This document shows, one piece after another, positions 1 to 64,000 of a stretch of DNA of 64,000 nucleotides. The first letter of the stretch is position 1. Each line of letters begins with the position of its first letter. The stretch is taken from contig CAXXMU010000006.1 in assembly GCA_963667785.2 (NCBI GenBank), positions 992,001 to 1,056,000 of the forward strand, given 5' to 3'. The stretch is from Alphaproteobacteria bacterium (GTDB lineage Bacteria > Pseudomonadota > Alphaproteobacteria > UBA828). Both the position numbers and the translations under genes were made by a program. Below the pieces are notes generated by a model. It was given only the letters and a program-made list of their open reading frames with translations. It had not been told where the DNA came from and searched no databases.

Positions 1-1221
1 CGCCAGCAACCCGGCGAAGGCGCGGAAGTAGGCCGCCGCGGCATCGCCCTCGAAACCCAGCAGTGTCGCCAGCGTCGGTGCGCGCGCTGCAGAACGGCGC
101 ACCCTGTCGAGCCGGTCCATCACCGGCTTTCTCTCCTCCTTGGTGCCCCGCCAGTTGCGGCGCAGGATGGTCCTCTGGTTAACGATCTTGGCGGCGATCA
201 GGTCGCGCGCAAAGCGCAGGCAGGCAGCTTCGTCGAAGCTCGCCCGGTACTGCGCTGTACGTACCTCGACATTGCGGTGGCCGACGCCGTGGGCAATACC
301 CCGGAACCAGCCGCCGTGGCTGTGGAAGGTAACCGGAATTTCGCGCTCCATCAGCGCCCCGAGCACGGGCGTGGTGATGGCGACGTTGCCGAACAGTGCC
401 ACGTCGGAGACCTCCATCAGGCGCACCGTAGTGTCGCCCTGCTCCTCATCGACGATCTTGAGCATCTCTCCGGTCTTGGTGATACGCGCCCGCTGCGACT
501 GCACGACCAGCGGCAGCGCCTCGTCGGCGGGCACGGCGATAGGGCGGGGCGCGAGGTCCGATCCGCCGAGTGCGTTGACTTCGTCCGGTAGACAGACCGA
601 GACCAGGGCGCAGCGCGGGCACTTGGGGCTGTCCCGCAGCGGTGGTGGGATGCGCCCGTGGGCGACGGTGAGGCGCAGGCGGTTCACCGCGTCGTGTGTT
701 GCGTGCCGCAACCCGTCGTCCAGAGCGACGCGCACCCGCTCGCGGCTCTCCGCGTACCAAATCGCCCCTTCCTCCACGCGGTAGCCGTGCTCCTCCAGCA
801 GCAGCGCCTGGAGGCAAACCTGGACGCGCTCCGGCTCGTAGGCGCCGCGCGCGACATGTGGGCGCTTGCCGCGCTTGTAGTCGACCGGTGTCACCGCACC
901 GTCCTCGGCCTCGGCGACGTCGATCTTCGCAATTACACCGAGCCGCTCCGAGGAGAGGGTGAGCGCACGGCTGGCGATCTTCTCCGGCGCGTCCTCCAGC
1001 GCGTCGGGTGTCGGCAGGGGCGCGCTCGCGCGATCGACGCGGGCGTGGACGCGGCGCCCCTCCACCGTGTCGCCGGTCTCTGCCCATTCGGCTTGCACCC
1101 ACATGAGGTAGGCGAGACGCGGGCAATAGACGAATTCGTTCACCATCCGCGCCGGCACCAGCGGCACGTCGCCGCTCGCCGGCGGGGCGGGGAGAGAGAG
1201 TTCGAGTTGGGTGGTGGTCAG
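1..1221 (-). CDS. cas4/cas1: Cas4-Cas1 fusion, type I-G (runs off left edge)
   Basis: Manual translation of the minus strand (absent from the ORF track because it has no stop in the window). Cas4 motifs: MVNEFVYCPRLAYL, PVDYKRG, VQVCLQALLLEEHG, PKCPRCALVSVCLPDE. Cas1 region: VSEVALFGNVAITTP...HSHGGWFRG...HRNVEVRTAQY. Start is uncertain (CTG at 1221, just after the csb3 stop). Confidence 0.93.
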   Translation of the reverse strand, partial: MTTTQLELSLPAPPASGDVPLVPARMVNEFVYCPRLAYLMWVQAEWAETGDTVEGRRVHARVDRASAPLPTPDALEDAPEKIASRALTLSSERLGVIAKIDVAEAEDGAVTPVDYKRGKRPHVARGAYEPERVQVCLQALLLEEHGYRVEEGAIWYAESRERVRVALDDGLRHATHDAVNRLRLTVAHGRIPPPLRDSPKCPRCALVSVCLPDEVNALGGSDLAPRPIAVPADEALPLVVQSQRARITKTGEMLKIVDEEQGDTTVRLMEVSDVALFGNVAITTPVLGALMEREIPVTFHSHGGWFRGIAHGVGHRNVEVRTAQYRASFDEAACLRFARDLIAAKIVNQRTILRRNWRGTKEERKPVMDRLDRVRRSAARAPTLATLLGFEGDAAAAYFRAFAGLLA

Positions 1222-1226
1222 TGCAC

Positions 1227-2213
1227 CTAACCTTCTTCGGTCACCGTCCTGGCTCTCGTAAAACTCATGTATTTGCCGACATGAATCCTTCGTGCACGTC
1301 GGCGCTCAGCGATGCTAAGCGCTGCACGCGTCTCCTCGCGGTCGAGGTGCGGATGGTTGATCAACGCCCGCATGCCTGCAAGACTGACTGGTTCGCGCCA
1401 AATTGGCCAACCAAGAGTAATGAGGCGATCGATATCTCTCCCCCCACCAAGGATCGACAGTTCCGTTTCACCGAATTGTTTCCGCGGGACGACAGTCAGA
1501 ACAGAAAGGCCAATAGCAGCCAGCCTGTTGGCCCCATGTTGCGTGGGTTGCTTATCGTCAGTTGGAGCGCTCCGGCGTAGTGCGTGACGAGCATCTTCAT
1601 TCGGATCCCATCTGAAGGCACTCGTCTTGCCCAGTCCATCCGTCCTGTCTGGCCTCTTCCAAGCCTTGAACAGTGCTTCACATAAACAATCGTACTCGGA
1701 AATCTCGACGTTCTTCCTAGAGGATCCGCGCTTTGGCGGCGTTCGGCGATTCGCGACTGACTGGAAGGTCCTGAGGAAGTTTGTCTTGCCAGTACCAAGA
1801 AGACACAAGGGTGTAGGTCTTGTTTTTCCCTCCTTGTCAGTGACTACATTGCTGAGTAACGCTGCCCATAAATCAGCACTGTAGCGATCACTAATCGAAT
1901 TCGCAGCAGCGTGTTGGAGTTTCTCTCTGGCATGTTTTGAAGGAAGCTTAAGCTCCGTGAGATCATCGAACTCATGGTATTGTGCAAGCATGCCAAGTCC
2001 TTCGGCGACCGCCTCGATCACGGCGTCTCGATCCGCTACATCCGGAACTCGAAGAGCTGGGCGAAGCGGCGGCTCATCCACTGTCCAGGACACGCGCGGG
2101 TGCCAGCCTGCGCGGACCTCTTCGAGGGTGCGCAGCAGACCCAACAACGCCATGAAGGCCAGCAGGTTGTCGGGCTCCAGCCCGTCGAGACGATGAACCA
2201 CGTGGCTGGTCAT
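1227..2213 (-). CDS. csb3: Type I-G Cascade large subunit, short Csb3/Cas8u1 type (~328 aa)
   Basis: N-terminus LDGLEPDNLLAFMALLGLLR and FRWDPNEDARHAL / GANRLAAIGL motifs. Lies between cas3 and cas4/1, with ATGA overlap on the cas3 stop. Confidence 0.8.
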   Translation of the reverse strand: MTSHVVHRLDGLEPDNLLAFMALLGLLRTLEEVRAGWHPRVSWTVDEPPLRPALRVPDVADRDAVIEAVAEGLGMLAQYHEFDDLTELKLPSKHAREKLQHAAANSISDRYSADLWAALLSNVVTDKEGKTRPTPLCLLGTGKTNFLRTFQSVANRRTPPKRGSSRKNVEISEYDCLCEALFKAWKRPDRTDGLGKTSAFRWDPNEDARHALRRSAPTDDKQPTQHGANRLAAIGLSVLTVVPRKQFGETELSILGGGRDIDRLITLGWPIWREPVSLAGMRALINHPHLDREETRAALSIAERRRARRIHVGKYMSFTRARTVTEEG

Positions 2214-5152
2214 GACGCGCCCTCCTCCTCCGACGCCCGGTGGTCGGCAAGGCGTAGGATCGCCTCCAGGTGGGCCAGGCCCCATATCCCGTACCGCCGT
2301 TTGAGGTCGTCGAACAGGGACGGCCAATCGACGCCCTCGAAGTCGAAGGCCAGGGACTGCGGCCCCGGTTGCTCCGCCGTCAACCGCCATGCGGGAGCGC
2401 CGAGACATGGCAGCACGTTCTGCGCCGGTTCTGGATCGAGGAAATCGAAGAGCGGCCGCCCGAATCCGTGATGACTCCCGATCAGCCAGAGCACGAGGGC
2501 GGGATCGTGCACGTCCGCGAAGCGGGGATGCGCCCGCGCCATCCGCACCGAGAGCGCTTCGTGCCGCCAGCCCTTTGGTAGCCCGGCGCGTTCCCCCGCG
2601 CTTGGCGACCGGGACCGTCCGCTCTTGGCCAGCGGCGGTCCGTCGGGCCGGTTCCAGGGATCGCCGCCCGACAGCATGGTCTGAAAGCGCGGGTCCGCCT
2701 TGCCGGCGTCGTGCAGGAAGGCCGCAAGCCAAAGATCAGTGGCGACCTCTTTGAGGCCGATCGTCTTGGCGAAGCGTTTGGCCAAACCGGCGACGCGGTG
2801 ACCGTGATCGTCGAGGGACACCGGTTTGGCGGCGGTGTACGAAACGGTGTCGTCTTCGGTTGCGGGTGCGGCGGATTCCGGCGCGCCCTCGCCATCGACC
2901 CCGTGCGCCGCGACAAGTACGGCGCCACTCCCTCGGCCCTCACCATAGGGAAAATGAATGTCGATCCGTCCTCTGGCGCGTTGCAGCGCTTCCAGCGGCT
3001 TCCTCACGTCGCGGAGCGACAGGCCGTCATCGTCCGTAGCCTCGCCGTCTTCCGTCGTTCCGGTGGGAGGCAGTGCATCGAGCAGACGTTCCACCAGATC
3101 GGGACCGGCGATGCCGTCGTCCGCGAGCACCGTCGAGAGCCGGTCCCACTGGGCATCGGTTCGCACGATGTCGGGCGCGATCCGAACCACGCAACGCCGC
3201 CCCCAGAAGGGTCTTGCTGCCTCGTCGGTGATATCCTTCGCGGGACGGTCGGAAGTGGGTGCCCAGCCGAAGTCGTCGCAACCGCCGTAGTCGGCGGGGA
3301 CGATCACTATGTCGCCCGGTCGTAACTCCTTCGGCTTCACGACACCCGTGCGTGGATCGTCGGCGCCGGCCCAGCGGAAGGCGAGCCGCCCCTCCCGTCG
3401 ATTCCAACCCGCGCCCGCCTCATCGGCCGCGCGTTCCGGCGCGTCGGACAGGTTAGCCGGCTCATCCTGCACTTGACGCAGCCACGACCGGGCTGTCCAG
3501 AGCGGTACTTCGACCGCCTCGGCCGCACGCGGCGGGACAAGGCGAATCAACTCTTTGAGCTCGTCAGTCATGTCCGCAGTGGAGATATCACCGCGCCAGA
3601 CGATGGAGACTCCGGCGGCTGTCCGCTCTGCGCCGTGCAGGAAGAGCGAGACCTCGGGGTCTGCCGCCGGCCGCGGCCACGTCTGCGACCACAGATCGAG
3701 ATAAGCTGGCATGACGACCGGGGCGTCTGGCCGCTGCGCCACGAGACCGTCCTGATCGATGCCAGCTTCGTCGAGCCGCTTGGGCAGTGCCTCGACGCCG
3801 AAGTTCACATTGCCGTCTTCGGCAAGCTGTTGGAGTGCCCCCCATGTCAGGCGGATGCGATCGCCATAGACCGGATCGTCGGCCTTCTTGCCGATATCCT
3901 CGGAACGAGCCAGGATCGCGCCCTCGGCGGGAATCGGCCGTCCGGCGCGGTTCAGTCGACCGAAGCGCTGGCGCAGCGAATCGAGGGATGCGGCCTGGGT
4001 CACGAGACCGTCCAAGTCGAGATCGACCCCGACCTCCAGACACTGGGTGGCGACGACGAACAGGGGACTGGCTTCCGAGCGGAACTTGGCATCCGTTTTG
4101 AAGGGGGCAAGTCTCTTCGTGATCCCGGACCGGTCCACATCTCGGGAGCGCCCGATCAGCAAGACCGCATCATCGGCGCCACCGTTCGGATCGTCGCCGT
4201 CTTCGCACTTTGGATCGAGCGCCCCATAGATCGTTCGTGCCAGAGCGACCCGGTTGACGACGACGCCGACGGCGGGCGGCGAAACTCCTCGCTCCTTTAG
4301 CCGCAGCATCATCGCACGGGCGGTTTCGGCGAAGGCCCTGGCGACGACCGCATCCTTGCCGCGCTCGACCGTCAATGAGGTGGGCTTGGACGCCCGGAGC
4401 CGCTTCGTCAGTACGGGATGAGCGCGGTCCTCCGGCAGTAGTGGGAACGGCCGCTTCGCCTTTGCTCCCGGCGTGGCGGACAGGAGGGCCAACTTGACCT
4501 TGGCCCTGCCCACGCACCGCACGCTGGCAAGCGTCTGTCGGAACGGTTCCGACAGATGCGCCTCGTCCAGTAGGATCAAGCTGTCGGTGCCGAGCAGGCC
4601 GGCATGGACGGGCTTCATGCGGTCCGACACGCCGTAGCCGCGAAACAGCAGCCGCGAGCCGACCTGATCGACGGTGGAGCTAAGAATCGTCGGTTGCGTC
4701 GGCGTGCGCGCCCAGTCATGCTCGAGCGGCGCGCCGCCGCGAAGCCGCCGGGCGATCAAGGGCGGCGCGCCCTCGCCCGCCAGCTGGCACAGGCGGGCAG
4801 CAACGTCCTTGAGAACTTCATTTGCGCCCGCTTCAGGATTGAGAGCGCTGCAGATAGCGTTGGCGGTTCTCTCGGCGCGCGCGAACGCATCGTCCACCAC
4901 GAGACGGCGGTCCACGACGAGCGCGATCCGCAGGGCAGCTCTTCCCGGCTCATCGGCGCGCAGCGCCAGATGGAACACGGCAGCATCCAGGGCAGCCGTC
5001 TTGCCCGTGCCGGTCGGCAGGTCGAGGACGTCGGGCCATTCGTCGCGTTTGGCGAGCTGTTCCACCAAGGCTTGTTGCCAAGGGAACGGGTCGTGGTCGT
5101 GGATCGCCCGAAAGAACCCGGAGAAGTCGGAAGGGCCGAGTTCCATGCTCAT
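2210..5152 (-). CDS. cas3: Type I-G Cas3 helicase with C-terminal HD nuclease
   Basis: LPTGTGKT, LLDEAH, LSAT, ATQCLEVGVDLD, QRFGRLNR; C-terminal HD motifs LHDAGK, RHE, SHHG, LRLAD. ATG at 5152 overlaps the csb2 stop. Confidence 0.95.
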   Translation of the reverse strand: MSMELGPSDFSGFFRAIHDHDPFPWQQALVEQLAKRDEWPDVLDLPTGTGKTAALDAAVFHLALRADEPGRAALRIALVVDRRLVVDDAFARAERTANAICSALNPEAGANEVLKDVAARLCQLAGEGAPPLIARRLRGGAPLEHDWARTPTQPTILSSTVDQVGSRLLFRGYGVSDRMKPVHAGLLGTDSLILLDEAHLSEPFRQTLASVRCVGRAKVKLALLSATPGAKAKRPFPLLPEDRAHPVLTKRLRASKPTSLTVERGKDAVVARAFAETARAMMLRLKERGVSPPAVGVVVNRVALARTIYGALDPKCEDGDDPNGGADDAVLLIGRSRDVDRSGITKRLAPFKTDAKFRSEASPLFVVATQCLEVGVDLDLDGLVTQAASLDSLRQRFGRLNRAGRPIPAEGAILARSEDIGKKADDPVYGDRIRLTWGALQQLAEDGNVNFGVEALPKRLDEAGIDQDGLVAQRPDAPVVMPAYLDLWSQTWPRPAADPEVSLFLHGAERTAAGVSIVWRGDISTADMTDELKELIRLVPPRAAEAVEVPLWTARSWLRQVQDEPANLSDAPERAADEAGAGWNRREGRLAFRWAGADDPRTGVVKPKELRPGDIVIVPADYGGCDDFGWAPTSDRPAKDITDEAARPFWGRRCVVRIAPDIVRTDAQWDRLSTVLADDGIAGPDLVERLLDALPPTGTTEDGEATDDDGLSLRDVRKPLEALQRARGRIDIHFPYGEGRGSGAVLVAAHGVDGEGAPESAAPATEDDTVSYTAAKPVSLDDHGHRVAGLAKRFAKTIGLKEVATDLWLAAFLHDAGKADPRFQTMLSGGDPWNRPDGPPLAKSGRSRSPSAGERAGLPKGWRHEALSVRMARAHPRFADVHDPALVLWLIGSHHGFGRPLFDFLDPEPAQNVLPCLGAPAWRLTAEQPGPQSLAFDFEGVDWPSLFDDLKRRYGIWGLAHLEAILRLADHRASEEEGAS

Positions 5153-5736
5153 GCCTCCTGACGGCGGCAGAGCCCGAGCCCGGTAAACCGTCCGGCGCCG
5201 AGGAGAACGGGACCGGCAATCTCCTGCTCGAATTCGATGACAGCGTGGACCAGTCGCCGGCTCGACAGCACGTCCGGTACTTTCCAGCGCATCCATGACG
5301 GCTCCCCTGCCAGGAGCCGGGCCGGCGGCACACCTTCGAGCGCCGAATGCTTGCCAACCTGGACTCGGTCCGGATGTGGGCGCGGCAGGCCAGCGTTCTC
5401 ACAGGCCCTCGCGACGAGCTCCCGCTTCTCGGCCTCGTCTTTCCTCTTCAGATGGCGTTCTAGGACGATCGGCGTGACGCTAGCCCATATGCGCGACGGG
5501 TTGAGATAGGGGCCTGGCCGAAGGGAGCGTTTCCGCTCGCTATCGTCTGGCGCGGGTGCGAGGTGCAACGGCCCGCTCAGGAGCGGTCCCTCCAGCGTCA
5601 GGACGCGTCGTTCCTTGCCGGGGCAATAGTGCGCGACCGCCTCGAAGGCCGCACGGAGCCCCTCGACCCGGTCGAGCGCTATCCCGCGCGGCGGGATCAG
5701 CGCGAAGCCGAGGATCTGGCCGTCGGCATGGGGAAA
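5149..5736 (-). pseudogene. csb2: 5'-truncated Csb2 (Cas5/Cas6 fusion), cut by IS1595 element
   Basis: The frame stays open upstream of the listed ORF (FPHADGQILGFALIPP...WASVTPIVL...GPVLLGAGRFTGLGLC, with a G-rich Cas6 loop) and ends exactly at the IS left TIR at 5737. Confidence 0.9.
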
Positions 5737-5750
5737 GGGAAATTATATCC

Positions 5751-5779
5751 TTCACTAAGCAGAGTCGGCTTGCTACAAT
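5751..5779 (+). promoter_or_regulatory. Putative sigma70 promoter for the transposase, overlapping left TIR
   Basis: TTCACT-N17-TACAAT with an extended TG, ending 25 bp before ATG 5805. Confidence 0.5.
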
Positions 5780-5804
5780 GTGATTGTTCAACGAGGACAG
5801 TGAC

Positions 5805-6791
5805 ATGAAGGCACCCGGCAAGGCGTATCGCGAGGGCATTTCCCTGCCCAAGTTGTTCAAGATGTTCCCTGACGATGCGACGGCAGAGCGTTGGTTCGAG
5901 CAAGAGCGTTGGGGGGAGGCAGGCAAGCCCTCTCACTGCCCGATGTGCGGGAGCGCCGATAAGCTCAGGCCCGTTCCCGCTCGCAAGCCACTCCCCTACT
6001 GGTGCGGCGACTGCCGGCGGCATTTCAGCGTTCGCACCGGCACCGTCATGCACCGCTCCAAGATACCGCTGCAGAAGTGGGTCATCGGCATCTATCTCTG
6101 GTCGGTCTCGCTCAAGGGCGTGTCGTCCATGCGTCTTCACCGGGACCTGGAGATCACCCAGAAGTCCGCCTATTTCATGGCCCAGCGGCTGCGCGAGGCG
6201 TGGTCTGCGAAGTCAGGCGGCATGGCCGGTCCGGTCGAGGCCGACGAAGCCCATTTCGGCGGCAAGCGGAAGAACATGTCGAACGCGAAGCGGAGGGAGC
6301 TGGCGGGGACGGGTCGCGGTGCCGTGGGCAAGACGGCGGTGGCCGGCATCAAGGACCGCGCCACCAACACGATTTCTGCCAAGGTCGTGGACAACACGAA
6401 CAAGGACACCTTGCAGAGTTTCGTCCGGGAGCACGCCAAGCCGGGCGCGACCCTCTACACCGACGAGTCAGGCTCCTACAAGGGGATGGGCGAGTACCAC
6501 CATGAAGCGGTGAACCACTCGGTCTCCGAGTACGTCCGCGATCAGGCACACTGCAACGGCATGGAGAGCCACTGGGCTCTCATGCGCCGCGGCTACCATG
6601 GGACGTTCCACAAGATCAGCCCGAAGCACTTGCAACGCTACGTCGACGAGTTTGCGACCCGGCACAACATGCGCTCGCAGGACACCATCAACATGATGTC
6701 CAAGACCGTCGCAGGGATGGACGGCAAGAGGCTGACCTACGCGGACCTGATCGCGGACAACGGGCTGGACTCGGGGGCGCGCAGCGCCTGA
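5805..6791 (+). CDS. IS1595-family DDE transposase
   Basis: Zn ribbon CPMC...CGDC, HTH region, VEADEAHFGG, LYTDESGSY, VNHS, NGMESHW motifs. Confidence 0.95.
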   Translation: MKAPGKAYREGISLPKLFKMFPDDATAERWFEQERWGEAGKPSHCPMCGSADKLRPVPARKPLPYWCGDCRRHFSVRTGTVMHRSKIPLQKWVIGIYLWSVSLKGVSSMRLHRDLEITQKSAYFMAQRLREAWSAKSGGMAGPVEADEAHFGGKRKNMSNAKRRELAGTGRGAVGKTAVAGIKDRATNTISAKVVDNTNKDTLQSFVREHAKPGATLYTDESGSYKGMGEYHHEAVNHSVSEYVRDQAHCNGMESHWALMRRGYHGTFHKISPKHLQRYVDEFATRHNMRSQDTINMMSKTVAGMDGKRLTYADLIADNGLDSGARSA

Positions 6792-6813
6792 AAGCAACCG
6801 CCCCGCAGGTTGA

Positions 6814-7086
6814 TTAGCGGCCAGCCATGCGAAGTCTTATGCTCTCGGATTGTGCGCGCTCGATTCCATACACAATAAGATACGGTTTGATGCTCTTTAG
6901 GTGTTCAAACCACACACTATTGTCAGCATCTCGACGCGGGCCGAGGCCCCGCTCGCCCAGGATATCTTTATAAATCTCTATCCATGAACTGACTTCCGCG
7001 TCATATCCCCAGTTTACCTCGCGCTGGAGCTGCTCAATCGCACTCTCAAGAACTTGCGTAATGTTTTCGCGCTCGTCAGTGTTCAT
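6814..7086 (-). CDS. Hypothetical protein (IS passenger, low GC)
   Basis: 90-aa ORF immediately downstream of 7094-7381, with a balanced amino-acid composition. Confidence 0.55.
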   Translation of the reverse strand: MNTDERENITQVLESAIEQLQREVNWGYDAEVSSWIEIYKDILGERGLGPRRDADNSVWFEHLKSIKPYLIVYGIERAQSESIRLRMAGR

Positions 7087-7093
7087 AAGAAAC

Positions 7094-7381
7094 CTATGCG
7101 AACAACTTCAGGACCGCTGTAACAATAGCAGTCACAATAAGTCCCGTTAAAACTACCCCCGCGACGACACCCCTCAGTGCCCATACCTTCAGGGCTTGCA
7201 AATCCTCTTTCGTGGCAACCGTCTCAAACTGAGTTTCAAGACGCGTCAGTCTGTCGGCCAGTCGCATTTCCAGGCGCACAAGATCCGCTGTCGTCGCATA
7301 GCCGTTTGACCCATTACCACCAGCCTTACGGGCCCGCTCGGCGGCAATCTCAACTATGTTTTGATCATCGGACACGGCCAC
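7094..7381 (-). CDS. Coiled-coil protein with C-terminal TM helix (DUF1640/XhlA-like)
   Basis: GGAGG RBS; ATTADL/VATKEDL repeats followed by a hydrophobic C-terminus. Confidence 0.65.
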   Translation of the reverse strand: MAVSDDQNIVEIAAERARKAGGNGSNGYATTADLVRLEMRLADRLTRLETQFETVATKEDLQALKVWALRGVVAGVVLTGLIVTAIVTAVLKLFA

Positions 7382-7434
7382 CTCCGTTAGACGCGGCTAG
7401 CGCTTGGCCTTCAGCATCTTCTCTTGGCCGCCGG

Positions 7435-7713
7435 TCATCGACCTGTCTCTTCGCCTATCTCGAAGATTACAGGAGTCAACATCCATCTTCCACGATCATC
7501 CCGCGGGAGAATGAGCCCTTCGCGCTTCAGCTCATCAAGCGCCTCGAGGGTGGCTTCGTTCGAAGCACCCAGGAAGCGGCACAAGCTGCTGGGGTCCTTC
7601 AGATCCACTTTGCCGCTCATGCCTGAGGTCTCGACGATCCACAGGAGGGCCAGCTTGGCGGTTGGGCCGATCCCTTCCACCTTCATGGCAAGGCTGAAAT
7701 TCTCCGCGGTCAC
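7435..7713 (-). CDS. Small winged-HTH protein (IS passenger)
   Basis: GPTAKLALLWIVE...SSLCRFLGASNEATLEALDELKREGLI, a wHTH-like pattern. GTG start after AAGGGGG. Confidence 0.6.
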   Translation of the reverse strand: MTAENFSLAMKVEGIGPTAKLALLWIVETSGMSGKVDLKDPSSLCRFLGASNEATLEALDELKREGLILPRDDRGRWMLTPVIFEIGEETGR

Positions 7714-7745
7714 GGGCGACCCCCTTACGGTCAATGGCTATTTTA

Positions 7746-7774
7746 TTGCACAGCCGGACATAATGTCCTACCCT
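7746..7774 (+). promoter_or_regulatory. Putative sigma70 promoter with palindromic operator
   Basis: TTGCAC-N17-TACCCT; the spacer contains the palindrome GGACAT-A-ATGTCC (7756-7768). Confidence 0.5.
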
Positions 7775-7779
7775 GAATC

Positions 7780-7950
7780 TGCAACCATTCTCTCGGTGAT
7801 CCGCTCCGTCGGGTCGCCCGCTCAATACAATAGCCCGAGACCCGGCGCGGGGTAGCTCCCTGTGCTTGGCGAATAGGCGGGGCCTCGCTCTCACCGAGAG
7901 ATGGTTGCAACGGCCCGGCACCAGCCGGCGCCGTCACCCACGCACGGGAG
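7780..7950 (+). ncRNA. Candidate structured leader/antisense-type RNA
   Basis: 7780-7799 pairs with 7891-7909 (19 bp plus one bulge). Also hairpins GCGCGGGG-TAGCT-CCCTGTGC and ACGGCCCGGC-ACCA-GCCGGCGCCGT. Confidence 0.45.
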
Positions 7951-7956
7951 ACAGGC

Positions 7957-8187
7957 ATGAGGGCAGAGCATTCAACCAGCGGCGTCACCAAGGACGTTCT
8001 CGGGCCGCTGCACCGTCTATGGTGCTTCCTGTTCGCCTGGATCTACTACGCGGTCAAGGGAATGTGGGGGCCGGCAGCCCTGAGCTTCCTCACGTTCAAC
8101 GGGCTGCTGGTGATCATGCCGCTGTGGAACAGGTCCATCGTGCGCGGCTGGTACGAAAAACACGGGTGGCGCATCTTCGATGACTGA
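7957..8187 (+). CDS. Small membrane protein (DUF2628-like)
   Basis: GGGAG RBS; WCFLFAWIYYAVKGMW...WYEKHGW pattern with hydrophobic segments. Confidence 0.65.
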   Translation: MRAEHSTSGVTKDVLGPLHRLWCFLFAWIYYAVKGMWGPAALSFLTFNGLLVIMPLWNRSIVRGWYEKHGWRIFDD

Positions 8188-8241
8188 ATGCCGCTTCCCA
8201 ACCATGCTTTGGGCGGTTCTGAAGGAAAACGGGAGGCGACA

Positions 8242-8547
8242 TTGAAGACCATGGTTCTGGTGCTGGCCGGCTGCCTCATCGGGAATGCGGCAGCGGCCTG
8301 TGAAGTGGAGGACTGGCGCTGGTACCACACGGCGGCGCTGAGGGCGCTGGGGATTGAGGGGGTGGCCACCTGCGAAAGTGGCCGAATCACGCTGCGGGTC
8401 TATGACCAGACCGCCCAGGGGCGCAAGTTCTTGGGGGTGGACGAGACGTTCATCAACAACCGAGCATTTACCACCACGATCTTCGCTGTGGACCCGCGCC
8501 CTATGGATCCGGTGGTAGAGTTCGCGATCGAGCCCGATAGAGGTTAA
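8242..8547 (+). CDS. Small secreted protein
   Basis: GGAGG RBS plus TTG start; signal-peptide-like KTMVLVLAGCLIGNAAAA; two Cys in the mature part. Confidence 0.6.
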   Translation: MKTMVLVLAGCLIGNAAAACEVEDWRWYHTAALRALGIEGVATCESGRITLRVYDQTAQGRKFLGVDETFINNRAFTTTIFAVDPRPMDPVVEFAIEPDRG

Positions 8548-8813
8548 AGGGTGTCGAGGTGGCAGTAACCGTCGATGGTGATGCGCGCTTGGAGGATAGT
8601 GTCGTCCCCCGCGCAATCCGCGACTACCAGACCTCTTTCGTCGAGAGACCGGATGTAGAATGCGATCTCGTGATGATTGGCGAACCCGCACTGCATCATG
8701 AGTAGCTTGACGTCGTTCTGGTTCAGAGCAACACCGTCTCCCTGATGGGGGGCGAGGGCGTCGAAGTGCTTGAGCAAGCAGTCCAGCCGCTCCTGCGTTG
8801 TCATCCGGCTCAT
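8544..8813 (-). CDS. Small winged-helix-like hypothetical protein
   Basis: EIAFYIRSLDERGLV...ARITIDGY pattern typical of wHTH domains. Confidence 0.6.
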   Translation of the reverse strand: MSRMTTQERLDCLLKHFDALAPHQGDGVALNQNDVKLLMMQCGFANHHEIAFYIRSLDERGLVVADCAGDDTILQARITIDGYCHLDTL

Positions 8814-8923
8814 GACCGTGCTCCCGGGTCCAGAACGTTGTCGGCGATGATGCCCCTAGATGATTGACGCTGCAAGGAAAATCGGAATAATGGAGTAAGG
8901 GCTGCGACCCCGAGGGACGACTC

Positions 8924-9172
8924 ATGACAGGACCGAAGCGTGCAAGAAGCGTCGCGTTGCCGCCGGTGGAAGCCTCGCCGGAGGAGATCGCGCAGGCCAT
9001 ATTCTCGTTCAATCCAGACGGTTCGCCGTCGCAAGAAGGCTCTGCGCCAGCAGGCGAGCCATCTCCGGGACAAGTGCTATCGATACGGGTGCAGGAGGGA
9101 TCTCCCACTCATCAATGGCTTGAGGGGCAGCAAACTGAAGCACCACCGCGCTCAAAGGAACAATCGGCGTAG
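8924..9172 (+). CDS. Small hypothetical protein (IS passenger)
   Basis: GAGGGA RBS; plausible N-terminus PPVEASPEEIAQAIF. The 3' part overlaps an opposite-strand ORF. Confidence 0.45.
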   Translation: MTGPKRARSVALPPVEASPEEIAQAIFSFNPDGSPSQEGSAPAGEPSPGQVLSIRVQEGSPTHQWLEGQQTEAPPRSKEQSA

Positions 9173-9239
9173 CCCCTCCCTCGATCTCCATCGATACCGG
9201 AAACGTCCGCGCGTTCGTCATCAGATGAACCTTGGCCAT
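9009..9239 (-). CDS. Small hypothetical protein (IS passenger)
   Basis: GAGG RBS; 76 aa with an amphipathic C-terminal helix, VSIALVPEMARLLAQSLL. Confidence 0.5.
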   Translation of the reverse strand: MAKVHLMTNARTFPVSMEIEGGATPIVPLSAVVLQFAAPQAIDEWEIPPAPVSIALVPEMARLLAQSLLATANRLD

Positions 9240-9379
9240 GGCCTCGCTCTCGCCTGAAGGGTGGAAGCCAGAGCGTGACACGCTAAGAGTGATTACTCAA
9301 ATATATAATTCCCCTTATTATACCCCCGACTACCCCTGAGCACTTCAGCCCTTCCCGTTTCGCATGGCGGCGGGTGCCG

Positions 9380-9868
9380 TCAGCCAGTCGCAGTAGATCG
9401 ACGCGCATCTCGGGCAATGGGCCACGGCAGCGAGTGCCGCTCCGCGTGCCGACGCGCAGCCTTCTTCGCTACGTTCCCCTTGCCCGCGTCCGACAGCCCG
9501 ACCTCACGCGCGATCAACGCCCACGTCCCGCCGCGAGCCCTCGCCTCATACGCCAGCCGCCCCTTCTCCGACCAGGGCCGCCCAACCTTCCGAGGCGCCC
9601 CTTCCTCTTTCGGGGGAGAAGCACTCTCCGACGCCCCGACCCGGGAACCAGAAGACGCCTCCCTGTCCCCAGCCTCAAGGACCTCCCGATACCACGCCAG
9701 CCTCGGATCCCCGCCCCGCGCCGCTCGCTCGGCCAGCCGTTCCGTCCCCGAAGCATTCCACCCCGGACACCACCGGCACGCCCTCACCCAGTCCGGCCGC
9801 CCGAGCTGACCCAGCGCGTCAAGAACCCGATCCGCCGGCGAACCCTTCGGTGGCGCCGTCCACGTCAT
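9380..9868 (-). CDS. Phage-like HTH protein
   Basis: GGAAGGTGAG RBS; C-terminal GRLAYEARARGGTWALIAREVGLS HTH resembling terminase-small-subunit-type HTHs. Confidence 0.5.
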   Translation of the reverse strand: MTWTAPPKGSPADRVLDALGQLGRPDWVRACRWCPGWNASGTERLAERAARGGDPRLAWYREVLEAGDREASSGSRVGASESASPPKEEGAPRKVGRPWSEKGRLAYEARARGGTWALIAREVGLSDAGKGNVAKKAARRHAERHSLPWPIARDARRSTATG

Positions 9869-10170
9869 CTCACCTTCCACCGAATAATGAGACCCCTTAC
9901 GCCAGAGAATAGGATTGTGGGACCCCTCGTTCAATACTTTTTGGGACCCCCCAATCCCCCTGAGCACATACACAGTGGGGCCTACATCTGGGGATTCACC
10001 GCGCGCGGCCCCCACTTCGGATGGCCCCCCCTTTCGCGAGAGCGCCAGCGGGTCCCTCCCTGGGCGCATGGCTGAGGGCGCCTCGACCCACCACATCTTG
10101 CGATCGTCTCGGGGCAACGACGGTCATAATGCCCGTATCGGGCTAAGTGGCTGATCTGGCACGATACCCG

Positions 10171-10198
10171 ATTTCCCACAATGGGCATTATGCGAACA
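10171..10198 (-). other. dif-like XerC/XerD recombination site
   Basis: Minus strand TGTTCGCATAA-TGCCCA-TTGTGGGAAAT: 9/11 and 8/11 matches to the E. coli dif arms GGTGCGCATAA and TTATGTTAAAT, with a 6-bp spacer. Confidence 0.6.
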
Positions 10199-10485
10199 TC
10201 GCGTGCGCCTGACGCATGGCAGCGCGGGCCATGGGGTATGCGTGAAGCGCAGGGTCAGGGCCATCGGCCATGCAGTCAGCGCAGGGGGCACTCACAGAGG
10301 CGAGGATGACCGGCCTCGACGAGGGCATGGGCGATGGTGAATGGGGCAGGGGTAGCGGCAGGAAGGGTGAGCGGGTGTGGATGAGGGGGAGGAGAGCTAG
10401 GTGATGGAGGGTGGGTATGAGTGGTGTGTGGCTTGGGCTTTCAGGGCTCTGAGGCGCTCGGCGCTCGTCCATGCTCTCCGCCGCG

Positions 10486-10692
10486 TCACTCGGGCTGGCT
10501 CTCCTCGTCGGAAGGAGGACGCGGGGCGGGTGTGGCGTAGAGGGATGCGCAGTTTGGGCATGGATCGGCGGCGCGGGAGTATCCGATGATGCCGATGCGG
10601 TCGTATCGGGGGACGGGTCTGGGGCGCTGCGTCCAGGAGTGGGCGCAGCGGGCGCAGGTGAAGCGGTCGAGGATGGGGGCTTGGGGTTTCAG
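10486..10692 (-). CDS. Small zinc-ribbon protein (phage-like)
   Basis: FTCARCAHSW...PCPNCASL (two CxxC). The only apparent coupled start is a CTG overlapping the upstream TGA. Confidence 0.45.
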   Translation of the reverse strand: MKPQAPILDRFTCARCAHSWTQRPRPVPRYDRIGIIGYSRAADPCPNCASLYATPAPRPPSDEESQPE

Positions 10693-10847
10693 GGTTGGGG
10701 ATCGAGGCGCTTGGCGATGCGCATGAGGCGGGCGGCACATCGCTCGGCTCGACGCAGGCGGCGGTTGGAGTGGTCGAGGGCGCGGAGGACCAGGAACTCC
10801 GCGAGCTCGCGGAGCAGCCCGGCGAGGGCGGCGCGGGTCAGGGGCAT
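10689..10847 (-). CDS. Small hypothetical protein, 52 aa (phage-like)
   Basis: GGAG RBS; MPLTRAALAGLLRELAEFLVLRALD...; part of a tightly packed minus-strand run. Confidence 0.4.
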   Translation of the reverse strand: MPLTRAALAGLLRELAEFLVLRALDHSNRRLRRAERCAARLMRIAKRLDPQP

Positions 10848-10849
10848 GG

Positions 10850-11080
10850 TCAATATCTCCCGCCGTCTCGGGAGGGCCAGTGCGTGGGGAGGATGAGGTG
10901 TTCCGACGTCGGGACGTCTTTGGGATCCACGGTGAAGCGGGAGCGGGGACGGTCGAGCCAGGCGCGCGCTGCGAGGGCCGCGAGGGTGTCGAGATCGCCC
11001 AGAGGGTCGTAGCCGTCGAGGGGCTGGGCCGAGACGGTGCCGAGGCCGGCCTCGCGGAGCCGGGAGCGGTAGAGGGACAT
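10850..11080 (-). CDS. Small hypothetical protein (phage-like)
   Basis: 76-aa ORF tightly packed with its neighbours. Confidence 0.4.
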   Translation of the reverse strand: MSLYRSRLREAGLGTVSAQPLDGYDPLGDLDTLAALAARAWLDRPRSRFTVDPKDVPTSEHLILPTHWPSRDGGRY

Positions 11081-11084
11081 GGGC

Positions 11085-11411
11085 TCACCGCGCCACGCAC
11101 GCCATGATGGCGTGGAAGGGGGCGATGCCCGGGATCCGCAGATTGCCGCCGAGCGCAGGCGTCGACCACTCCAGGAATGTGGCGTGCTCGCCCACGGCGC
11201 TGAGGCTGACGATCGAGCCGCGCGGGAGGGCGAGCGCGATCTCGCTGGTCTCGATCAGCAGGTGATCGTCGGAGCAGGCGACGGCGGTGGGCTGCTCCTC
11301 CTCGCTCGCGGCGGGGAGGGCGAAGCCGAAGACGCGTTGGTTATGCGAGTTTCGATCCGTCGTGCGCGTCTTGGTCTGCCCAGCGGGCTCCAGCAGCGCA
11401 TTGTGCTCCAA
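11085..11411 (-). CDS. Hypothetical protein, start uncertain
   Basis: C-terminal half looks protein-like (LIETSEIALALPRGSIVSL...); tightly packed with the downstream ORF. Confidence 0.3.
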   Translation of the reverse strand: MEHNALLEPAGQTKTRTTDRNSHNQRVFGFALPAASEEEQPTAVACSDDHLLIETSEIALALPRGSIVSLSAVGEHATFLEWSTPALGGNLRIPGIAPFHAIMACVAR

Positions 11412-12074
11412 CTCCCACGCCGTTTACACGAGCGCGCCGTCGAACCACTGAAGCGGAGTCCAGCCCCGTTTCGCGCACACGCTCCGCTGGTCAATGGTGA
11501 ACACTGCCCCAGCGGACGGGATAGCCGGAGACGATGGCGTTCGCTGGCCTATCGGGGTCTCGATGGCGGAGCCGGCCTGACGGCGCCGGAGCCGCCCCAG
11601 GATGGGCGCTGCACCATATGGGGGGGAAGTGCCGCCCGTCTCGTCTCGGCGATCCTGCGCCACGTATGGCGCTTGGCAGCCTGTCTCAGCCCGTAACCAT
11701 CACCGGAGCCGAGCTCGTGCGTGACCAGCGAGAGCGCGGCCACCACGACGATGGCAACGACGACGCGGTTGGCTGCCTGCCGGGAGCGAACCGCGGGGCA
11801 AGCCGGGGCTGCACAATACCCGACATGCCAGATCGCAGGATCGGGATGACGGAGTGGGGGCACGGTGACGGGATCCACCGGATAACGTGGCATCCGGATA
11901 ACGGGGCACGACGTCACCCGCACCACCGGCACATTGATCGAAGACAGGCGGGATCGTCCCGAGCGGTTCCGGAGCGTCGCGCGAAATCTCCTCTCGAATA
12001 GGATGGATAATAGGGAGTGGAGATGCGCTATATCCGCCAATACTGTTCTGAATCAGCATCATATGAAAGAGCCG

Positions 12075-12167
12075 TGGCGGAGGGAGTGGGATTCGAACCC
12101 ACGGTACGGCTTGTCACCGTACAACGGTTTAGCAAACCGCCGCCTTCGACCACTCGGCCATCCCTCC
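12075..12167 (-). tRNA. tRNA-Ser(GCT)
   Basis: GGAGGGATGGCCGAGTGG...GCGGT-TTGCTAA-ACCGT...long variable arm...GGTTCGAATCC...CCTCCGCCA, with encoded CCA. Confidence 0.97.
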
Positions 12168-12300
12168 GGTCGCGACCCTCGGCGACTGAGCCCCGCTCTT
12201 TTACGGAGCCGGCCGGAACGCTGTCAACAACCCGCCCGATCGGGGCCGGCGCCGGCGCTTCGTGCCCGCCGGGGCATCCCCGGGCGTGCAGGCGCGGCGC

Positions 12301-12711
12301 CTACTCGGACGCCTGCTCCGACGCCTCCTCGCCCGCGAATTTCCAGTAGGTGTCCTTGGTGACGACCTTGCCGTCCTCGTTCAGCTCCCAGATGTCGCAA
12401 CCGAGCCAGTTGATCTCGTTGCCGTTGGTCTCGGTGCCGGTCACGGTCCACTCGGAGCAGCCCCGGTTTCCGCCGACCCAGTGGCTGCGAATGTGCCAGT
12501 ACATGTCGGGAACGGTGCGGAAGCGCCTGTGCGCCATGGCGCGGATCTCGTCCAACCCGCGCGCACGCCCGCCCTCGGGCGGCACGCCCCGCGAGAGCAG
12601 CCAGGACGAATCCTCGGCGAAGTGGCGGACGATGCCCTCCACGTCGTGCCGGTTGTAGGCGTCGCAGACCTCTGTAATCACCGCGAGGTTGCGGCGTTCG
12701 TCGTCGTTCAT
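12301..12711 (-). CDS. SnoaL/NTF2-like protein
   Basis: AYNRHDVEGIVRHFAED...SEWTVTG...GCDIWEL...KDTYWK. Confidence 0.85.
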   Translation of the reverse strand: MNDDERRNLAVITEVCDAYNRHDVEGIVRHFAEDSSWLLSRGVPPEGGRARGLDEIRAMAHRRFRTVPDMYWHIRSHWVGGNRGCSEWTVTGTETNGNEINWLGCDIWELNEDGKVVTKDTYWKFAGEEASEQASE

Positions 12712-12721
12712 CGTCTCTCCC

Positions 12722-14104
12722 TCACTGGGTGCAGCCGCCGGCGGCCGCCGGTCGTGCCTCGATCGGGCCTTCCTCCGGGACGGTATCCAGGAGATGGCCG
12801 TGGTGGGTCAGGAATTCGTCGACCGCCTCGACAAGGCCGTCGCAGTCGGCGTCGGCAATGGCGAGACAGGGCGCCATGTAGCCGCGCCGCGCGGTGAAGA
12901 AGCCCTTGTCGATCAGGTCGAGATGCAGGAGCTGCCGCAGGCGCGCGTCTCTGGGCGCGATGTCGCGGATCGAGCGGATCGGCTCGCGTTGCAGATGCAT
13001 CGTCAGGATCGAGCCCAGCCCGGTGACCTGGAACGATACGTCGCGACGGGCGGCGAGCCCGTTGAGGGCGTCGCGCAGCGCATCGCCGGTCTCGTTGAGC
13101 GCGACCTGCACCTCCGGCGTGAACACCTTCTCCAGGCCGGCGGCGCCTGCGATCAGCATGAACACGTTGTTGTTGAAGGTGCCGTGGTGAACGATGGAAT
13201 CGGGTCTGGAGGGGTCGTAGATCTTCAGGATCTCCGCAGGACCGCCCAGGGCGCCGCAGGAAAAGCCGCCGCCGATGTATTTCCCGAGCGTGGTCAGGTC
13301 GGGGACGATGCCGAGCTGGCCCTGGCGCCCGCCCGGTGCCACCCGCGAGGTCATCACCTCGTCGAAGACCAGGAGAACGTCGTGGGCGCTGCAGGCCTCG
13401 CGCAACGCCCCGAGGAATTCGGCCGAGGCCGGGATCGCACCGGACGCGCCCTGGAGGGGTTCGACCAGCACCGCGGCGAGGCGGTGCGCGTTCTCCCGGA
13501 TCAGGCGCCGCGCCTCTTCCGCGTCGTTGTAGGGGGCGATCACGAAGGGGAAGGGCACGGCGATCGGCGCGGCCTCGCGGCCGAAGTAGATGGTGCCGCC
13601 GTGATAGGCGCCCTCGAACACCATGATCGAGTCTTTTCCCGTCACCGCGCGCGCCGTGACCATGGCCAGGATGTTGCCTTCGGTGCCCGAGGTGGTGAAC
13701 CGCACCTGCTCGACGGAAGGGAAGCGCGCGCAGACCAGTGCCGCGAGCCGGGCCTCGTAGGGGCTCGCCGAGCCATAGGAAATTCCGGACTCCAGCGTCG
13801 CCATCACCGCCTCCCGGATCACCGGGTGCGAGTGGCCGTAGAGCCCCGCGGAGAAGTCGCCGACGAAGTCGGTGTAGGTGTGGCCGTCCACGTCGGTCAG
13901 CGCAGCGCCCGCCGCGCTCTCGATGGCGAGCGGAAAGGGCGCATAGAACATGCCGGTGCGGGTGTTGCCGCCGGGCATGCTCGCGCGTGCTTGCTCGTAC
14001 TGCGCCCGGCTGCCGGGATTGGCCGCGGCATAGCGTGCCGTCACCTCGGTGACGGCGCTCTCGAGATCGAGATTCTGTCCGTCCGGCCGGACGTCCGTCG
14101 CCAT
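12722..14104 (-). CDS. Class III PLP aminotransferase (GSA-aminomutase-like)
   Basis: MPGGNTR, RFTTSGTEG, FDEVMT, TLGKYIGGG, HHGTFNNN. Confidence 0.9.
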   Translation of the reverse strand: MATDVRPDGQNLDLESAVTEVTARYAAANPGSRAQYEQARASMPGGNTRTGMFYAPFPLAIESAAGAALTDVDGHTYTDFVGDFSAGLYGHSHPVIREAVMATLESGISYGSASPYEARLAALVCARFPSVEQVRFTTSGTEGNILAMVTARAVTGKDSIMVFEGAYHGGTIYFGREAAPIAVPFPFVIAPYNDAEEARRLIRENAHRLAAVLVEPLQGASGAIPASAEFLGALREACSAHDVLLVFDEVMTSRVAPGGRQGQLGIVPDLTTLGKYIGGGFSCGALGGPAEILKIYDPSRPDSIVHHGTFNNNVFMLIAGAAGLEKVFTPEVQVALNETGDALRDALNGLAARRDVSFQVTGLGSILTMHLQREPIRSIRDIAPRDARLRQLLHLDLIDKGFFTARRGYMAPCLAIADADCDGLVEAVDEFLTHHGHLLDTVPEEGPIEARPAAAGGCTQ

Positions 14105-14333
14105 GCCGCGCCTCCCGTGGGGTTGGGGCGGCAGACGATAGCCGCAGGGCCTGCGGCGCGGCAAGGCCGTCCCGGCGCGCGGTACGCGCGAGCATGATTC
14201 CGCGCGTACCGCGCGACGCAGACCGTGACCCCGGTGAGACATCCGGGCTAGTATCCGGGCCGCGCGCATCAGGCGCGCGCGAGCCATGCCGCCCGATGCA
14301 GAGAAGCGTGCAACGGAGGGAGGGACAGCCTCT

Positions 14334-15152
14334 ATGCCCGAACTGCTTCGGCCCGCTTCGGTCGACGAGGCGGCCGGCCTTTTCGCGAGCCACGGCGCTG
14401 CGGCGGCGATCCTCGCCGGCGGCACCAGCCTGATGCGCGAGACCCATCCGTCGGACGACGGCGTTCTGATCGCGTTGGACCGGCTCGGCCTCGACCGGGT
14501 GGAAAGCCGCGACGGCGGCTGGTCGGTGGGCGCTGCGGTCTCGCTGAGCGAGCTCCGCGCCGCCGTGCCGATCCCGGCGCTCCAGGCGGCGACCCGCGAG
14601 ATCGGCGGGCCTGCGGTGCAGAACATGGCGACGGTCGGTGGCAACCTGTTCGCGCGCGCCCCCTTCGGCGACCTCGCGCCCGCGCTGCTGGCGCTCGGCG
14701 CGCGTCTCGTCTTCGCCAGCGCCGACGGCGAGGAGGAGCAGCCGATCGAGGCGTTCTATGCCGGCTGGTCGGAGGACGGCGCGCCCCGTGCGGGCCTGCT
14801 GACGCGGATCGAGATCGATGCGCCCGCAGGCGCCGTCTCCTACCTGAAGTGCGCCCGGCGCCGCTATGCGAGCCCTTCGGTGGTCAGCGTCGCCGCCTCG
14901 GTGGAGAAGGACGGCGGCGGCGCGGTGAGCGACGCCCGGATCGCGCTGAGCGGCGCGAGCGCGCATCCCTTCTGCTGCGCCGCGGCCGAGCAGGCGGTGA
15001 TCGGCTCCGGCCTGGACGACGCGGCGATGGCGGCGGCGGGCGCGGCGGCCGAGGCAGCGGTGACGCCCGCCACCGACCCGGTGGCGAGCGACTGGTACCG
15101 CCGGCGCATGGCCGGCGTCTTCGTGCGCCGCGCGCTGGCGGCGCTCGCCTGA
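14334..15152 (+). CDS. Mo-hydroxylase FAD subunit (CoxM/XdhB-like)
   Basis: LAGGTSL, QNMATVGGNL, SDWYRR. Confidence 0.9.
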   Translation: MPELLRPASVDEAAGLFASHGAAAAILAGGTSLMRETHPSDDGVLIALDRLGLDRVESRDGGWSVGAAVSLSELRAAVPIPALQAATREIGGPAVQNMATVGGNLFARAPFGDLAPALLALGARLVFASADGEEEQPIEAFYAGWSEDGAPRAGLLTRIEIDAPAGAVSYLKCARRRYASPSVVSVAASVEKDGGGAVSDARIALSGASAHPFCCAAAEQAVIGSGLDDAAMAAAGAAAEAAVTPATDPVASDWYRRRMAGVFVRRALAALA

Positions 15153-15174
15153 AGACGTCGAGCGGGAGACGGGA

Positions 15175-15666
15175 ATGGAAGCCAAGCTGATACGTCTCAC
15201 GGTCAACGGTCGTGACGAGACCGTGGTGGCGGACCCGCTGGCGACGCTGCAGGACGTGCTTCGCGACACGCTGCAGCTCACCGCGGTCAAGAGCGGCTGC
15301 GGCCAGGGCGGCTGCGGGAGCTGCTCGGTGCTGGTGGACGGCGAGCTGCGACTCTCCTGCCTGACGCTGGCCGAGCGGGTCGAGGGCACGGAGGTGACCA
15401 CCCTCGAAGGCCTCAACGAGACGAACGCGATCGTGCCGCTGCAGCAGGCCTTCGTCGAGAACTACGCGGCGCAGTGCGGCTACTGCACCGCCGGCATGGT
15501 GATGGCGGCGAAGGCGCTGCTCGACCGCAATCCGGCGCCGAGCCGGGACGAGATCGTCGAGGGGCTCTCGGGCAATCTCTGCCGCTGCACCGGGTTCGCG
15601 CCGATCGTCCGCGCCGTGCAGCAGGCCGCGCAGGCGCTGTCGGATACAGGCGAGGAGGCGAGCTGA
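15175..15666 (+). CDS. Mo-hydroxylase 2x[2Fe-2S] subunit (CoxS-like)
   Basis: GCGQGGCGSC, QCGYCTAG, GNLCRCTG. Confidence 0.95.
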   Translation: MEAKLIRLTVNGRDETVVADPLATLQDVLRDTLQLTAVKSGCGQGGCGSCSVLVDGELRLSCLTLAERVEGTEVTTLEGLNETNAIVPLQQAFVENYAAQCGYCTAGMVMAAKALLDRNPAPSRDEIVEGLSGNLCRCTGFAPIVRAVQQAAQALSDTGEEAS

Positions 15667-17012
15667 TGTCGATGAAGCAACTCGGAGTCGTCGGCCGGAA
15701 CGTCGGGCAGCGCGACCTCGAAAGCCACGCGCGCGGGCAGACGACCTATTACGAGGACGTTCACTACCCGCGCATGCTGCACCTCAAGATGCACCGGAGC
15801 GCCGAGCCCCATGCCCGTATCGTGAGCGTGGACACCAGCGCCGCCCAGGCCAGCCCCGGCGTCGTCTGCGTGCTGACCCACGAGGACCTGCCGGGCAAGA
15901 AGGTGTGGAACGGGCTTGCCGCCGTCGGCGTCGGCCCTGAGGACGAGCCGATCCTCGCCTTCGACAAGGTACGCTGGCGGGGCGAGCCGATCGTCGCCGT
16001 GCTGGGCGAGAGCGCGGAAGCCGCCCGCGCCGGCGCCGCTAAGGTGAAGGTGGAGTACGACCCGCTCCCCGGCGTCTTCGACGTGGAGGAGGCGATCGCA
16101 GGCGCGGCACCGGCGCTCACCGCCCACTGGCCGCGCAACCACTACATCTATCCCGACGATCACGCGGCCGCCCAAATCCGCTACGGCGATGTCGAGGCCG
16201 GCTTCGCCGACGCCGATCACATCGTCGAGGACCGCTACCAGACCAGCCCCATCGAGCAGGCGCCGATGGAGACCAACGGCTGCATCGCCAAGCCCGGCGG
16301 CGACGGGCGCATCACGGTGCACACCAACACGCAGGCCGTGCACTTCGCCCGCGACAACACCGCCGCCATTCTCGGCATCGCGCCGGGCAAGCTGCGCTTC
16401 CTCGGCGGCACGGTGGGCGGCGGCTTCGGCGGCAAGGTGGACGTGGCGGTCGAGCCCATCTCGGTGCTTGGCGCCATGAGGACCGGCCGCCCGGTCAAGT
16501 TCAAGTACACGCGGGAGGAGGAGATGCAGGTCTCGTCCACCCGCTCCGCCTGGCGCCTCTACATCAAGGACGGGGTGATGAACGACGGGCGCATCGTCGC
16601 CCGCAAGATCACGTCGTATCAGGATTCCGGCGCCTATCTGCGCTTCAGCTCCTACGGCTCGATGAAGCATGCCGGCCACATGCCGGGGCCCTATACCATC
16701 CCCAACGTATGGGTCGACGCGCGCGTGGTGTTCACCAACCGGCCGCCGTCGAGCGCCATGCGCGGCTTCGGCGTCATGGCCGCCTCCTTCGCCATCGAAC
16801 TGCAGATGGACAAGATCGCCAAGACGATCGGCATGGACCCGTGGCAGCTCCGGCTGCTCAACGCCTACCGCAACGACGACATGAAGGCGCACCGCAAGGA
16901 GGTCGAGGACGCGGCGATGGTGGAGACCATCCAGGCGGCGGCCAAGCTCGCCGGCCAGGAGTTGCCGGCGGAGTACCAAGCGATGACCTCCTGGGACAGA
17001 AAGGCAAGCTGA
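15666..17012 (+). CDS. Xanthine-dehydrogenase-family molybdopterin subunit, N-terminal half
   Basis: GGGFGGK, AMRGFG; TGATG coupling with the upstream gene. Confidence 0.92.
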   Translation: MSMKQLGVVGRNVGQRDLESHARGQTTYYEDVHYPRMLHLKMHRSAEPHARIVSVDTSAAQASPGVVCVLTHEDLPGKKVWNGLAAVGVGPEDEPILAFDKVRWRGEPIVAVLGESAEAARAGAAKVKVEYDPLPGVFDVEEAIAGAAPALTAHWPRNHYIYPDDHAAAQIRYGDVEAGFADADHIVEDRYQTSPIEQAPMETNGCIAKPGGDGRITVHTNTQAVHFARDNTAAILGIAPGKLRFLGGTVGGGFGGKVDVAVEPISVLGAMRTGRPVKFKYTREEEMQVSSTRSAWRLYIKDGVMNDGRIVARKITSYQDSGAYLRFSSYGSMKHAGHMPGPYTIPNVWVDARVVFTNRPPSSAMRGFGVMAASFAIELQMDKIAKTIGMDPWQLRLLNAYRNDDMKAHRKEVEDAAMVETIQAAAKLAGQELPAEYQAMTSWDRKAS

Positions 17013-18025
17013 TGGCCAAGGTGAGAGGCACCGGCCTCGCGGCCGTGAACTATCCGACCGGCATGCATCTCGGCGGCGATCCCACCCAGTCGCTGATCCA
17101 CATGACGCCGGCCGGCGACTTCGTCGTCACCATGGCGAGCGTCGACCTCGGCCAGGGGCTGCGCACCGTGCTGGCGCAGATTGCGGCCGAGACCCTGGGC
17201 GTTCCCTACGAGAGCATCGTGGTGGAGACCGCCGATACCGACACCGGCCCCCATTGCACCGGCACCTTCGCGAGCCGCACCACCCACCGCGCCGGCAACG
17301 CGGTGGTGATGGCGGCGCAGGAGGCGCGCACGGCGATGCTCGAGGCGGCCGGCGAGCTGCTGGAAGCGAGCCCGGAGGATCTGGAGACCGATGGCGCCGG
17401 CAACATCCACATCAAGGGCGTGGCCGGGAAGTCGGTATCGGTCGGCGAGGTGGCGGGCGCCGCCCACTTCGCCTTCGGCAAGACCATCGCGGGGCGCGGC
17501 GCCTACCTCAAACCGCCGAGCCCGATGGACCCGGAGACCGGCGCCTGCGATCCGGATTCGACCCAAGCGCACGCCTGCACCGTCGTCGAGGTCGAGGTCG
17601 ATACCGAGACCGGGATGGTCGAGGTGCTCGACGTCAAGGCCGTCTACGAGGTGGGGCAGCAGGTGAATCCCGACCTGGTGAAGGGCCAGATCGTCGGCGG
17701 GGCCTGGATGGGCATAGGCCATGCCCTCTACGAGACCACCGCGCCCGGCTATCCGGCGATCGATCCGGCGCCGGTGGACTTCCAGAACTACCTCCAGCCC
17801 GGCGCGCACGAGACGCCCGAGATCACCTGCGAGGTCCTGGAGTTCCCGGCCGACAGCGGCCCCTACGGCGGCAAGGGCGTGGGCGAGATGGTGACCAACG
17901 GCCCGATCCCGGCGATCGTGAACGCCATCAACAACGCGCTCGATGTCCGCATCACCGAGATCCCGGTGACGCCCGAGGTGGTGCTGCGCGCCATCGAAGA
18001 GAAGCAGGCCCAGGCCGAAGGCTGA
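17012..18025 (+). CDS. Xanthine-dehydrogenase-family molybdopterin subunit, C-terminal half
   Basis: DLGQG, GTFASR, GQIVGG, GGKGVGE (catalytic Glu); TGATG coupling. Confidence 0.92.
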   Translation: MAKVRGTGLAAVNYPTGMHLGGDPTQSLIHMTPAGDFVVTMASVDLGQGLRTVLAQIAAETLGVPYESIVVETADTDTGPHCTGTFASRTTHRAGNAVVMAAQEARTAMLEAAGELLEASPEDLETDGAGNIHIKGVAGKSVSVGEVAGAAHFAFGKTIAGRGAYLKPPSPMDPETGACDPDSTQAHACTVVEVEVDTETGMVEVLDVKAVYEVGQQVNPDLVKGQIVGGAWMGIGHALYETTAPGYPAIDPAPVDFQNYLQPGAHETPEITCEVLEFPADSGPYGGKGVGEMVTNGPIPAIVNAINNALDVRITEIPVTPEVVLRAIEEKQAQAEG

Positions 18026-18054
18026 TCGCGCCGCGCCTGCCCGAGCAGGGGCCC

Positions 18055-19152
18055 GTGCCCGGCGTCCTTTCAGACGGGCTCTCGCGAGGCCGGGCCGACG
18101 GGGCCCTGCGGTTCGCCCCCGCATGCGTCGTTGCGTGCGCCGTCGCCTGCACCCTGCTGCTGTCTGCCTTCTGGCCGAGCGCCGCCGCTTCCGACGACCG
18201 GGGCGGGCACAGCATCGCGACGCCGCTGCGCATCGTGAACCTCAACCCGTTTCATCTCCTCTACGGCGTGCCCGGCTCCTTCGGCACGCCCGTGCTGGCG
18301 CCGGGCTCGTCGCAATTGATCGCGGCGCTGGACATGGCGTCCCACCTGCGCGTGGGCGATTCCGGCGCGGAACAGGTCATGATCGACGGGGAGACCTACA
18401 GGCAGTCGCTCACCCTGCGGCAGGGCTTGGGCAACGGCTGGGAGTATCTGCTGGACCTCGCCTTCGTTTCGCACAGCGCCGGCCACTTCGACCGCTTCAT
18501 CGAGGACTGGCACAGCGCGTTCGGACTGCCCCAGGGCAACCGGGACACCACGCCCCGCAACCGGCTGGCGCTCTCCTACGCACGTGACGGCGTGACTCAT
18601 GTCGACATCGACAGCGGCGTCTCCTCCCTCGGCGACGTGAGCCTCGGCGTCGGCTATGCGGTGCCGAATCCGCCGTTCAACAACGACGGCATGACGGTGA
18701 GGGGCGCGCTGAAGCTTCCCACCGGCGACGAAGCGGACCTCACCGGATCGGGCGGACTGTCGCTCGCCACCTGGGCGGAAACCTCGGGCGCCCTCTTCGA
18801 CTCAGCCGCGTCGCGCGAGTGGCTCTACAGCGCCACGCTGGGCCTGCTCGCCGGCGAGGCGCCGCGCAACCTGCCGGGAATCGGCGAGCGGTTCATCGCC
18901 TTCGGGCGCTTCGGCGTGACCTGGCAGCTTCTCTCCGACTTCAACCTGACGACGCAGCTCGACGTTCACTCCTCGCCCTATGGCGGCTCCGCCCTCGCCC
19001 CGCTCTCGGACCCGGTCGTCATGATCGGGCTCGGGGGGTCGTGGACCTTCAGCGAGAACACGACGCTGGAGATCGCCGTCACCGAGGACGACGGCACCTT
19101 CCATGCCACACCCGACACCGGCCTGCATGTCGCGCTGAGCTGGAGGCTGTAG
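18055..19152 (+). CDS. DUF3187-like outer-membrane protein
   Basis: Signal peptide; NLNPF, IDGET, DRFIEDWHSAFGLPQG, LKLPTG; beta-barrel-like C-terminus. Start uncertain. Confidence 0.75.
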   Translation: MPGVLSDGLSRGRADGALRFAPACVVACAVACTLLLSAFWPSAAASDDRGGHSIATPLRIVNLNPFHLLYGVPGSFGTPVLAPGSSQLIAALDMASHLRVGDSGAEQVMIDGETYRQSLTLRQGLGNGWEYLLDLAFVSHSAGHFDRFIEDWHSAFGLPQGNRDTTPRNRLALSYARDGVTHVDIDSGVSSLGDVSLGVGYAVPNPPFNNDGMTVRGALKLPTGDEADLTGSGGLSLATWAETSGALFDSAASREWLYSATLGLLAGEAPRNLPGIGERFIAFGRFGVTWQLLSDFNLTTQLDVHSSPYGGSALAPLSDPVVMIGLGGSWTFSENTTLEIAVTEDDGTFHATPDTGLHVALSWRL

Positions 19153-19188
19153 CGCCGGGCAAGGGCCCCTGCCGGCCCAAGGCCGGGG

Positions 19189-19228
19189 GCGTCACGACGC
19201 TGTCACCCGGCTGTCTGACGGCCGTAAC
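19189..19228 (+). promoter_or_regulatory. Pho box (PhoB sites) upstream of phoX
   Basis: Four heptamers at an exact 11-bp period (GCGTCAC, CTGTCAC, CTGTCTG, CCGTAAC) versus the CTGTCAT consensus. Confidence 0.7.
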
Positions 19229-19316
19229 CGGCCGAGGCTATCCCGGCCCGTGCCTGCAGCGCGCACGCGCGGCGCGGGCCCGGACACGGAGCGTCGTTCG
19301 ACCACGGGAGATGGAC

Positions 19317-21224
19317 ATGCGCGATCACGCGGTGGCCGCACGGGACGCGGTCTCACAGGGCGATGCCGGCGGGCACGACGGCCGGCACGCGGCGCCCACC
19401 GACTTCGAGCGCCTGGCCGAGAGGGCGATCTCGCGGCGCGGTTTCCTCCGCGGCAGCGCAGCCTGCGGGGCGGTCGCGTTCGTGCTGGGTGCCGGCGCCA
19501 TGGGCGCGCTGCCGGCGCGCGCCGGGGGCACAGGTCTCGCGTTCACGCCGGTCGCCGCCAACGGGCTCGACACGATCACCCTGCCGGAGGGCTTCGGCTG
19601 GCACGTGGTGGCGCGCTGGGGCGATCCGCTCTGGTCAGACGGCGCGCCGTTCGACCATGCGACGCGCGGAACCGGCGCGAGCCAGGAAAGAGCCTTCGGC
19701 GACAACAACGACGGCATGGCGCTCTTTAGCGACGGCACAAGCAGCGTGCTTGCCGTGAACAACGAGTACACCAACCTCGCTATCGCCTTCGCCAACCGTG
19801 AGTCGGGGAAGACCGAGACCGAGGACGACGTGCGCAAGTGCAAGGCCGCGCACGGCGTCTCCATCGTCGAGATCGCCCGGGCCGACGGCACCTGGCGGAT
19901 CGTCCAGGATTCTCCCTACAACCGCCGCATCACCCCCGACACGCCGATGCGGATCACGGGCCCCGCGCGCGGCCACGACATGATGAAGACCGCGACCGAC
20001 CCAGCCGGAACGACGGCGCTCGGCACCTGGAACAACTGCGGCAACGGGCGCACGCCGTGGGGCACCTATCTCGCCTGCGAGGAAAACTTCAACGGCTACT
20101 TCTCGTCGAGCGATCCGGACGTCGCCCTTCCCGACGGCTTCAAGCGCTACGGCATCAAGGCGGAAGACTGGGGCTACGGCTGGGCGATGACGGACGAGCG
20201 CTTCGACGTCTCCAGGCACCCCAACGAGCCGCACCGCGCCGGCTACGTCGTCGAGATCGACCCGCTCGATCCTGCATCCACGCCGAGGAAGCTGACGGCG
20301 CTCGGCCGCTTCAAGCACGAGAACGCGGAGGTGACGCTCGCCGCCGACGGCCGGGTCGTGGTCTATCTCGGCGACGACGAGCGGGGCGAGTTCCTCTATC
20401 GCTTCGTGAGCGACGGCGTCTACGCGGAAGGCGGCGACAGCGCCGGCCTGCTGGAAAGCGGCACCCTCTCGGTCGCGCGCTTCGCCGACGACGGCCGCGG
20501 CGAGTGGGTCGCGCTCACGCCCGAGACGACCGGCATGGCATCCCAGGCCGAGATCTGCATCCACACCCGCCAGGCTGCGTCCGCGGTGGGTGCCACGACC
20601 ATGGACCGGCCCGAATGGGTCGCGGTCAATCCGGGCAAGGCCGAGGCCTATTGCTGCCTGACCAACAACAAGAACCGCGGGGTCAAGCCCAATGCGGGCG
20701 GCGATCCGACGCCGGTGGGCGGCCCCAACCCGCGGGAGAAGAACAAGTACGGCCAGATCGTCCGCTGGGCGCCGGAAGGCGGCGACCACGCGGCCGAGAC
20801 CTTCGCCTGGGACCTCTACGTGGTGGCGGGCAACCCCACCGTTCATGCCGACGCGCGCGCCGGTTCCGCCAACGTGAATGCGGGCAACATGTTCAACTCG
20901 CCGGACGGCCTCGCCTTCGACAGCCAGGGCCGGCTCTGGATCCAGACCGACGGCACGTACTCGAACGAGGGCGACTTCGCCGGCCAGGGCAACAACGTGA
21001 TGCTGGTCGGTGACCCCGCCAGCGGCGAGATTCGCCGCTTCCTCGTCGGCCCCCGCGAATGCGAGGTCACCGGGATCGCCTGGAGCGTCGATCGCACCAC
21101 CCTCTTCGTCGGCATCCAGCACCCCGGCGAGAAGGGCGACAGCCATTTCCCCGAGGGCGGCGACGCCGCGCCGCGCTCCGCCGTCGTGGCGATCACCCGC
21201 GACGACGGCGGCGTGATCGGCTGA
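19317..21224 (+). CDS. phoX: Tat-exported alkaline phosphatase PhoX
   Basis: SRRGFL Tat motif; NNDGM, VNNEY, NCGNGRTPWGTYLACEEN, GRFKHE, MDRPE, SPDGL, IQTD, QHPG. Confidence 0.95.
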   Translation: MRDHAVAARDAVSQGDAGGHDGRHAAPTDFERLAERAISRRGFLRGSAACGAVAFVLGAGAMGALPARAGGTGLAFTPVAANGLDTITLPEGFGWHVVARWGDPLWSDGAPFDHATRGTGASQERAFGDNNDGMALFSDGTSSVLAVNNEYTNLAIAFANRESGKTETEDDVRKCKAAHGVSIVEIARADGTWRIVQDSPYNRRITPDTPMRITGPARGHDMMKTATDPAGTTALGTWNNCGNGRTPWGTYLACEENFNGYFSSSDPDVALPDGFKRYGIKAEDWGYGWAMTDERFDVSRHPNEPHRAGYVVEIDPLDPASTPRKLTALGRFKHENAEVTLAADGRVVVYLGDDERGEFLYRFVSDGVYAEGGDSAGLLESGTLSVARFADDGRGEWVALTPETTGMASQAEICIHTRQAASAVGATTMDRPEWVAVNPGKAEAYCCLTNNKNRGVKPNAGGDPTPVGGPNPREKNKYGQIVRWAPEGGDHAAETFAWDLYVVAGNPTVHADARAGSANVNAGNMFNSPDGLAFDSQGRLWIQTDGTYSNEGDFAGQGNNVMLVGDPASGEIRRFLVGPRECEVTGIAWSVDRTTLFVGIQHPGEKGDSHFPEGGDAAPRSAVVAITRDDGGVIG

Positions 21225-21232
21225 GCCTTCTG

Positions 21233-21259
21233 CCGGGCCGCCACGGCGTGGCGGCCCGG
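21233..21259 (+). terminator. GC-rich hairpin after phoX
   Basis: 12-bp stem CCGGGCCGCCAC/GTGGCGGCCCGG; only a short T tract follows. Confidence 0.45.
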
Positions 21260-21317
21260 TTCGGCCGCAGTTGACCGGCACGGCTAAGTCGGTAGTATTG
21301 GTCCGACCGGTCTTGCA

Positions 21318-21524
21318 GATGAACCCCGCGGGAGAGTTCGCGCGGCCGTGCCGCGCGGCGCCGAAGGAGCAAGCGTCCCGGAAACTCTCAGGCACCAGGG
21401 ACCGCGGGGGGATGCGACTCTGGAAAGCAGGCGGCAGCCGCGACGCCGCCTCACCGACGGGGTAAGCCGGCGGCAGGCTATCGGCCGCCCGGTTAATCTC
21501 TCAGGTTCCGAGACAGAGGGGGCA
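21318..21524 (+). ncRNA. Tandem glycine riboswitch
   Basis: Two aptamers, GGGAGAG...CCGAAGGAGCAA...AACTCTCAGGC and CTCTGGAAAG...CACCGACGGGGTAA...AATCTCTCAGG...GACAGAG, directly upstream of gcvT. Confidence 0.92.
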
Positions 21525-21578
21525 CCGGACGATCCCGCGCGGGATCGTGCCCCTGTCTGTGCGTGCCTGGGAGAAGCC

Positions 21579-22697
21579 ATGAGCGACGACGCCGGCGACG
21601 TCACCCTCGCCCGGACTCCGCTCTACGACGAGCACCGCGCCCTCGGCGCCACGCTGGTGGGGTTCGCCGGCTACGCCATGCCGGTGCGCTATCCGGCCGG
21701 CATCATGGCGGAGCACACGCACGCCAGGACCGCCGCCGGCCTCTTCGACGTCGCCCACATGGGCCAGGTCAGGCTCGGAGGCGCGGACGCGATCCCGGCC
21801 CTCGAGCGCCTGGTGCCGGGGGACATCGCCGGGCTCGCCTCCGGCGCCATGCGCTACACCCAGTTCACCAGTGACGACGGCGGCATCCTCGACGACCTGA
21901 TCGTGACCCGGATCGACGGCGGACTCCTGCTGGTGGTCAACGCGGCCTGCAAGGAGGCGGACCTCCGGCATCTGAACGAGAGGCTCGAGGGTGACGTGGC
22001 CCTCGAGGTGCTCGCCGAGCGCGCGCTGATCGCATTGCAGGGGCCGCAGGCGGCGGCGGTGCTGGAGCGCCATGCGCCGGGATGCGCCGGGCTCGGTTTC
22101 ATGACCGCAGGCCGGTTCACCATCGGCGGTACGGACGCCCTGATCTCGCGCTCGGGCTACACCGGCGAGGACGGCTTCGAGATTTCGCTGCCCACAGACG
22201 AGACGGCGGCGTTCTGGCGGGGACTCACGGCGGAGCCCGAGGTTGAGCCGGTCGGCCTCGGCGCCCGCGATTCGCTGCGCCTTGAGGCCGGGCTCTGCCT
22301 CTACGGCCACGACATCGACGAGACCACCTCGCCGGTCGAGGCCGGGCTCGCCTGGTCGATCGGCAAGCGCCGCCGGGCGGAGGGCGGCTTCCCCGGCGCG
22401 GAGCGGATTCGGCGCGAGCTGGCCGAGGGCCCCCGGCGGCGGCGCGTCGGCATCCGCCCGGACGGCCGGGCGCCGGCGCGCGAGGGCACAGCCGTGCTGG
22501 ACGCGGAGGGGACCACGATCGGCGCAGTCACCAGCGGCGGCTTCGGGCCGACCGTCGGCGGGCCGGTCGCCATGGGCTACGTCGCGGCGGAGGCCGCCGA
22601 GGCCGGCAGGCCGGTGTCGCTGCCGGTGAGGGACAAGCCCCGGCCGGCGACCATCGTCAAGCTGCCGTTCGTCCCCCACTCCTATCACCGACCGTGA
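21579..22697 (+). CDS. gcvT: Glycine cleavage T protein
   Basis: [34 protein letters not shown]. Confidence 0.96.
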
Positions 22698-22710
22698 GCG
22701 AGAGGTTTCC

Positions 22711-23094
22711 ATGAGCGGGCTCAAGTACAGCAAGGACCATGAATGGGTGCGGGTCGATGGCGATGTCGGCACCGTCGGCATCTCGGACTACGCCCAGGAG
22801 CAGCTCGGCGACGTGGTCTATGTCGAGCTGCCGGAGGTCGGCAGGACCGTCGCCCAGAACGAGGAGGCGGCGGTGGTCGAATCGGTCAAGGCCGCGAGCG
22901 AGGTCTATGCGCCGGTCTCCGGCGAGGTCGCCGAGGTCAATCAGGCGCTGGAAGACGACCCGGCGCTCGTGAACGGCGATCCGACCGGCGCGGGATGGTT
23001 CCTCAAGCTCCGGCTGAGCGCGCCCGGCGAGCTCGACGGGCTGATGGACGAGGCGGCCTACGCCGACTACGTCTCCGGGCTCGGCGACGACTAG
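22711..23094 (+). CDS. gcvH: Glycine cleavage H protein
   Basis: KDHEW; VESVKAASE lipoyl-Lys motif. Confidence 0.97.
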
Positions 23095-23181
23095 TCACGT
23101 CGCTGCGGCCGGCGGCAACAGGGTCTTGCGGAACGCGGCGACGACAAGCCGGCGTCCGCCGACGGGGAGGGAGCGATCGCG

Positions 23182-26076
23182 ATGACGGCACACGACGGTT
23201 CATTGACGGCTCTGGAGCAGGCTGACGCCTTCGTCGGCCGGCATATCGGCCCGCGCGAGGACGATCTCGCGGCCATGCTCGAGACCGTCGGCTACGACTC
23301 TCTCGACTCCCTCATGGACGCGGCGGTGCCGGAAGCGATCCGTGCCCGGATTCCGGAGGACTTCCCCGAAAGCCGCACGGAGCCGGACGTGCTGGCGGCG
23401 CTGGCGGCGCTGGCCGGGCAGAACCGCGTCGCGCGCTCCATGATCGGCCTCGGCTACCACGACACGATCACGCCGCCCGTCATCCAGCGCAACATCCTGG
23501 AGAACCCCGGCTGGTACACCGCCTACACCCCCTATCAGCCCGAGATTTCCCAGGGCCGACTGGAGGCGCTGCTCAACTTCCAGACCATGGTGATGGACCT
23601 CACAGGGCTCAACTGCGCCAACGCCTCGCTGCTGGACGAGGCGACGGCGGCGGCCGAGGCCATGCACATGAGTCACGGCATCGCCAGGAACGGCAGTGAC
23701 CGCTTCTTCGTCTCCGACGCCTGTCTGCCGCAGACCATCGCGGTGGTGCGGACCCGCGCCGACGCCATCGGCATCGAGGTGGAGGTGGGCGATCACCGCG
23801 CAGGCCTCCCTGAGGGCCCCTTCTTCGGCGTGCTGCTGCAATACCCCGAGACCGGCGGCGACGTGCCCGACTATGGCGGGATCGTCGAACAGGCGCACGC
23901 GCAGGGTGCGATCGTCACGGTCGCGGCGGACCTGCTCAGCCTCGTCCTGCTGACGCCGCCCGGCGCGTTCGGCGCCGACATCGCGGTCGGCAGCTCGCAG
24001 CGCTTCGGCGTCCCCCTCGGCTATGGCGGGCCGCACGCCGCCTACTTCGCCACCCACGAGAAGTACCGTCGCGCCATGCCGGGCCGGATCGTCGGCGTCT
24101 CGGTCGACAGCCGCGGCCGCCAGGCGCTCCGGCTCGCGCTCCAGACCCGCGAGCAGCACATCCGGCGCGAGAAGGCGACCAGCAACATCTGCACGGCGCA
24201 GGTCCTGCTCGGCGTCATCGCCGGCATGTATGCGGTCTATCACGGCCCGGAGGGGCTCACGCGGATCGCGCGCCGCGTCCACCGCCTCGCGGACATCCTC
24301 GCAGACGGGCTCGCGCGAATGGGCTTCGCGATCGAGAACGGGAGTTGGTTCGACACCCTCACGGTCCGCGCGCCCGGCGAGGCGGAAGCGATCCTGAGCC
24401 GGGCCGAGGCCGCCGGCTACAACCTGCGGCCGATCGACGGCGACCGCCTCGCCATCGCCTGCGACGAGACCACCACGAGAGCCGACATCGAGGCGGTGTG
24501 GCGCGCGTTCGCCGGCGGCGACGCCGATGTCGACGTGGCCGCGCTGGACGGCGAGGCCCGGTGCGGGCTGCCCGAGGGCCTCGCGCGCGAAACCCCCTTC
24601 CTCGAGCACCCGGTGTTCAACCTCTACCACGCCGAGACGGAGCTGCTCCGCTACATGCGACGTCTCGAGGGCAAGGATCTCACTCTCAACCAGGCCATGA
24701 TCCCGCTCGGCTCCTGCACCATGAAGCTCAACGCGACCGCCGAGATGATGCCGATCACCTGGCCCGGCTTCGGCGCCATCCACCCCTTCGCGCCCGCCGG
24801 GCAGACGGCCGGCTACCGCGAGCTCGTCGCCGGACTGGAAGGGATGCTGAGCGCCGTCACCGGCTTCGCCGCAGTCTCGCTCCAGCCCAACGCGGGCAGC
24901 CAGGGGGAGTATGCCGGGCTGCTGGTGATCCGCCGCTATCACGAGAGCCGCGGCGAGGGCCGCCGCAACGTCTGCCTGATCCCGAGCTCCGCCCACGGGA
25001 CCAACCCGGCGAGCGCGGTGATGGCCGGGATGACGGTGACCGTCGTGGCCTGCGACGACGACGGCAATGTCGACCTCGCCGACCTGCGCGCCAAGGCCGA
25101 GGCCCATGCGGACGACCTGGCGGCGCTGATGATCACCTACCCCTCCACGCACGGCGTCTTCGAGGAATCGATCGTCGAGATCTGCGAGGTCATCCACCGC
25201 AACGGCGGCCAGGTCTACATGGACGGCGCCAACCTCAACGCCCTGCTGGGGCTGAGCCTGCCCGGGCAGTTCGGCCCGGACGTGGCGCACCTCAACCTGC
25301 ACAAGACCTTCTGCATCCCTCACGGCGGCGGCGGGCCGGGGGTGGGGCCGATCGGCGTGGCGGCCCACCTCGCGCCCTTCCTGCCGGGCCATCCGCTGGT
25401 GCCGGAGTCAGGGCCGGCGGAAGGGATCGGCCCGGTCTCGGCGGCGCCCTGGGGCTCGGCCGGGATCCTGCCCATCTCCTGGGCCTACATCGCGATGATG
25501 GGGCGCTCGGGCCTCACGCGGGCGAGCCAGGTGGCGATCCTCAGCGCCAACTACATCGCCAGGCGTCTCGCCGATCACTATCCGGTGCTTTACACCGCCG
25601 CGAGCGGGCTGGTCGCGCACGAGTGCATCATCGAGATGCGGCACCTGAAGAAGAGCGCCGGCGTCGAGGTCGACGATGTGGCCAAGCGCCTGATGGACTT
25701 CGGCTTCCACGCGCCGACCATGTCCTTCCCGGTCGCCGGCACGCTGATGATCGAGCCGACCGAGAGCGAATCGAAGGCGGAGCTGGACCGCTTCTGCGAC
25801 GCGATGATCGCGATCCGCCGGGAGATCGCGGCGATCGAGGAGGGCCGCGCGGATGCCGCCGACAACCCGCTCAAGAACGCGCCCCACACCATGGACGACA
25901 TCGCCGACGACGCGTGGGAGCGCGGCTACAGCCGGGCCGACGCGGTCTTCCCCGCAGACGGCCTCAGGCAGGCCAAGTACTGGCCGCCGGTGAACCGGAT
26001 CGACCAGGTCCACGGCGACCGCAACCTGATCTGCGCCTGCCCGCCGCTGGAGAGCTACCAGGAGGCCGCGGAGTAG
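23182..26076 (+). CDS. gcvP: Glycine dehydrogenase (decarboxylating)
   Basis: [32 protein letters not shown]. Confidence 0.97.
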
Positions 26077-26091
26077 CGCACCCGGCACGCC

Positions 26092-26646
26092 CTACCGGTT
26101 GGCGCCGGGGACCCAGAGCGTGTCGGTGGCGCCGTCGTCGTTGAGGTGGCGGGCCAGCACGAAGAGGTGGTCGGAGAGCCGGTTGGCGTAGACCACCGCC
26201 AGGGGATTCACGGGCTCGGTCTCCGCGAGCGCGGTGATCAGCCGCTCGGCGCGGCGCACCACCGTGCGCGCGAGATGCAGCGCCGCCGCAGCCCGGCTGC
26301 CGCCGGGCAGGACGAATGACTCGAGCGGCTGCAGGCGCTCGTTCAGCGCGTCGATCTCGCTCTCCAGCCGGTCGACCTGCGCCTGGGCGATGCGCAGGCC
26401 CTCGTCCAGCGGCCCCGGCCGGCAGAGATCCGCACCGAGGTCGAAGAGGTCGTTCTGGATGCGCTCCAGCATCGCGTCGGCCGCCCCCGCCGTCTCCAGA
26501 CGGGCGAGACCGATGGCCGCGTTGGCCTCGTCCACCGTGCCGTAGGCGTCGACCCTCGCATGGTGCTTCTTCACGCGCGCGCCGCCGCCGAGCGAGGTCT
26601 CCCCCGCATCGCCGCCGCGGGTGTAGATCCTGGTGAGCCGGACCAT
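26092..26646 (-). CDS. PduO-type cob(I)alamin adenosyltransferase
   Basis: IYTRGGDAGET, AYGTVDE, RRAER, NRLSD. Confidence 0.93.
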   Translation of the reverse strand: MVRLTRIYTRGGDAGETSLGGGARVKKHHARVDAYGTVDEANAAIGLARLETAGAADAMLERIQNDLFDLGADLCRPGPLDEGLRIAQAQVDRLESEIDALNERLQPLESFVLPGGSRAAAALHLARTVVRRAERLITALAETEPVNPLAVVYANRLSDHLFVLARHLNDDGATDTLWVPGANR

Positions 26647-26651
26647 GCGGC

Positions 26652-26846
26652 CTACTTCTGGACGACGAAGACCAGCAGCGCGAGCAGCGCGATCGCCGCG
26701 AACTGGAGGCCCACCCGCCAGCGCATGAAGACGTTGCTCTTGCTCTTCTTGCCGCCGGTGTACATCGCGCCGAGCCCCATCACGAGCACGACCACGACCG
26801 CGCCCATCAGGACGTAGACGGCGATCTCGAGAACGTCGGCCAGCAT
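26652..26846 (-). CDS. HIG1-like twin-TM small protein
   Basis: Two TM helices with SNVFMRWRVGLQ. Confidence 0.85.
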   Translation of the reverse strand: MLADVLEIAVYVLMGAVVVVLVMGLGAMYTGGKKSKSNVFMRWRVGLQFAAIALLALLVFVVQK

Positions 26847-27011
26847 GGCGCACCTCGCGGCCCGGCGCCCGCCCGGCACAGGCGGGGCCCTCAGGGCGGT
26901 ATCGCGCGTTATAGCGCGTCGCGTGCGCGCTGCCCACGGCCTTGGCGGATGGCCCTATAGTGGCCGAGACCCTCGTCGGAGGAACCGAACCCAGAGAGGA
27001 GCGGGCGAGCC

Positions 27012-28043
27012 ATGACGCAGACGAGCTGGCGCAATCGCAAGACCCTGATCCTGAGCCGCAGCGAAATGATCGGCCTGCTGGAGCCCGAGGAGTACGTCCG
27101 CTGCGTGGAAACCGCCTTCCGCCGCATGGGAGAGGGGCGGGTCTACATGGAGCCCAAGGGCCATATCGTGCTCGACCAGTATCCCGGCGAGTGGGAGATC
27201 ATGCCGTCCTACATCGAGGAGCCGGAGGCTGCGCCCGCCGCTGCCGCCTGCAAGTGGGTCTCCATCCGCTTCGAGAACCGCGCCAGGTTCAATCTCCCCA
27301 CCGTGTTCTCGATCCTGATCTACACGGAGCCGGAGACCGGATTTCCCCTCGCCATCGTGGACGGCACCCACCACACCCTGATGCGGACCGGGGCCTCCGG
27401 CGCCGTCTCCGCCAAGTGGATGGCACGGGAGGACTTCTCCGTGCTCGCGCTGGTCGGTGCCGGCGACGTGAACACCGGCGCCTTCCGCACCTGCGTCGCG
27501 ACGCATGACTGGAAGGAGGTCCGGGTCTGGAGCCGGACCCGGGCGACGCTGGATGCCTTCATGGCGAGCGAGCAGCCGAACCACCCCGATCTCGCGATCT
27601 CGCCCTCGACCGTGCTCGAGGACGTGGTGCCGGGCGCCGACGTGGTGGTCACCGGAACCACGGGCGAGACGCCGGTGCTCGGCAACGCGCTGATCGAGGA
27701 CGGCATGCATATCGCGGCCCTCGGCGGCGGCCTCGCCGGCACGCAGGAGCTCGACGTCGCCATCCTGCGGCGCGCGCGCATCATCGTCGACGACATGCGC
27801 CAGTGCATCACCGACGGCGAGATCAACGTGCCGCTGACCAGGGGCGAGCTCCAGGAGAGCGACGTGGCGGGCGACATCGGCGAGGTGATCACGGGCAAGA
27901 TCCCCGGCCGCACCTCGGCGAGCGAGGTCACGCTCTTCGATTCGACGGGGATCGCGCTCCAGGACTCAGCGACGCTGCCGCTCGAATACGAGCGGGCCAT
28001 CGCGGCGGGCGTCGGGATCGAGAAGAAGATGATCTCGACCTGA
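27012..28043 (+). CDS. Ornithine cyclodeaminase/mu-crystallin family protein
   Basis: MRTGASGA, VGAG, FDSTGIALQD. Confidence 0.9.
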   Translation: MTQTSWRNRKTLILSRSEMIGLLEPEEYVRCVETAFRRMGEGRVYMEPKGHIVLDQYPGEWEIMPSYIEEPEAAPAAAACKWVSIRFENRARFNLPTVFSILIYTEPETGFPLAIVDGTHHTLMRTGASGAVSAKWMAREDFSVLALVGAGDVNTGAFRTCVATHDWKEVRVWSRTRATLDAFMASEQPNHPDLAISPSTVLEDVVPGADVVVTGTTGETPVLGNALIEDGMHIAALGGGLAGTQELDVAILRRARIIVDDMRQCITDGEINVPLTRGELQESDVAGDIGEVITGKIPGRTSASEVTLFDSTGIALQDSATLPLEYERAIAAGVGIEKKMIST

Positions 28044-28170
28044 GCGCTGCCGGAGCGACGCCTCGTCCGGTAGCGGCGACGGGCGCGGACGCGCGTGGTC
28101 GTGCCTTGTGCGGGCCGGGGGCGACGGCCATCATCGGCGCGTCACGTCACAGCCAGCGGAGAAGCCGAGA

Positions 28171-28830
28171 GTGAGCGCCCTGACGGGACCCGAACGGCCG
28201 CCTGCGGCAGGCGGCGCGCCCCGCAAGCTCGTGCTGCTGCTGCACGGGCTGGGTGCGGACGGCAACGACCTGATCGGCCTCGCCGAGCCCTGGGGCCAGC
28301 TCCTGCCGGACGCCTGCTTCGCTGCGCCGGACGCGCCGGAGCCCTGCGACATGGCGCCCTCGGGCCGGCAGTGGTTCAGCCTCAGCGACCGCTCGCCCGT
28401 ACCCGTCGCCGATGGCATCGCGCAGGCCGCAGACGCGCTCAACGCCGATATCGACGCGAGGCTCGCGGCGCTCGGGCTCGCCGAGCGCGACCTCGCGCTG
28501 GTGGGGTTCAGCCAGGGCACGATGATGTCGCTGCACGTGGCCTATCGCCGCACGTCACCGTGCGCCGGCGTGCTCGGCTTCTCCGGCTGGCTGGTGAGCG
28601 GCGAGCGGCTCGGCGACGAGCTGCGGGCACGCCCGCCGGCGCTGCTCGTCCATGGCGATGCCGACGATCGGGTGCCGGTGGGGGCGCTCTTCGAGGCGAC
28701 CGCGACACTGGCCGCCTGCGAGGTTCCGGTGCAGTGGCACGTGAGCCGCGGGATCGGCCACGGCATCGCGCCGGACGGGCTGGAGATCGGCGGCCACTTC
28801 CTTCGCGACGTGCTGGGCGGCGCAGGCTGA
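28171..28830 (+). CDS. Phospholipase/carboxylesterase
   Basis: LLHGLGADG, GFSQG, HGDADDRVP, GH. Confidence 0.9.
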   Translation: MSALTGPERPPAAGGAPRKLVLLLHGLGADGNDLIGLAEPWGQLLPDACFAAPDAPEPCDMAPSGRQWFSLSDRSPVPVADGIAQAADALNADIDARLAALGLAERDLALVGFSQGTMMSLHVAYRRTSPCAGVLGFSGWLVSGERLGDELRARPPALLVHGDADDRVPVGALFEATATLAACEVPVQWHVSRGIGHGIAPDGLEIGGHFLRDVLGGAG

Positions 28831-28846
28831 AGGCGCGGCCCCGGCC

Positions 28847-30088
28847 TCAGTCGATGCCGCAGCCGCTCCGGCGCAGCGTCGAGACCGCCGCCTCGTCGAG
28901 ATCGAGCCAGTCGCGCAGCACGGTATCCGCGTCCTCGCCCAGCATCGGGGCTGCACGCGGATAGTCCACCGGCGTCTCCGAGAACTTGATCGGGTTGGCC
29001 GGGTACTCCACCGCGACGCCGAGGCTGTGCGGGATGCTCACCTTCATGCCCCGGGCCTCGACCTGCGGGTTGGCGAAGACCCGGTCGATGCTGTTGATGG
29101 GCCCGCAGGGAACCCCCACCGGCTCCAGCACCGCGCTCCACTCGTCCATGGTCCGCTGCCGGGTGATGTCGTTCAGCAGGGCGATCAGCTCGACGCGGTT
29201 GCGCAGCCGCTCGATGTTGGTCGCGAAGCGCGGGTCGTCGGCGATCTCGGGGCAGCCGGCTACCGTGCAGAACTTGCGGAGCTGGCTGTTGTTGCCGATG
29301 GCGAGCGCGAAGTACCCGTCGCGCGTGGAGAAGACCCCGTAGGGCACGATATTCTGGTGCTCGTTGCCGGCGCGCGCAGGCGCGTCGCCCCCGATCAGAT
29401 AGTTCATGGCCTGGTTGGCGAGCCAGGCCACCTGGGTGTCCAGGAGCGCGAGGTCGATATGCTGGCCCCGCCCGCTCTGCTCGCGGCTCGTGAGCGCAGC
29501 GAGGATCGCGGTCGCCGCGTACATGCCGGTCATCAGATCGGCGGCGGCGACGCCCACCTTCTGCGGGCCGCCGCCGGGCAGGTCGTCGCGCTCGCCCGTG
29601 ATGCTCATGATGCCGCCCATGGCCTGCGCGATGAGGTCGTAGCCGGTGCGGGTCGCGTAGGGTCCCGACTGGCCGAAGCCGGTGATCGAGCAGTAGACGA
29701 GGCGGGGATTGACCGTGCTCAGCGAGGAATAGTCAAGGCCGTACTTGGCGAGCCCGCCCACCTTGTAGTTCTCGATCAGGACATCAGCGCGTTCCACGAG
29801 CCGCCTGACCACGGCCTGCCCCTCGGGCGCGGCGAGGTCGATGGTGATCGAGCGCTTCCCCCGGTTCGCCGACATGTAGTAGGCCGCATCGGTCGTCTCC
29901 GCACCGTCCGCGTCGCGCAGGAAGGGCGGCCCCCAGGCGCGGGTGTCGTCGCCCGTGCCCGGCCGCTCGACCTTGACCACGTCGGCGCCGAAGTCGGCCA
30001 GCAGCTGGCCGGCCCAGGGGCCCGCGAGAATGCGGCTGAGATCGAGCACCTTGAGGCCGCCGAGCGGGCCGGTCCTGGAATCGTGCAT
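28847..30088 (-). CDS. CaiB/BaiF CoA-transferase family III
   Basis: DLSRILAGP, GDDTRAWGPP, NRGKRS, ITGFGQSGP. Confidence 0.95.
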   Translation of the reverse strand: MHDSRTGPLGGLKVLDLSRILAGPWAGQLLADFGADVVKVERPGTGDDTRAWGPPFLRDADGAETTDAAYYMSANRGKRSITIDLAAPEGQAVVRRLVERADVLIENYKVGGLAKYGLDYSSLSTVNPRLVYCSITGFGQSGPYATRTGYDLIAQAMGGIMSITGERDDLPGGGPQKVGVAAADLMTGMYAATAILAALTSREQSGRGQHIDLALLDTQVAWLANQAMNYLIGGDAPARAGNEHQNIVPYGVFSTRDGYFALAIGNNSQLRKFCTVAGCPEIADDPRFATNIERLRNRVELIALLNDITRQRTMDEWSAVLEPVGVPCGPINSIDRVFANPQVEARGMKVSIPHSLGVAVEYPANPIKFSETPVDYPRAAPMLGEDADTVLRDWLDLDEAAVSTLRRSGCGID

Positions 30089-30097
30089 GGGAGGTGT

Positions 30098-30688
30098 CTA
30101 GAGGTCGTCCTCGACGCCGGGGGACAACCCCAGCGCACGCAGGTTCTCCGTCGTGGCGTTGTCGAGGGAGAGAGCGCGGCCGGTGGCCGCGTGGGCCGCG
30201 CGGCGGACGATCCGATCAAAGCCTTCGATCTGCGAATAGACCCGCACGCTCCGGCCGTTCGACCTCAGGGTGAGCTGCATCCACCCGCCGTCGCGATTGC
30301 GCCTGGTCGAGTAGTAGCGCAGCGTGCAGCGGGTGAGCCCTGCCCACGGCAAGTGCCGGCGCAGGAGGCCGTCCGCGCTGAGCCCGTCGTCGCTCACGAG
30401 AATCCGTATCCGGTGCCTCAGCACCGTGCGGACGCCGTAGACGGCGAACAGCAGGGCGAGCCCGCCGAGAAACCAGGCGGCCGGACCGGCGGACGCCGCC
30501 AGTCCCAGCGGGCCGAGGGTGAAGAGAAGGCCGAGCCCGGCATAGAGATAGTCGAGCAGGACCGCGCGCGTCGGATAGCGATGGCGGCTCTCGCCCGCGT
30601 CGTCGGTCCCCCTGTCGTCGGCGTCTGCGCCCTCGAGCACGGATCGAGACGCCGTCTCGGGCGTCGTCTCGGGCAGCGACACGGTCAC
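30098..30688 (-). CDS. Hypothetical membrane protein (two TMs + PH-like domain)
   Basis: GTGA overlap with the ligase stop; LRYYSTRR...GWMQLTL. Confidence 0.75.
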   Translation of the reverse strand: MTVSLPETTPETASRSVLEGADADDRGTDDAGESRHRYPTRAVLLDYLYAGLGLLFTLGPLGLAASAGPAAWFLGGLALLFAVYGVRTVLRHRIRILVSDDGLSADGLLRRHLPWAGLTRCTLRYYSTRRNRDGGWMQLTLRSNGRSVRVYSQIEGFDRIVRRAAHAATGRALSLDNATTENLRALGLSPGVEDDL

Positions 30689-32310
30689 CCCGCGCGCCCC
30701 AGTCGCTCGCGCCTGATGCGAACGCCGGCGGCCTCCCGATCCCAGCTCTCGGCGGTGATGCCTTCCGCGCGCAGCCTGTGCTTCTCCACCTTCTCGGTCG
30801 GCGTCTTGGGCAGCTCGTCCACGATCCGCACGTAGCGCGGGATCATGAAGTGAGCGAGCCTGGGCTCGAGAAACGCGAGCAGCGCCTGAGGCTCCAGCTC
30901 CTCCCCCGGCCTGAGCGAGACCACGGCCATGACCTCGTCCTCGCCCAGCTCGCTCGGCACCGGTATCACCGCGGCCTCGCGCACCGCCGGATGGGCGGCG
31001 ACCTCGGTCTCCACCTCGAGCGAGGAGATGTTCTCGCCGCGCCGGCGGATGGTGTCCTTCAGGCGATCGACGAAGTAGAGGTTTCCGTCCTCGTCCACCC
31101 GCCCCGCATCGCCGGTGTGGAACCAGCCGTTGCGCCAGGCCCTGGCCGTGGCCTCCGGCTCGCGGTAGTAGCCGTGGTTGATCGACCAGGGAGTATCGGA
31201 GCGCACCACGATCTCGCCGACCGCGCCTACCGGCACCTCGCAGTCGTTGGCGTCGACGACGCGGAGCTCGCAGCCGGGACGCACGCGGCCTGCGCTTCCC
31301 GGCACCGTCATCGGCACCGTGGTCATCACCGGGCAGCAGAGCTCGGTCATGTTGTAGATCGAATAGACGTCGACGCCGAAGCGCTCCATGAACGCCTCGA
31401 CGTCGTTCAGCAAGGGCACCATGCCGACCGTGCGCAAGGGGTGATCGCGGTCGCGCGCGCTCGGCGCCTCCGCCTCCAGGAACGACGCCATGACGCCGAG
31501 CATGAACACAGAGGTGACCCCGGTGCGGCGCACCGTGTCCCAGAACGCGCTCGTCTTGAAGTACTCCACCAGGGTGATCGAGGCGTGCTGGCAGAGCATG
31601 CCGTAGGCGATCGTGGCGCCTCCCAGGTGGAACAGCGGCAGGCTGATCAGGTAGCGGTCCTCCGGCGAGATGAAGCGCCAGGTGTCGGGCCCGAAATTCG
31701 AGAAGGCGTGGCAGTAGGAGCTGAGCACCGCCTTCGACGGCCCCGTGGTGCCGGAGGTGAAGATGATCGACTGCGTGTCCCACGGCTGAATCGGGCGCTC
31801 CAGCGGCCGCAGGCTGCCGCTCGCGGGCTGCAACGCCGTCGCGGGCAGCACCGTGAGGCCGTCCACCGCAGGCAGCGGCCCGCCCACCGCGACCATGGTC
31901 TCCAGTCCGGCGCGGTCCACGGCGGCGAGCCTGGGCGCGAGCGCCGCGTGGGCGACGATGATGCGGGCATCGGAGCGCGCCACCACATGCTCCAGCAACC
32001 GGCCCTTGTAGGCCGTGTTGATCGGCACGTAGACCGCCCCCAGATAGTTGGCACCGAGGAAGACGCGGAGCGCGTCGGCGCCGTTCGGCAGCCACGAGAG
32101 CACGTGGTCGCCCTGCGCCACGCCGAGCGACTGCAGGCCGATGGCCGTCGCGATCACCTCGGCCCGCGTCTGCGCGTAGCTCCATTCCGCGCCGTCCTCG
32201 AAGACGCAGAAGGTCTTGTCTGGCGTCTCCGCCGCCAGCCGGTCGAGCAGGTAGCGCAGCACGCACCTGTCGGCCGCCGGAATGCGCGGATCGCTGTGGG
32301 ACGCCGCCAT
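30685..32310 (-). CDS. AMP-dependent acyl-CoA ligase (CaiC-like)
   Basis: FTSGTTGPSK, YNMTE, FHTGD, RRRGENIS, PKTPTEK. Confidence 0.93.
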   Translation of the reverse strand: MAASHSDPRIPAADRCVLRYLLDRLAAETPDKTFCVFEDGAEWSYAQTRAEVIATAIGLQSLGVAQGDHVLSWLPNGADALRVFLGANYLGAVYVPINTAYKGRLLEHVVARSDARIIVAHAALAPRLAAVDRAGLETMVAVGGPLPAVDGLTVLPATALQPASGSLRPLERPIQPWDTQSIIFTSGTTGPSKAVLSSYCHAFSNFGPDTWRFISPEDRYLISLPLFHLGGATIAYGMLCQHASITLVEYFKTSAFWDTVRRTGVTSVFMLGVMASFLEAEAPSARDRDHPLRTVGMVPLLNDVEAFMERFGVDVYSIYNMTELCCPVMTTVPMTVPGSAGRVRPGCELRVVDANDCEVPVGAVGEIVVRSDTPWSINHGYYREPEATARAWRNGWFHTGDAGRVDEDGNLYFVDRLKDTIRRRGENISSLEVETEVAAHPAVREAAVIPVPSELGEDEVMAVVSLRPGEELEPQALLAFLEPRLAHFMIPRYVRIVDELPKTPTEKVEKHRLRAEGITAESWDREAAGVRIRRERLGRAG

Positions 32311-32579
32311 CGCCTGTTCCACGCCTGTCGCTCGCTCGTGCTCCACCGTCGCCGAGGCCCCCTTGTAGCCCGGAGACGGCCCGCGATTAACCCGGATTCC
32401 TCGCCACGGTCGCGGCCTGCGTCCCGCGCGCCCGGTCCGCGGGGAGCAGGCGCGCAAGCGAGAGCGACTGCCGTCCCGCCCTGGCGACGGCGCGGAGCGG
32501 TCCAGTTTGCTTGACGGTGTGGAGCCCACGGCTTAGCCTCGATTGGCAGATGGTTTGGGAGGTGGGAGGTACAAAAACC

Positions 32580-33854
32580 ATGTGCATGAAATCATTCACG
32601 AAAATAGGTCTTCAGCGGTGGCTGACCAGGTCACTCGCGGCAATCGCGCTGGCCGGAGCGGTGGCGTTTGCGGCCCCGGTGCAGGCGAACGACACCATCA
32701 AGATCGGGTTCAGCATGGCGCTCACCGGCGGTCTCGCCGGAGCCGGCAAGGGTGCGCTGATCGCCATGCAGGTGTGGGCCGAGGACGTCAACGCCAAGGG
32801 CGGCCTCCTCGGCAAGCAGGTCGAGCTCATCTACTACGACGATCAGACCAACCCCGCGAACGTGCCCGGCATCTATGCCAAGCTGCTCGACGTCGACGAG
32901 GTCGACTTCGTGGTGTCCGGCTACGGCACCAACCTGATCGCGCCGGCGATGCCGCTCGTCATGCAGCGCGGGCTCGTCTTCCCCTCGCTCTTCGGTCTCG
33001 CGGTCAACGAGAAGTTCAACTACCCCAATTATTTCCAGATCATGCCGTCGGGGCCTGAGCCGATGACGGACTGGTCGAGGGGCTTCTTCGAGGTGGCCAT
33101 GGCGCAGGATCCGCCGCCGAAGACGATCGCGCTCGTGGGCGCCGACGCTGAATTCGCCAAGAACGCGGTCAACGGCGCCCGGACCAACGCGGAGAAGTAC
33201 GGCCTCGAGGTCGTCTACGACGAGTCCTACCCGCCGAAGACGGCGGACTACACCCCGATCGTCAACGCGATCCAGGCGCGCAGTCCGGACATCGTCTATG
33301 TGGGCTCCTATCCGCCTGATTCGGTCGGGATGGTGAAGGCGGCCACGGAGGTCGGGCTCAAGACCAGGATGTTCGGCGGCGGCATGGTGGGGCTGCAGTT
33401 CGCCTCCATCATGACCGCGCTCGGGCCGAAGCTGAACGGCATCGTGAACTACGACTTCTGGGTGCCGGAGCCGACGCTCCAGTTCGAGGGCGTCGAGGCC
33501 TTCCTCGCCAAGTACCAAAAGGCGGCCGAGGGCCAGGGCGTGGATCCGCTCGGCTTCTATCTCCAGCCCTATGCCTATGCGTACCTGCAGGTGCTGGAGC
33601 AGGGGATTACCGGTACGGGCAGCATGGATCACGCCGCAATCGGCGAATTCATCCGCAACAACGAGTTCGACACCGTCGTCGGCAAGGTGAGCTTCGCGCC
33701 GAACGGCGAGTGGGCGAACACGCGGGTGCTGATGGTCCAGTACCAGGGGATCGAGGACAACGAGCTTGCGACCTTCGCCACGGCGGGGACGCGCGTCGTT
33801 CTCTATCCGGGGGAGTGGACGTCCGGGACCATCAACTACCCGTACGCCCAGTAG
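32580..33854 (+). CDS. Liv-type ABC substrate-binding protein
   Basis: Signal peptide; IKIGFSMALTG, NAKGGLLG, YDDQT. Confidence 0.92.
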   Translation: MCMKSFTKIGLQRWLTRSLAAIALAGAVAFAAPVQANDTIKIGFSMALTGGLAGAGKGALIAMQVWAEDVNAKGGLLGKQVELIYYDDQTNPANVPGIYAKLLDVDEVDFVVSGYGTNLIAPAMPLVMQRGLVFPSLFGLAVNEKFNYPNYFQIMPSGPEPMTDWSRGFFEVAMAQDPPPKTIALVGADAEFAKNAVNGARTNAEKYGLEVVYDESYPPKTADYTPIVNAIQARSPDIVYVGSYPPDSVGMVKAATEVGLKTRMFGGGMVGLQFASIMTALGPKLNGIVNYDFWVPEPTLQFEGVEAFLAKYQKAAEGQGVDPLGFYLQPYAYAYLQVLEQGITGTGSMDHAAIGEFIRNNEFDTVVGKVSFAPNGEWANTRVLMVQYQGIEDNELATFATAGTRVVLYPGEWTSGTINYPYAQ

Positions 33855-33892
33855 CCCGCGCTCCCGAGAGGAGCCAAACAGCGACAGTCGAT

Positions 33893-33929
33893 GGAAATGT
33901 CATCCCGCACCCGACGGGATGACATTTCC
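33893..33929. repeat. Perfect 15-bp inverted repeat (REP-like hairpin) after the SBP gene
   Basis: GGAAATGTCATCCCG-N7-CGGGATGACATTTCC. Confidence 0.75.
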
Positions 33930-33953
33930 CGTTCCCGCTAGGGCACCCCTTTC

Positions 33954-34826
33954 TTGTTCACCGTCGATCTTCTGTTGAACGCGCTCGTGGCGGGCGTGCT
34001 GCTCGGCGGCTTCTACGCCGCGGTGAGCCTCGGGCTGACCGTCTCGTTCGGGCAGCTCAACATCGTCAACATCGCGCACCCGGCCTTCATCATCCTCGGC
34101 TCCTACATCGCCTACATGTGCAACAGCCTGTGGGGGCTGGATCCGATCCTGGCCGGCATCATCTTCGTCCCGGTGTTCTTCCTCATCGGCGCCGGCGCCT
34201 ACCGGCTCTACTACGAGAGCTTCGAGCGCAAGGACGACGAAGCGCTGCGCGGTCTCGCCTTCTTCTTCGGTGTGATGTTCATCATCGAGGTCGGGCTGAT
34301 CATGGTCTACGGCGTGGACTTCCGCTCGGTGCAGGCGTCCTACATCGGACAGAACCTGAGAGTCGGCGGGGTCGGCGTGCCCACCCGCATGCTGGTGCCG
34401 TTCTGCGTCTCCGTCGCCATGTTCAGCGCGGTCTATCTCTACATGTCGCGCACCTTCAACGGCCGCGCGATCAAGGCCGTGGCGCAGGATCGGCTGGCGC
34501 TGCAGCTCATGGCCGCCGACCCGGTCAAGATCAAGCAGCTCGGCTTCGGCATCAGCATCGGCACCGCCGCGCTGGCGGGCGCGCTGCTGATCATCATCAT
34601 TCCGGTCGAGCCCTCGGTGGGCCGGCTCTACATCGGCCAGGTGTTCGCGATCGCGGTGCTCGCCGGGCTCGGATCGATCCCCGGCACGCTGGTGGCCGGC
34701 ATCGTCCTCGGCATCGCCGAAAGCCTGGTGTCGACGTTCTTCGGCCCCTCGTGGGCGCCCGCCGTGGCCTTCGGCATCCTGCTCCTGGCGCTGGCCTTCC
34801 GGCCGCAAGGGCTGTTCGGCCGATGA
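33954..34826 (+). CDS. Branched-chain amino acid-type ABC permease (LivH-like)
   Basis: Hydrophobic; VNIAH, GRAIKAVAQD, RPQGLFG. Confidence 0.92.
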   Translation: MFTVDLLLNALVAGVLLGGFYAAVSLGLTVSFGQLNIVNIAHPAFIILGSYIAYMCNSLWGLDPILAGIIFVPVFFLIGAGAYRLYYESFERKDDEALRGLAFFFGVMFIIEVGLIMVYGVDFRSVQASYIGQNLRVGGVGVPTRMLVPFCVSVAMFSAVYLYMSRTFNGRAIKAVAQDRLALQLMAADPVKIKQLGFGISIGTAALAGALLIIIIPVEPSVGRLYIGQVFAIAVLAGLGSIPGTLVAGIVLGIAESLVSTFFGPSWAPAVAFGILLLALAFRPQGLFGR

Positions 34827-35812
34827 GAATGCCGGCGCTGAAGCTCTCGGCCTTCTGGATCTGCGCCGCCGTCGTGGTGCTGCTCGGCATCGCGGTGACG
34901 ATCTTCGACGTCTTCGCCATCAACACCTTCATCTACTTCGCCGCCTACGTCGTGCTGCAGTACGTGGTGCTGGCGACCGCCTGGAACATCATGGGCGGCT
35001 ACATGGGCTACGTGAACTTCGGCACCGCCGGCTTCTTCGCGGTCGGCGCCTATGCGTCCGTCGCGCTCTACAACCTGATTCAGGCGCCGCTCGCCCTGAT
35101 GATCCCGTTCTCGGGCGTCGTCTGCGCCCTGCTCGGGCTCGCCATGGGCTACCTGACGCTCCGGCTGCGGGGTGTCTTCTTCGCCATCGCGACGCTGGCG
35201 ATGGCGATCGTGCTCGAGACGATGATTCTCAACTGGGACTACGTGGGCGGCGCGACCGGCGCCTATATCCTGCGCGAGCGCGAGATGGCGCCGTTCGGCG
35301 ACTATGTCGAGTTCCTGTTCTTCGTGATGCTCCTGCTCGCGATCTTCGCCGTCGCGGTCGCGCGCTGGCTCGAGAGGTCGAAGACGGGGCGGGGCTTCGG
35401 CGCCATCCGCGACGACGAGGTCGCCGCCGAGTGCGCCGGCGTGCCCACGCTTCGGCTGAAGCTCATCGCGACGACCGTTTCCGGCTTCCTCATGGGAGTC
35501 GCCGGCGCGCCGTTCGCGCTCTATGTCGGCTTCATCGAGCCCTCGTCCGCCTTCAATCTCATCTACGCGGTCAACGCCATCGCGATGCCCATGATCGGCG
35601 GCGCGACCACCTGGCTGGGCCCGCTGATCGGGGCGCTGCTGCTCGGCACCGTGCAGCAGGTCGCCACGGTGACGATCTCGTCGGAGCTCAACCTCCTGAT
35701 CGTCGGCGTCGTTCTGGTGTTCTTCGTGATCGTGGCGCCGGAGGGGATCGTGGGACTGCTTCGAAAGTGGTGGAGGCCGCGAAAGTGGTGGAGGCCGCGC
35801 AATGACCGCTGA
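34823..35812 (+). CDS. Branched-chain amino acid-type ABC permease (LivM-like)
   Basis: WNIMGGYMGYVNFG, LRLRGVFFAIAT, AIRDDE. Confidence 0.92.
   Translation: MRMPALKLSAFWICAAVVVLLGIAVTIFDVFAINTFIYFAAYVVLQYVVLATAWNIMGGYMGYVNFGTAGFFAVGAYASVALYNLIQAPLALMIPFSGVVCALLGLAMGYLTLRLRGVFFAIATLAMAIVLETMILNWDYVGGATGAYILREREMAPFGDYVEFLFFVMLLLAIFAVAVARWLERSKTGRGFGAIRDDEVAAECAGVPTLRLKLIATTVSGFLMGVAGAPFALYVGFIEPSSAFNLIYAVNAIAMPMIGGATTWLGPLIGALLLGTVQQVATVTISSELNLLIVGVVLVFFVIVAPEGIVGLLRKWWRPRKWWRPRNDR
35762..35797 (+). repeat. 18-bp tandem duplication (RKWWRP x2)
   Basis: CGAAAGTGGTGGAGGCCG repeated twice, in frame. Confidence 0.9.
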
Positions 35813-36516
35813 CGCGTTGCTCGACGTGCGCGCCGTCACCAAGCGCTTCGGCGGCTTCACGGCGCTTGACCAGATCAGCATGGAGGTCAGGGCGGGCGAG
35901 CGCTTCGGCATGATCGGCCCGAACGGCTCCGGCAAGACCACCATGATCAACTGCATTTCCGGGACGCTGGCCAACGAGGGCGGCGAAATCCTCTTCAAGG
36001 GCGCGAGGCTCGACGGCAAGAAGCCCCATCAGCGCACGCGGCTGGGGATCGCGCGGTCGTTCCAGATTCCCAAGCCCTTCCGTTCGATGACGGTGCTCGA
36101 GAACCTCGGTATCGCGCTCGAATACGCGACCGACGCCGCGCCTAGCGAGGTTCGGGAGCGTGGCATGACGATCCTCGAGACGATCGGCCTGGCCGAACGC
36201 GCCGGCGAGAATGCCGGGGCGCTGACGCAGATCGACATGCGCAAGCTGGAGCTTGCCCGTGCAATGGCGACCGAGCCGGAACTGCTGATTTCCGACGAAG
36301 CGATGGCGGGGCTCTCGTCGACCGAGGTCGACGACATCCTCGACATCCTGTTCAAGCTGAACGAGGGCGGCATCACAATCATCATGATCGAGCACATCAT
36401 GCGGGCGGTCATGCGGTTCTCGACGCGGATCGTGGTGCTGGACGCGGGCCGCAAGATCGCGGACGGAAGGCCGGACGAAATCGTCAACGACCCCGAAGTA
36501 GAGAGGGCGTATCTCG

Positions 36517-36524
<8 letters not shown>
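35802..36524 (+). CDS. ABC ATPase (LivG-like)
   Basis: GPNGSGKTT, SDE, IEH. Confidence 0.93.
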
Positions 36525-37248
<724 letters not shown>

Positions 37249-37289
37249 CGCAGGTGCCGATAGGAGGCGCGGGTGGTCCCGCGGCTCGC

Positions 37290-38429
37290 TCAGGCCGCGC
37301 CGACGGCGGCATCGAGGGCGCAGTCGAGGGTTGCAACCGCACTCTCGATCCCGTGCCGCTCGTGCACCCGCGCCGCCGCCGCCTCGCCCATGGCCCAACG
37401 CCTCCCGGCGTCGGCAGAGAGTTCGACCACCGCGCAGGCGAAGGCCACGTCGTCATGGCGCGGCGTGAGCAGCCCGGTCTCGCCGTCGGCGACGATCGCA
37501 CGGGCGCCGGGCCAGTCCTGCGCCACCGCCGGCAGGCCCGCGGCGCCCGCCTGCAGCAGGGCCATGGGCAGGGCCTCGTCGTAGGCGGGCCAGACGTAGG
37601 TGTCGCAGGCCGCATAGACCTCGGGCAGCGTCTCGTCCTCCCTCTCGCCGGCTAGCACCGCCCGGCCCGGCCCGAGGGGGCGGAGCGCCTCCTCCACCGG
37701 CGCGCGTGCCTCGCCGTCGCCGACCGCGACCAGCTGCCATGGCGGCGCGGCGACAAGCGCGAGCGCACGGCCCAGCAGGCGCCAGGAGGCGAGCGCGGCA
37801 CCGGCACGCATGGGGGCTTCGGCCAGCAGCCACGGGCGGGCGGGATCGAGCGGCAGGGTCGCCGCCAGTGCCCGGCGGGCCTCGTCGCGCCCGGCCGCGC
37901 GCCAGGGCGCGCTGTCGAGAAAGGGCGCGAGCCGGTGGAGCCGCGCCGGGTGTGCCACCAGCGGCCTGACGCTCTCCTCGTCTTTGGCCGTCAGCGACAG
38001 CACCGCGCGGGCGTGCGCGATGGCGCGCGCGGTGAGCGTCGCCCAGCCTCCCTGAGCGGCACCGGCGTCACCGCGCGGGTACGACGCGCCCACCAGCAGG
38101 TAGGGGATGGCGAGCGTATCGGCCACCGCAGGGCCTACCAGGTCGGGCGCGCCGGGATACAGGTGGCAGGTGAGCCAGGCCTCGGGCCGCACGGCGAACG
38201 GCAGGTCGCGGTAGGCGGCGACGAGGCGGCGGGCGTTCGCGGCGCCCTTCCGCTCCAGCGCGTTCTGCCGGCGGCGATCTCCCTCGGCGCCGTCGCTGCG
38301 GAATTCGGTGGGCGCGAGCAGGGTGTGGCCGGCAGCCTCCAGCGCCTGTGCGACAGGCCGCACCAGCGAGGGCCGGCCCTGCTGCGCCATGCTCGTTCGA
38401 TCCGACGGCGTGTAGAGCGCGATGCGCAT
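37290..38429 (-). CDS. GT4-family glycosyltransferase
   Basis: WPAYDEALPMALLQA, IVADGETG; GT-B pattern. Confidence 0.85.
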   Translation of the reverse strand: MRIALYTPSDRTSMAQQGRPSLVRPVAQALEAAGHTLLAPTEFRSDGAEGDRRRQNALERKGAANARRLVAAYRDLPFAVRPEAWLTCHLYPGAPDLVGPAVADTLAIPYLLVGASYPRGDAGAAQGGWATLTARAIAHARAVLSLTAKDEESVRPLVAHPARLHRLAPFLDSAPWRAAGRDEARRALAATLPLDPARPWLLAEAPMRAGAALASWRLLGRALALVAAPPWQLVAVGDGEARAPVEEALRPLGPGRAVLAGEREDETLPEVYAACDTYVWPAYDEALPMALLQAGAAGLPAVAQDWPGARAIVADGETGLLTPRHDDVAFACAVVELSADAGRRWAMGEAAAARVHERHGIESAVATLDCALDAAVGAA

Positions 38430-38556
38430 GTCAGCCGTCGGCGCGCGCAAGGCGCGGGCCGAGGGCGGGGGCTGTCGACAGCGCCTCCGCATTGGCGTTT
38501 GCGCCGCCCGCCCCCCATCGGCGATCATCCGGCGCCAGCAACAGGGAGAACCCCCG

Positions 38557-39264
38557 GTGACCGAAACGCCCCTCAACGAGGCCGAGTTGGCGGCGCTCAG
38601 AGCCTACGATACGCCCACGATCTGCAACGCGCTGGAGATCGTCTGCCCCGAGCGCCGCACCCTCGGCTTCACGACCGAGACGCTGATCTGCTCCTTCCCC
38701 GCGCTTGCGCCCATGGTGGGCTATGCGCGGACCGCCACGATCCGCTCGATGGAGAAGCCGGCGAAGGACGCCGACGCGCTGAGCGCGGACCGGGTGACCT
38801 ATTACCGCTACGTGGAGGAGGGCCACGGCCCCTCCATCATGGTCATCCAGGACATCGATTCCAGGCCGGGCGCGGCGTCGTGGTGGGGCGAAGTGCATTC
38901 CGCCGTGCATCAGGCGCTGGGCTGCCTCGGCGTGGTGACCAACGGCGCGGTGCGCGATCTCGACATGGTCGCCGACGGCTTCCAGTTCCTCTCGGGCACG
39001 GTGGTGCCGTCGCATGCCTGGGTCCATCTGGTGAGCCATGGCGAGCCGGTGGACGTCTGCGGCATGCTGACGCATTCGGGCGATCTGGTGCATGCGGACC
39101 GCCACGGCGCGGTCATCATCCCGCACGAGGCGGCACGCGAGGTGCCGGCGGCGGCCGAGCTCTGCATGCGCCGGGAGGCGCCGATTCTCGCGGCCTGCAA
39201 GGAGCCGGGCTTTTCCGCCGAGGTCATGGCGCGGGTGATGAGCGAGGCGAAGGAAATCCACTAG
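38557..39264 (+). CDS. RraA/HMG-aldolase family protein
   Basis: DTPTICNALE, WGEV, TNGAVRD, GDLVHADRHG. Confidence 0.88.
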   Translation: MTETPLNEAELAALRAYDTPTICNALEIVCPERRTLGFTTETLICSFPALAPMVGYARTATIRSMEKPAKDADALSADRVTYYRYVEEGHGPSIMVIQDIDSRPGAASWWGEVHSAVHQALGCLGVVTNGAVRDLDMVADGFQFLSGTVVPSHAWVHLVSHGEPVDVCGMLTHSGDLVHADRHGAVIIPHEAAREVPAAAELCMRREAPILAACKEPGFSAEVMARVMSEAKEIH

Positions 39265-40025
39265 CCGGCGCGGGACGCGGCACGGTCGCGGGCCGCCTCC
39301 CCGAAGGCGCCGAAGATCGCCAGCGAGAACGGGTCGTCCGCGACCTTCCACTCCGGGTGCCACTGCACGCCGAGCGCGAACGCGGGCGCATCGTCGACGC
39401 GCACGGCCTCGATCTGGCCGTCCGGCGCGGTCGCCTCGACCACCAGGCCGGGCGCGAGACGGTCGATCCCCTGCGCGTGCAGCGAGTTGACCGCGACCTC
39501 GCGCCCAGGCCAGAGCGAGGCCAGCAGGCCGCCGGCGGCAAGCGTCACCTCATGGGCCGGCCCGTACTGCACGTCACGGGCCTGAGAGCCGTCCGAACGA
39601 TGGTCGAGCCGGCCGGGCAGGCGATGGACCTCCTGATGCAGGCTGCCGCCGAGGGCGACATTGAGCTCCTGCACGCCCCGGCAGATGCAGAAGATGGGCA
39701 CGCCCGCCTCGATCGCCGCCCGGATCAGCGGCAGCGTCGTCGCGTCGCGCTCGGGGTCGTGGAGCGTGCCGTCGGCGCTCGGCGGGCCGTCATAGAGCGC
39801 GGGCTCCACGTTCGACGGGCTGCCGGTGAAGAGCAGGCCGTCGAAGCGCTCGAGCACCGCGTTGCGGTCGAGCGCCGGGCCGAGCGCAGGCACCGCAAGC
39901 GGCAGGCCGCCGGCGGCCTCGGCGACCGCCCTCATGTACTTGTCGCCGACGACATGGAAGGGGTGAATGCCGATCTCCCGCGTACACGCGGGCAGGCCGA
40001 TCAGCGGAACCGGCGGCGCCGTCAT
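39261..40025 (-). CDS. puuD: Gamma-glutamyl-GABA hydrolase (peptidase C26)
   Basis: TGSPSNV, ICRG, NSLH, VQWHPE. Confidence 0.88.
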   Translation of the reverse strand: MTAPPVPLIGLPACTREIGIHPFHVVGDKYMRAVAEAAGGLPLAVPALGPALDRNAVLERFDGLLFTGSPSNVEPALYDGPPSADGTLHDPERDATTLPLIRAAIEAGVPIFCICRGVQELNVALGGSLHQEVHRLPGRLDHRSDGSQARDVQYGPAHEVTLAAGGLLASLWPGREVAVNSLHAQGIDRLAPGLVVEATAPDGQIEAVRVDDAPAFALGVQWHPEWKVADDPFSLAIFGAFGEAARDRAASRAG

Positions 40026-40031
40026 GGCGGC

Positions 40032-41381
40032 TCAGCTATCACGAGGGCCGTCGGCGGGCAAGAAGCCGCCCCGCCGCACAATCCCCAGGTAGATGACGCC
40101 GAGGCCGGCGCCTCGCACCACGTAGAGCAGCGTCATCGCCAGCCACAGGCCGTGATTGCCCAGCGGCTCGCGCAGGAGCCAGGCGCAGGGCACGAAGACG
40201 GCGAAGGCCAGCATCATCGTGTTGCGCATGTCGGCGGTGCGGGTGGTGCCGGTGAAGACGCCGTCGAAGAAGATGCCCCACACCGCGACCAGCGGCAGCG
40301 CGATCAGCCAGGGCAAGTAGTCGTAGGCGACCGCGCGCACGGGCTCGATGTCGGTCAGCACGCGAATGACCGGCAGGCCGGCAAGGCCGTAAACCGCGAC
40401 CGTGAGGAGGGCGAGGGCGAGGCTCCAGAGCAGGCAGACCCGGATGGCGCGGGCGAGATCCTCGCGGCGCCGGGCGCCGAGGGCGCGGCCGGTGAGCGCC
40501 TCGACGGCGAACGCGAAGCCGTCGAACGCGAAGTTGAAGAAGACGACGAAGTTGAGCAGCACCGCGTTGGCGGCGAGCACCACGTCGCCCTGGCGCGCGC
40601 TCAGCGTGGTGAACAGTGCGAACGCCGTGATCACGAACAGCGTGCGCAGGAAGATATCGCGGTTGATGCCGAGGAAGCGCCGCATGGCGGTGACATCGAG
40701 GAGGAGGTGGGGGCGCCACTGGCCGCCATGGCGGCGCGCGAGGCGGGCGGTGACGACCAGGCCCAGCAGGAGCCCCCAATAGTCGGCTGCCACCGTGGCC
40801 CAGGCGGCGCCGGCGACGGCAAGGTCGAAGCCGAGCACCAGCACCAGGTCGAGCACGATGTTGATGCCGTTGACCGTCAGCAGCAGCGCCAGCGCGGCCC
40901 GGGTGTTCTGCATCCCGATGAACCAGCCCACGAGCGCGATGTTGGCGAGCGCCGCCGGCGCCCCCCAGATGCGGATGAAGAAGTAGCCCATGCCCTCGCC
41001 GGCGACCGCCTCGCTCGGCTCCACCAGATGGAAGGCGAGCCGTCCGATCGGCCCCTGCAGCGCGAGCAGCAGCGCCGCCAGCACGAGGGCGATGACGAGC
41101 GCGCGGGCAAGCGTCGCGCGGGCACCGTCGAAGTCGCGGGCGCCGTAGTACTGGGCGGTCAGCCCCGTGGTGCCCATGCGCAGGAAATTGCTGCCGAAAT
41201 AGATCGTGTTGAAGATCAGCGCGCCGACCGCGACCGCGCCCAGAAAATGCGGCTCGGGCAGGTGGCCGATGACCGCCGTGTCCACCGCGCCGAGCAGCGG
41301 GACGGAGAGGTTGGAGACGACCATCGGCCAGGCCAGTCGCCAGACCCGCCGATGCCAGACCCACTCACGCATCGGCGACAT
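40032..41381 (-). CDS. dinF: MATE efflux transporter (DinF-like)
   Basis: SVPLLGAVDTAVIGH, FLRMGTTG, NRDIFLRT. Confidence 0.9.
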   Translation of the reverse strand: MSPMREWVWHRRVWRLAWPMVVSNLSVPLLGAVDTAVIGHLPEPHFLGAVAVGALIFNTIYFGSNFLRMGTTGLTAQYYGARDFDGARATLARALVIALVLAALLLALQGPIGRLAFHLVEPSEAVAGEGMGYFFIRIWGAPAALANIALVGWFIGMQNTRAALALLLTVNGINIVLDLVLVLGFDLAVAGAAWATVAADYWGLLLGLVVTARLARRHGGQWRPHLLLDVTAMRRFLGINRDIFLRTLFVITAFALFTTLSARQGDVVLAANAVLLNFVVFFNFAFDGFAFAVEALTGRALGARRREDLARAIRVCLLWSLALALLTVAVYGLAGLPVIRVLTDIEPVRAVAYDYLPWLIALPLVAVWGIFFDGVFTGTTRTADMRNTMMLAFAVFVPCAWLLREPLGNHGLWLAMTLLYVVRGAGLGVIYLGIVRRGGFLPADGPRDS

Positions 41382-41438
41382 CGGCCGGATCGCGCGCCCC
41401 TGTGGCCGGCGGGCGGGCGAGAACGGGGCGCCCGGCGC

Positions 41439-42101
41439 TCAGCGTTCCACGCGCGGCGTCTTGCGCGGGTTCTCGAACACGAACAGCGTCGGCCGCAGCA
41501 CGATATTCGTCTCGAGATCGTGCAGGGCGACGGTGGTGACGAAGCCCTGCGCATCCGTCACCTGCCAGCCGCGCAGCAGGAACGGGTCGGCATCCAGGAC
41601 GAGCGTCAGGCTGCCGGCGCCGGCATCGTCCGGCCGCACCACGGTGATCGCGATGCGCCCGTCGATCTCCGCGAACGCGGTCACCACCAGGTCCTCGCCG
41701 AAGCGCATCTCCTCCTTCGTGAGCGAGCCGAGCGGGGTGTCGAAGATGAACCAGTCGTTGACCTGGCCGAGCTCCATGTCGTGATAGTGCAGCAGCAGCC
41801 CGTCGCCCACGATCAGCACCGGCACCGGCGGTGCGTATTCCACGCGAAGCCGGCCGGGCCGGCGCAGATAGAGCACGCCCTCGGCGCGGTCGCCCTCCGG
41901 CCCGACCTGCCGGAAATCCGCCCTGAGCGTGTCGATCCCGTTCAGATAGCCCTCGACGGCGGCAAGCGTTTGCTGCTCTGCCGGGTCGAGGCTTGCGGGA
42001 ACGGCCTCCTGGCCCTGCGCCGGCGGAGCGGCCGCGAGCCAGACGGCCAGCAGGGCGCCGATGCAGAGCAGGGCGGCGGCACGGAACGTCGTCATCGACA
42101 T
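41439..42101 (-). CDS. lolA: Outer-membrane lipoprotein carrier LolA
   Basis: Signal peptide; LRADFRQ, LRRPGRLRVEY; lies downstream of ftsK. Confidence 0.88.
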   Translation of the reverse strand: MSMTTFRAAALLCIGALLAVWLAAAPPAQGQEAVPASLDPAEQQTLAAVEGYLNGIDTLRADFRQVGPEGDRAEGVLYLRRPGRLRVEYAPPVPVLIVGDGLLLHYHDMELGQVNDWFIFDTPLGSLTKEEMRFGEDLVVTAFAEIDGRIAITVVRPDDAGAGSLTLVLDADPFLLRGWQVTDAQGFVTTVALHDLETNIVLRPTLFVFENPRKTPRVER

Positions 42102-42171
42102 CGTGCCTGGAATGTAGGGTGCGCGGCCCGCGCTGCCAATCGCGGGCTGCGATCGTGGCGAGAAATCCCTG

Positions 42172-44592
<2,421 letters not shown>

Positions 44593-44762
44593 CTGCTGCC
44601 CCTGCGTACGAGTCGAGCCGAATCGAACATCACACCAGTTTACAGGAGGTTATATGGCTCTGTTAAGGGGAGAGTCGAAGCCGGGGATATGGACCATACC
44701 GGGTACGGACCGCCGCTCGCCCTCCTGCGCGGATCAATCCCGCGCGGCCGACCCGTTCCCGG

Positions 44763-45557
44763 CTAGTTCGAGCGCGAGCTGGCGCGGGGCCGGACCGGCA
44801 CGCCCTCCAGGAGGCCGTGGCGGTCCATGTCCAGCCAGGCATCCATGAAGACCTCGTTCCACTGCTCGGTCATGGGGTGGTGCATCATGTCACGGTAGAC
44901 CGTCCACATGGTCACGAGCTCGTCTGCTCCGTCGCGGAGGGCGGCGTACGCGGTCTCCACCGTGCGGACGAGGGCGGCCATGATGAAGGGACGCTGCTCC
45001 CAGCGGCCGAACACCTGGGCGCACTCCCGGATCAGCTTGGTCGGGTCGCCGCCCGCTTCCTTGACCGGCTCGCAGAAGGGCAGGATGTGATCGACACCCG
45101 CCTGGGCGACGGCCACGGCCTGCGGCAGGGAGAAGACGGTGGTGCAGCAGGTCTCCACGCCCTCTTCCCGGAGCGCGGCGAAGGCCTTCAGTGCGGTCGT
45201 CGAGCACGGGATCTTCAGGACGACCTGGTCGGAGAGATCCGTGAACGCCTTTCCGACCTCGAGGAGCTCCTCGAGCGAGTGCCCGTCGATCTCGACGACG
45301 ATGGGCTTGTCGGTGAGGTCCAGGTACTTCTTGATCACGTCGATGGCACCGCCATGGGCCTTCGCGTACTGATTGTGCACCACCGTGTTCGTGACGATCC
45401 CGGCGATGCCGAGGGGCATCCATTCCCTGAGGTCATCGGGATCGCCGGCGAGCCAGATGGCGGGGCCGCGGCCCTGGTGGAGGGCGGCGGGGACCGGGCC
45501 GGTGCCGGCCTCCTCGCCGATCGATAGAGCAAGGGGGACGGCGCGTGCAGTCCTCAT
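44763..45557 (-). CDS. Divergent transaldolase/FSA-family protein
   Basis: GIVTN, VVLKIP (Schiff-base Lys), TVFSLPQA; several canonical residues altered. Confidence 0.82.
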   Translation of the reverse strand: MRTARAVPLALSIGEEAGTGPVPAALHQGRGPAIWLAGDPDDLREWMPLGIAGIVTNTVVHNQYAKAHGGAIDVIKKYLDLTDKPIVVEIDGHSLEELLEVGKAFTDLSDQVVLKIPCSTTALKAFAALREEGVETCCTTVFSLPQAVAVAQAGVDHILPFCEPVKEAGGDPTKLIRECAQVFGRWEQRPFIMAALVRTVETAYAALRDGADELVTMWTVYRDMMHHPMTEQWNEVFMDAWLDMDRHGLLEGVPVRPRASSRSN

Positions 45558-45631
45558 GATCGGTTCCTCCCGGTCCGTTGCGACGCCATCACGGTGAACT
45601 GGCTCGGTTCAACCGGCCAACCCGCGTCGGA

Positions 45632-47119
45632 TTACGAAGCCCGCGCGTTGGGCACCGCCTTCGCGATCCTGTCAATACCCTCAGGTATCAGCGATCCTGC
45701 GATCACCGAGTAGCCCAGGCGAATGTGATTCCGGTTGTTTCTCTCGTCGGAGAAGGTGAAGCCGCCCGTCTCGAAGAATACGCCCTCGGCTTCCACCAAC
45801 TGCCGAAGAATGCCGGCATCCGCCTCGTCCGGCAGCCTGAGCCAGATACTGCCTCCGCCATATTCCGACTTCGTGGACGCGCCCGGGAAATGCTGCTCGA
45901 GGGCGTCATGCATGACCGCGCAGCGCTGCTTGTAGATGCCGGTGATCTTCGCGACGAACCGGTCGAAGTACCCGCGTTGAAGGAACAGCGCCACGCTTCT
46001 CTGATTGTTCACAGGGGGGTGCCGAAGAATATGGTGGCGGAGCGCTCTCGCTTCCCGGACGAACTCGCGATCGGCAACCAGGTAGCCGATGCGAAGGCCC
46101 GGCAACAGCGACTTCGACAAACTCCCCGTATAGATGACGTTTCCCCAGCCATCGAGGCTCTTGAGAGCGCGCGGGGGTGTCATGTTGAAGCTGATGTCGG
46201 CCTCGTAATCGTCCTCGATCACGAACTGACCGTTGCTCTTCGTGAGATCGAGCAGTTCCATTTTTCGGTCGAGGGGCATGGTGACGGTTGTCGGAAACTG
46301 ATGGCTGGGTGTCACGAAGAGGCACTTGCAACCGCCGACATCGCTGGAGAGAACCAGTCCCTTCCTGTCGACAGGCAGGCGCCTCACCGCAATACCCTCG
46401 ATCTCGGCCATGTTGATGACGTCGGGATAGCCTGGGTCCTCGACGCCGATCGTCTCGCCCGGCGACAGCAGGAGCTTGATGGCGATGTAGAGCGCCTGCT
46501 GGCCGCCGACCGTGACCAGGACCTCGTCGGGATGGGCGACGATGCCGCGCTTGGCGAGCACGCGCTGGATCAGCTGCTCGATCAGCATGTCGTCGTCGAT
46601 CGCGGAATAGTCGGTGGCCCAATTGGCGAGTTCGATGACGTTGACGGAATCGCGCACGCACTCGCGCCAGCTCGTAATGGGGAAGAGTGACGGGTCGGTC
46701 AGGCCGCAGACGAACGGGTAGCGATACCTGACCAGGACGTCCGAAGGCTTCACGACGCGCTGAAGGTTGAAGCTCCGCCCGGCGAAGAACGCCCGGTAGT
46801 CCAGCCGGCCCGGCGGTCGTGCATTCCCGGCCGGTGCGTCCGGCTTCAGCGCGTGGCCCGGGTCCGTCAGCACGTCGGGGTTCACGTAGAAGCCGGAGCG
46901 GTTCCGGGACTCCACGAAGCCGTCCTGCTTAAGCGCGTCATAGGCCAGCGTGACGGTCGTCACGCTGACTCCCAGCTCCGTCGACAGTTGCCGGATCGAC
47001 GGCAACGGCCGATGCAGGGGGTACTGACGATTGACGATGCCCATCGCGATCTGGCGCCGAATCTGCTTCTGCAGGCTCTCCGGCGCCTCGCGATCGATCA
47101 CGATCATGTTCTCGTACAT
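45632..47119 (-). CDS. MocR/GabR-family PLP-dependent regulator (TauR-like)
   Basis: GntR HTH (LPSIRQLS...TV), EDPGY, TPSHQFPT, IEDDY, SLSKSL. Confidence 0.93.
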   Translation of the reverse strand: MYENMIVIDREAPESLQKQIRRQIAMGIVNRQYPLHRPLPSIRQLSTELGVSVTTVTLAYDALKQDGFVESRNRSGFYVNPDVLTDPGHALKPDAPAGNARPPGRLDYRAFFAGRSFNLQRVVKPSDVLVRYRYPFVCGLTDPSLFPITSWRECVRDSVNVIELANWATDYSAIDDDMLIEQLIQRVLAKRGIVAHPDEVLVTVGGQQALYIAIKLLLSPGETIGVEDPGYPDVINMAEIEGIAVRRLPVDRKGLVLSSDVGGCKCLFVTPSHQFPTTVTMPLDRKMELLDLTKSNGQFVIEDDYEADISFNMTPPRALKSLDGWGNVIYTGSLSKSLLPGLRIGYLVADREFVREARALRHHILRHPPVNNQRSVALFLQRGYFDRFVAKITGIYKQRCAVMHDALEQHFPGASTKSEYGGGSIWLRLPDEADAGILRQLVEAEGVFFETGGFTFSDERNNRNHIRLGYSVIAGSLIPEGIDRIAKAVPNARAS

Positions 47120-47225
47120 CGTCGTCAGGCCCCTCGCCCCATGGAGCGACAGCCGCGGGAGTCAGGGGTAGCGCACGCCCAGCGGCGCCATCAAGCACTC
47201 TCAGCCTCTGCACCCAAAACCTTTC

Positions 47226-47253
47226 CTGTCTGTATGTAGGGACTCATCTGTCC
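47226..47253. promoter_or_regulatory. Candidate MocR operator
   Basis: CTGTCT and CTGTCC 22 bp apart with an inverted GGGAC between them, in the divergent intergenic region. Confidence 0.35.
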
Positions 47254-47342
47254 GAGCGGTAGGTTGATCCCGCGATGGCTTAGAAAATAAGCGCGCACGG
47301 GAGGGATTTTACCGGTGGATCAAGTGGCGGTGTCGGGAAGCA

Positions 47343-49004
47343 ATGCAGCTGCGTAGCGACAAACAATATCTGGGAATCGAGCGCTCTCTGCAGCGTGCAT
47401 GGGCGAAAGGAGCCGGGCTGATCGACGAAGAGTTCGAGCAGCCCATGATCGCGGTCGTCAACACGTATCAGGAGTTCTCACCGGAGAACGTCCACCTCCG
47501 TCAGGTCGCCGACGCCGTCAAGGCGGGCATTCGCATGGCGGGCGGAACACCCTGCGAATTCAACACCTTCCACGTCACTGACAGCGAGACCTTTGCCTCA
47601 GTCGGCATGCGCTACGTGCTGCCGAGCAGAGACCTCGTGGCCGACATGATCGAGCTCATGGTCGAAGGCCACCGCTTCGATGCGATGGTGCTGATCGGCT
47701 CGGGCGACAAGGTTATGCCTGGAATGGTAATGGCCGCAACACGCCTGGATATACCCGCCATCGTTCTGTACGGCGGACCGACCAAGGCCGGACTCTACAA
47801 GAACCGTAAGGTATTTCTGGAGACGGTCTACGACGGCGTCGGCGAGCATCTTCTCGGGAGGATTACCGAGGAAGAACTCAAGGGTCTCGAGGATAACCAC
47901 TTCCCGTTTTCGGGCGCTTGTGACACCGCAACATCAGGCAATACTGCCGGCATCTACACGGAAGCTCTGGGACTTTCCCTGCCCCATTCCGGCACCTTTC
48001 CTGCGGGAAGCAACTACCAGCTGCGCGCGGCGAAATACACCGGGATGAGGATCATGGAGTTGCTGAAAGAAGACCTGCGCCCGTCGGAAATCCTGTCGCA
48101 GGAGGCTTTCGAGAACGCCATGCGCGTGGGGCTGGCGGTCGGCGGCTCCACCAACATGGTCCTTCACATGATCGCGATGGCGATCGAGGCCGGCGTCGAA
48201 ATCAGCTTCGACACCTGGGACCGGCTCAGCCGGGAGACTCCGACCCTGGTCAAGCTCGCGCCGTCGGGACCCTGGGGCGTAACGGAGCTCGGCGAAGCGG
48301 GCGGCACGCCCGCGGTCATGAAGGCGCTGGGCGATCTCATTCACCCGGACACGCGGACGGTGAGCGGCGAGACGACCGGGGAGCTGATCGCCCAGGCGGA
48401 AATCGAGAACCCCGCGTGCATCCGAAGCAGGAGCGATCCCGTCGAGCCGGAGGGCTCCATCTACATCCTCAAGGGCACTCTCGCCCCCGGCGGTGCGGTG
48501 GTGAAGGCCTCCGGTGTCGCTCGCGACATGTGGGAAGCCGTGCTGCCGGCACGCGTCTTCGAGGACGAAGAGGGCGCGATCGACGCACTCCGCGACAACG
48601 AAATCTCGCCCGGCACCTGCGTCGTGATCCGGAACGAGGGAACGCGGGGCGGCCCCGGCATGCGCGAGATGCTGGGTGCCACCTCGGCGTTGATGGGGGC
48701 GGGTCTCGGCAACAGCTGCGCGCTCGTCACGGACGGGCGCTTCTCGGGCGCGACGCACGGCCCCGCCATCGGATACGTCACGCCCGAGGCCGCGCGGGAG
48801 GGGCCCATCGCCCTCGTCGAGGACGGCGATCCGATCTGCATCGACCTGGCGGGCCGCACGCTCGACTTGCGGGTGGACCCGGAGGTGCTCGCGCAGCGCC
48901 GCCGCAATCACACGCCGAGGCCGGTTCCGGTCTCGCGCGGCTATCTCAAGCACTACGCCGAGCACGTGGCGCCGGCGTCCGAAGGGGCGGTGATGCCGCG
49001 CTAG
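47343..49004 (+). CDS. IlvD/Edd-family dehydratase homologue with atypical metal ligands
   Basis: [27 protein letters not shown]; PEN and GDK replace PCN and CDK. Confidence 0.9.
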
Positions 49005-49007
49005 GCC

Positions 49008-50054
49008 ATGAACGCAGCAGGGAAGACCGTCGTCGTCACCAATGCCGCCTCCACCGGTATCAGGATCGAGCGCGCCGAGTTAAAGGCGCTCGCGCGCCGC
49101 AGCGACCGGCCCGGCCTGGCCTATCTCGGCGCCTGGACGTTTCTGCTGGCAGCGACCGGGGCGCTCGTCTGGCTCGCCCTGGGCAGCGCGTACGTCTGGG
49201 CGGCGATGTTCGCATACGGCGTCGTCATGTCGGTGCCGTCCTACGCGCTCAGCCACGAAACGGCGCACGGAACCGCCTTCCGCACACGCCGGCTCAACGA
49301 GGCCGTCTTCTGGTTCACGTCGCTGCTCTACGGCGAGGAGCCGCTGCACCGGCGCTACACCCACACGAACCATCACACCCACACCTGGTACGTCGGCCAC
49401 GACAGCCAGATGCCTTTCGACACGCCGCTCGACTTCAAGGGCTGGCTCTACGACATCAGCGGGCTGTCGATCCACAGGTTCCAGCTCCGGGTGCTCTGGC
49501 AGCTCGCGACCAGGCGATACACGCCGCTGATGCGGGAGGTGTCGCCGGCGTCAGAGCTGCCGAAGATGACCCGCAACGCGCGCCTCTTCTGCCTCATCTA
49601 CCTCGGCGTCGTCGCCCTGATCGCGTCCGGCTACGGCTGGCCGCTGCTCTGGTTCTACGTGCTGCCGCGACTCATCGGCGGTCCGATCATGCTGATGTTC
49701 AACATCATCCAGCACGCCGAGATGCAGGAGAACTCGCCCTCGATCGTGGACAGCACGCGGACGTTCCGGACGAACTGGGTGGGGCGCTTCCTCTATCTCA
49801 ACATGAACAACCACGTGGAGCACCACCTCTATCCGCAGGTGCCGTTCTACGCGCTCCCCCGGCTTCACGAGGCGGTCGCCCGGCAGACGCCGGAGCCGGA
49901 TCCGGGCTTCTGGCCCACCAATATCGATCTTCTCTGGGTCGTCGTCCGGCGCTCGCTCGGGCGCGGCACCAAGGCTGCATGGATCCGCCAGGCGCCGCAC
50001 ATGGTCAGCGCCGGCGGCACCCACACGAAGATCTCGAAGGCCACGATGCAGTGA
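49008..50054 (+). CDS. Membrane di-iron oxygenase, desaturase family (MocD-like)
   Basis: His boxes HETAH, HTNHH, QH, HVEHH. Confidence 0.9.
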   Translation: MNAAGKTVVVTNAASTGIRIERAELKALARRSDRPGLAYLGAWTFLLAATGALVWLALGSAYVWAAMFAYGVVMSVPSYALSHETAHGTAFRTRRLNEAVFWFTSLLYGEEPLHRRYTHTNHHTHTWYVGHDSQMPFDTPLDFKGWLYDISGLSIHRFQLRVLWQLATRRYTPLMREVSPASELPKMTRNARLFCLIYLGVVALIASGYGWPLLWFYVLPRLIGGPIMLMFNIIQHAEMQENSPSIVDSTRTFRTNWVGRFLYLNMNNHVEHHLYPQVPFYALPRLHEAVARQTPEPDPGFWPTNIDLLWVVVRRSLGRGTKAAWIRQAPHMVSAGGTHTKISKATMQ

Positions 50055-50893
50055 CGCGCACGCGCATCTACACCTACGGCGGCAAGCCGGCCCGGCGCAA
50101 CTTCACCGTGGCCGACATGATCGCGCACAAGGGCACGGCCAGGCTCTGCCAGACCTGCCCGGCGACGGAGGAGGAAGCCGCAGCCTGCGAGGCGGTGGGC
50201 ATCGACGTGCTGAACACGTCGGATGCGGACCTTCCCGCGGTGCGGGCCGGTGCGCCGGAGACCTTCACCATCGCCGATCTGCCGATGACGGCGCACCGGA
50301 CGCCGGACGATATCCTGCGTGCCGCCGTGAAGGCGGCGGAAATCGGTGCCGACGCGGTCTACACGCCGCGCAGCCTGCACATGGTCGAGATGCTGGCCAG
50401 GGAGGGGCTCGCTGTTCAGGGCCATCTCGGCCTGGTGCCGAGGCTTTCCACACGGCGGGGCGGCTTGCGGATCGTCGGCAAGACGGCAGACGAGGCCGTC
50501 GAGCTGGCGGAGGATTTTCGCCGGCTCGAGGACGCTGGCGCCTATGCCGCCGAAGTGGAATGCGTCGCGGCCGAGGCGCTCGCGGCGATCAACCCGCTGA
50601 CGACGCTGGTCACGCATTCCATCGGCGCCGGCTCCGCAGGCGACGTCATCTTCATGTTCCTGGTGGACATCTGCGGGGAGTCCGATCGCCCCCCGGGGCA
50701 CGCCAAGGCGTTCGCTGACCTGAGTTCGATCCGCGCGCATCTCGCGGTCGAGCGGCGGCGCGCCCTGAGCGACTACCGGCACGCGGTCATGAACGGCTCC
50801 TATCCCGACGCCACGACCTCGGTCTCGATGCTGCCGGACGAGCACGAGAGGCTCCTCGAGGCGCTGGATGCGCGCCGGATCTTTCACTCCTAG
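50051..50893 (+). CDS. Divergent ketopantoate hydroxymethyltransferase (PanB)-like protein
   Basis: ADLP, GHLGLVP, EVECV, SIGAG; GTGA overlap with the upstream gene. Confidence 0.82.
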   Translation: MTRTRIYTYGGKPARRNFTVADMIAHKGTARLCQTCPATEEEAAACEAVGIDVLNTSDADLPAVRAGAPETFTIADLPMTAHRTPDDILRAAVKAAEIGADAVYTPRSLHMVEMLAREGLAVQGHLGLVPRLSTRRGGLRIVGKTADEAVELAEDFRRLEDAGAYAAEVECVAAEALAAINPLTTLVTHSIGAGSAGDVIFMFLVDICGESDRPPGHAKAFADLSSIRAHLAVERRRALSDYRHAVMNGSYPDATTSVSMLPDEHERLLEALDARRIFHS

Positions 50894-50903
50894 GGGAACG
50901 ACC

Positions 50904-51212
50904 ATGGCCGACTGGGTCCGCGCCTGCGCCTGCGACGACATCGAGGAAGAGGACCTCATCCGCTGGGACCACGGAGGCCGCACCTACGCGATCTACAGAG
51001 CCGAGGACGGCTTCTACTGCACCGACGGCATGTGCACGCACGAGGAAGAGCACCTCGAGGAGGGGCTTCTGACCGGCCATGTCATCGAGTGCCCCCTTCA
51101 CCAGGGCCGCTTCGACATCCGGACGGGAGAGGTGATCTCGCCGCCGCCCTTCGTCGACCTCAACACCTATCCGGTGAAGACGGAGGGCGGACAGGTCTAC
51201 GTGAAGGTTTAG
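50904..51212 (+). CDS. Rieske ferredoxin (MocE-like)
   Basis: CTH...CPLH. Confidence 0.93.
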   Translation: MADWVRACACDDIEEEDLIRWDHGGRTYAIYRAEDGFYCTDGMCTHEEEHLEEGLLTGHVIECPLHQGRFDIRTGEVISPPPFVDLNTYPVKTEGGQVYVKV

Positions 51213-51280
51213 TGCCCCTGGACCGCAAAAACTCCCGGGGAATGCGCCGACAACCGATGCAACGAAGAGGAGATGGAACC

Positions 51281-52309
51281 ATGCAGAACCCAATTCGCAA
51301 ACTGCTGCTGCCCGGCCTGACCGCGGCAGGAATCGCGCTCGGCGCGATGGCTTACCAGGCCGACACGCAGAAAGCCGAGGCGGCGGAGAGCTTCATCTTC
51401 GCCCATGCGATGAACGTCGATCACGTGTTCCACGCCATCTCGGAACGCTACATCGGCGACCTGGCCGACCAGAGCGGCCTCGAGATCGAGTATCACCCGG
51501 GCGGCGATCTCGGGGACTGGACGTCGCTGTTCGAGCAGGCCATGCAGGGCGTGGTTCCGATGACGCTCACCTGGGCCTCGTCCGAATTCGATTCGCGGCT
51601 CGACCTCATCTATCTGGGCTACATCGTCTCCAACTGGGAAGACGCGGAACGTCTCTACGGCCCCGGCGCCGGCATGCTCGACGTTTACAACGACATGCTG
51701 GCCGATCTCGGTCTCCATGCCCTCGGCATCATCCCGACCGACTTCGGCTCGGTGGTGATCCGGAAGGGCGTGGGCGAGCTTCCGATGAACTTCCCCGCCG
51801 ATCCTAACGGCATGAAGATCCGTGTGCCGGGACTGGCGATCGCCGTGGACCGCTTCAACAACTTCGGCTTCGCCGCCGTGCCGATCCCGCTCTCGGAGGT
51901 GCACACGGCCCTTCAGCTCGGGACCGTGGATGCGCGGTCGTTCTCCACCGCAGTCGAGACCTACACGCTGCGCGACGTCCTTGAGGCCAACATTCTTACG
52001 AACGACTACTTCGAGGTCGCCTTCTGGCTCGTCAACAAGGAGTGGTGGGACGGCCTCCCCGAAGACTCCCGCAACGCCCTGCAGGCTGCAGCCGACAACA
52101 CTATCGGCTGGTCGTGGAAGGAAGCCAGGAGCAAGAGCGACGAGTTCCTGCAGAAGGCGCGCGATGCAGGCATCAACGTCGTCGAGCTGAGCGACGAGCA
52201 GATGAGCGCCGCCAAGCAGATCGTCTATGAGAAGGAGTGGCCGATGATGGAAGGCGTCGTCGGCAAGGAAATCATGGACAAGATCCGCCAGGTCGTAGGC
52301 GTCGAGTAA
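51281..52309 (+). CDS. dctP: TRAP substrate-binding protein
   Basis: Signal peptide; GMKIRVP, SEVHTALQLGTVD. Confidence 0.92.
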   Translation: MQNPIRKLLLPGLTAAGIALGAMAYQADTQKAEAAESFIFAHAMNVDHVFHAISERYIGDLADQSGLEIEYHPGGDLGDWTSLFEQAMQGVVPMTLTWASSEFDSRLDLIYLGYIVSNWEDAERLYGPGAGMLDVYNDMLADLGLHALGIIPTDFGSVVIRKGVGELPMNFPADPNGMKIRVPGLAIAVDRFNNFGFAAVPIPLSEVHTALQLGTVDARSFSTAVETYTLRDVLEANILTNDYFEVAFWLVNKEWWDGLPEDSRNALQAAADNTIGWSWKEARSKSDEFLQKARDAGINVVELSDEQMSAAKQIVYEKEWPMMEGVVGKEIMDKIRQVVGVE

Positions 52310-52333
52310 GAACGTCACGTCCTCCAGCGACTG

Positions 52334-52359
52334 CGTCCGGGTGCTTCGGCACCCGGACG
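52334..52359 (+). terminator. Perfect hairpin with TTCG loop between dctP and dctQ
   Basis: CGTCCGGGTGC-TTCG-GCACCCGGACG followed by GCTTCTT. Confidence 0.65.
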
Positions 52360-52384
52360 GCTTCTTGATGGAGGACCTGCGACC

Positions 52385-53029
52385 GTGACGGGCAATTCCG
52401 ATCAGCGACCCGGCCCCTCCGAGGTCCCGGAGTCATCGGTCGGCGATACCGAGGGTAGCGAGCGTGAACCGCCCGAGCGACTGACCGCCCTGCCCAAGGG
52501 CCCGCTGGCGGAGAGGTTGCGATGGGTGCTGGCGGCCGAGGCGGTCGTCCAGCGGATTCTCTACGTCTTCATCGTCGCGTTCGGCCTCTGCCTCGCCGGG
52601 CTGATGTTCACCCAGGTGGTGCTGCGATACGCCTTCGCCTCGCCGTTCGTGGGGATCGAGGAGCTATCGCTCCTCTTCGGCGCCTGGTTCTACTTCCTCG
52701 GAATCGCCTACGTCACGCGCGACGGCGAGCACATCCACGGCGGCATCCTGACCATGGTGGTTCGCGGGCCGAACGGCGTGCAGGCCGTTCGCCTGATCGT
52801 CACCGTGCTCGGCATCGCGGCCTGCGCGGTCTTCGGCTACTTCGCGATCAGGTACGCGCTCTTCGAGATCCAGACCGGGCGGCTCAGCTCGTACATGCGC
52901 TGGCCCAAGGGGTTGTGGTCGGCCTCCCTCATCCTCGGCTTCGTCGGCACCACGATCTACATGATCCTTCAGGCAGTCCATCAGTTCCTGGATCTGCAGG
53001 CCCGCCTCCGCGCGCGGTCGCAGAGGTAG
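52385..53029 (+). CDS. dctQ: TRAP small permease
   Basis: 4 TM; QVVLRY, EEL, GEHI. Confidence 0.9.
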   Translation: MTGNSDQRPGPSEVPESSVGDTEGSEREPPERLTALPKGPLAERLRWVLAAEAVVQRILYVFIVAFGLCLAGLMFTQVVLRYAFASPFVGIEELSLLFGAWFYFLGIAYVTRDGEHIHGGILTMVVRGPNGVQAVRLIVTVLGIAACAVFGYFAIRYALFEIQTGRLSSYMRWPKGLWSASLILGFVGTTIYMILQAVHQFLDLQARLRARSQR

Positions 53030-53031
53030 CC

Positions 53032-54336
53032 GTGCTCATCTTTCTCGGCTCCATCGCCCTCATCGTCATCCTGCTACTCTCGGAGATGCCGATTGCGTTC
53101 GCCTTCGGCATCGGCGCGCTGGTGTTCGGCCTTGCGTCGGGCTCGGACATCTCCTTCCTCATCCCCTTCGCCTATCAAACGACCTCGAGCTTCGCCCTGC
53201 TCGCGCTGCCGCTGTTCGTGATGGCCGGCACCATCATGGCCGAAGGCGGGATGTCCGAACGCCTGCTCGCCTTCGTGAATGCGCTGGTCGGCAGGCTCAA
53301 GGGCGGGCTCGGCGCCGTGACCATCGTCACCTGCGCGCTGTTCGGTGCGATCTCCGGCTCGTCGTCCGCGGCCATCGCCGCCATCGGGTCGATCATGATC
53401 CCGCGCATGATCCGGGAGGGATATCCGCCCGGTCATGCCACCGCCCTGGTCGCCTGCTCCTCGGTTCTCGCGCTGATGATCCCGCCCTCCATTCCCATGA
53501 TCGTCTTTGCGGTCACCGGCGGGATATCGGTGGGTGCAGCCTTCCTCTCGACCATCGTTCCCGGCGTCCTGCTGACGGGCGTCTATGTCGGCCTCAACTT
53601 CCTGTTCCTGCGGAAGGTGAAGACCATCACGGTCGAGGAACGGGTTTCCGTGCGGGTCGCGGTCCGCAGAGTCGGCACCACGGGCACCAAGGCCTTCTGG
53701 GCGCTGCTGCTGCCGGTCTTCATCCTGGGAAGCATCTATTCCGGGATCGCCACGCCGACCGAGGCGGCCGCGATCGCCTTCGTCTACACGGTCATCGTGG
53801 GCTTCGTCTTCTATCGCGGGCTGACGCTGCAGAACTTCCCCAAGGCCATCGGGCGCGCGGCGGTGACCACCGGGTCGATCATCGCGGTGCTGTTCTTCCT
53901 GTTCGTCATGAGCCGGGCGATGGTCCTCGAACAGGTGCCGAAGGACGTGGCGGACGCGCTGATCGCGCTGACGGAGAACCGCATCTTCGTGCTTCTGATG
54001 ATCAACCTGATCCTGCTGTTGATCGGCATGATCGTGGACGACGTGTCCGGCAGCGTGCTCGCGGCCATCGTGCTGCTGCCGGTGGCGACGGAGATCGGCG
54101 TCCATCCCATCCACTTCGCCGCGATCGTCGGCACCAATCTCGGGCTCGGGAACGTGTCGCCGCCGTGCGCGCCCATGCTCTACATGGCGGCGGGGATCAG
54201 CAAGCTCTCGCTGGACAAGTATGTGGTGCCGACAATGAAGCTGCTCTGCCTGGGCCATCTGCCCATGGTGCTGATCGTCACCTTCATCCCGGACCTCTCC
54301 CTGGCTCTGCCCAGGCTGGTCATGGGGATCGAGTGA
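53032..54336 (+). CDS. dctM: TRAP large permease
   Basis: ALPLF, ISGSS, IPPSI, TPTEA, SPP. Confidence 0.94.
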   Translation: MLIFLGSIALIVILLLSEMPIAFAFGIGALVFGLASGSDISFLIPFAYQTTSSFALLALPLFVMAGTIMAEGGMSERLLAFVNALVGRLKGGLGAVTIVTCALFGAISGSSSAAIAAIGSIMIPRMIREGYPPGHATALVACSSVLALMIPPSIPMIVFAVTGGISVGAAFLSTIVPGVLLTGVYVGLNFLFLRKVKTITVEERVSVRVAVRRVGTTGTKAFWALLLPVFILGSIYSGIATPTEAAAIAFVYTVIVGFVFYRGLTLQNFPKAIGRAAVTTGSIIAVLFFLFVMSRAMVLEQVPKDVADALIALTENRIFVLLMINLILLLIGMIVDDVSGSVLAAIVLLPVATEIGVHPIHFAAIVGTNLGLGNVSPPCAPMLYMAAGISKLSLDKYVVPTMKLLCLGHLPMVLIVTFIPDLSLALPRLVMGIE

Positions 54337-54358
54337 GCGACGGCGTCTCCGGCGTAAG

Positions 54359-54706
54359 TCAGTCGGCGGTCCCCGCCGGTGCGGCGCGGCGCAGCGCGGC
54401 GAGCAGTGCCGGATCCAGGGGGTCGAGCGGGCGCCCGGCGATCTCCTCGGCCGCGGCCCAGACCTGGGGCAGGTGCGCCACCAGGGTCGTGCGGCCGGCG
54501 TGGCTCCGCACCACATACTGATTGTTGGCCCAGTCCGACGCCTGGCAGCCATAGTGATCGAGGATCCGGTTGACCAGCGAGACGCGGCGCAGCCGGCCGA
54601 GATAGCGCTCGCGCCCGCTCTCGGGCTCGGCCGTGCGGCCGGCGTCGGTGCCGGCCTCTGTCCAGTGCACGCTGCCGTCGGCCATCATCGAGCAGAACGC
54701 GCACAC
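54359..54706 (-). CDS. Conserved-looking hypothetical protein with N-terminal CxxC...HW
   Basis: MCAFCS...HWTE...LDPLDP; GGAG RBS; follows the C45 gene. Confidence 0.7.
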   Translation of the reverse strand: MCAFCSMMADGSVHWTEAGTDAGRTAEPESGRERYLGRLRRVSLVNRILDHYGCQASDWANNQYVVRSHAGRTTLVAHLPQVWAAAEEIAGRPLDPLDPALLAALRRAAPAGTAD

Positions 54707-54736
54707 GACGCCGTCTCCCCGGCCCCGCCGGCCTGC

Positions 54737-55828
54737 TCAGGCGGCGAGCGGATACTCCTCGAAGGAGGAGCGACAGGGCTGGGTGTCGGTGATGTGGAGA
54801 GTCCGCTGCTTGAGCGAGATCACGATCGAATGGTTGGTCTCCAGCCGCAGATTCTCGGGCTCGTCGTCGTCATAGTGCGCGCAGATCGAGTGCGGGTGGG
54901 CGAAGTGGTCGCCCATCGCAGATTCGATGGCGGCCACGTCGAGCTCCTGCGACTGCCTGAGCAGCCGTTCGAGGCGGACATGGCGGTACATGGTGTTGGG
55001 CCAGAGCTTGACCACCTCCGACTCCACGTCGAGCTCGCAGAAGTGGTTTGAGTGCGTGAGCACCCCGTCCTCGGGGTAGATGAACGCCTCCTTGTCGGGG
55101 CTCGTCTCGATGTCGATGGCGATGCCGTCCTCGTGCGCGATGAGGAAGTTCATGGCGACGGTCCGGTTGGTGCCGCAGACTCCGAGGATCGCCTCCTGCA
55201 TGTTGCGGGCGTTGAGGATATCGCGCACCCGCATGCGGAAGGGCTTCTCGTACTCGTACTTGCCGTCCTCCGTCGTCATCAGGGCGTTGATGCACACGCC
55301 GATGCCGTGCTCGTTGACGCCCTGCATGCCGCCGATGGTGCCGACCTCGCCGATGTGGATGAAGTCCGGCCCGTCCTCCCGCGTTACCCTGGAGACTGCG
55401 GTGTTGATGTCCCGCACCCAGTCCCAGTTCTGACCGATGACGGTGTCGCCGTTCTTCGAGCGCTCGGGCAGCACCGCGAAGGAGGTGCAGCCGTCGGGCG
55501 CGACAGGCACGTGTTGCGGCTGCGCGTTGCTCTTCATCATGCCCACGAGCAGCTCGTAGCGCACGTTGAGGAGCGTGATCTCCTCCAGACTTCGGCCCGA
55601 GCCCTCGACCACGCCGTCGATCTCCTCCCAGAATAACGGGTCCCTCGGGCGGAGCGCCTCGGCCCACTTCGCGGATTCGGCCATCAGCACGTCCTTCTCG
55701 AAGCCCAGAAGCTCGAAGCGCTTGAGGTAGCGATCGAGATTCTCGTCGATCTCCTTCGACAGGATCTCGCCGTGGGCACGGCCGCGATCCCTGGGATCGC
55801 CCGTCAGGTTCAGCACTGGCTTGGTCAT
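54737..55828 (-). CDS. Peptidase C45/acyl-CoA:6-APA acyltransferase family Ntn hydrolase
   Basis: RGRAHG, LNVRYE, DG-CT autoprocessing site, GQNWD, GVNEHG, HSNH. Confidence 0.9.
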   Translation of the reverse strand: MTKPVLNLTGDPRDRGRAHGEILSKEIDENLDRYLKRFELLGFEKDVLMAESAKWAEALRPRDPLFWEEIDGVVEGSGRSLEEITLLNVRYELLVGMMKSNAQPQHVPVAPDGCTSFAVLPERSKNGDTVIGQNWDWVRDINTAVSRVTREDGPDFIHIGEVGTIGGMQGVNEHGIGVCINALMTTEDGKYEYEKPFRMRVRDILNARNMQEAILGVCGTNRTVAMNFLIAHEDGIAIDIETSPDKEAFIYPEDGVLTHSNHFCELDVESEVVKLWPNTMYRHVRLERLLRQSQELDVAAIESAMGDHFAHPHSICAHYDDDEPENLRLETNHSIVISLKQRTLHITDTQPCRSSFEEYPLAA

Positions 55829-55996
55829 CGCTCGCCTCCCGTGCGGCCTCCGCCGGCCACCTCCCTCTAGCTCCGAGCCTCGTTGCGAGCGTAGCAAGGC
55901 GGCCGCGCCGAGAGAAGGCGGAAAGAGAGCCGCGCCGGCGCATCGCGCGCTATCATCGGCGGACACAGCCGGGCTGCGACAGAGGGAGGCAGAAAC

Positions 55997-56911
55997 ATGG
56001 CCACGCAGAAGGACATCCAGGTTTGCTTCAATCCACACTTCGATGCGGTATCGCTCTGGATCGGGTCGTTCGGCGGCGCGGACTCGCCCTGCGACATCTC
56101 GCGCGGCGTCTTCGCGGCGCGCCAGGGAGTGCCGCGCATCCTTGAGATGTTCGCCCGCTACGGCATCAAGACGACGTGGGACATCACCGGCCACTCCATC
56201 GAGAGCTTTCCGAAGGAGGCCGAGATGGTCGCGAAGCACGGCCACGAGATCGGCGTTCACGGCTACACCCACGAGAACCCGCTCGCCATGTCCCGCCAGC
56301 AGGAGGCCGACGTTCTCGACAAGTGCGTCGAGCTGGTGACCGAACTCTGCGGTGTGCGGCCGACCGGCTACGTCGCGCCGTGGTGGGAGCTGAGCCCCAA
56401 CACCATCGACCTGCTTCTCGAGCGTGGCTTCGTCTACGACAGCAGCCTGATGGAGGACGACTACACGCCCTACTACCTGCGCAAGGGCGACCGCTGGACC
56501 AAGATCGACTACAGCAAGGATGCAGTCGAGTGGATGAAGCCCTGGGTGGCGGGAGAGTCGGTCGATCTCATCGAGCTGCCGGCGAGCTGGTACCTCGACG
56601 ACGCGCCGCCCATGATGTTCGTGAAGACCTTCCCCAACAGCCACGGCTGGGTAAACCCGCGGGACATCGAGGAAATCTGGCGCGACCAGTTCGACTGGAT
56701 CTACCGTCACTACGACCACGCCATCTACTGCTGCGTGATCCATCCCGACTGCGCCGGCAAGCCGCAGGTCCTGATGATGGTGGAGCGGCTCATCGACCAT
56801 GTCCTATCGCATTCCGGCGTGTGCATGGTGACCAAGGCCGACATGGCGGAGGACTTCAAGCGCCGCCAACCCTTCGGCGCCACGGCCGAGGGCGCGCCCG
56901 CCGCGGACTAG
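55997..56911 (+). CDS. CE4 polysaccharide-deacetylase-family protein (PuuE/HpPgdA-like)
   Basis: FDAV, HGYTHENP, GYVAPWWE, YDSS, WYLDD, IHPD. Confidence 0.9.
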   Translation: MATQKDIQVCFNPHFDAVSLWIGSFGGADSPCDISRGVFAARQGVPRILEMFARYGIKTTWDITGHSIESFPKEAEMVAKHGHEIGVHGYTHENPLAMSRQQEADVLDKCVELVTELCGVRPTGYVAPWWELSPNTIDLLLERGFVYDSSLMEDDYTPYYLRKGDRWTKIDYSKDAVEWMKPWVAGESVDLIELPASWYLDDAPPMMFVKTFPNSHGWVNPRDIEEIWRDQFDWIYRHYDHAIYCCVIHPDCAGKPQVLMMVERLIDHVLSHSGVCMVTKADMAEDFKRRQPFGATAEGAPAAD

Positions 56912-57057
56912 GCGAACGAGCCGAACGGCGCGGCCGCCACCCCCCTTGCCCGGCTCTGCGGCGGCCGGCACCCGGCACCGCCGCGGTCGATCGCGAGCAG
57001 GTCGGGGGCGGATTTCTCCCGTGCACGCTCTTGACCTTCGCGTGCAGCTGAATCGCT

Positions 57058-57128
57058 GCGCGCTCCCGGAGCACTCTAGGTGTTCGCGCGCTCCCGGAGC
57101 ACTCTAGGTGTTCGCGCGCTCCCGGAGC
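57058..57128. repeat. 28-bp tandem repeat (2.5 copies) duplicating the permease 3' end
   Basis: GCGCGCTCCCGGAGCACTCTAGGTGTTC x2 plus a 15-bp partial copy; includes the stop codon. Confidence 0.9.
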
Positions 57129-59181
57129 GCGACGATCGCGCCGAGCAGAACGAGGCCGTAGATGATGTTGCGCACGGCCTCGGGCAGCACCGTGCCCGAC
57201 AGCATGATGCCGAGGCCGGTGAACAGAATCGCGCCACCCAGGATTCCCAGATAGTGGCCGCGGCCCCCGGTAATGAGGGTGCCGCCGAGCACCACGACGG
57301 CGATCGACGACAGCAGATAGGGGTCGCCCATCCCGTAGAACGCCTGGGCGCTGAAGCCCGCTAGAAACACTCCGACCAGGCTCGAGCAGAAGCCGCTCAG
57401 CACATAAGCGCCGACGATCGGGAAGCCGGTCCGCACACCCGAGAGGCGGCTCACCCGTTCGCTGTTGCCCACCGCGAAGATGCGCCGGCCCGGGGCGCTC
57501 CTGTTCAGGTAGAGCGTCGCCACCACGACGAAGCCGATGAGAAACCAGCCGATCGGCGCGATGCCGCCGATGCGCCCCGTGACGAACCAGGCCAGCGAAG
57601 GCGGAGCCTTGCCGATCGGCGCGCCCGAGCTGAACAGCAGCGACACGCCCTCCAGGATGCCGTTCATGGCGAGCGTCACGATGATCGGCGAGAGCCCGAA
57701 GAGCACGATGGTCATGCCGTTGAGGAAGCCGATGGCGATCCCGATCCCGAGCGCCGCCGGAATCACCCACACCGCCGGCGCGTCGAGCCCGTTGCAGAGC
57801 GTGGTGACGACGATCGCCGGGAAGGTCATGGTCCAGGGAACCGAGAGGTCGAGCCCGCCGGTGATGATGACCGTTCCCTGGCCGAGGCCGAGAATGGCGA
57901 GGAAGGCGGTCAGTATCAGCATGGCGTTGAGGTAGGCGAGCGGCGAGAAGTCGCTGCCGAAGATGCCGAGCGTGACACCCAGGATGACGATGTAGATGAG
58001 GTAGGCCGGCACCGCGAAGCGCAGCACGGCGCGGTGCCGGTCGATCCAGGGCGCAGCGGCTATGGCGGCGCCTGCACCCGGCGGATCCGGCCCGCCGAGG
58101 CGGATCGGCTCGCCCACCACCCGCAGCCTGGACGGCAGCGACGACTCCCGCAGCGCCCGCAGCGTCGCCCGCCAGAAGCGCGTGATCTCCACCACGGGCG
58201 AATCGCGGCCGAGCGAGAAGCCGAGCACGGCGATGAGCAGGATCACGCCCTCCACGATCGGCGTGTAGTAGGTGCGCACGCCCAGCACGAGGAAGATGTT
58301 CACGACCACTGTGAGCGTGAGGGCGCCGAAGATGGTTCCGACGGCACCGCCGCGGCCGCCGCCGATGAGCGTGCCCCCCAGCACGACGGCGGCGAAGATC
58401 TGGAGCAGCATCTTCGCGCCGATCAGCGGATCACCGCCGCCCATGTTGGCGGTGATGAAGAGGCCGGCCGCGCCGTAGCACATGCCCGCGAAGGTGAAGG
58501 TGAAGAAGCGGGTGCGGCGTACGTCGACCCCGTTGGCCTCGGCCGATCCCGCATCGCTGCCGATGGCGTAGATGCCGGTGCCGATCCGCGTGTTCTTGAG
58601 CATGAGCCAGAACAGGATGGCGACCGCGAGCACGACGACCGGGGCGGGCAGTCCTTCAGTGATGAGGTCGCCGGTAAAGACCAGGCTGAAGTCCCACGGC
58701 ATCTCGCCACCGGGGAACTTGAGCACGAGCAGCGCCGCTCCCTGCGCGATGAACATGGTGGCGAGCGTCACCACGATGGATTGCAGGCGGACATAGGCGA
58801 CGAGGAAGCCGTTGACCGCGCCGATGGCAGCACCCAGACCCAGCGCGATGACGAGCGCGACGAGGGTGAAGAGGCCGGTCCCCATGTCGGCGACGGGGCC
58901 GAGCTGGGTGACCAGCACCACGTTGACGAGCGAGATCACCGCGCCCGCCGAGAGATCGAGCCCGCCGGCGAGGATAACGATGGTCTCGCCCAGGGCGGCG
59001 AGCGCGAGGGTCGCGGCGCTCGCGCTGATGCTGCTGATGTCGAAGTAGGCGATGCCCTGGCCGGTGATGAGCTGCAGCGCGATCATGGCGGCGGCGAACA
59101 CGGCGATGGCGATGATCGTGCCGCGCTGGCGCGACCAGCTGAACGGCGGCAGGTAGGGCAACCGTGGCGCTCGGAGCGCGG

Positions 59182-59185
<4 letters not shown>
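57104..59185 (-). CDS. Sugar-type ABC permease with two fused RbsC-like domains
   Basis: GGLDLS occurs twice, and AAVVLGGT/AVVVLGGT motifs twice; ~693 aa. Confidence 0.9.
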
Positions 59186-60705
<1,520 letters not shown>

Positions 60706-60830
60706 GGCCGGACTCTGCGTGCCGCCGCCGCCCGGTCAGTCCGGCGCCTTGGGGCGCGGTGGTTGCCGCCGCGCCCCTCGCACCTTGCCCCGGCCGGTAA
60801 CGGCCTGCAGCCGCCGCCCGCCGGTGTAGC

Positions 60831-61952
60831 TCAGCTACCGTCGGGCACCGCGCCGTTGAGAGCCGAATAGACGTCGAGCTCGGGCACCTGCGAATGCCAC
60901 ACGTCGATGAAGTAGTTCGACGGCGCGACGGAGAGAGGCACCGCATTGCAGGACCAATCCTTGGCGGTGAGCTCGGCCTTGTCCCCCGTGTCGCAGAGCG
61001 CCGTCTGCCCCGGTGTGACCAGGGGCATCGGGATCTCGGCGAAGCGCGGAATCTCGGCGCCGTCGAACTTTGCCATCCCGAGCTTGAAGGCGTACGGCGC
61101 GGCCCAGGGCGGCGAGCCCATCGACGCACTGCGCAGCCCGTAGGCGCCCTCGGTCGTTCCCGGCGGGAGCTGGGCCACGCGATGGCCGTTGGTGCCGTTG
61201 CCGGCGCAGGGCTTGAGCTGGTCGCCGCGGCCCTCGTCCACCTGCATCTGGGTAAAGACGTAGCAGCCGGTCTGGGTCCACAGGCCGTCGATCTTGTCCC
61301 ACCCGTGGGTTGCGACGATCTCGGTCAGCTTCTGCTTCGCCGTGGCGTTGTTCCACATGCTCGGCGTGTCGGCGATGATCGTGATGTCCGGGAACTCGGC
61401 GAACACCGCCTTGGCCGCGGAGTTCCGCCGCAGGTCGACCATGTTGCCGGGAATGCCGCCCATGAAGACGATGTTGCCCTTGCCGCCAAGCTCCTCGGCC
61501 AACCATTCGGCCGGCCCCGCGCCGGCCCAGTCCTGATTGATGCCGACGTGATGGGCGCAAGGCTCCGTGACCTGGGCGTCGAAGGTGATGAAGACCACGC
61601 CCCGGCGGCAGGCGTTACGGATGGCGCGGTTGAGCGCCGTCGGCGAGATCGCCCACGAGACGATGACTTGCGCGCCCGCCTGCACCATCGCGTTGATCTG
61701 CTGGATCTGGGTCTGCGCATTGCCGCGCGCGGACTGAATCTCGATATCTACCCGGTCCTTGTAGTCCTTGGTCCCCGCTATCGAGCTCAACAGGTTGGTG
61801 GACGCATCCATCCAGGTGTTGCCCTCGAAACCCAAGCTCACATAGACCTTGACCTTCTCGTCCGCGGTGGCCGTCCCGGCCGGCGCTAGGCCGCCCGCCA
61901 GAAGCGCCAGTGCCGCAGCCCCGAGCGCCGCGTTGCGCAGGTACTTTCTCAT
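60831..61952 (-). CDS. Sugar-type ABC substrate-binding protein
   Basis: Signal peptide; GNTW, QIQQINAM; RbsB-like fold pattern. Confidence 0.9.
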   Translation of the reverse strand: MRKYLRNAALGAAALALLAGGLAPAGTATADEKVKVYVSLGFEGNTWMDASTNLLSSIAGTKDYKDRVDIEIQSARGNAQTQIQQINAMVQAGAQVIVSWAISPTALNRAIRNACRRGVVFITFDAQVTEPCAHHVGINQDWAGAGPAEWLAEELGGKGNIVFMGGIPGNMVDLRRNSAAKAVFAEFPDITIIADTPSMWNNATAKQKLTEIVATHGWDKIDGLWTQTGCYVFTQMQVDEGRGDQLKPCAGNGTNGHRVAQLPPGTTEGAYGLRSASMGSPPWAAPYAFKLGMAKFDGAEIPRFAEIPMPLVTPGQTALCDTGDKAELTAKDWSCNAVPLSVAPSNYFIDVWHSQVPELDVYSALNGAVPDGS

Positions 61953-62238
61953 TTCCGTCGCCTCCCGTTTGTGTCGCCGATCGCGCGCATATTCTTGTCA
62001 TTGACCGTTGTCAGACGCGCCTGCATGTCCGGCACAGCCATCATAGGCAGCGACCCTTGGTGCGACAACCGCTCGGGCTTTCGTCGGCCGGGCGGCACCC
62101 CGCCCCTGATCGTGAACGGCCATTCGCCTTGTCGCTCCCGGGTCGGCGGCGGTGAGGAATCCGCGCCGGCCGGGGCGTCGCCGTGCGAAGATGGGCCCCG
62201 GGACACAGGCTCCGCTCAGACCGCCACGGGAGGCTCGC

Positions 62239-63657
62239 GTGACGTCCGCGACCGAGAACGACTTCCAGGCCAGCGTGCGCGGGATGTTCGACCGCGCCGC
62301 GGCTGCGCTCGGCGTCCCGGACGACCTCGTCGAGACGATCCGCGAGTGCAAGTCCGTCATCCAGCTGCGCTTCCCGGTTCGCCTGCGGGGCCGCTACCAG
62401 ACCTTCTGCGGCTGGCGCGCGGTCCACAGCGAGCATCGGCTGCCCGTGAAGGGCGGCATTCGCTACGCGCCCTTCGTCGACCAGCAGGAGGTCGAGGCGC
62501 TGGCGGCGCTGATGACCTTCAAGTGCGCGCTGGTCGACGTGCCCTTTGGCGGCGCCAAGGGGGGCCTCGCGATCCGTCCCGACGACTACACGGAGGAAGA
62601 GCTCGAGCTGATCACGCGGCGCTTCACCCAGGAGCTTGCCGATCGCGGCTATATCAGTCCGAGCCGGGACGTGCCCGCGCCCGACATCGGCACCGGCGCG
62701 CGCGAGATGGCCTGGATGGCGGACGAGTACCGGCAGCTCTATCCCTCGGACATCGACGCGCTGGCGTGCGTCACGGGCAAGCCCGTGACCCAGGGAGGCA
62801 TTCCGGGACGCGAGGAGGCGACCGGCCGCGGGGTCCAGTACGTCCTCCGCGAGTTCTTCCGCCACCCGGACGACGTGGCCCGCAGCGGCCTGGAGGACGG
62901 CCTCGAAGGCAAGCGGGTCATCCTCCAGGGGCTCGGCAACGTGGGCTCTCACGCGGCCCGATACCTCGTCGAAGAGGAAGGCGTGCGCCTCACGGGCGTC
63001 ATCGAGCACGACGGTGCCCTTCTCTCCGATACGGGCCTTGCGCCCGCTGCGCTGGCGGAGCACATGGCCCGTGCCGGCGGGCTGGAGGGGTTCCCCGGTG
63101 CGCGCTTCGTCGCCGACGGCGCGTCCGTCCTTGAGGCGGAGTGCGACATTCTCGTTCCCGCCGCCATCGAGAGCCAGATTACCGAGGCCAACGCCCCACG
63201 CATCCGCGCGCCGCTCATCGTCGAGGCCGCCAACGGCCCGGTGACGCTCGCGGCCGAGCGGCAGCTGCTCGCGCGCGGCACGGCCATCCTGCCCGACCTT
63301 CTCGTCAACGCCGGCGGCGTGACCGTCAGCTACTTCGAATGGGTCTCCAACGTCTCGCACATGCGCTTCGGCCGGCTCTCGCGTCAGCTCGATATCCAGC
63401 GGGGCAAACGCATCATCGACATGATCGAGACGACGTCCGGCCGGACCGTGCCCGACGAGCTCAAGGCGCCGCTGCTGCGGGGCGTGGACGAGCTCGACCT
63501 GGTGCAGTCCGGTCTCGAGGACACCATGCGCGAGGCCTACGGTGCGATGCGCGAGACGATGCTGGGCTCGGACGCGATCGAGGACATGCGCACCGCCGCC
63601 TTCGCCGTGGCGCTGGAGAAGGTCGTGCGGTCCTACCGCCAGATGGGCCTCGCCTGA
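62239..63657 (+). CDS. gdhA: Glu/Leu/Phe/Val dehydrogenase (glutamate dehydrogenase)
   Basis: KGGIRY, GGAKGG, DVPAPD, QGLGNVG, EAANGP, NAGGVTVSYFEW. Confidence 0.92.
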   Translation: MTSATENDFQASVRGMFDRAAAALGVPDDLVETIRECKSVIQLRFPVRLRGRYQTFCGWRAVHSEHRLPVKGGIRYAPFVDQQEVEALAALMTFKCALVDVPFGGAKGGLAIRPDDYTEEELELITRRFTQELADRGYISPSRDVPAPDIGTGAREMAWMADEYRQLYPSDIDALACVTGKPVTQGGIPGREEATGRGVQYVLREFFRHPDDVARSGLEDGLEGKRVILQGLGNVGSHAARYLVEEEGVRLTGVIEHDGALLSDTGLAPAALAEHMARAGGLEGFPGARFVADGASVLEAECDILVPAAIESQITEANAPRIRAPLIVEAANGPVTLAAERQLLARGTAILPDLLVNAGGVTVSYFEWVSNVSHMRFGRLSRQLDIQRGKRIIDMIETTSGRTVPDELKAPLLRGVDELDLVQSGLEDTMREAYGAMRETMLGSDAIEDMRTAAFAVALEKVVRSYRQMGLA

Positions 63658-63727
63658 GGGCCGGGACCGCGCTCCGGGCGCCGCCGCCCGGCGCACCGCT
63701 TCGCACGGGTCGGGGCGTCGGGCCGGA

Positions 63728-64000
63728 TCAGAGCGGCCACACCAGCAGGATCAGCGGGATGGAGACCGCGACGATCAGCATCTCCAGCGGCAGCCCCATG
63801 CGCCAGTAGTCGCCGAAGCGGTAGCCGCCGGGGCCCATCACCAGCGTGTTGTTCTGGTGGCCGATCGGCGTCAGGAAGGCGCACGAGGCGCCGACCGCCA
63901 CCGCCATCAGGAACGGGTCCGCGTTGGTTCCCAGCCGCTCGGCGAGGCCCACGCCGATCGGCGCCATGATGACCGCCGTGGCGGCATTGTTGACGATGTC
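63728..64000 (-). CDS. SLC13/TrkA-C permease, C-terminal part (partial)
   Basis: NNAATA, FLTPIGHQNNTLVMGPGGYRFGDY. Confidence 0.9.
   Translation of the reverse strand, partial: DIVNNAATAVIMAPIGVGLAERLGTNADPFLMAVAVGASCAFLTPIGHQNNTLVMGPGGYRFGDYWRMGLPLEMLIVAVSIPLILLVWPL

Follow-up and report, generated by a model that had tools for sequence, protein, structure and literature searches.

The window, i.e., the whole stretch of 64,000 nucleotides analysed, contains a cluster of nine genes (Table 1). Listing of open reading frames, translation, and Pfam and NCBIfam scans recovered all nine at the coordinates assigned to them in the preliminary description of this DNA. The MocR-subfamily regulator gene is transcribed divergently from a seven-gene operon, and mocR is followed in the same orientation, after 74 nt, by a transaldolase-like (TAL-like) gene. 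Within the operon, the ilvD-like and hydroxylase genes are separated by 3 nt, the hydroxylase stop overlaps the panB-like start in the sequence GTGA, the ferredoxin gene is preceded by a 10-nt gap after panB-like, and the GTG start of dctM begins 3 nt past the dctQ stop. The flanking genes scanned code for FtsK, LolA, MatE, and peptidase C26 on the left and for AAT-like, deacetylase, and ABC permease proteins on the right.

Table 1. Genes and candidate regulatory features of the cluster, with positions in the window and supporting matches.
Feature	Position	Strand	Support
TAL/FSA-like gene	44763-45557	-	PF00923 67 bits
MocR-subfamily regulator	45632-47119	-	PF00392 GntR HTH; PF00155 aminotransferase fold
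Candidate MocR operator	47208-47239	not assigned	alignment of 20 intergenic regions
IlvD/Edd-like protein	47343-49004	+	PF00920 356 bits; PF24877 227 bits
FA_desaturase-type (AlkB/MocD type) membrane di-iron hydroxylase	49008-50054	+	PF00487 123 bits
PanB-like protein	50051-50893	+	PF02548 102 bits
MocE-family Rieske [2Fe-2S] ferredoxin	50904-51212	+	TIGR02377 140.9 (cut-off 136.15); PF00355
DctP, TRAP solute-binding protein	51281-52309	+	PF03480 111 bits; NF037995 88.5 (cut-off 50)
G+C-rich stem-loop, between dctP and dctQ	52334-52359	+	11 pairs
DctQ, TRAP small membrane subunit	52385-53029	+	PF04290 78 bits
DctM, TRAP large membrane subunit	53032-54336	+	PF06808 312 bits; TIGR00786 337 (cut-off 268)

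Of 80 related loci, 25 retained the order ilvD-like, hydroxylase, panB-like, MocE-type ferredoxin, and dctPQM; some of these lie on closed chromosomes titled Alphaproteobacteria, Gammaproteobacteria, Arenicellales, and Binatia, and their proteins show 61-97% identity to those of the window. The ilvD-like gene was present in all 23 loci uncut by a contig end, DctM at an identity of at least 80% in 24 of the 25 operon loci, and MocR in 19 of the 22 loci whose sequence extends upstream of the operon; the genes flanking the operon varied between loci without conservation. The gene order is more than chance, given its retention in 25 other loci that span several classes and phyla. The co-occurrence in other genomes expected of a catabolic cluster in the preliminary description was thus found for eight of the nine genes, seven of them in this fixed order. 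Full-text literature searches turned up no published description of the operon and, in line with the same description, no match to a characterised pathway; the word "desaturase" is absent from the MocR regulon survey (PMC5320631). The cluster is therefore read as a previously undescribed MocR-controlled catabolic operon.

The TAL-like gene is a lineage-specific accessory outside the conserved unit. Its orthologues (88-91% identity) are limited to the four closest loci (L003, L004, L005, and L007), where their position varies, and no orthologue was found in five other operon-carrying genomes, two of which gave matches of only 27-29%. The protein scored 103.5 with TIGR00875 against a cut-off of 245.95; LPFCEP replaces the transaldolase motif SPFVGR, and the Schiff-base Lys, VLKIP, and VVEID are kept. 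The altered motif had been recognized correctly at the outset, but the aldol cleavage step then assigned to this enzyme is not borne out by a gene confined to four loci.

The NCBIfam scan of the regulator gave PdxR as the top match, with 317.8 bits, short of the cut-off of 320 and about 90 bits ahead of the next MocR types. The rhizopine MocR model scored 227.9 against a cut-off of 650, and EhuR, GabR, and other models were far under their cut-offs. The lysine of an SLSK motif is present in the translation. Alignment of 20 mocR/ilvD-like intergenic regions gave the consensus CTG.A...A.....TTT.....CTGT.T.TAG, in which a direct-repeat block is the only conserved element. In the window, this candidate operator consists of two direct boxes spaced 22 nt from start to start, a degenerate CTGCACCCAA at 47208-47217 and CTGTATGTAG at 47230-47239, followed about 20 nt downstream by a conserved TAG (TAGGTT, 47260-47265). 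MocR operators are typically direct repeats, and ectoine (EnuR, TeaABC/UehABC), GABA (GabR), and taurine (TauR) uptake or catabolism operons are MocR-controlled, as stated in the same survey (PMC5320631). The window's operon resembles these in its divergent MocR, direct-repeat operator, and TRAP transporter for a small zwitterion-type solute; however, it holds no enzyme of their pathways, and the similarity of its DctP to proteins of solved structure is weak. The best solved relatives of DctP, which has a signal-peptide-like N-terminus, are 4ovt, 3gyy, 2vpn, and 3fxb, with E values of only ∼1e-19; the last three we take to be the ectoine binders TeaA/UehA. The Arg of a KIR motif in DctP aligns with the TeaA Arg, and the carboxylate-binding position is thereby kept. 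Between dctP and dctQ, a consensus scan alone picked out a stem-loop with G-C in 9 of its 11 pairs.

The IlvD-like protein fell just under the NCBIfam cut-offs (NF002068, 643.2 against 644; TIGR00110, 616.1 against 618.15) and is about 40-45% identical to solved DHADs. It shares with dihydroxy-acid, pentonate, and 6-phosphogluconate dehydratases both domains, the Mg ligands (Asp, Asp-Lys, and Glu), and the catalytic Ser/Thr pair; the Mg ligands and the Ser base, whose normal roles are described in PMC5770437, were retained in an alignment of 20 orthologues. Two cysteines, that of the CDK motif and the one corresponding to Cys200 of CcXyDHT, are described as fully conserved in PMC5770437, whereas in the operon's orthologues the former is Gly (GDK) in 20/20 and the latter Ser in 7/20, and the remaining cluster ligand is Glu (SPEN) in 20/20. 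Two of the three Fe-S cysteines are therefore replaced throughout, in agreement with the altered catalytic motif noted in the preliminary description. Other IlvD/Edd copies in the same genome keep the cysteines. These residues suggest that the IlvD-like protein is presumably a Mg-dependent dehydratase or β-eliminase without Fe-S ligands. In three of 23 loci (L009, L018, and L022), ilvD-like carries a large internal deletion with the remaining operon intact; hence, the elimination step is dispensable in some carriers, and dehydration, proposed earlier as a pathway step, may be accessory.

In the hydroxylase, the motifs HETAH, HRRYTHTNHH, QH, and HVEHH were invariant among 13 orthologues. Its best NCBIfam match was GntB (39 bits), and it is 32-34% identical to rhizobial hydroxylases adjoining MocE and MocF-type genes. 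The ferredoxin, with its CTH and CPLH motifs, is predicted to supply electrons to the hydroxylase; a search of the genome, 98% complete, found no MocF-type reductase (Reductase_C). Desaturase-type homologues also exist without a PanB-like gene, e.g., on Ralstonia plasmids, where 109 records with such homologues contrasted with no PanB-like protein among the matches listed.

The PanB-like protein scored 85.8 against the cut-off of 207.55 for the panB model TIGR00222. Alignment with E. coli PanB (1m3u), with which it shares the PF02548 fold family, the His of GHLGL, and the Glu of ECV, placed GADAVYTPRS opposite GANMVKIEGG, confirming the altered catalytic motif of the preliminary description. 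The Lys and Glu of VKIEGG are replaced throughout the family, and the keto-acid and Mg positions are changed; the His and Glu common with PanB are invariant. Family-specific invariants are D101, T105, R107, E168, S190, and H217 (79-81 of 81), of which D101, R107, E168, and H217 are new relative to the E. coli enzyme. The PanB-like protein thus falls in a family of its own, marked by these invariants. Two Asp aligned with those of VGDS and DLP, which bind Mg in PanB, are kept in the clade of the window's protein (tier 1), and the second is lost outside it; retention of both is compatible with keto-acid chemistry and with C1 transfer alike.

Unlike PanB, the family is found beside oxygenase genes and not pantothenate genes. 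In 78 of 80 loci, the gene has an oxygenase partner no more than 6.5 kb away; the partners are of five kinds that include desaturase-type, FA_hydroxylase, Rieske oxygenase, and PhyH, and the overlap between hydroxylase stop and panB-like start is 4 nt in 35 of 42 loci. The IlvD-like gene is missing from 55 of the 80 loci and shares one operon with the PanB-like gene in 23. On three rhizobial replicons, a PanB-like gene stands beside hydroxylase, Rieske ferredoxin, and reductase genes. The LacI-controlled operons of NC_012858.1 (R. leguminosarum WSM1325) and CP140937.1 (S. meliloti pSymB) contain only four genes, for the desaturase-type hydroxylase, MocE, a MocF-type FAD reductase, and the PanB-like protein, and Bradyrhizobium plasmid p172_1 carries a variant. 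The hydroxylase/Rieske ferredoxin/PanB-like module is thus common to both systems, and the rhizobial PanB-like protein is 39% identical to that of the window with the same GxDAVY signature. However, the rhizobial operons have their own reductase, a LacI or AraC type regulator, no IlvD-like protein, and no TRAP system, and their PanB-like protein lacks both Asp positions. The oxygenase partners and the rhizobial operons lend contextual support to the earlier proposal of a role for the PanB paralogue in C1 or hydroxymethyl handling, and the protein is presumed to be a hydroxymethyl/C1-handling enzyme. A separate PanB is also present in the same genome, as is a glutathione-dependent formaldehyde dehydrogenase above cut-off, so that detoxification does not call for a dedicated C1 trap. 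The conserved neighbours of the operon showed no folate C1 genes, and PurU was not found above cut-off in the genome.

The cluster can be read as a horizontally mobile, MocR-controlled catabolic operon for a small carboxylate-bearing metabolite, and this reading, with all five of its steps, is given an even chance of being correct. We infer all reactions of the pathway, the C1 acceptor, and the effector. The compound would be imported by the TRAP system DctPQM, and the membrane di-iron hydroxylase would hydroxylate a methyl or other C-H of the substrate with electrons from the MocE-type Rieske ferredoxin and a reductase encoded elsewhere. The PanB-derived enzyme would be made by translational coupling with the hydroxylase and would capture either the freshly formed hydroxymethyl group or formaldehyde as it arises, in the simplest case passing it to tetrahydrofolate, a transfer that is half of the PanB reaction and could have been retained. 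The Fe-S-free IlvD/Edd protein would then remove the α-proton of the resulting 2-hydroxy acid and eliminate the β-substituent (hydroxyl or amine), and the 2-oxo acid so formed would enter central metabolism. MocR, as a PLP-type sensor, would bind the direct repeat in the divergent promoter and probably respond to a primary-amine substrate or intermediate. In 2-aminoisobutyrate catabolism of Rhodococcus, methyl hydroxylation is followed by tetrahydrofolate-dependent hydroxymethyl removal, using a soluble multicomponent monooxygenase and a PLP enzyme. The proposed logic is the same, an oxygenase making the hydroxymethyl group and a hydroxymethyltransferase taking the C1 unit, but the enzyme families are entirely different. 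The pathway interpretation in the preliminary description is thus partly supported: the co-occurrence of eight genes, the lack of a known match, the doubt about rhizopine (discussed below), and the C1 context of PanB stood, aldol cleavage was not supported, and dehydration may be accessory. The substrate classes put forward there, a methylated amino-polyol, amino acid, or sulfonate, are candidates.

The PanB-like protein could instead be a metal-dependent retro-aldolase in a Dahms-like cleavage of the carbon chain, acting on a 2-oxo acid from the IlvD-like protein. The hydroxylase would yield a 2,3-dihydroxy acid, the IlvD-like protein a 2-oxo-3-deoxy (4-hydroxy-2-oxo) acid, and the PanB-like protein a smaller 2-oxo acid with an aldehyde or methylene-tetrahydrofolate. 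PanB in reverse cleaves a 4-hydroxy-2-oxo acid, the tier-1 proteins keep both Asp along with the invariant Glu and His, and the two genes share an operon in 23 loci. Nevertheless, this is considered unlikely, as most of the family occurs without an IlvD-like gene, the two rhizobial four-gene operons hold no enzyme making a 2-oxo acid, and the PanB-like gene is intact in the three operons with ilvD-like deleted; the family-wide replacement of the VKIEGG Lys and Glu and the loss of the second Asp outside tier 1 also speak against it. It is highly improbable that the paralogues and hydroxylase form no single pathway, being a lipid-modifying desaturase-type protein, a chance grouping, or spare branched-chain amino acid/pantothenate genes: the hydroxylase's Pfam family is named after lipid desaturases and IlvD and PanB are consecutive enzymes of valine/pantothenate synthesis, but order and coupling are conserved across phyla with differing flanks, a dedicated regulator and transporter are present, both paralogues lie under equivalog cut-offs without the defining residues, and the genome holds cysteine-bearing IlvD/Edd copies and another PanB.

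The near match of the regulator to PdxR raises a very slight prospect that it senses B6 vitamers and that a carboxylated B6 catabolite is imported and processed, e.g., 4-pyridoxate, which bears a ring methyl and a hydroxymethyl group. The PdxR cut-off was missed, however, the operon lacks the enzymes of the known pyridoxine degradation route, no B6 genes occurred among the flanking genes scanned, and the IlvD-like step would have no obvious role. Bahar et al. in 1998 reportedly proposed that MocDEF demethylates 3-O-methyl-scyllo-inosamine. The mocCABRDEF locus for rhizopine catabolism in Sinorhizobium meliloti L5-30 and Rhizobium leguminosarum, a locus named in PMC5789663, likewise combines a MocR-subfamily regulator, a desaturase-type hydroxylase, and a MocE-family ferredoxin, and the window's ferredoxin exceeds the MocE family cut-off. 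A locus for rhizopine or O-methyl-inositol is nonetheless scarcely credible. Neither the cluster nor its surroundings contain mocA, mocB, mocC, or iol-type genes, no MocF-type reductase was found in the genome, the rhizopine MocR model is far from its cut-off, and the hydroxylase is only distantly related to the rhizobial ones; the transporter is a TRAP system, a carrier of organic anions, instead of an ABC system, and the Fe-S-free IlvD-like and PanB-like proteins are additional. No mocA/mocB/mocC-like genes were found among the flanking genes scanned, and the earlier view that the substrate is probably not rhizopine is therefore reasonable.

The gene island is real and shared by marine bacteria, and sponge-associated bacteria are probably among its hosts. 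It likely serves to take up a small acid and degrade it oxidatively, with the help of two enzymes of housekeeping type whose active sites have been rebuilt.

All nine genes named for the island in the preliminary description were found by ORF listing, translation, and Pfam and NCBIfam scans. The mocR/ilvD-like intergenic region spans 223 nt and is followed by seven plus-strand genes. The stop codon of the hydroxylase gene overlaps the start codon of the panB-like gene (GTGA), and 3 nt separate the dctQ stop from the GTG start of dctM. A G+C-rich stem-loop is present between dctP and dctQ, a position that in TRAP and ABC operons is often a site restraining transcription or stabilising the binding-protein message. 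All TRAP subunits (DctP, DctQ, and DctM) were recognized by Pfam. Domain scans of the left-hand flank (FtsK, LolA, MatE, and peptidase C26) and of the right-hand flank (an AAT-like protein, a deacetylase, and an ABC permease) revealed genes unrelated to the island.

Genes and sequence elements of the island (positions in the window)
Feature	Position	Strand or location	Basis
TAL/FSA-like gene	44763-45557	-	PF00923
MocR-subfamily regulator gene	45632-47119	-	PF00392 + PF00155
Candidate MocR operator boxes	47208-47217 (degenerate) + 47230-47239	conserved TAG follows	intergenic alignment
IlvD/Edd-family gene	47343-49004	+	PF00920 + PF24877
FA_desaturase-type membrane hydroxylase gene	49008-50054	+	PF00487
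PanB-like gene	50051-50893	+	PF02548
MocE-family Rieske ferredoxin gene	50904-51212	+	TIGR02377, 140.9 vs cut-off 136.15
dctP	51281-52309	+	PF03480
G+C-rich stem-loop	52334-52359	between dctP and dctQ	11 pairs, 9 G-C
dctQ	52385-53029	+	PF04290
dctM	53032-54336	+	PF06808; TIGR00786, 337.4 vs cut-off 268.45

A scan limited to a single genome for each species yielded 80 loci, which were compared with the window proteins by tblastn. The expectation that the genes occur together elsewhere was borne out for the operon, as the order hydroxylase, PanB-like protein, ferredoxin, DctP, and DctQ recurred in 25 loci (L003-L026 and L082), and failed for the TAL-like gene, whose association with the block is confined to the four closest loci, where it occupies three different positions. 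When the latter was sought in five other carrier genomes, just ordinary relatives of 27-29% identity were detected, in two of the five. The IlvD-like protein was encoded in 23 of the 25 loci, the remaining two (L006 and L017) being truncated at contig ends, and DctM was found at ≥80% identity in 24. Of the 22 loci having upstream sequence, 19 encode MocR; the three loci devoid of it (L013, L025, and L082) carry a GntR/FCD regulator nearby, and L082 is decayed. Identity to the window proteins ranged from 61 to 97% across the 25 loci, with DctQ being more variable. The carriers include closed chromosomes with L013 titled as Binatia, L018 as a gammaproteobacterium, and L025 as Arenicellales, and the titles of several carriers are Paracoccaceae or Rhodospirillales. 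The genes beyond the operon block vary between loci and are not conserved. At 65.3%, the G+C content of the cluster lies below the genome value of 69.7%, but 6.8% of genome windows are equally low, making this no more than a slight indication of transfer. The retention of gene order across taxa with differing flanks, along with this slightly low G+C, points to horizontal spread of the operon as a self-contained unit.

The regulator belongs to the MocR subfamily, comprising a GntR winged helix and an aminotransferase-fold domain, and its translation contains SLSK, the lysine of which we take, by analogy with GabR, to be the PLP lysine. It scored below the NCBIfam equivalog cut-offs of rhizopine MocR (227.9 vs 650), GabR (216.8 vs 600), and EhuR (146.2 vs 480). 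The nearest model, with a cut-off likewise narrowly missed, was the vitamin B6 regulator PdxR (317.8 vs 320), ∼90 bits over any other MocR type. Alignment of 20 mocR/ilvD-like intergenic regions revealed a sole conserved block, a direct repeat with box starts 22 nt apart. The ligands of MocR sensors are PLP and, where known, a primary amine; hence, our analysis suggests that the substrate or an intermediate may carry an amine. PMC5320631 describes MocR operators as usually direct repeats. Alignment showed that DctP retains the Arg by which related proteins pair with the ligand carboxylate. The solved relatives were too distant (best E ∼1e-19) for a ligand to be assigned from them.

In comparison with the rhizopine catabolic moc locus, the island has MocR, a MocE-family ferredoxin, and a desaturase-type hydroxylase, and lacks a MocF-type reductase as well as mocA, mocB, and mocC, none of which occurs in the cluster or in the scanned flanks. 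No Reductase_C domain indicative of a MocF-type reductase was detected in the genome assembly (4.09 Mb; 98% complete, 6.6% contamination). The ferredoxin displays the Rieske motifs CTH and CPLH in its translation. The hydroxylase matched PF00487 with 123 bits, and its motifs HETAH, HRRYTHTNHH, and HVEHH were invariant among 13 sequences; for possible orthology to the MocD of the rhizopine locus, it was compared with rhizobial hydroxylases adjoining MocE- and MocF-type genes, to which it is 32-34% identical. Transaldolase and fructose-6-phosphate aldolase possess a Schiff-base Lys and a phosphate-binding Ser/Arg. The TAL-like protein (PF00923, 67 bits) fell below the equivalog score of TIGR00875 (103.5 vs 245.95); it keeps the Schiff-base Lys and has LPFCEP in place of the transaldolase SPFVGR. 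Full-text searches found no description of the operon gene set; this group of MocR proteins might still be listed in supplements, for example in the PMC5320631 regulon tables. A report on pinitol (PMC9788770) deals with different enzymes.

The IlvD-like protein contains both domains of its family (PF00920, 356.5 bits; PF24877, 226.9 bits) and scored narrowly under both cut-offs for dihydroxy-acid dehydratase (DHAD), i.e., NF002068 (643.2 vs 644) and TIGR00110 (616.1 vs 618.15). It was aligned with solved DHADs and 19 orthologues, giving 20 sequences; those with internal deletions (L009, L018, and L022), that cut by a contig end (L026), and the two whose gene lies past the contig end (L006 and L017) were left out. 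The first ligand Cys is replaced by Glu (SPEN) and the Cys of the Cys-Asp-Lys motif by Gly (GDK) in 20/20, and at the third position 13 sequences have Cys and seven have Ser. The Mg ligands and the catalytic Ser were found to be retained, with a 14-residue segment (sequence not shown) and TDGRFSGAT present in all 20. According to PMC5770437, the second and third Cys are fully conserved across the IlvD/Edd family, the Mg ligands are Asp, carbamylated Lys, and Glu, and the base is Ser. The same genome holds three other IlvD/Edd copies, all of which keep the second and third Cys and two of which keep the first. A search of 1.84 billion representatives with the IlvD-like protein was followed by alignment of the best 15 full-length matches, among which three IlvD/Edd homologues of 45-61% identity (P0121, P0125, and P0127) also have GDK for CDK and lack the third Cys, which argues for the existence of a small cluster-free IlvD/Edd branch. 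Three different large internal deletions were observed in the ilvD-like gene, removing residues 262-492 in L009 (7846-8870), 90-424 in L018 (8214-8876), and 147-486 in L022 (8257-8883), with all operon neighbours intact; the explanation is either that a dispensable step is decaying or that the MAGs are misassembled.

The PanB-like protein matched PF02548 (102.3 bits vs cut-off 28.7) over residues 63-253 and missed the panB equivalog TIGR00222 (85.8 vs 207.55); the genome also encodes a separate, distant PanB. Comparison with Escherichia coli PanB (1m3u) showed retention of the DLP Asp, the GHLGL His, and the ECV Glu, and VYTPRS aligned to the PanB motif VKIEGG, the Lys and Glu of which reportedly bind the keto acid and Mg in the E. 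coli structure. The Lys column is occupied by Tyr or Phe, and the Glu column by Pro, Leu, or Ala, in 78 of 81 PanB-like sequences each. Six family-specific residues (D101, T105, R107, E168, S190, and H217) were invariant in 79-81 of the 81, and H125, E170, D198, and D206 are common to the PanB-like family and PanB. In a tree rooted with the genome's own PanB, all 81 sequences formed one clade, with subclades tracking gene architectures. The relatives of the window protein comprise >100 clusters at 76-98% identity, after which identity drops to about 60%.

Genes were called in all 80 loci, the products were clustered, and conserved families were named by Pfam and NCBIfam. In 78/80 loci, the panB-like gene has an oxygenase gene no more than 6.5 kb away, and L032 has three. 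The oxygenases are desaturase-type enzymes (mostly with a Rieske ferredoxin), FA_hydroxylases, Rieske oxygenases nearest to GbcA, or PhyH-type dioxygenases. A desaturase-type gene lies directly 5' of the panB-like gene in 42 loci, with a stop/start overlap of 4 nt in 35 and of 1 nt in two. Prediction of a complex between the window's hydroxylase and PanB-like protein gave a score of 0.00 (mark 0.32), which speaks neither for nor against binding. The other partners vary, including class II aldolase-family, 3-hydroxyisobutyrate-dehydrogenase-like, and M24 proteins as well as LysR, GntR, or AraC regulators. The M24 protein (family F7, 20 loci; e.g., 10825-12141 in L080) is nearest to the DMSP lyase DddP (283 bits vs cut-off 600). 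In the tier-2 architecture, its gene separates the panB-like gene from the ferredoxin gene; in loci with the window's operon type (tier-1), no gene occurs there and ilvD-like lies upstream instead. The tier-2 M24 protein may be a beta-eliminase analogous to the IlvD-like protein. A fourth architecture (L068, L071-L073, and L076-L079) combines the PanB-like protein with a GntR/FCD regulator, DUF6166, its own TRAP transporter, a PhyH-type dioxygenase, and a short FA_hydroxylase. A 388-aa database protein (P0104) joins PF02548 and PF00355, i.e., PanB-like and Rieske domains, and may represent either a fusion existing in nature or an artefact of read-through in gene calling. The AMP nucleosidase, adenine deaminase, and EamA genes by tier-3 clusters were dismissed as ordinary syntenic neighbours.

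Plasmid searches returned 394 records with the hydroxylase (Rhizobium 144, Ralstonia 109, and Sinorhizobium 85) and 228 with the PanB-like protein at E ≤ 1e-25 (Rhizobium 122, Sinorhizobium 71, and Bradyrhizobium 15). The hydroxylase/PanB-like module was present in 3/3 rhizobial contexts inspected. In Rhizobium leguminosarum WSM1325 and on Sinorhizobium meliloti pSymB, a LacI gene adjoins genes for hydroxylase, MocE, FAD reductase with Reductase_C, and 'PanB', and a Bradyrhizobium plasmid encodes a PanB-like protein, a sterol-desaturase-type hydroxylase, a Rieske protein, a sugar-phosphate isomerase, and an FAD reductase. These rhizobial operons, with a LacI or AraC regulator, span 7965-11482 of L085 (NC_012858.1), 5951-9792 of L087 (CP140937.1, S. 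meliloti pSymB), and 7995-12541 of L088. The R. leguminosarum and window PanB-like proteins share 39% identity and the same signature; the rhizobial 'PanB' belongs to the oxygenase-partner family rather than to pantothenate synthesis, and the rhizobial operon may be an O-methyl-inositol demethylase system. PMC5789663 describes induction of mocDEF homologues of another Rhizobium by pinitol-rich root exudate. Culturable strains of Ruegeria, Leisingera, Kiloniella, and Hoeflea likewise carry related modules. Some desaturase-type homologues occur without a panB-like gene. A cluster on the Aliisedimentitalea scapharcae plasmid NZ_CP123586.1 (L084, 6371-11588) resembles an alpha-oxidation-type route: it lacks a panB-like gene and combines a 52%-identical hydroxylase and a Rieske ferredoxin with an M24 protein, a ThDP 2-oxo-acid decarboxylase, and a D-2-hydroxyacid dehydrogenase. 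A PanB-like locus (L029) is found elsewhere on this plasmid.

Taken at the level of sequence, these data support the view that the island is a mobile, MocR-controlled catabolic operon, previously undescribed. Gene content, conservation, and residue changes were observed, and from these we infer all of the reactions, the most economical mechanism having four steps. The TRAP transporter would take up a carboxylate, the di-iron hydroxylase and Rieske ferredoxin would hydroxylate a methyl group or C-H, the PanB-like enzyme would transfer or dispose of the hydroxymethyl/C1 unit, and the cluster-free IlvD-like enzyme would yield a 2-oxo acid by alpha,beta-elimination. In the main rival explanation, the PanB-like protein would act as a retro-aldolase on the IlvD-like product. 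The Asp pair retained in the window's PanB-like clade is in its favour, the second Mg-binding Asp of PanB remaining in this clade only, and the distribution of the wider PanB-like family speaks against it. As the two LacI-controlled rhizobial operons encode no enzyme that makes a 2-oxo acid, the PanB-like protein must there serve the hydroxylase reaction itself. The genome encodes a glutathione-dependent formaldehyde dehydrogenase, and no PurU above cut-off was found in it; both observations leave the role of the PanB-like protein undecided.

Contigs of two sponge-labelled metagenome runs (X2 and X5) and of run X1 contained the stretch or relatives of ≥90% identity, and contigs of a sponge metatranscriptome library (X20) covered 29/30 bins at ≥90% identity, for which DNA carry-over is possible. 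A joint reading, which we regard as rather unlikely when taken whole, would combine a new one-carbon enzyme class, represented by the PanB-like protein, with a cluster-free IlvD/Edd lyase, feeding bacteria on a methylated acid. Each PanB-like protein would be made in a 1:1 pairing with an oxygenase of the membrane or Rieske type. It would capture what oxidative demethylation releases, a hydroxymethyl group or nascent formaldehyde, and hand it to tetrahydrofolate, as a folate counterpart of formaldehyde-activating enzymes. The IlvD-like protein would be the first IlvD/Edd-type lyase to lose its Fe-S cluster and would be air-stable. The bacteria, of several phyla, would probably be sponge-associated, and the acid amine-bearing and perhaps host-derived.

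If the reading holds, a widespread family annotated as PanB (228 plasmid records at E ≤ 1e-25; 80 genome loci) would be misnamed and would form part of oxidative demethylation/hydroxylation systems, including the operon on S. meliloti and R. leguminosarum replicons. To our knowledge, the Fe-S cluster has been thought universal in the IlvD/Edd family, and its loss limits the use of these dehydratases in biotechnology; a branch functioning without the oxygen-sensitive cluster would bear on both mechanism and biotechnology. The eight-gene island would have moved among Alphaproteobacteria, Gammaproteobacteria, and Binatia, and, as the sequence or its close relatives occur in sponge-labelled metagenome runs, would mark an unnamed nutrient exchanged in the sponge habitat.
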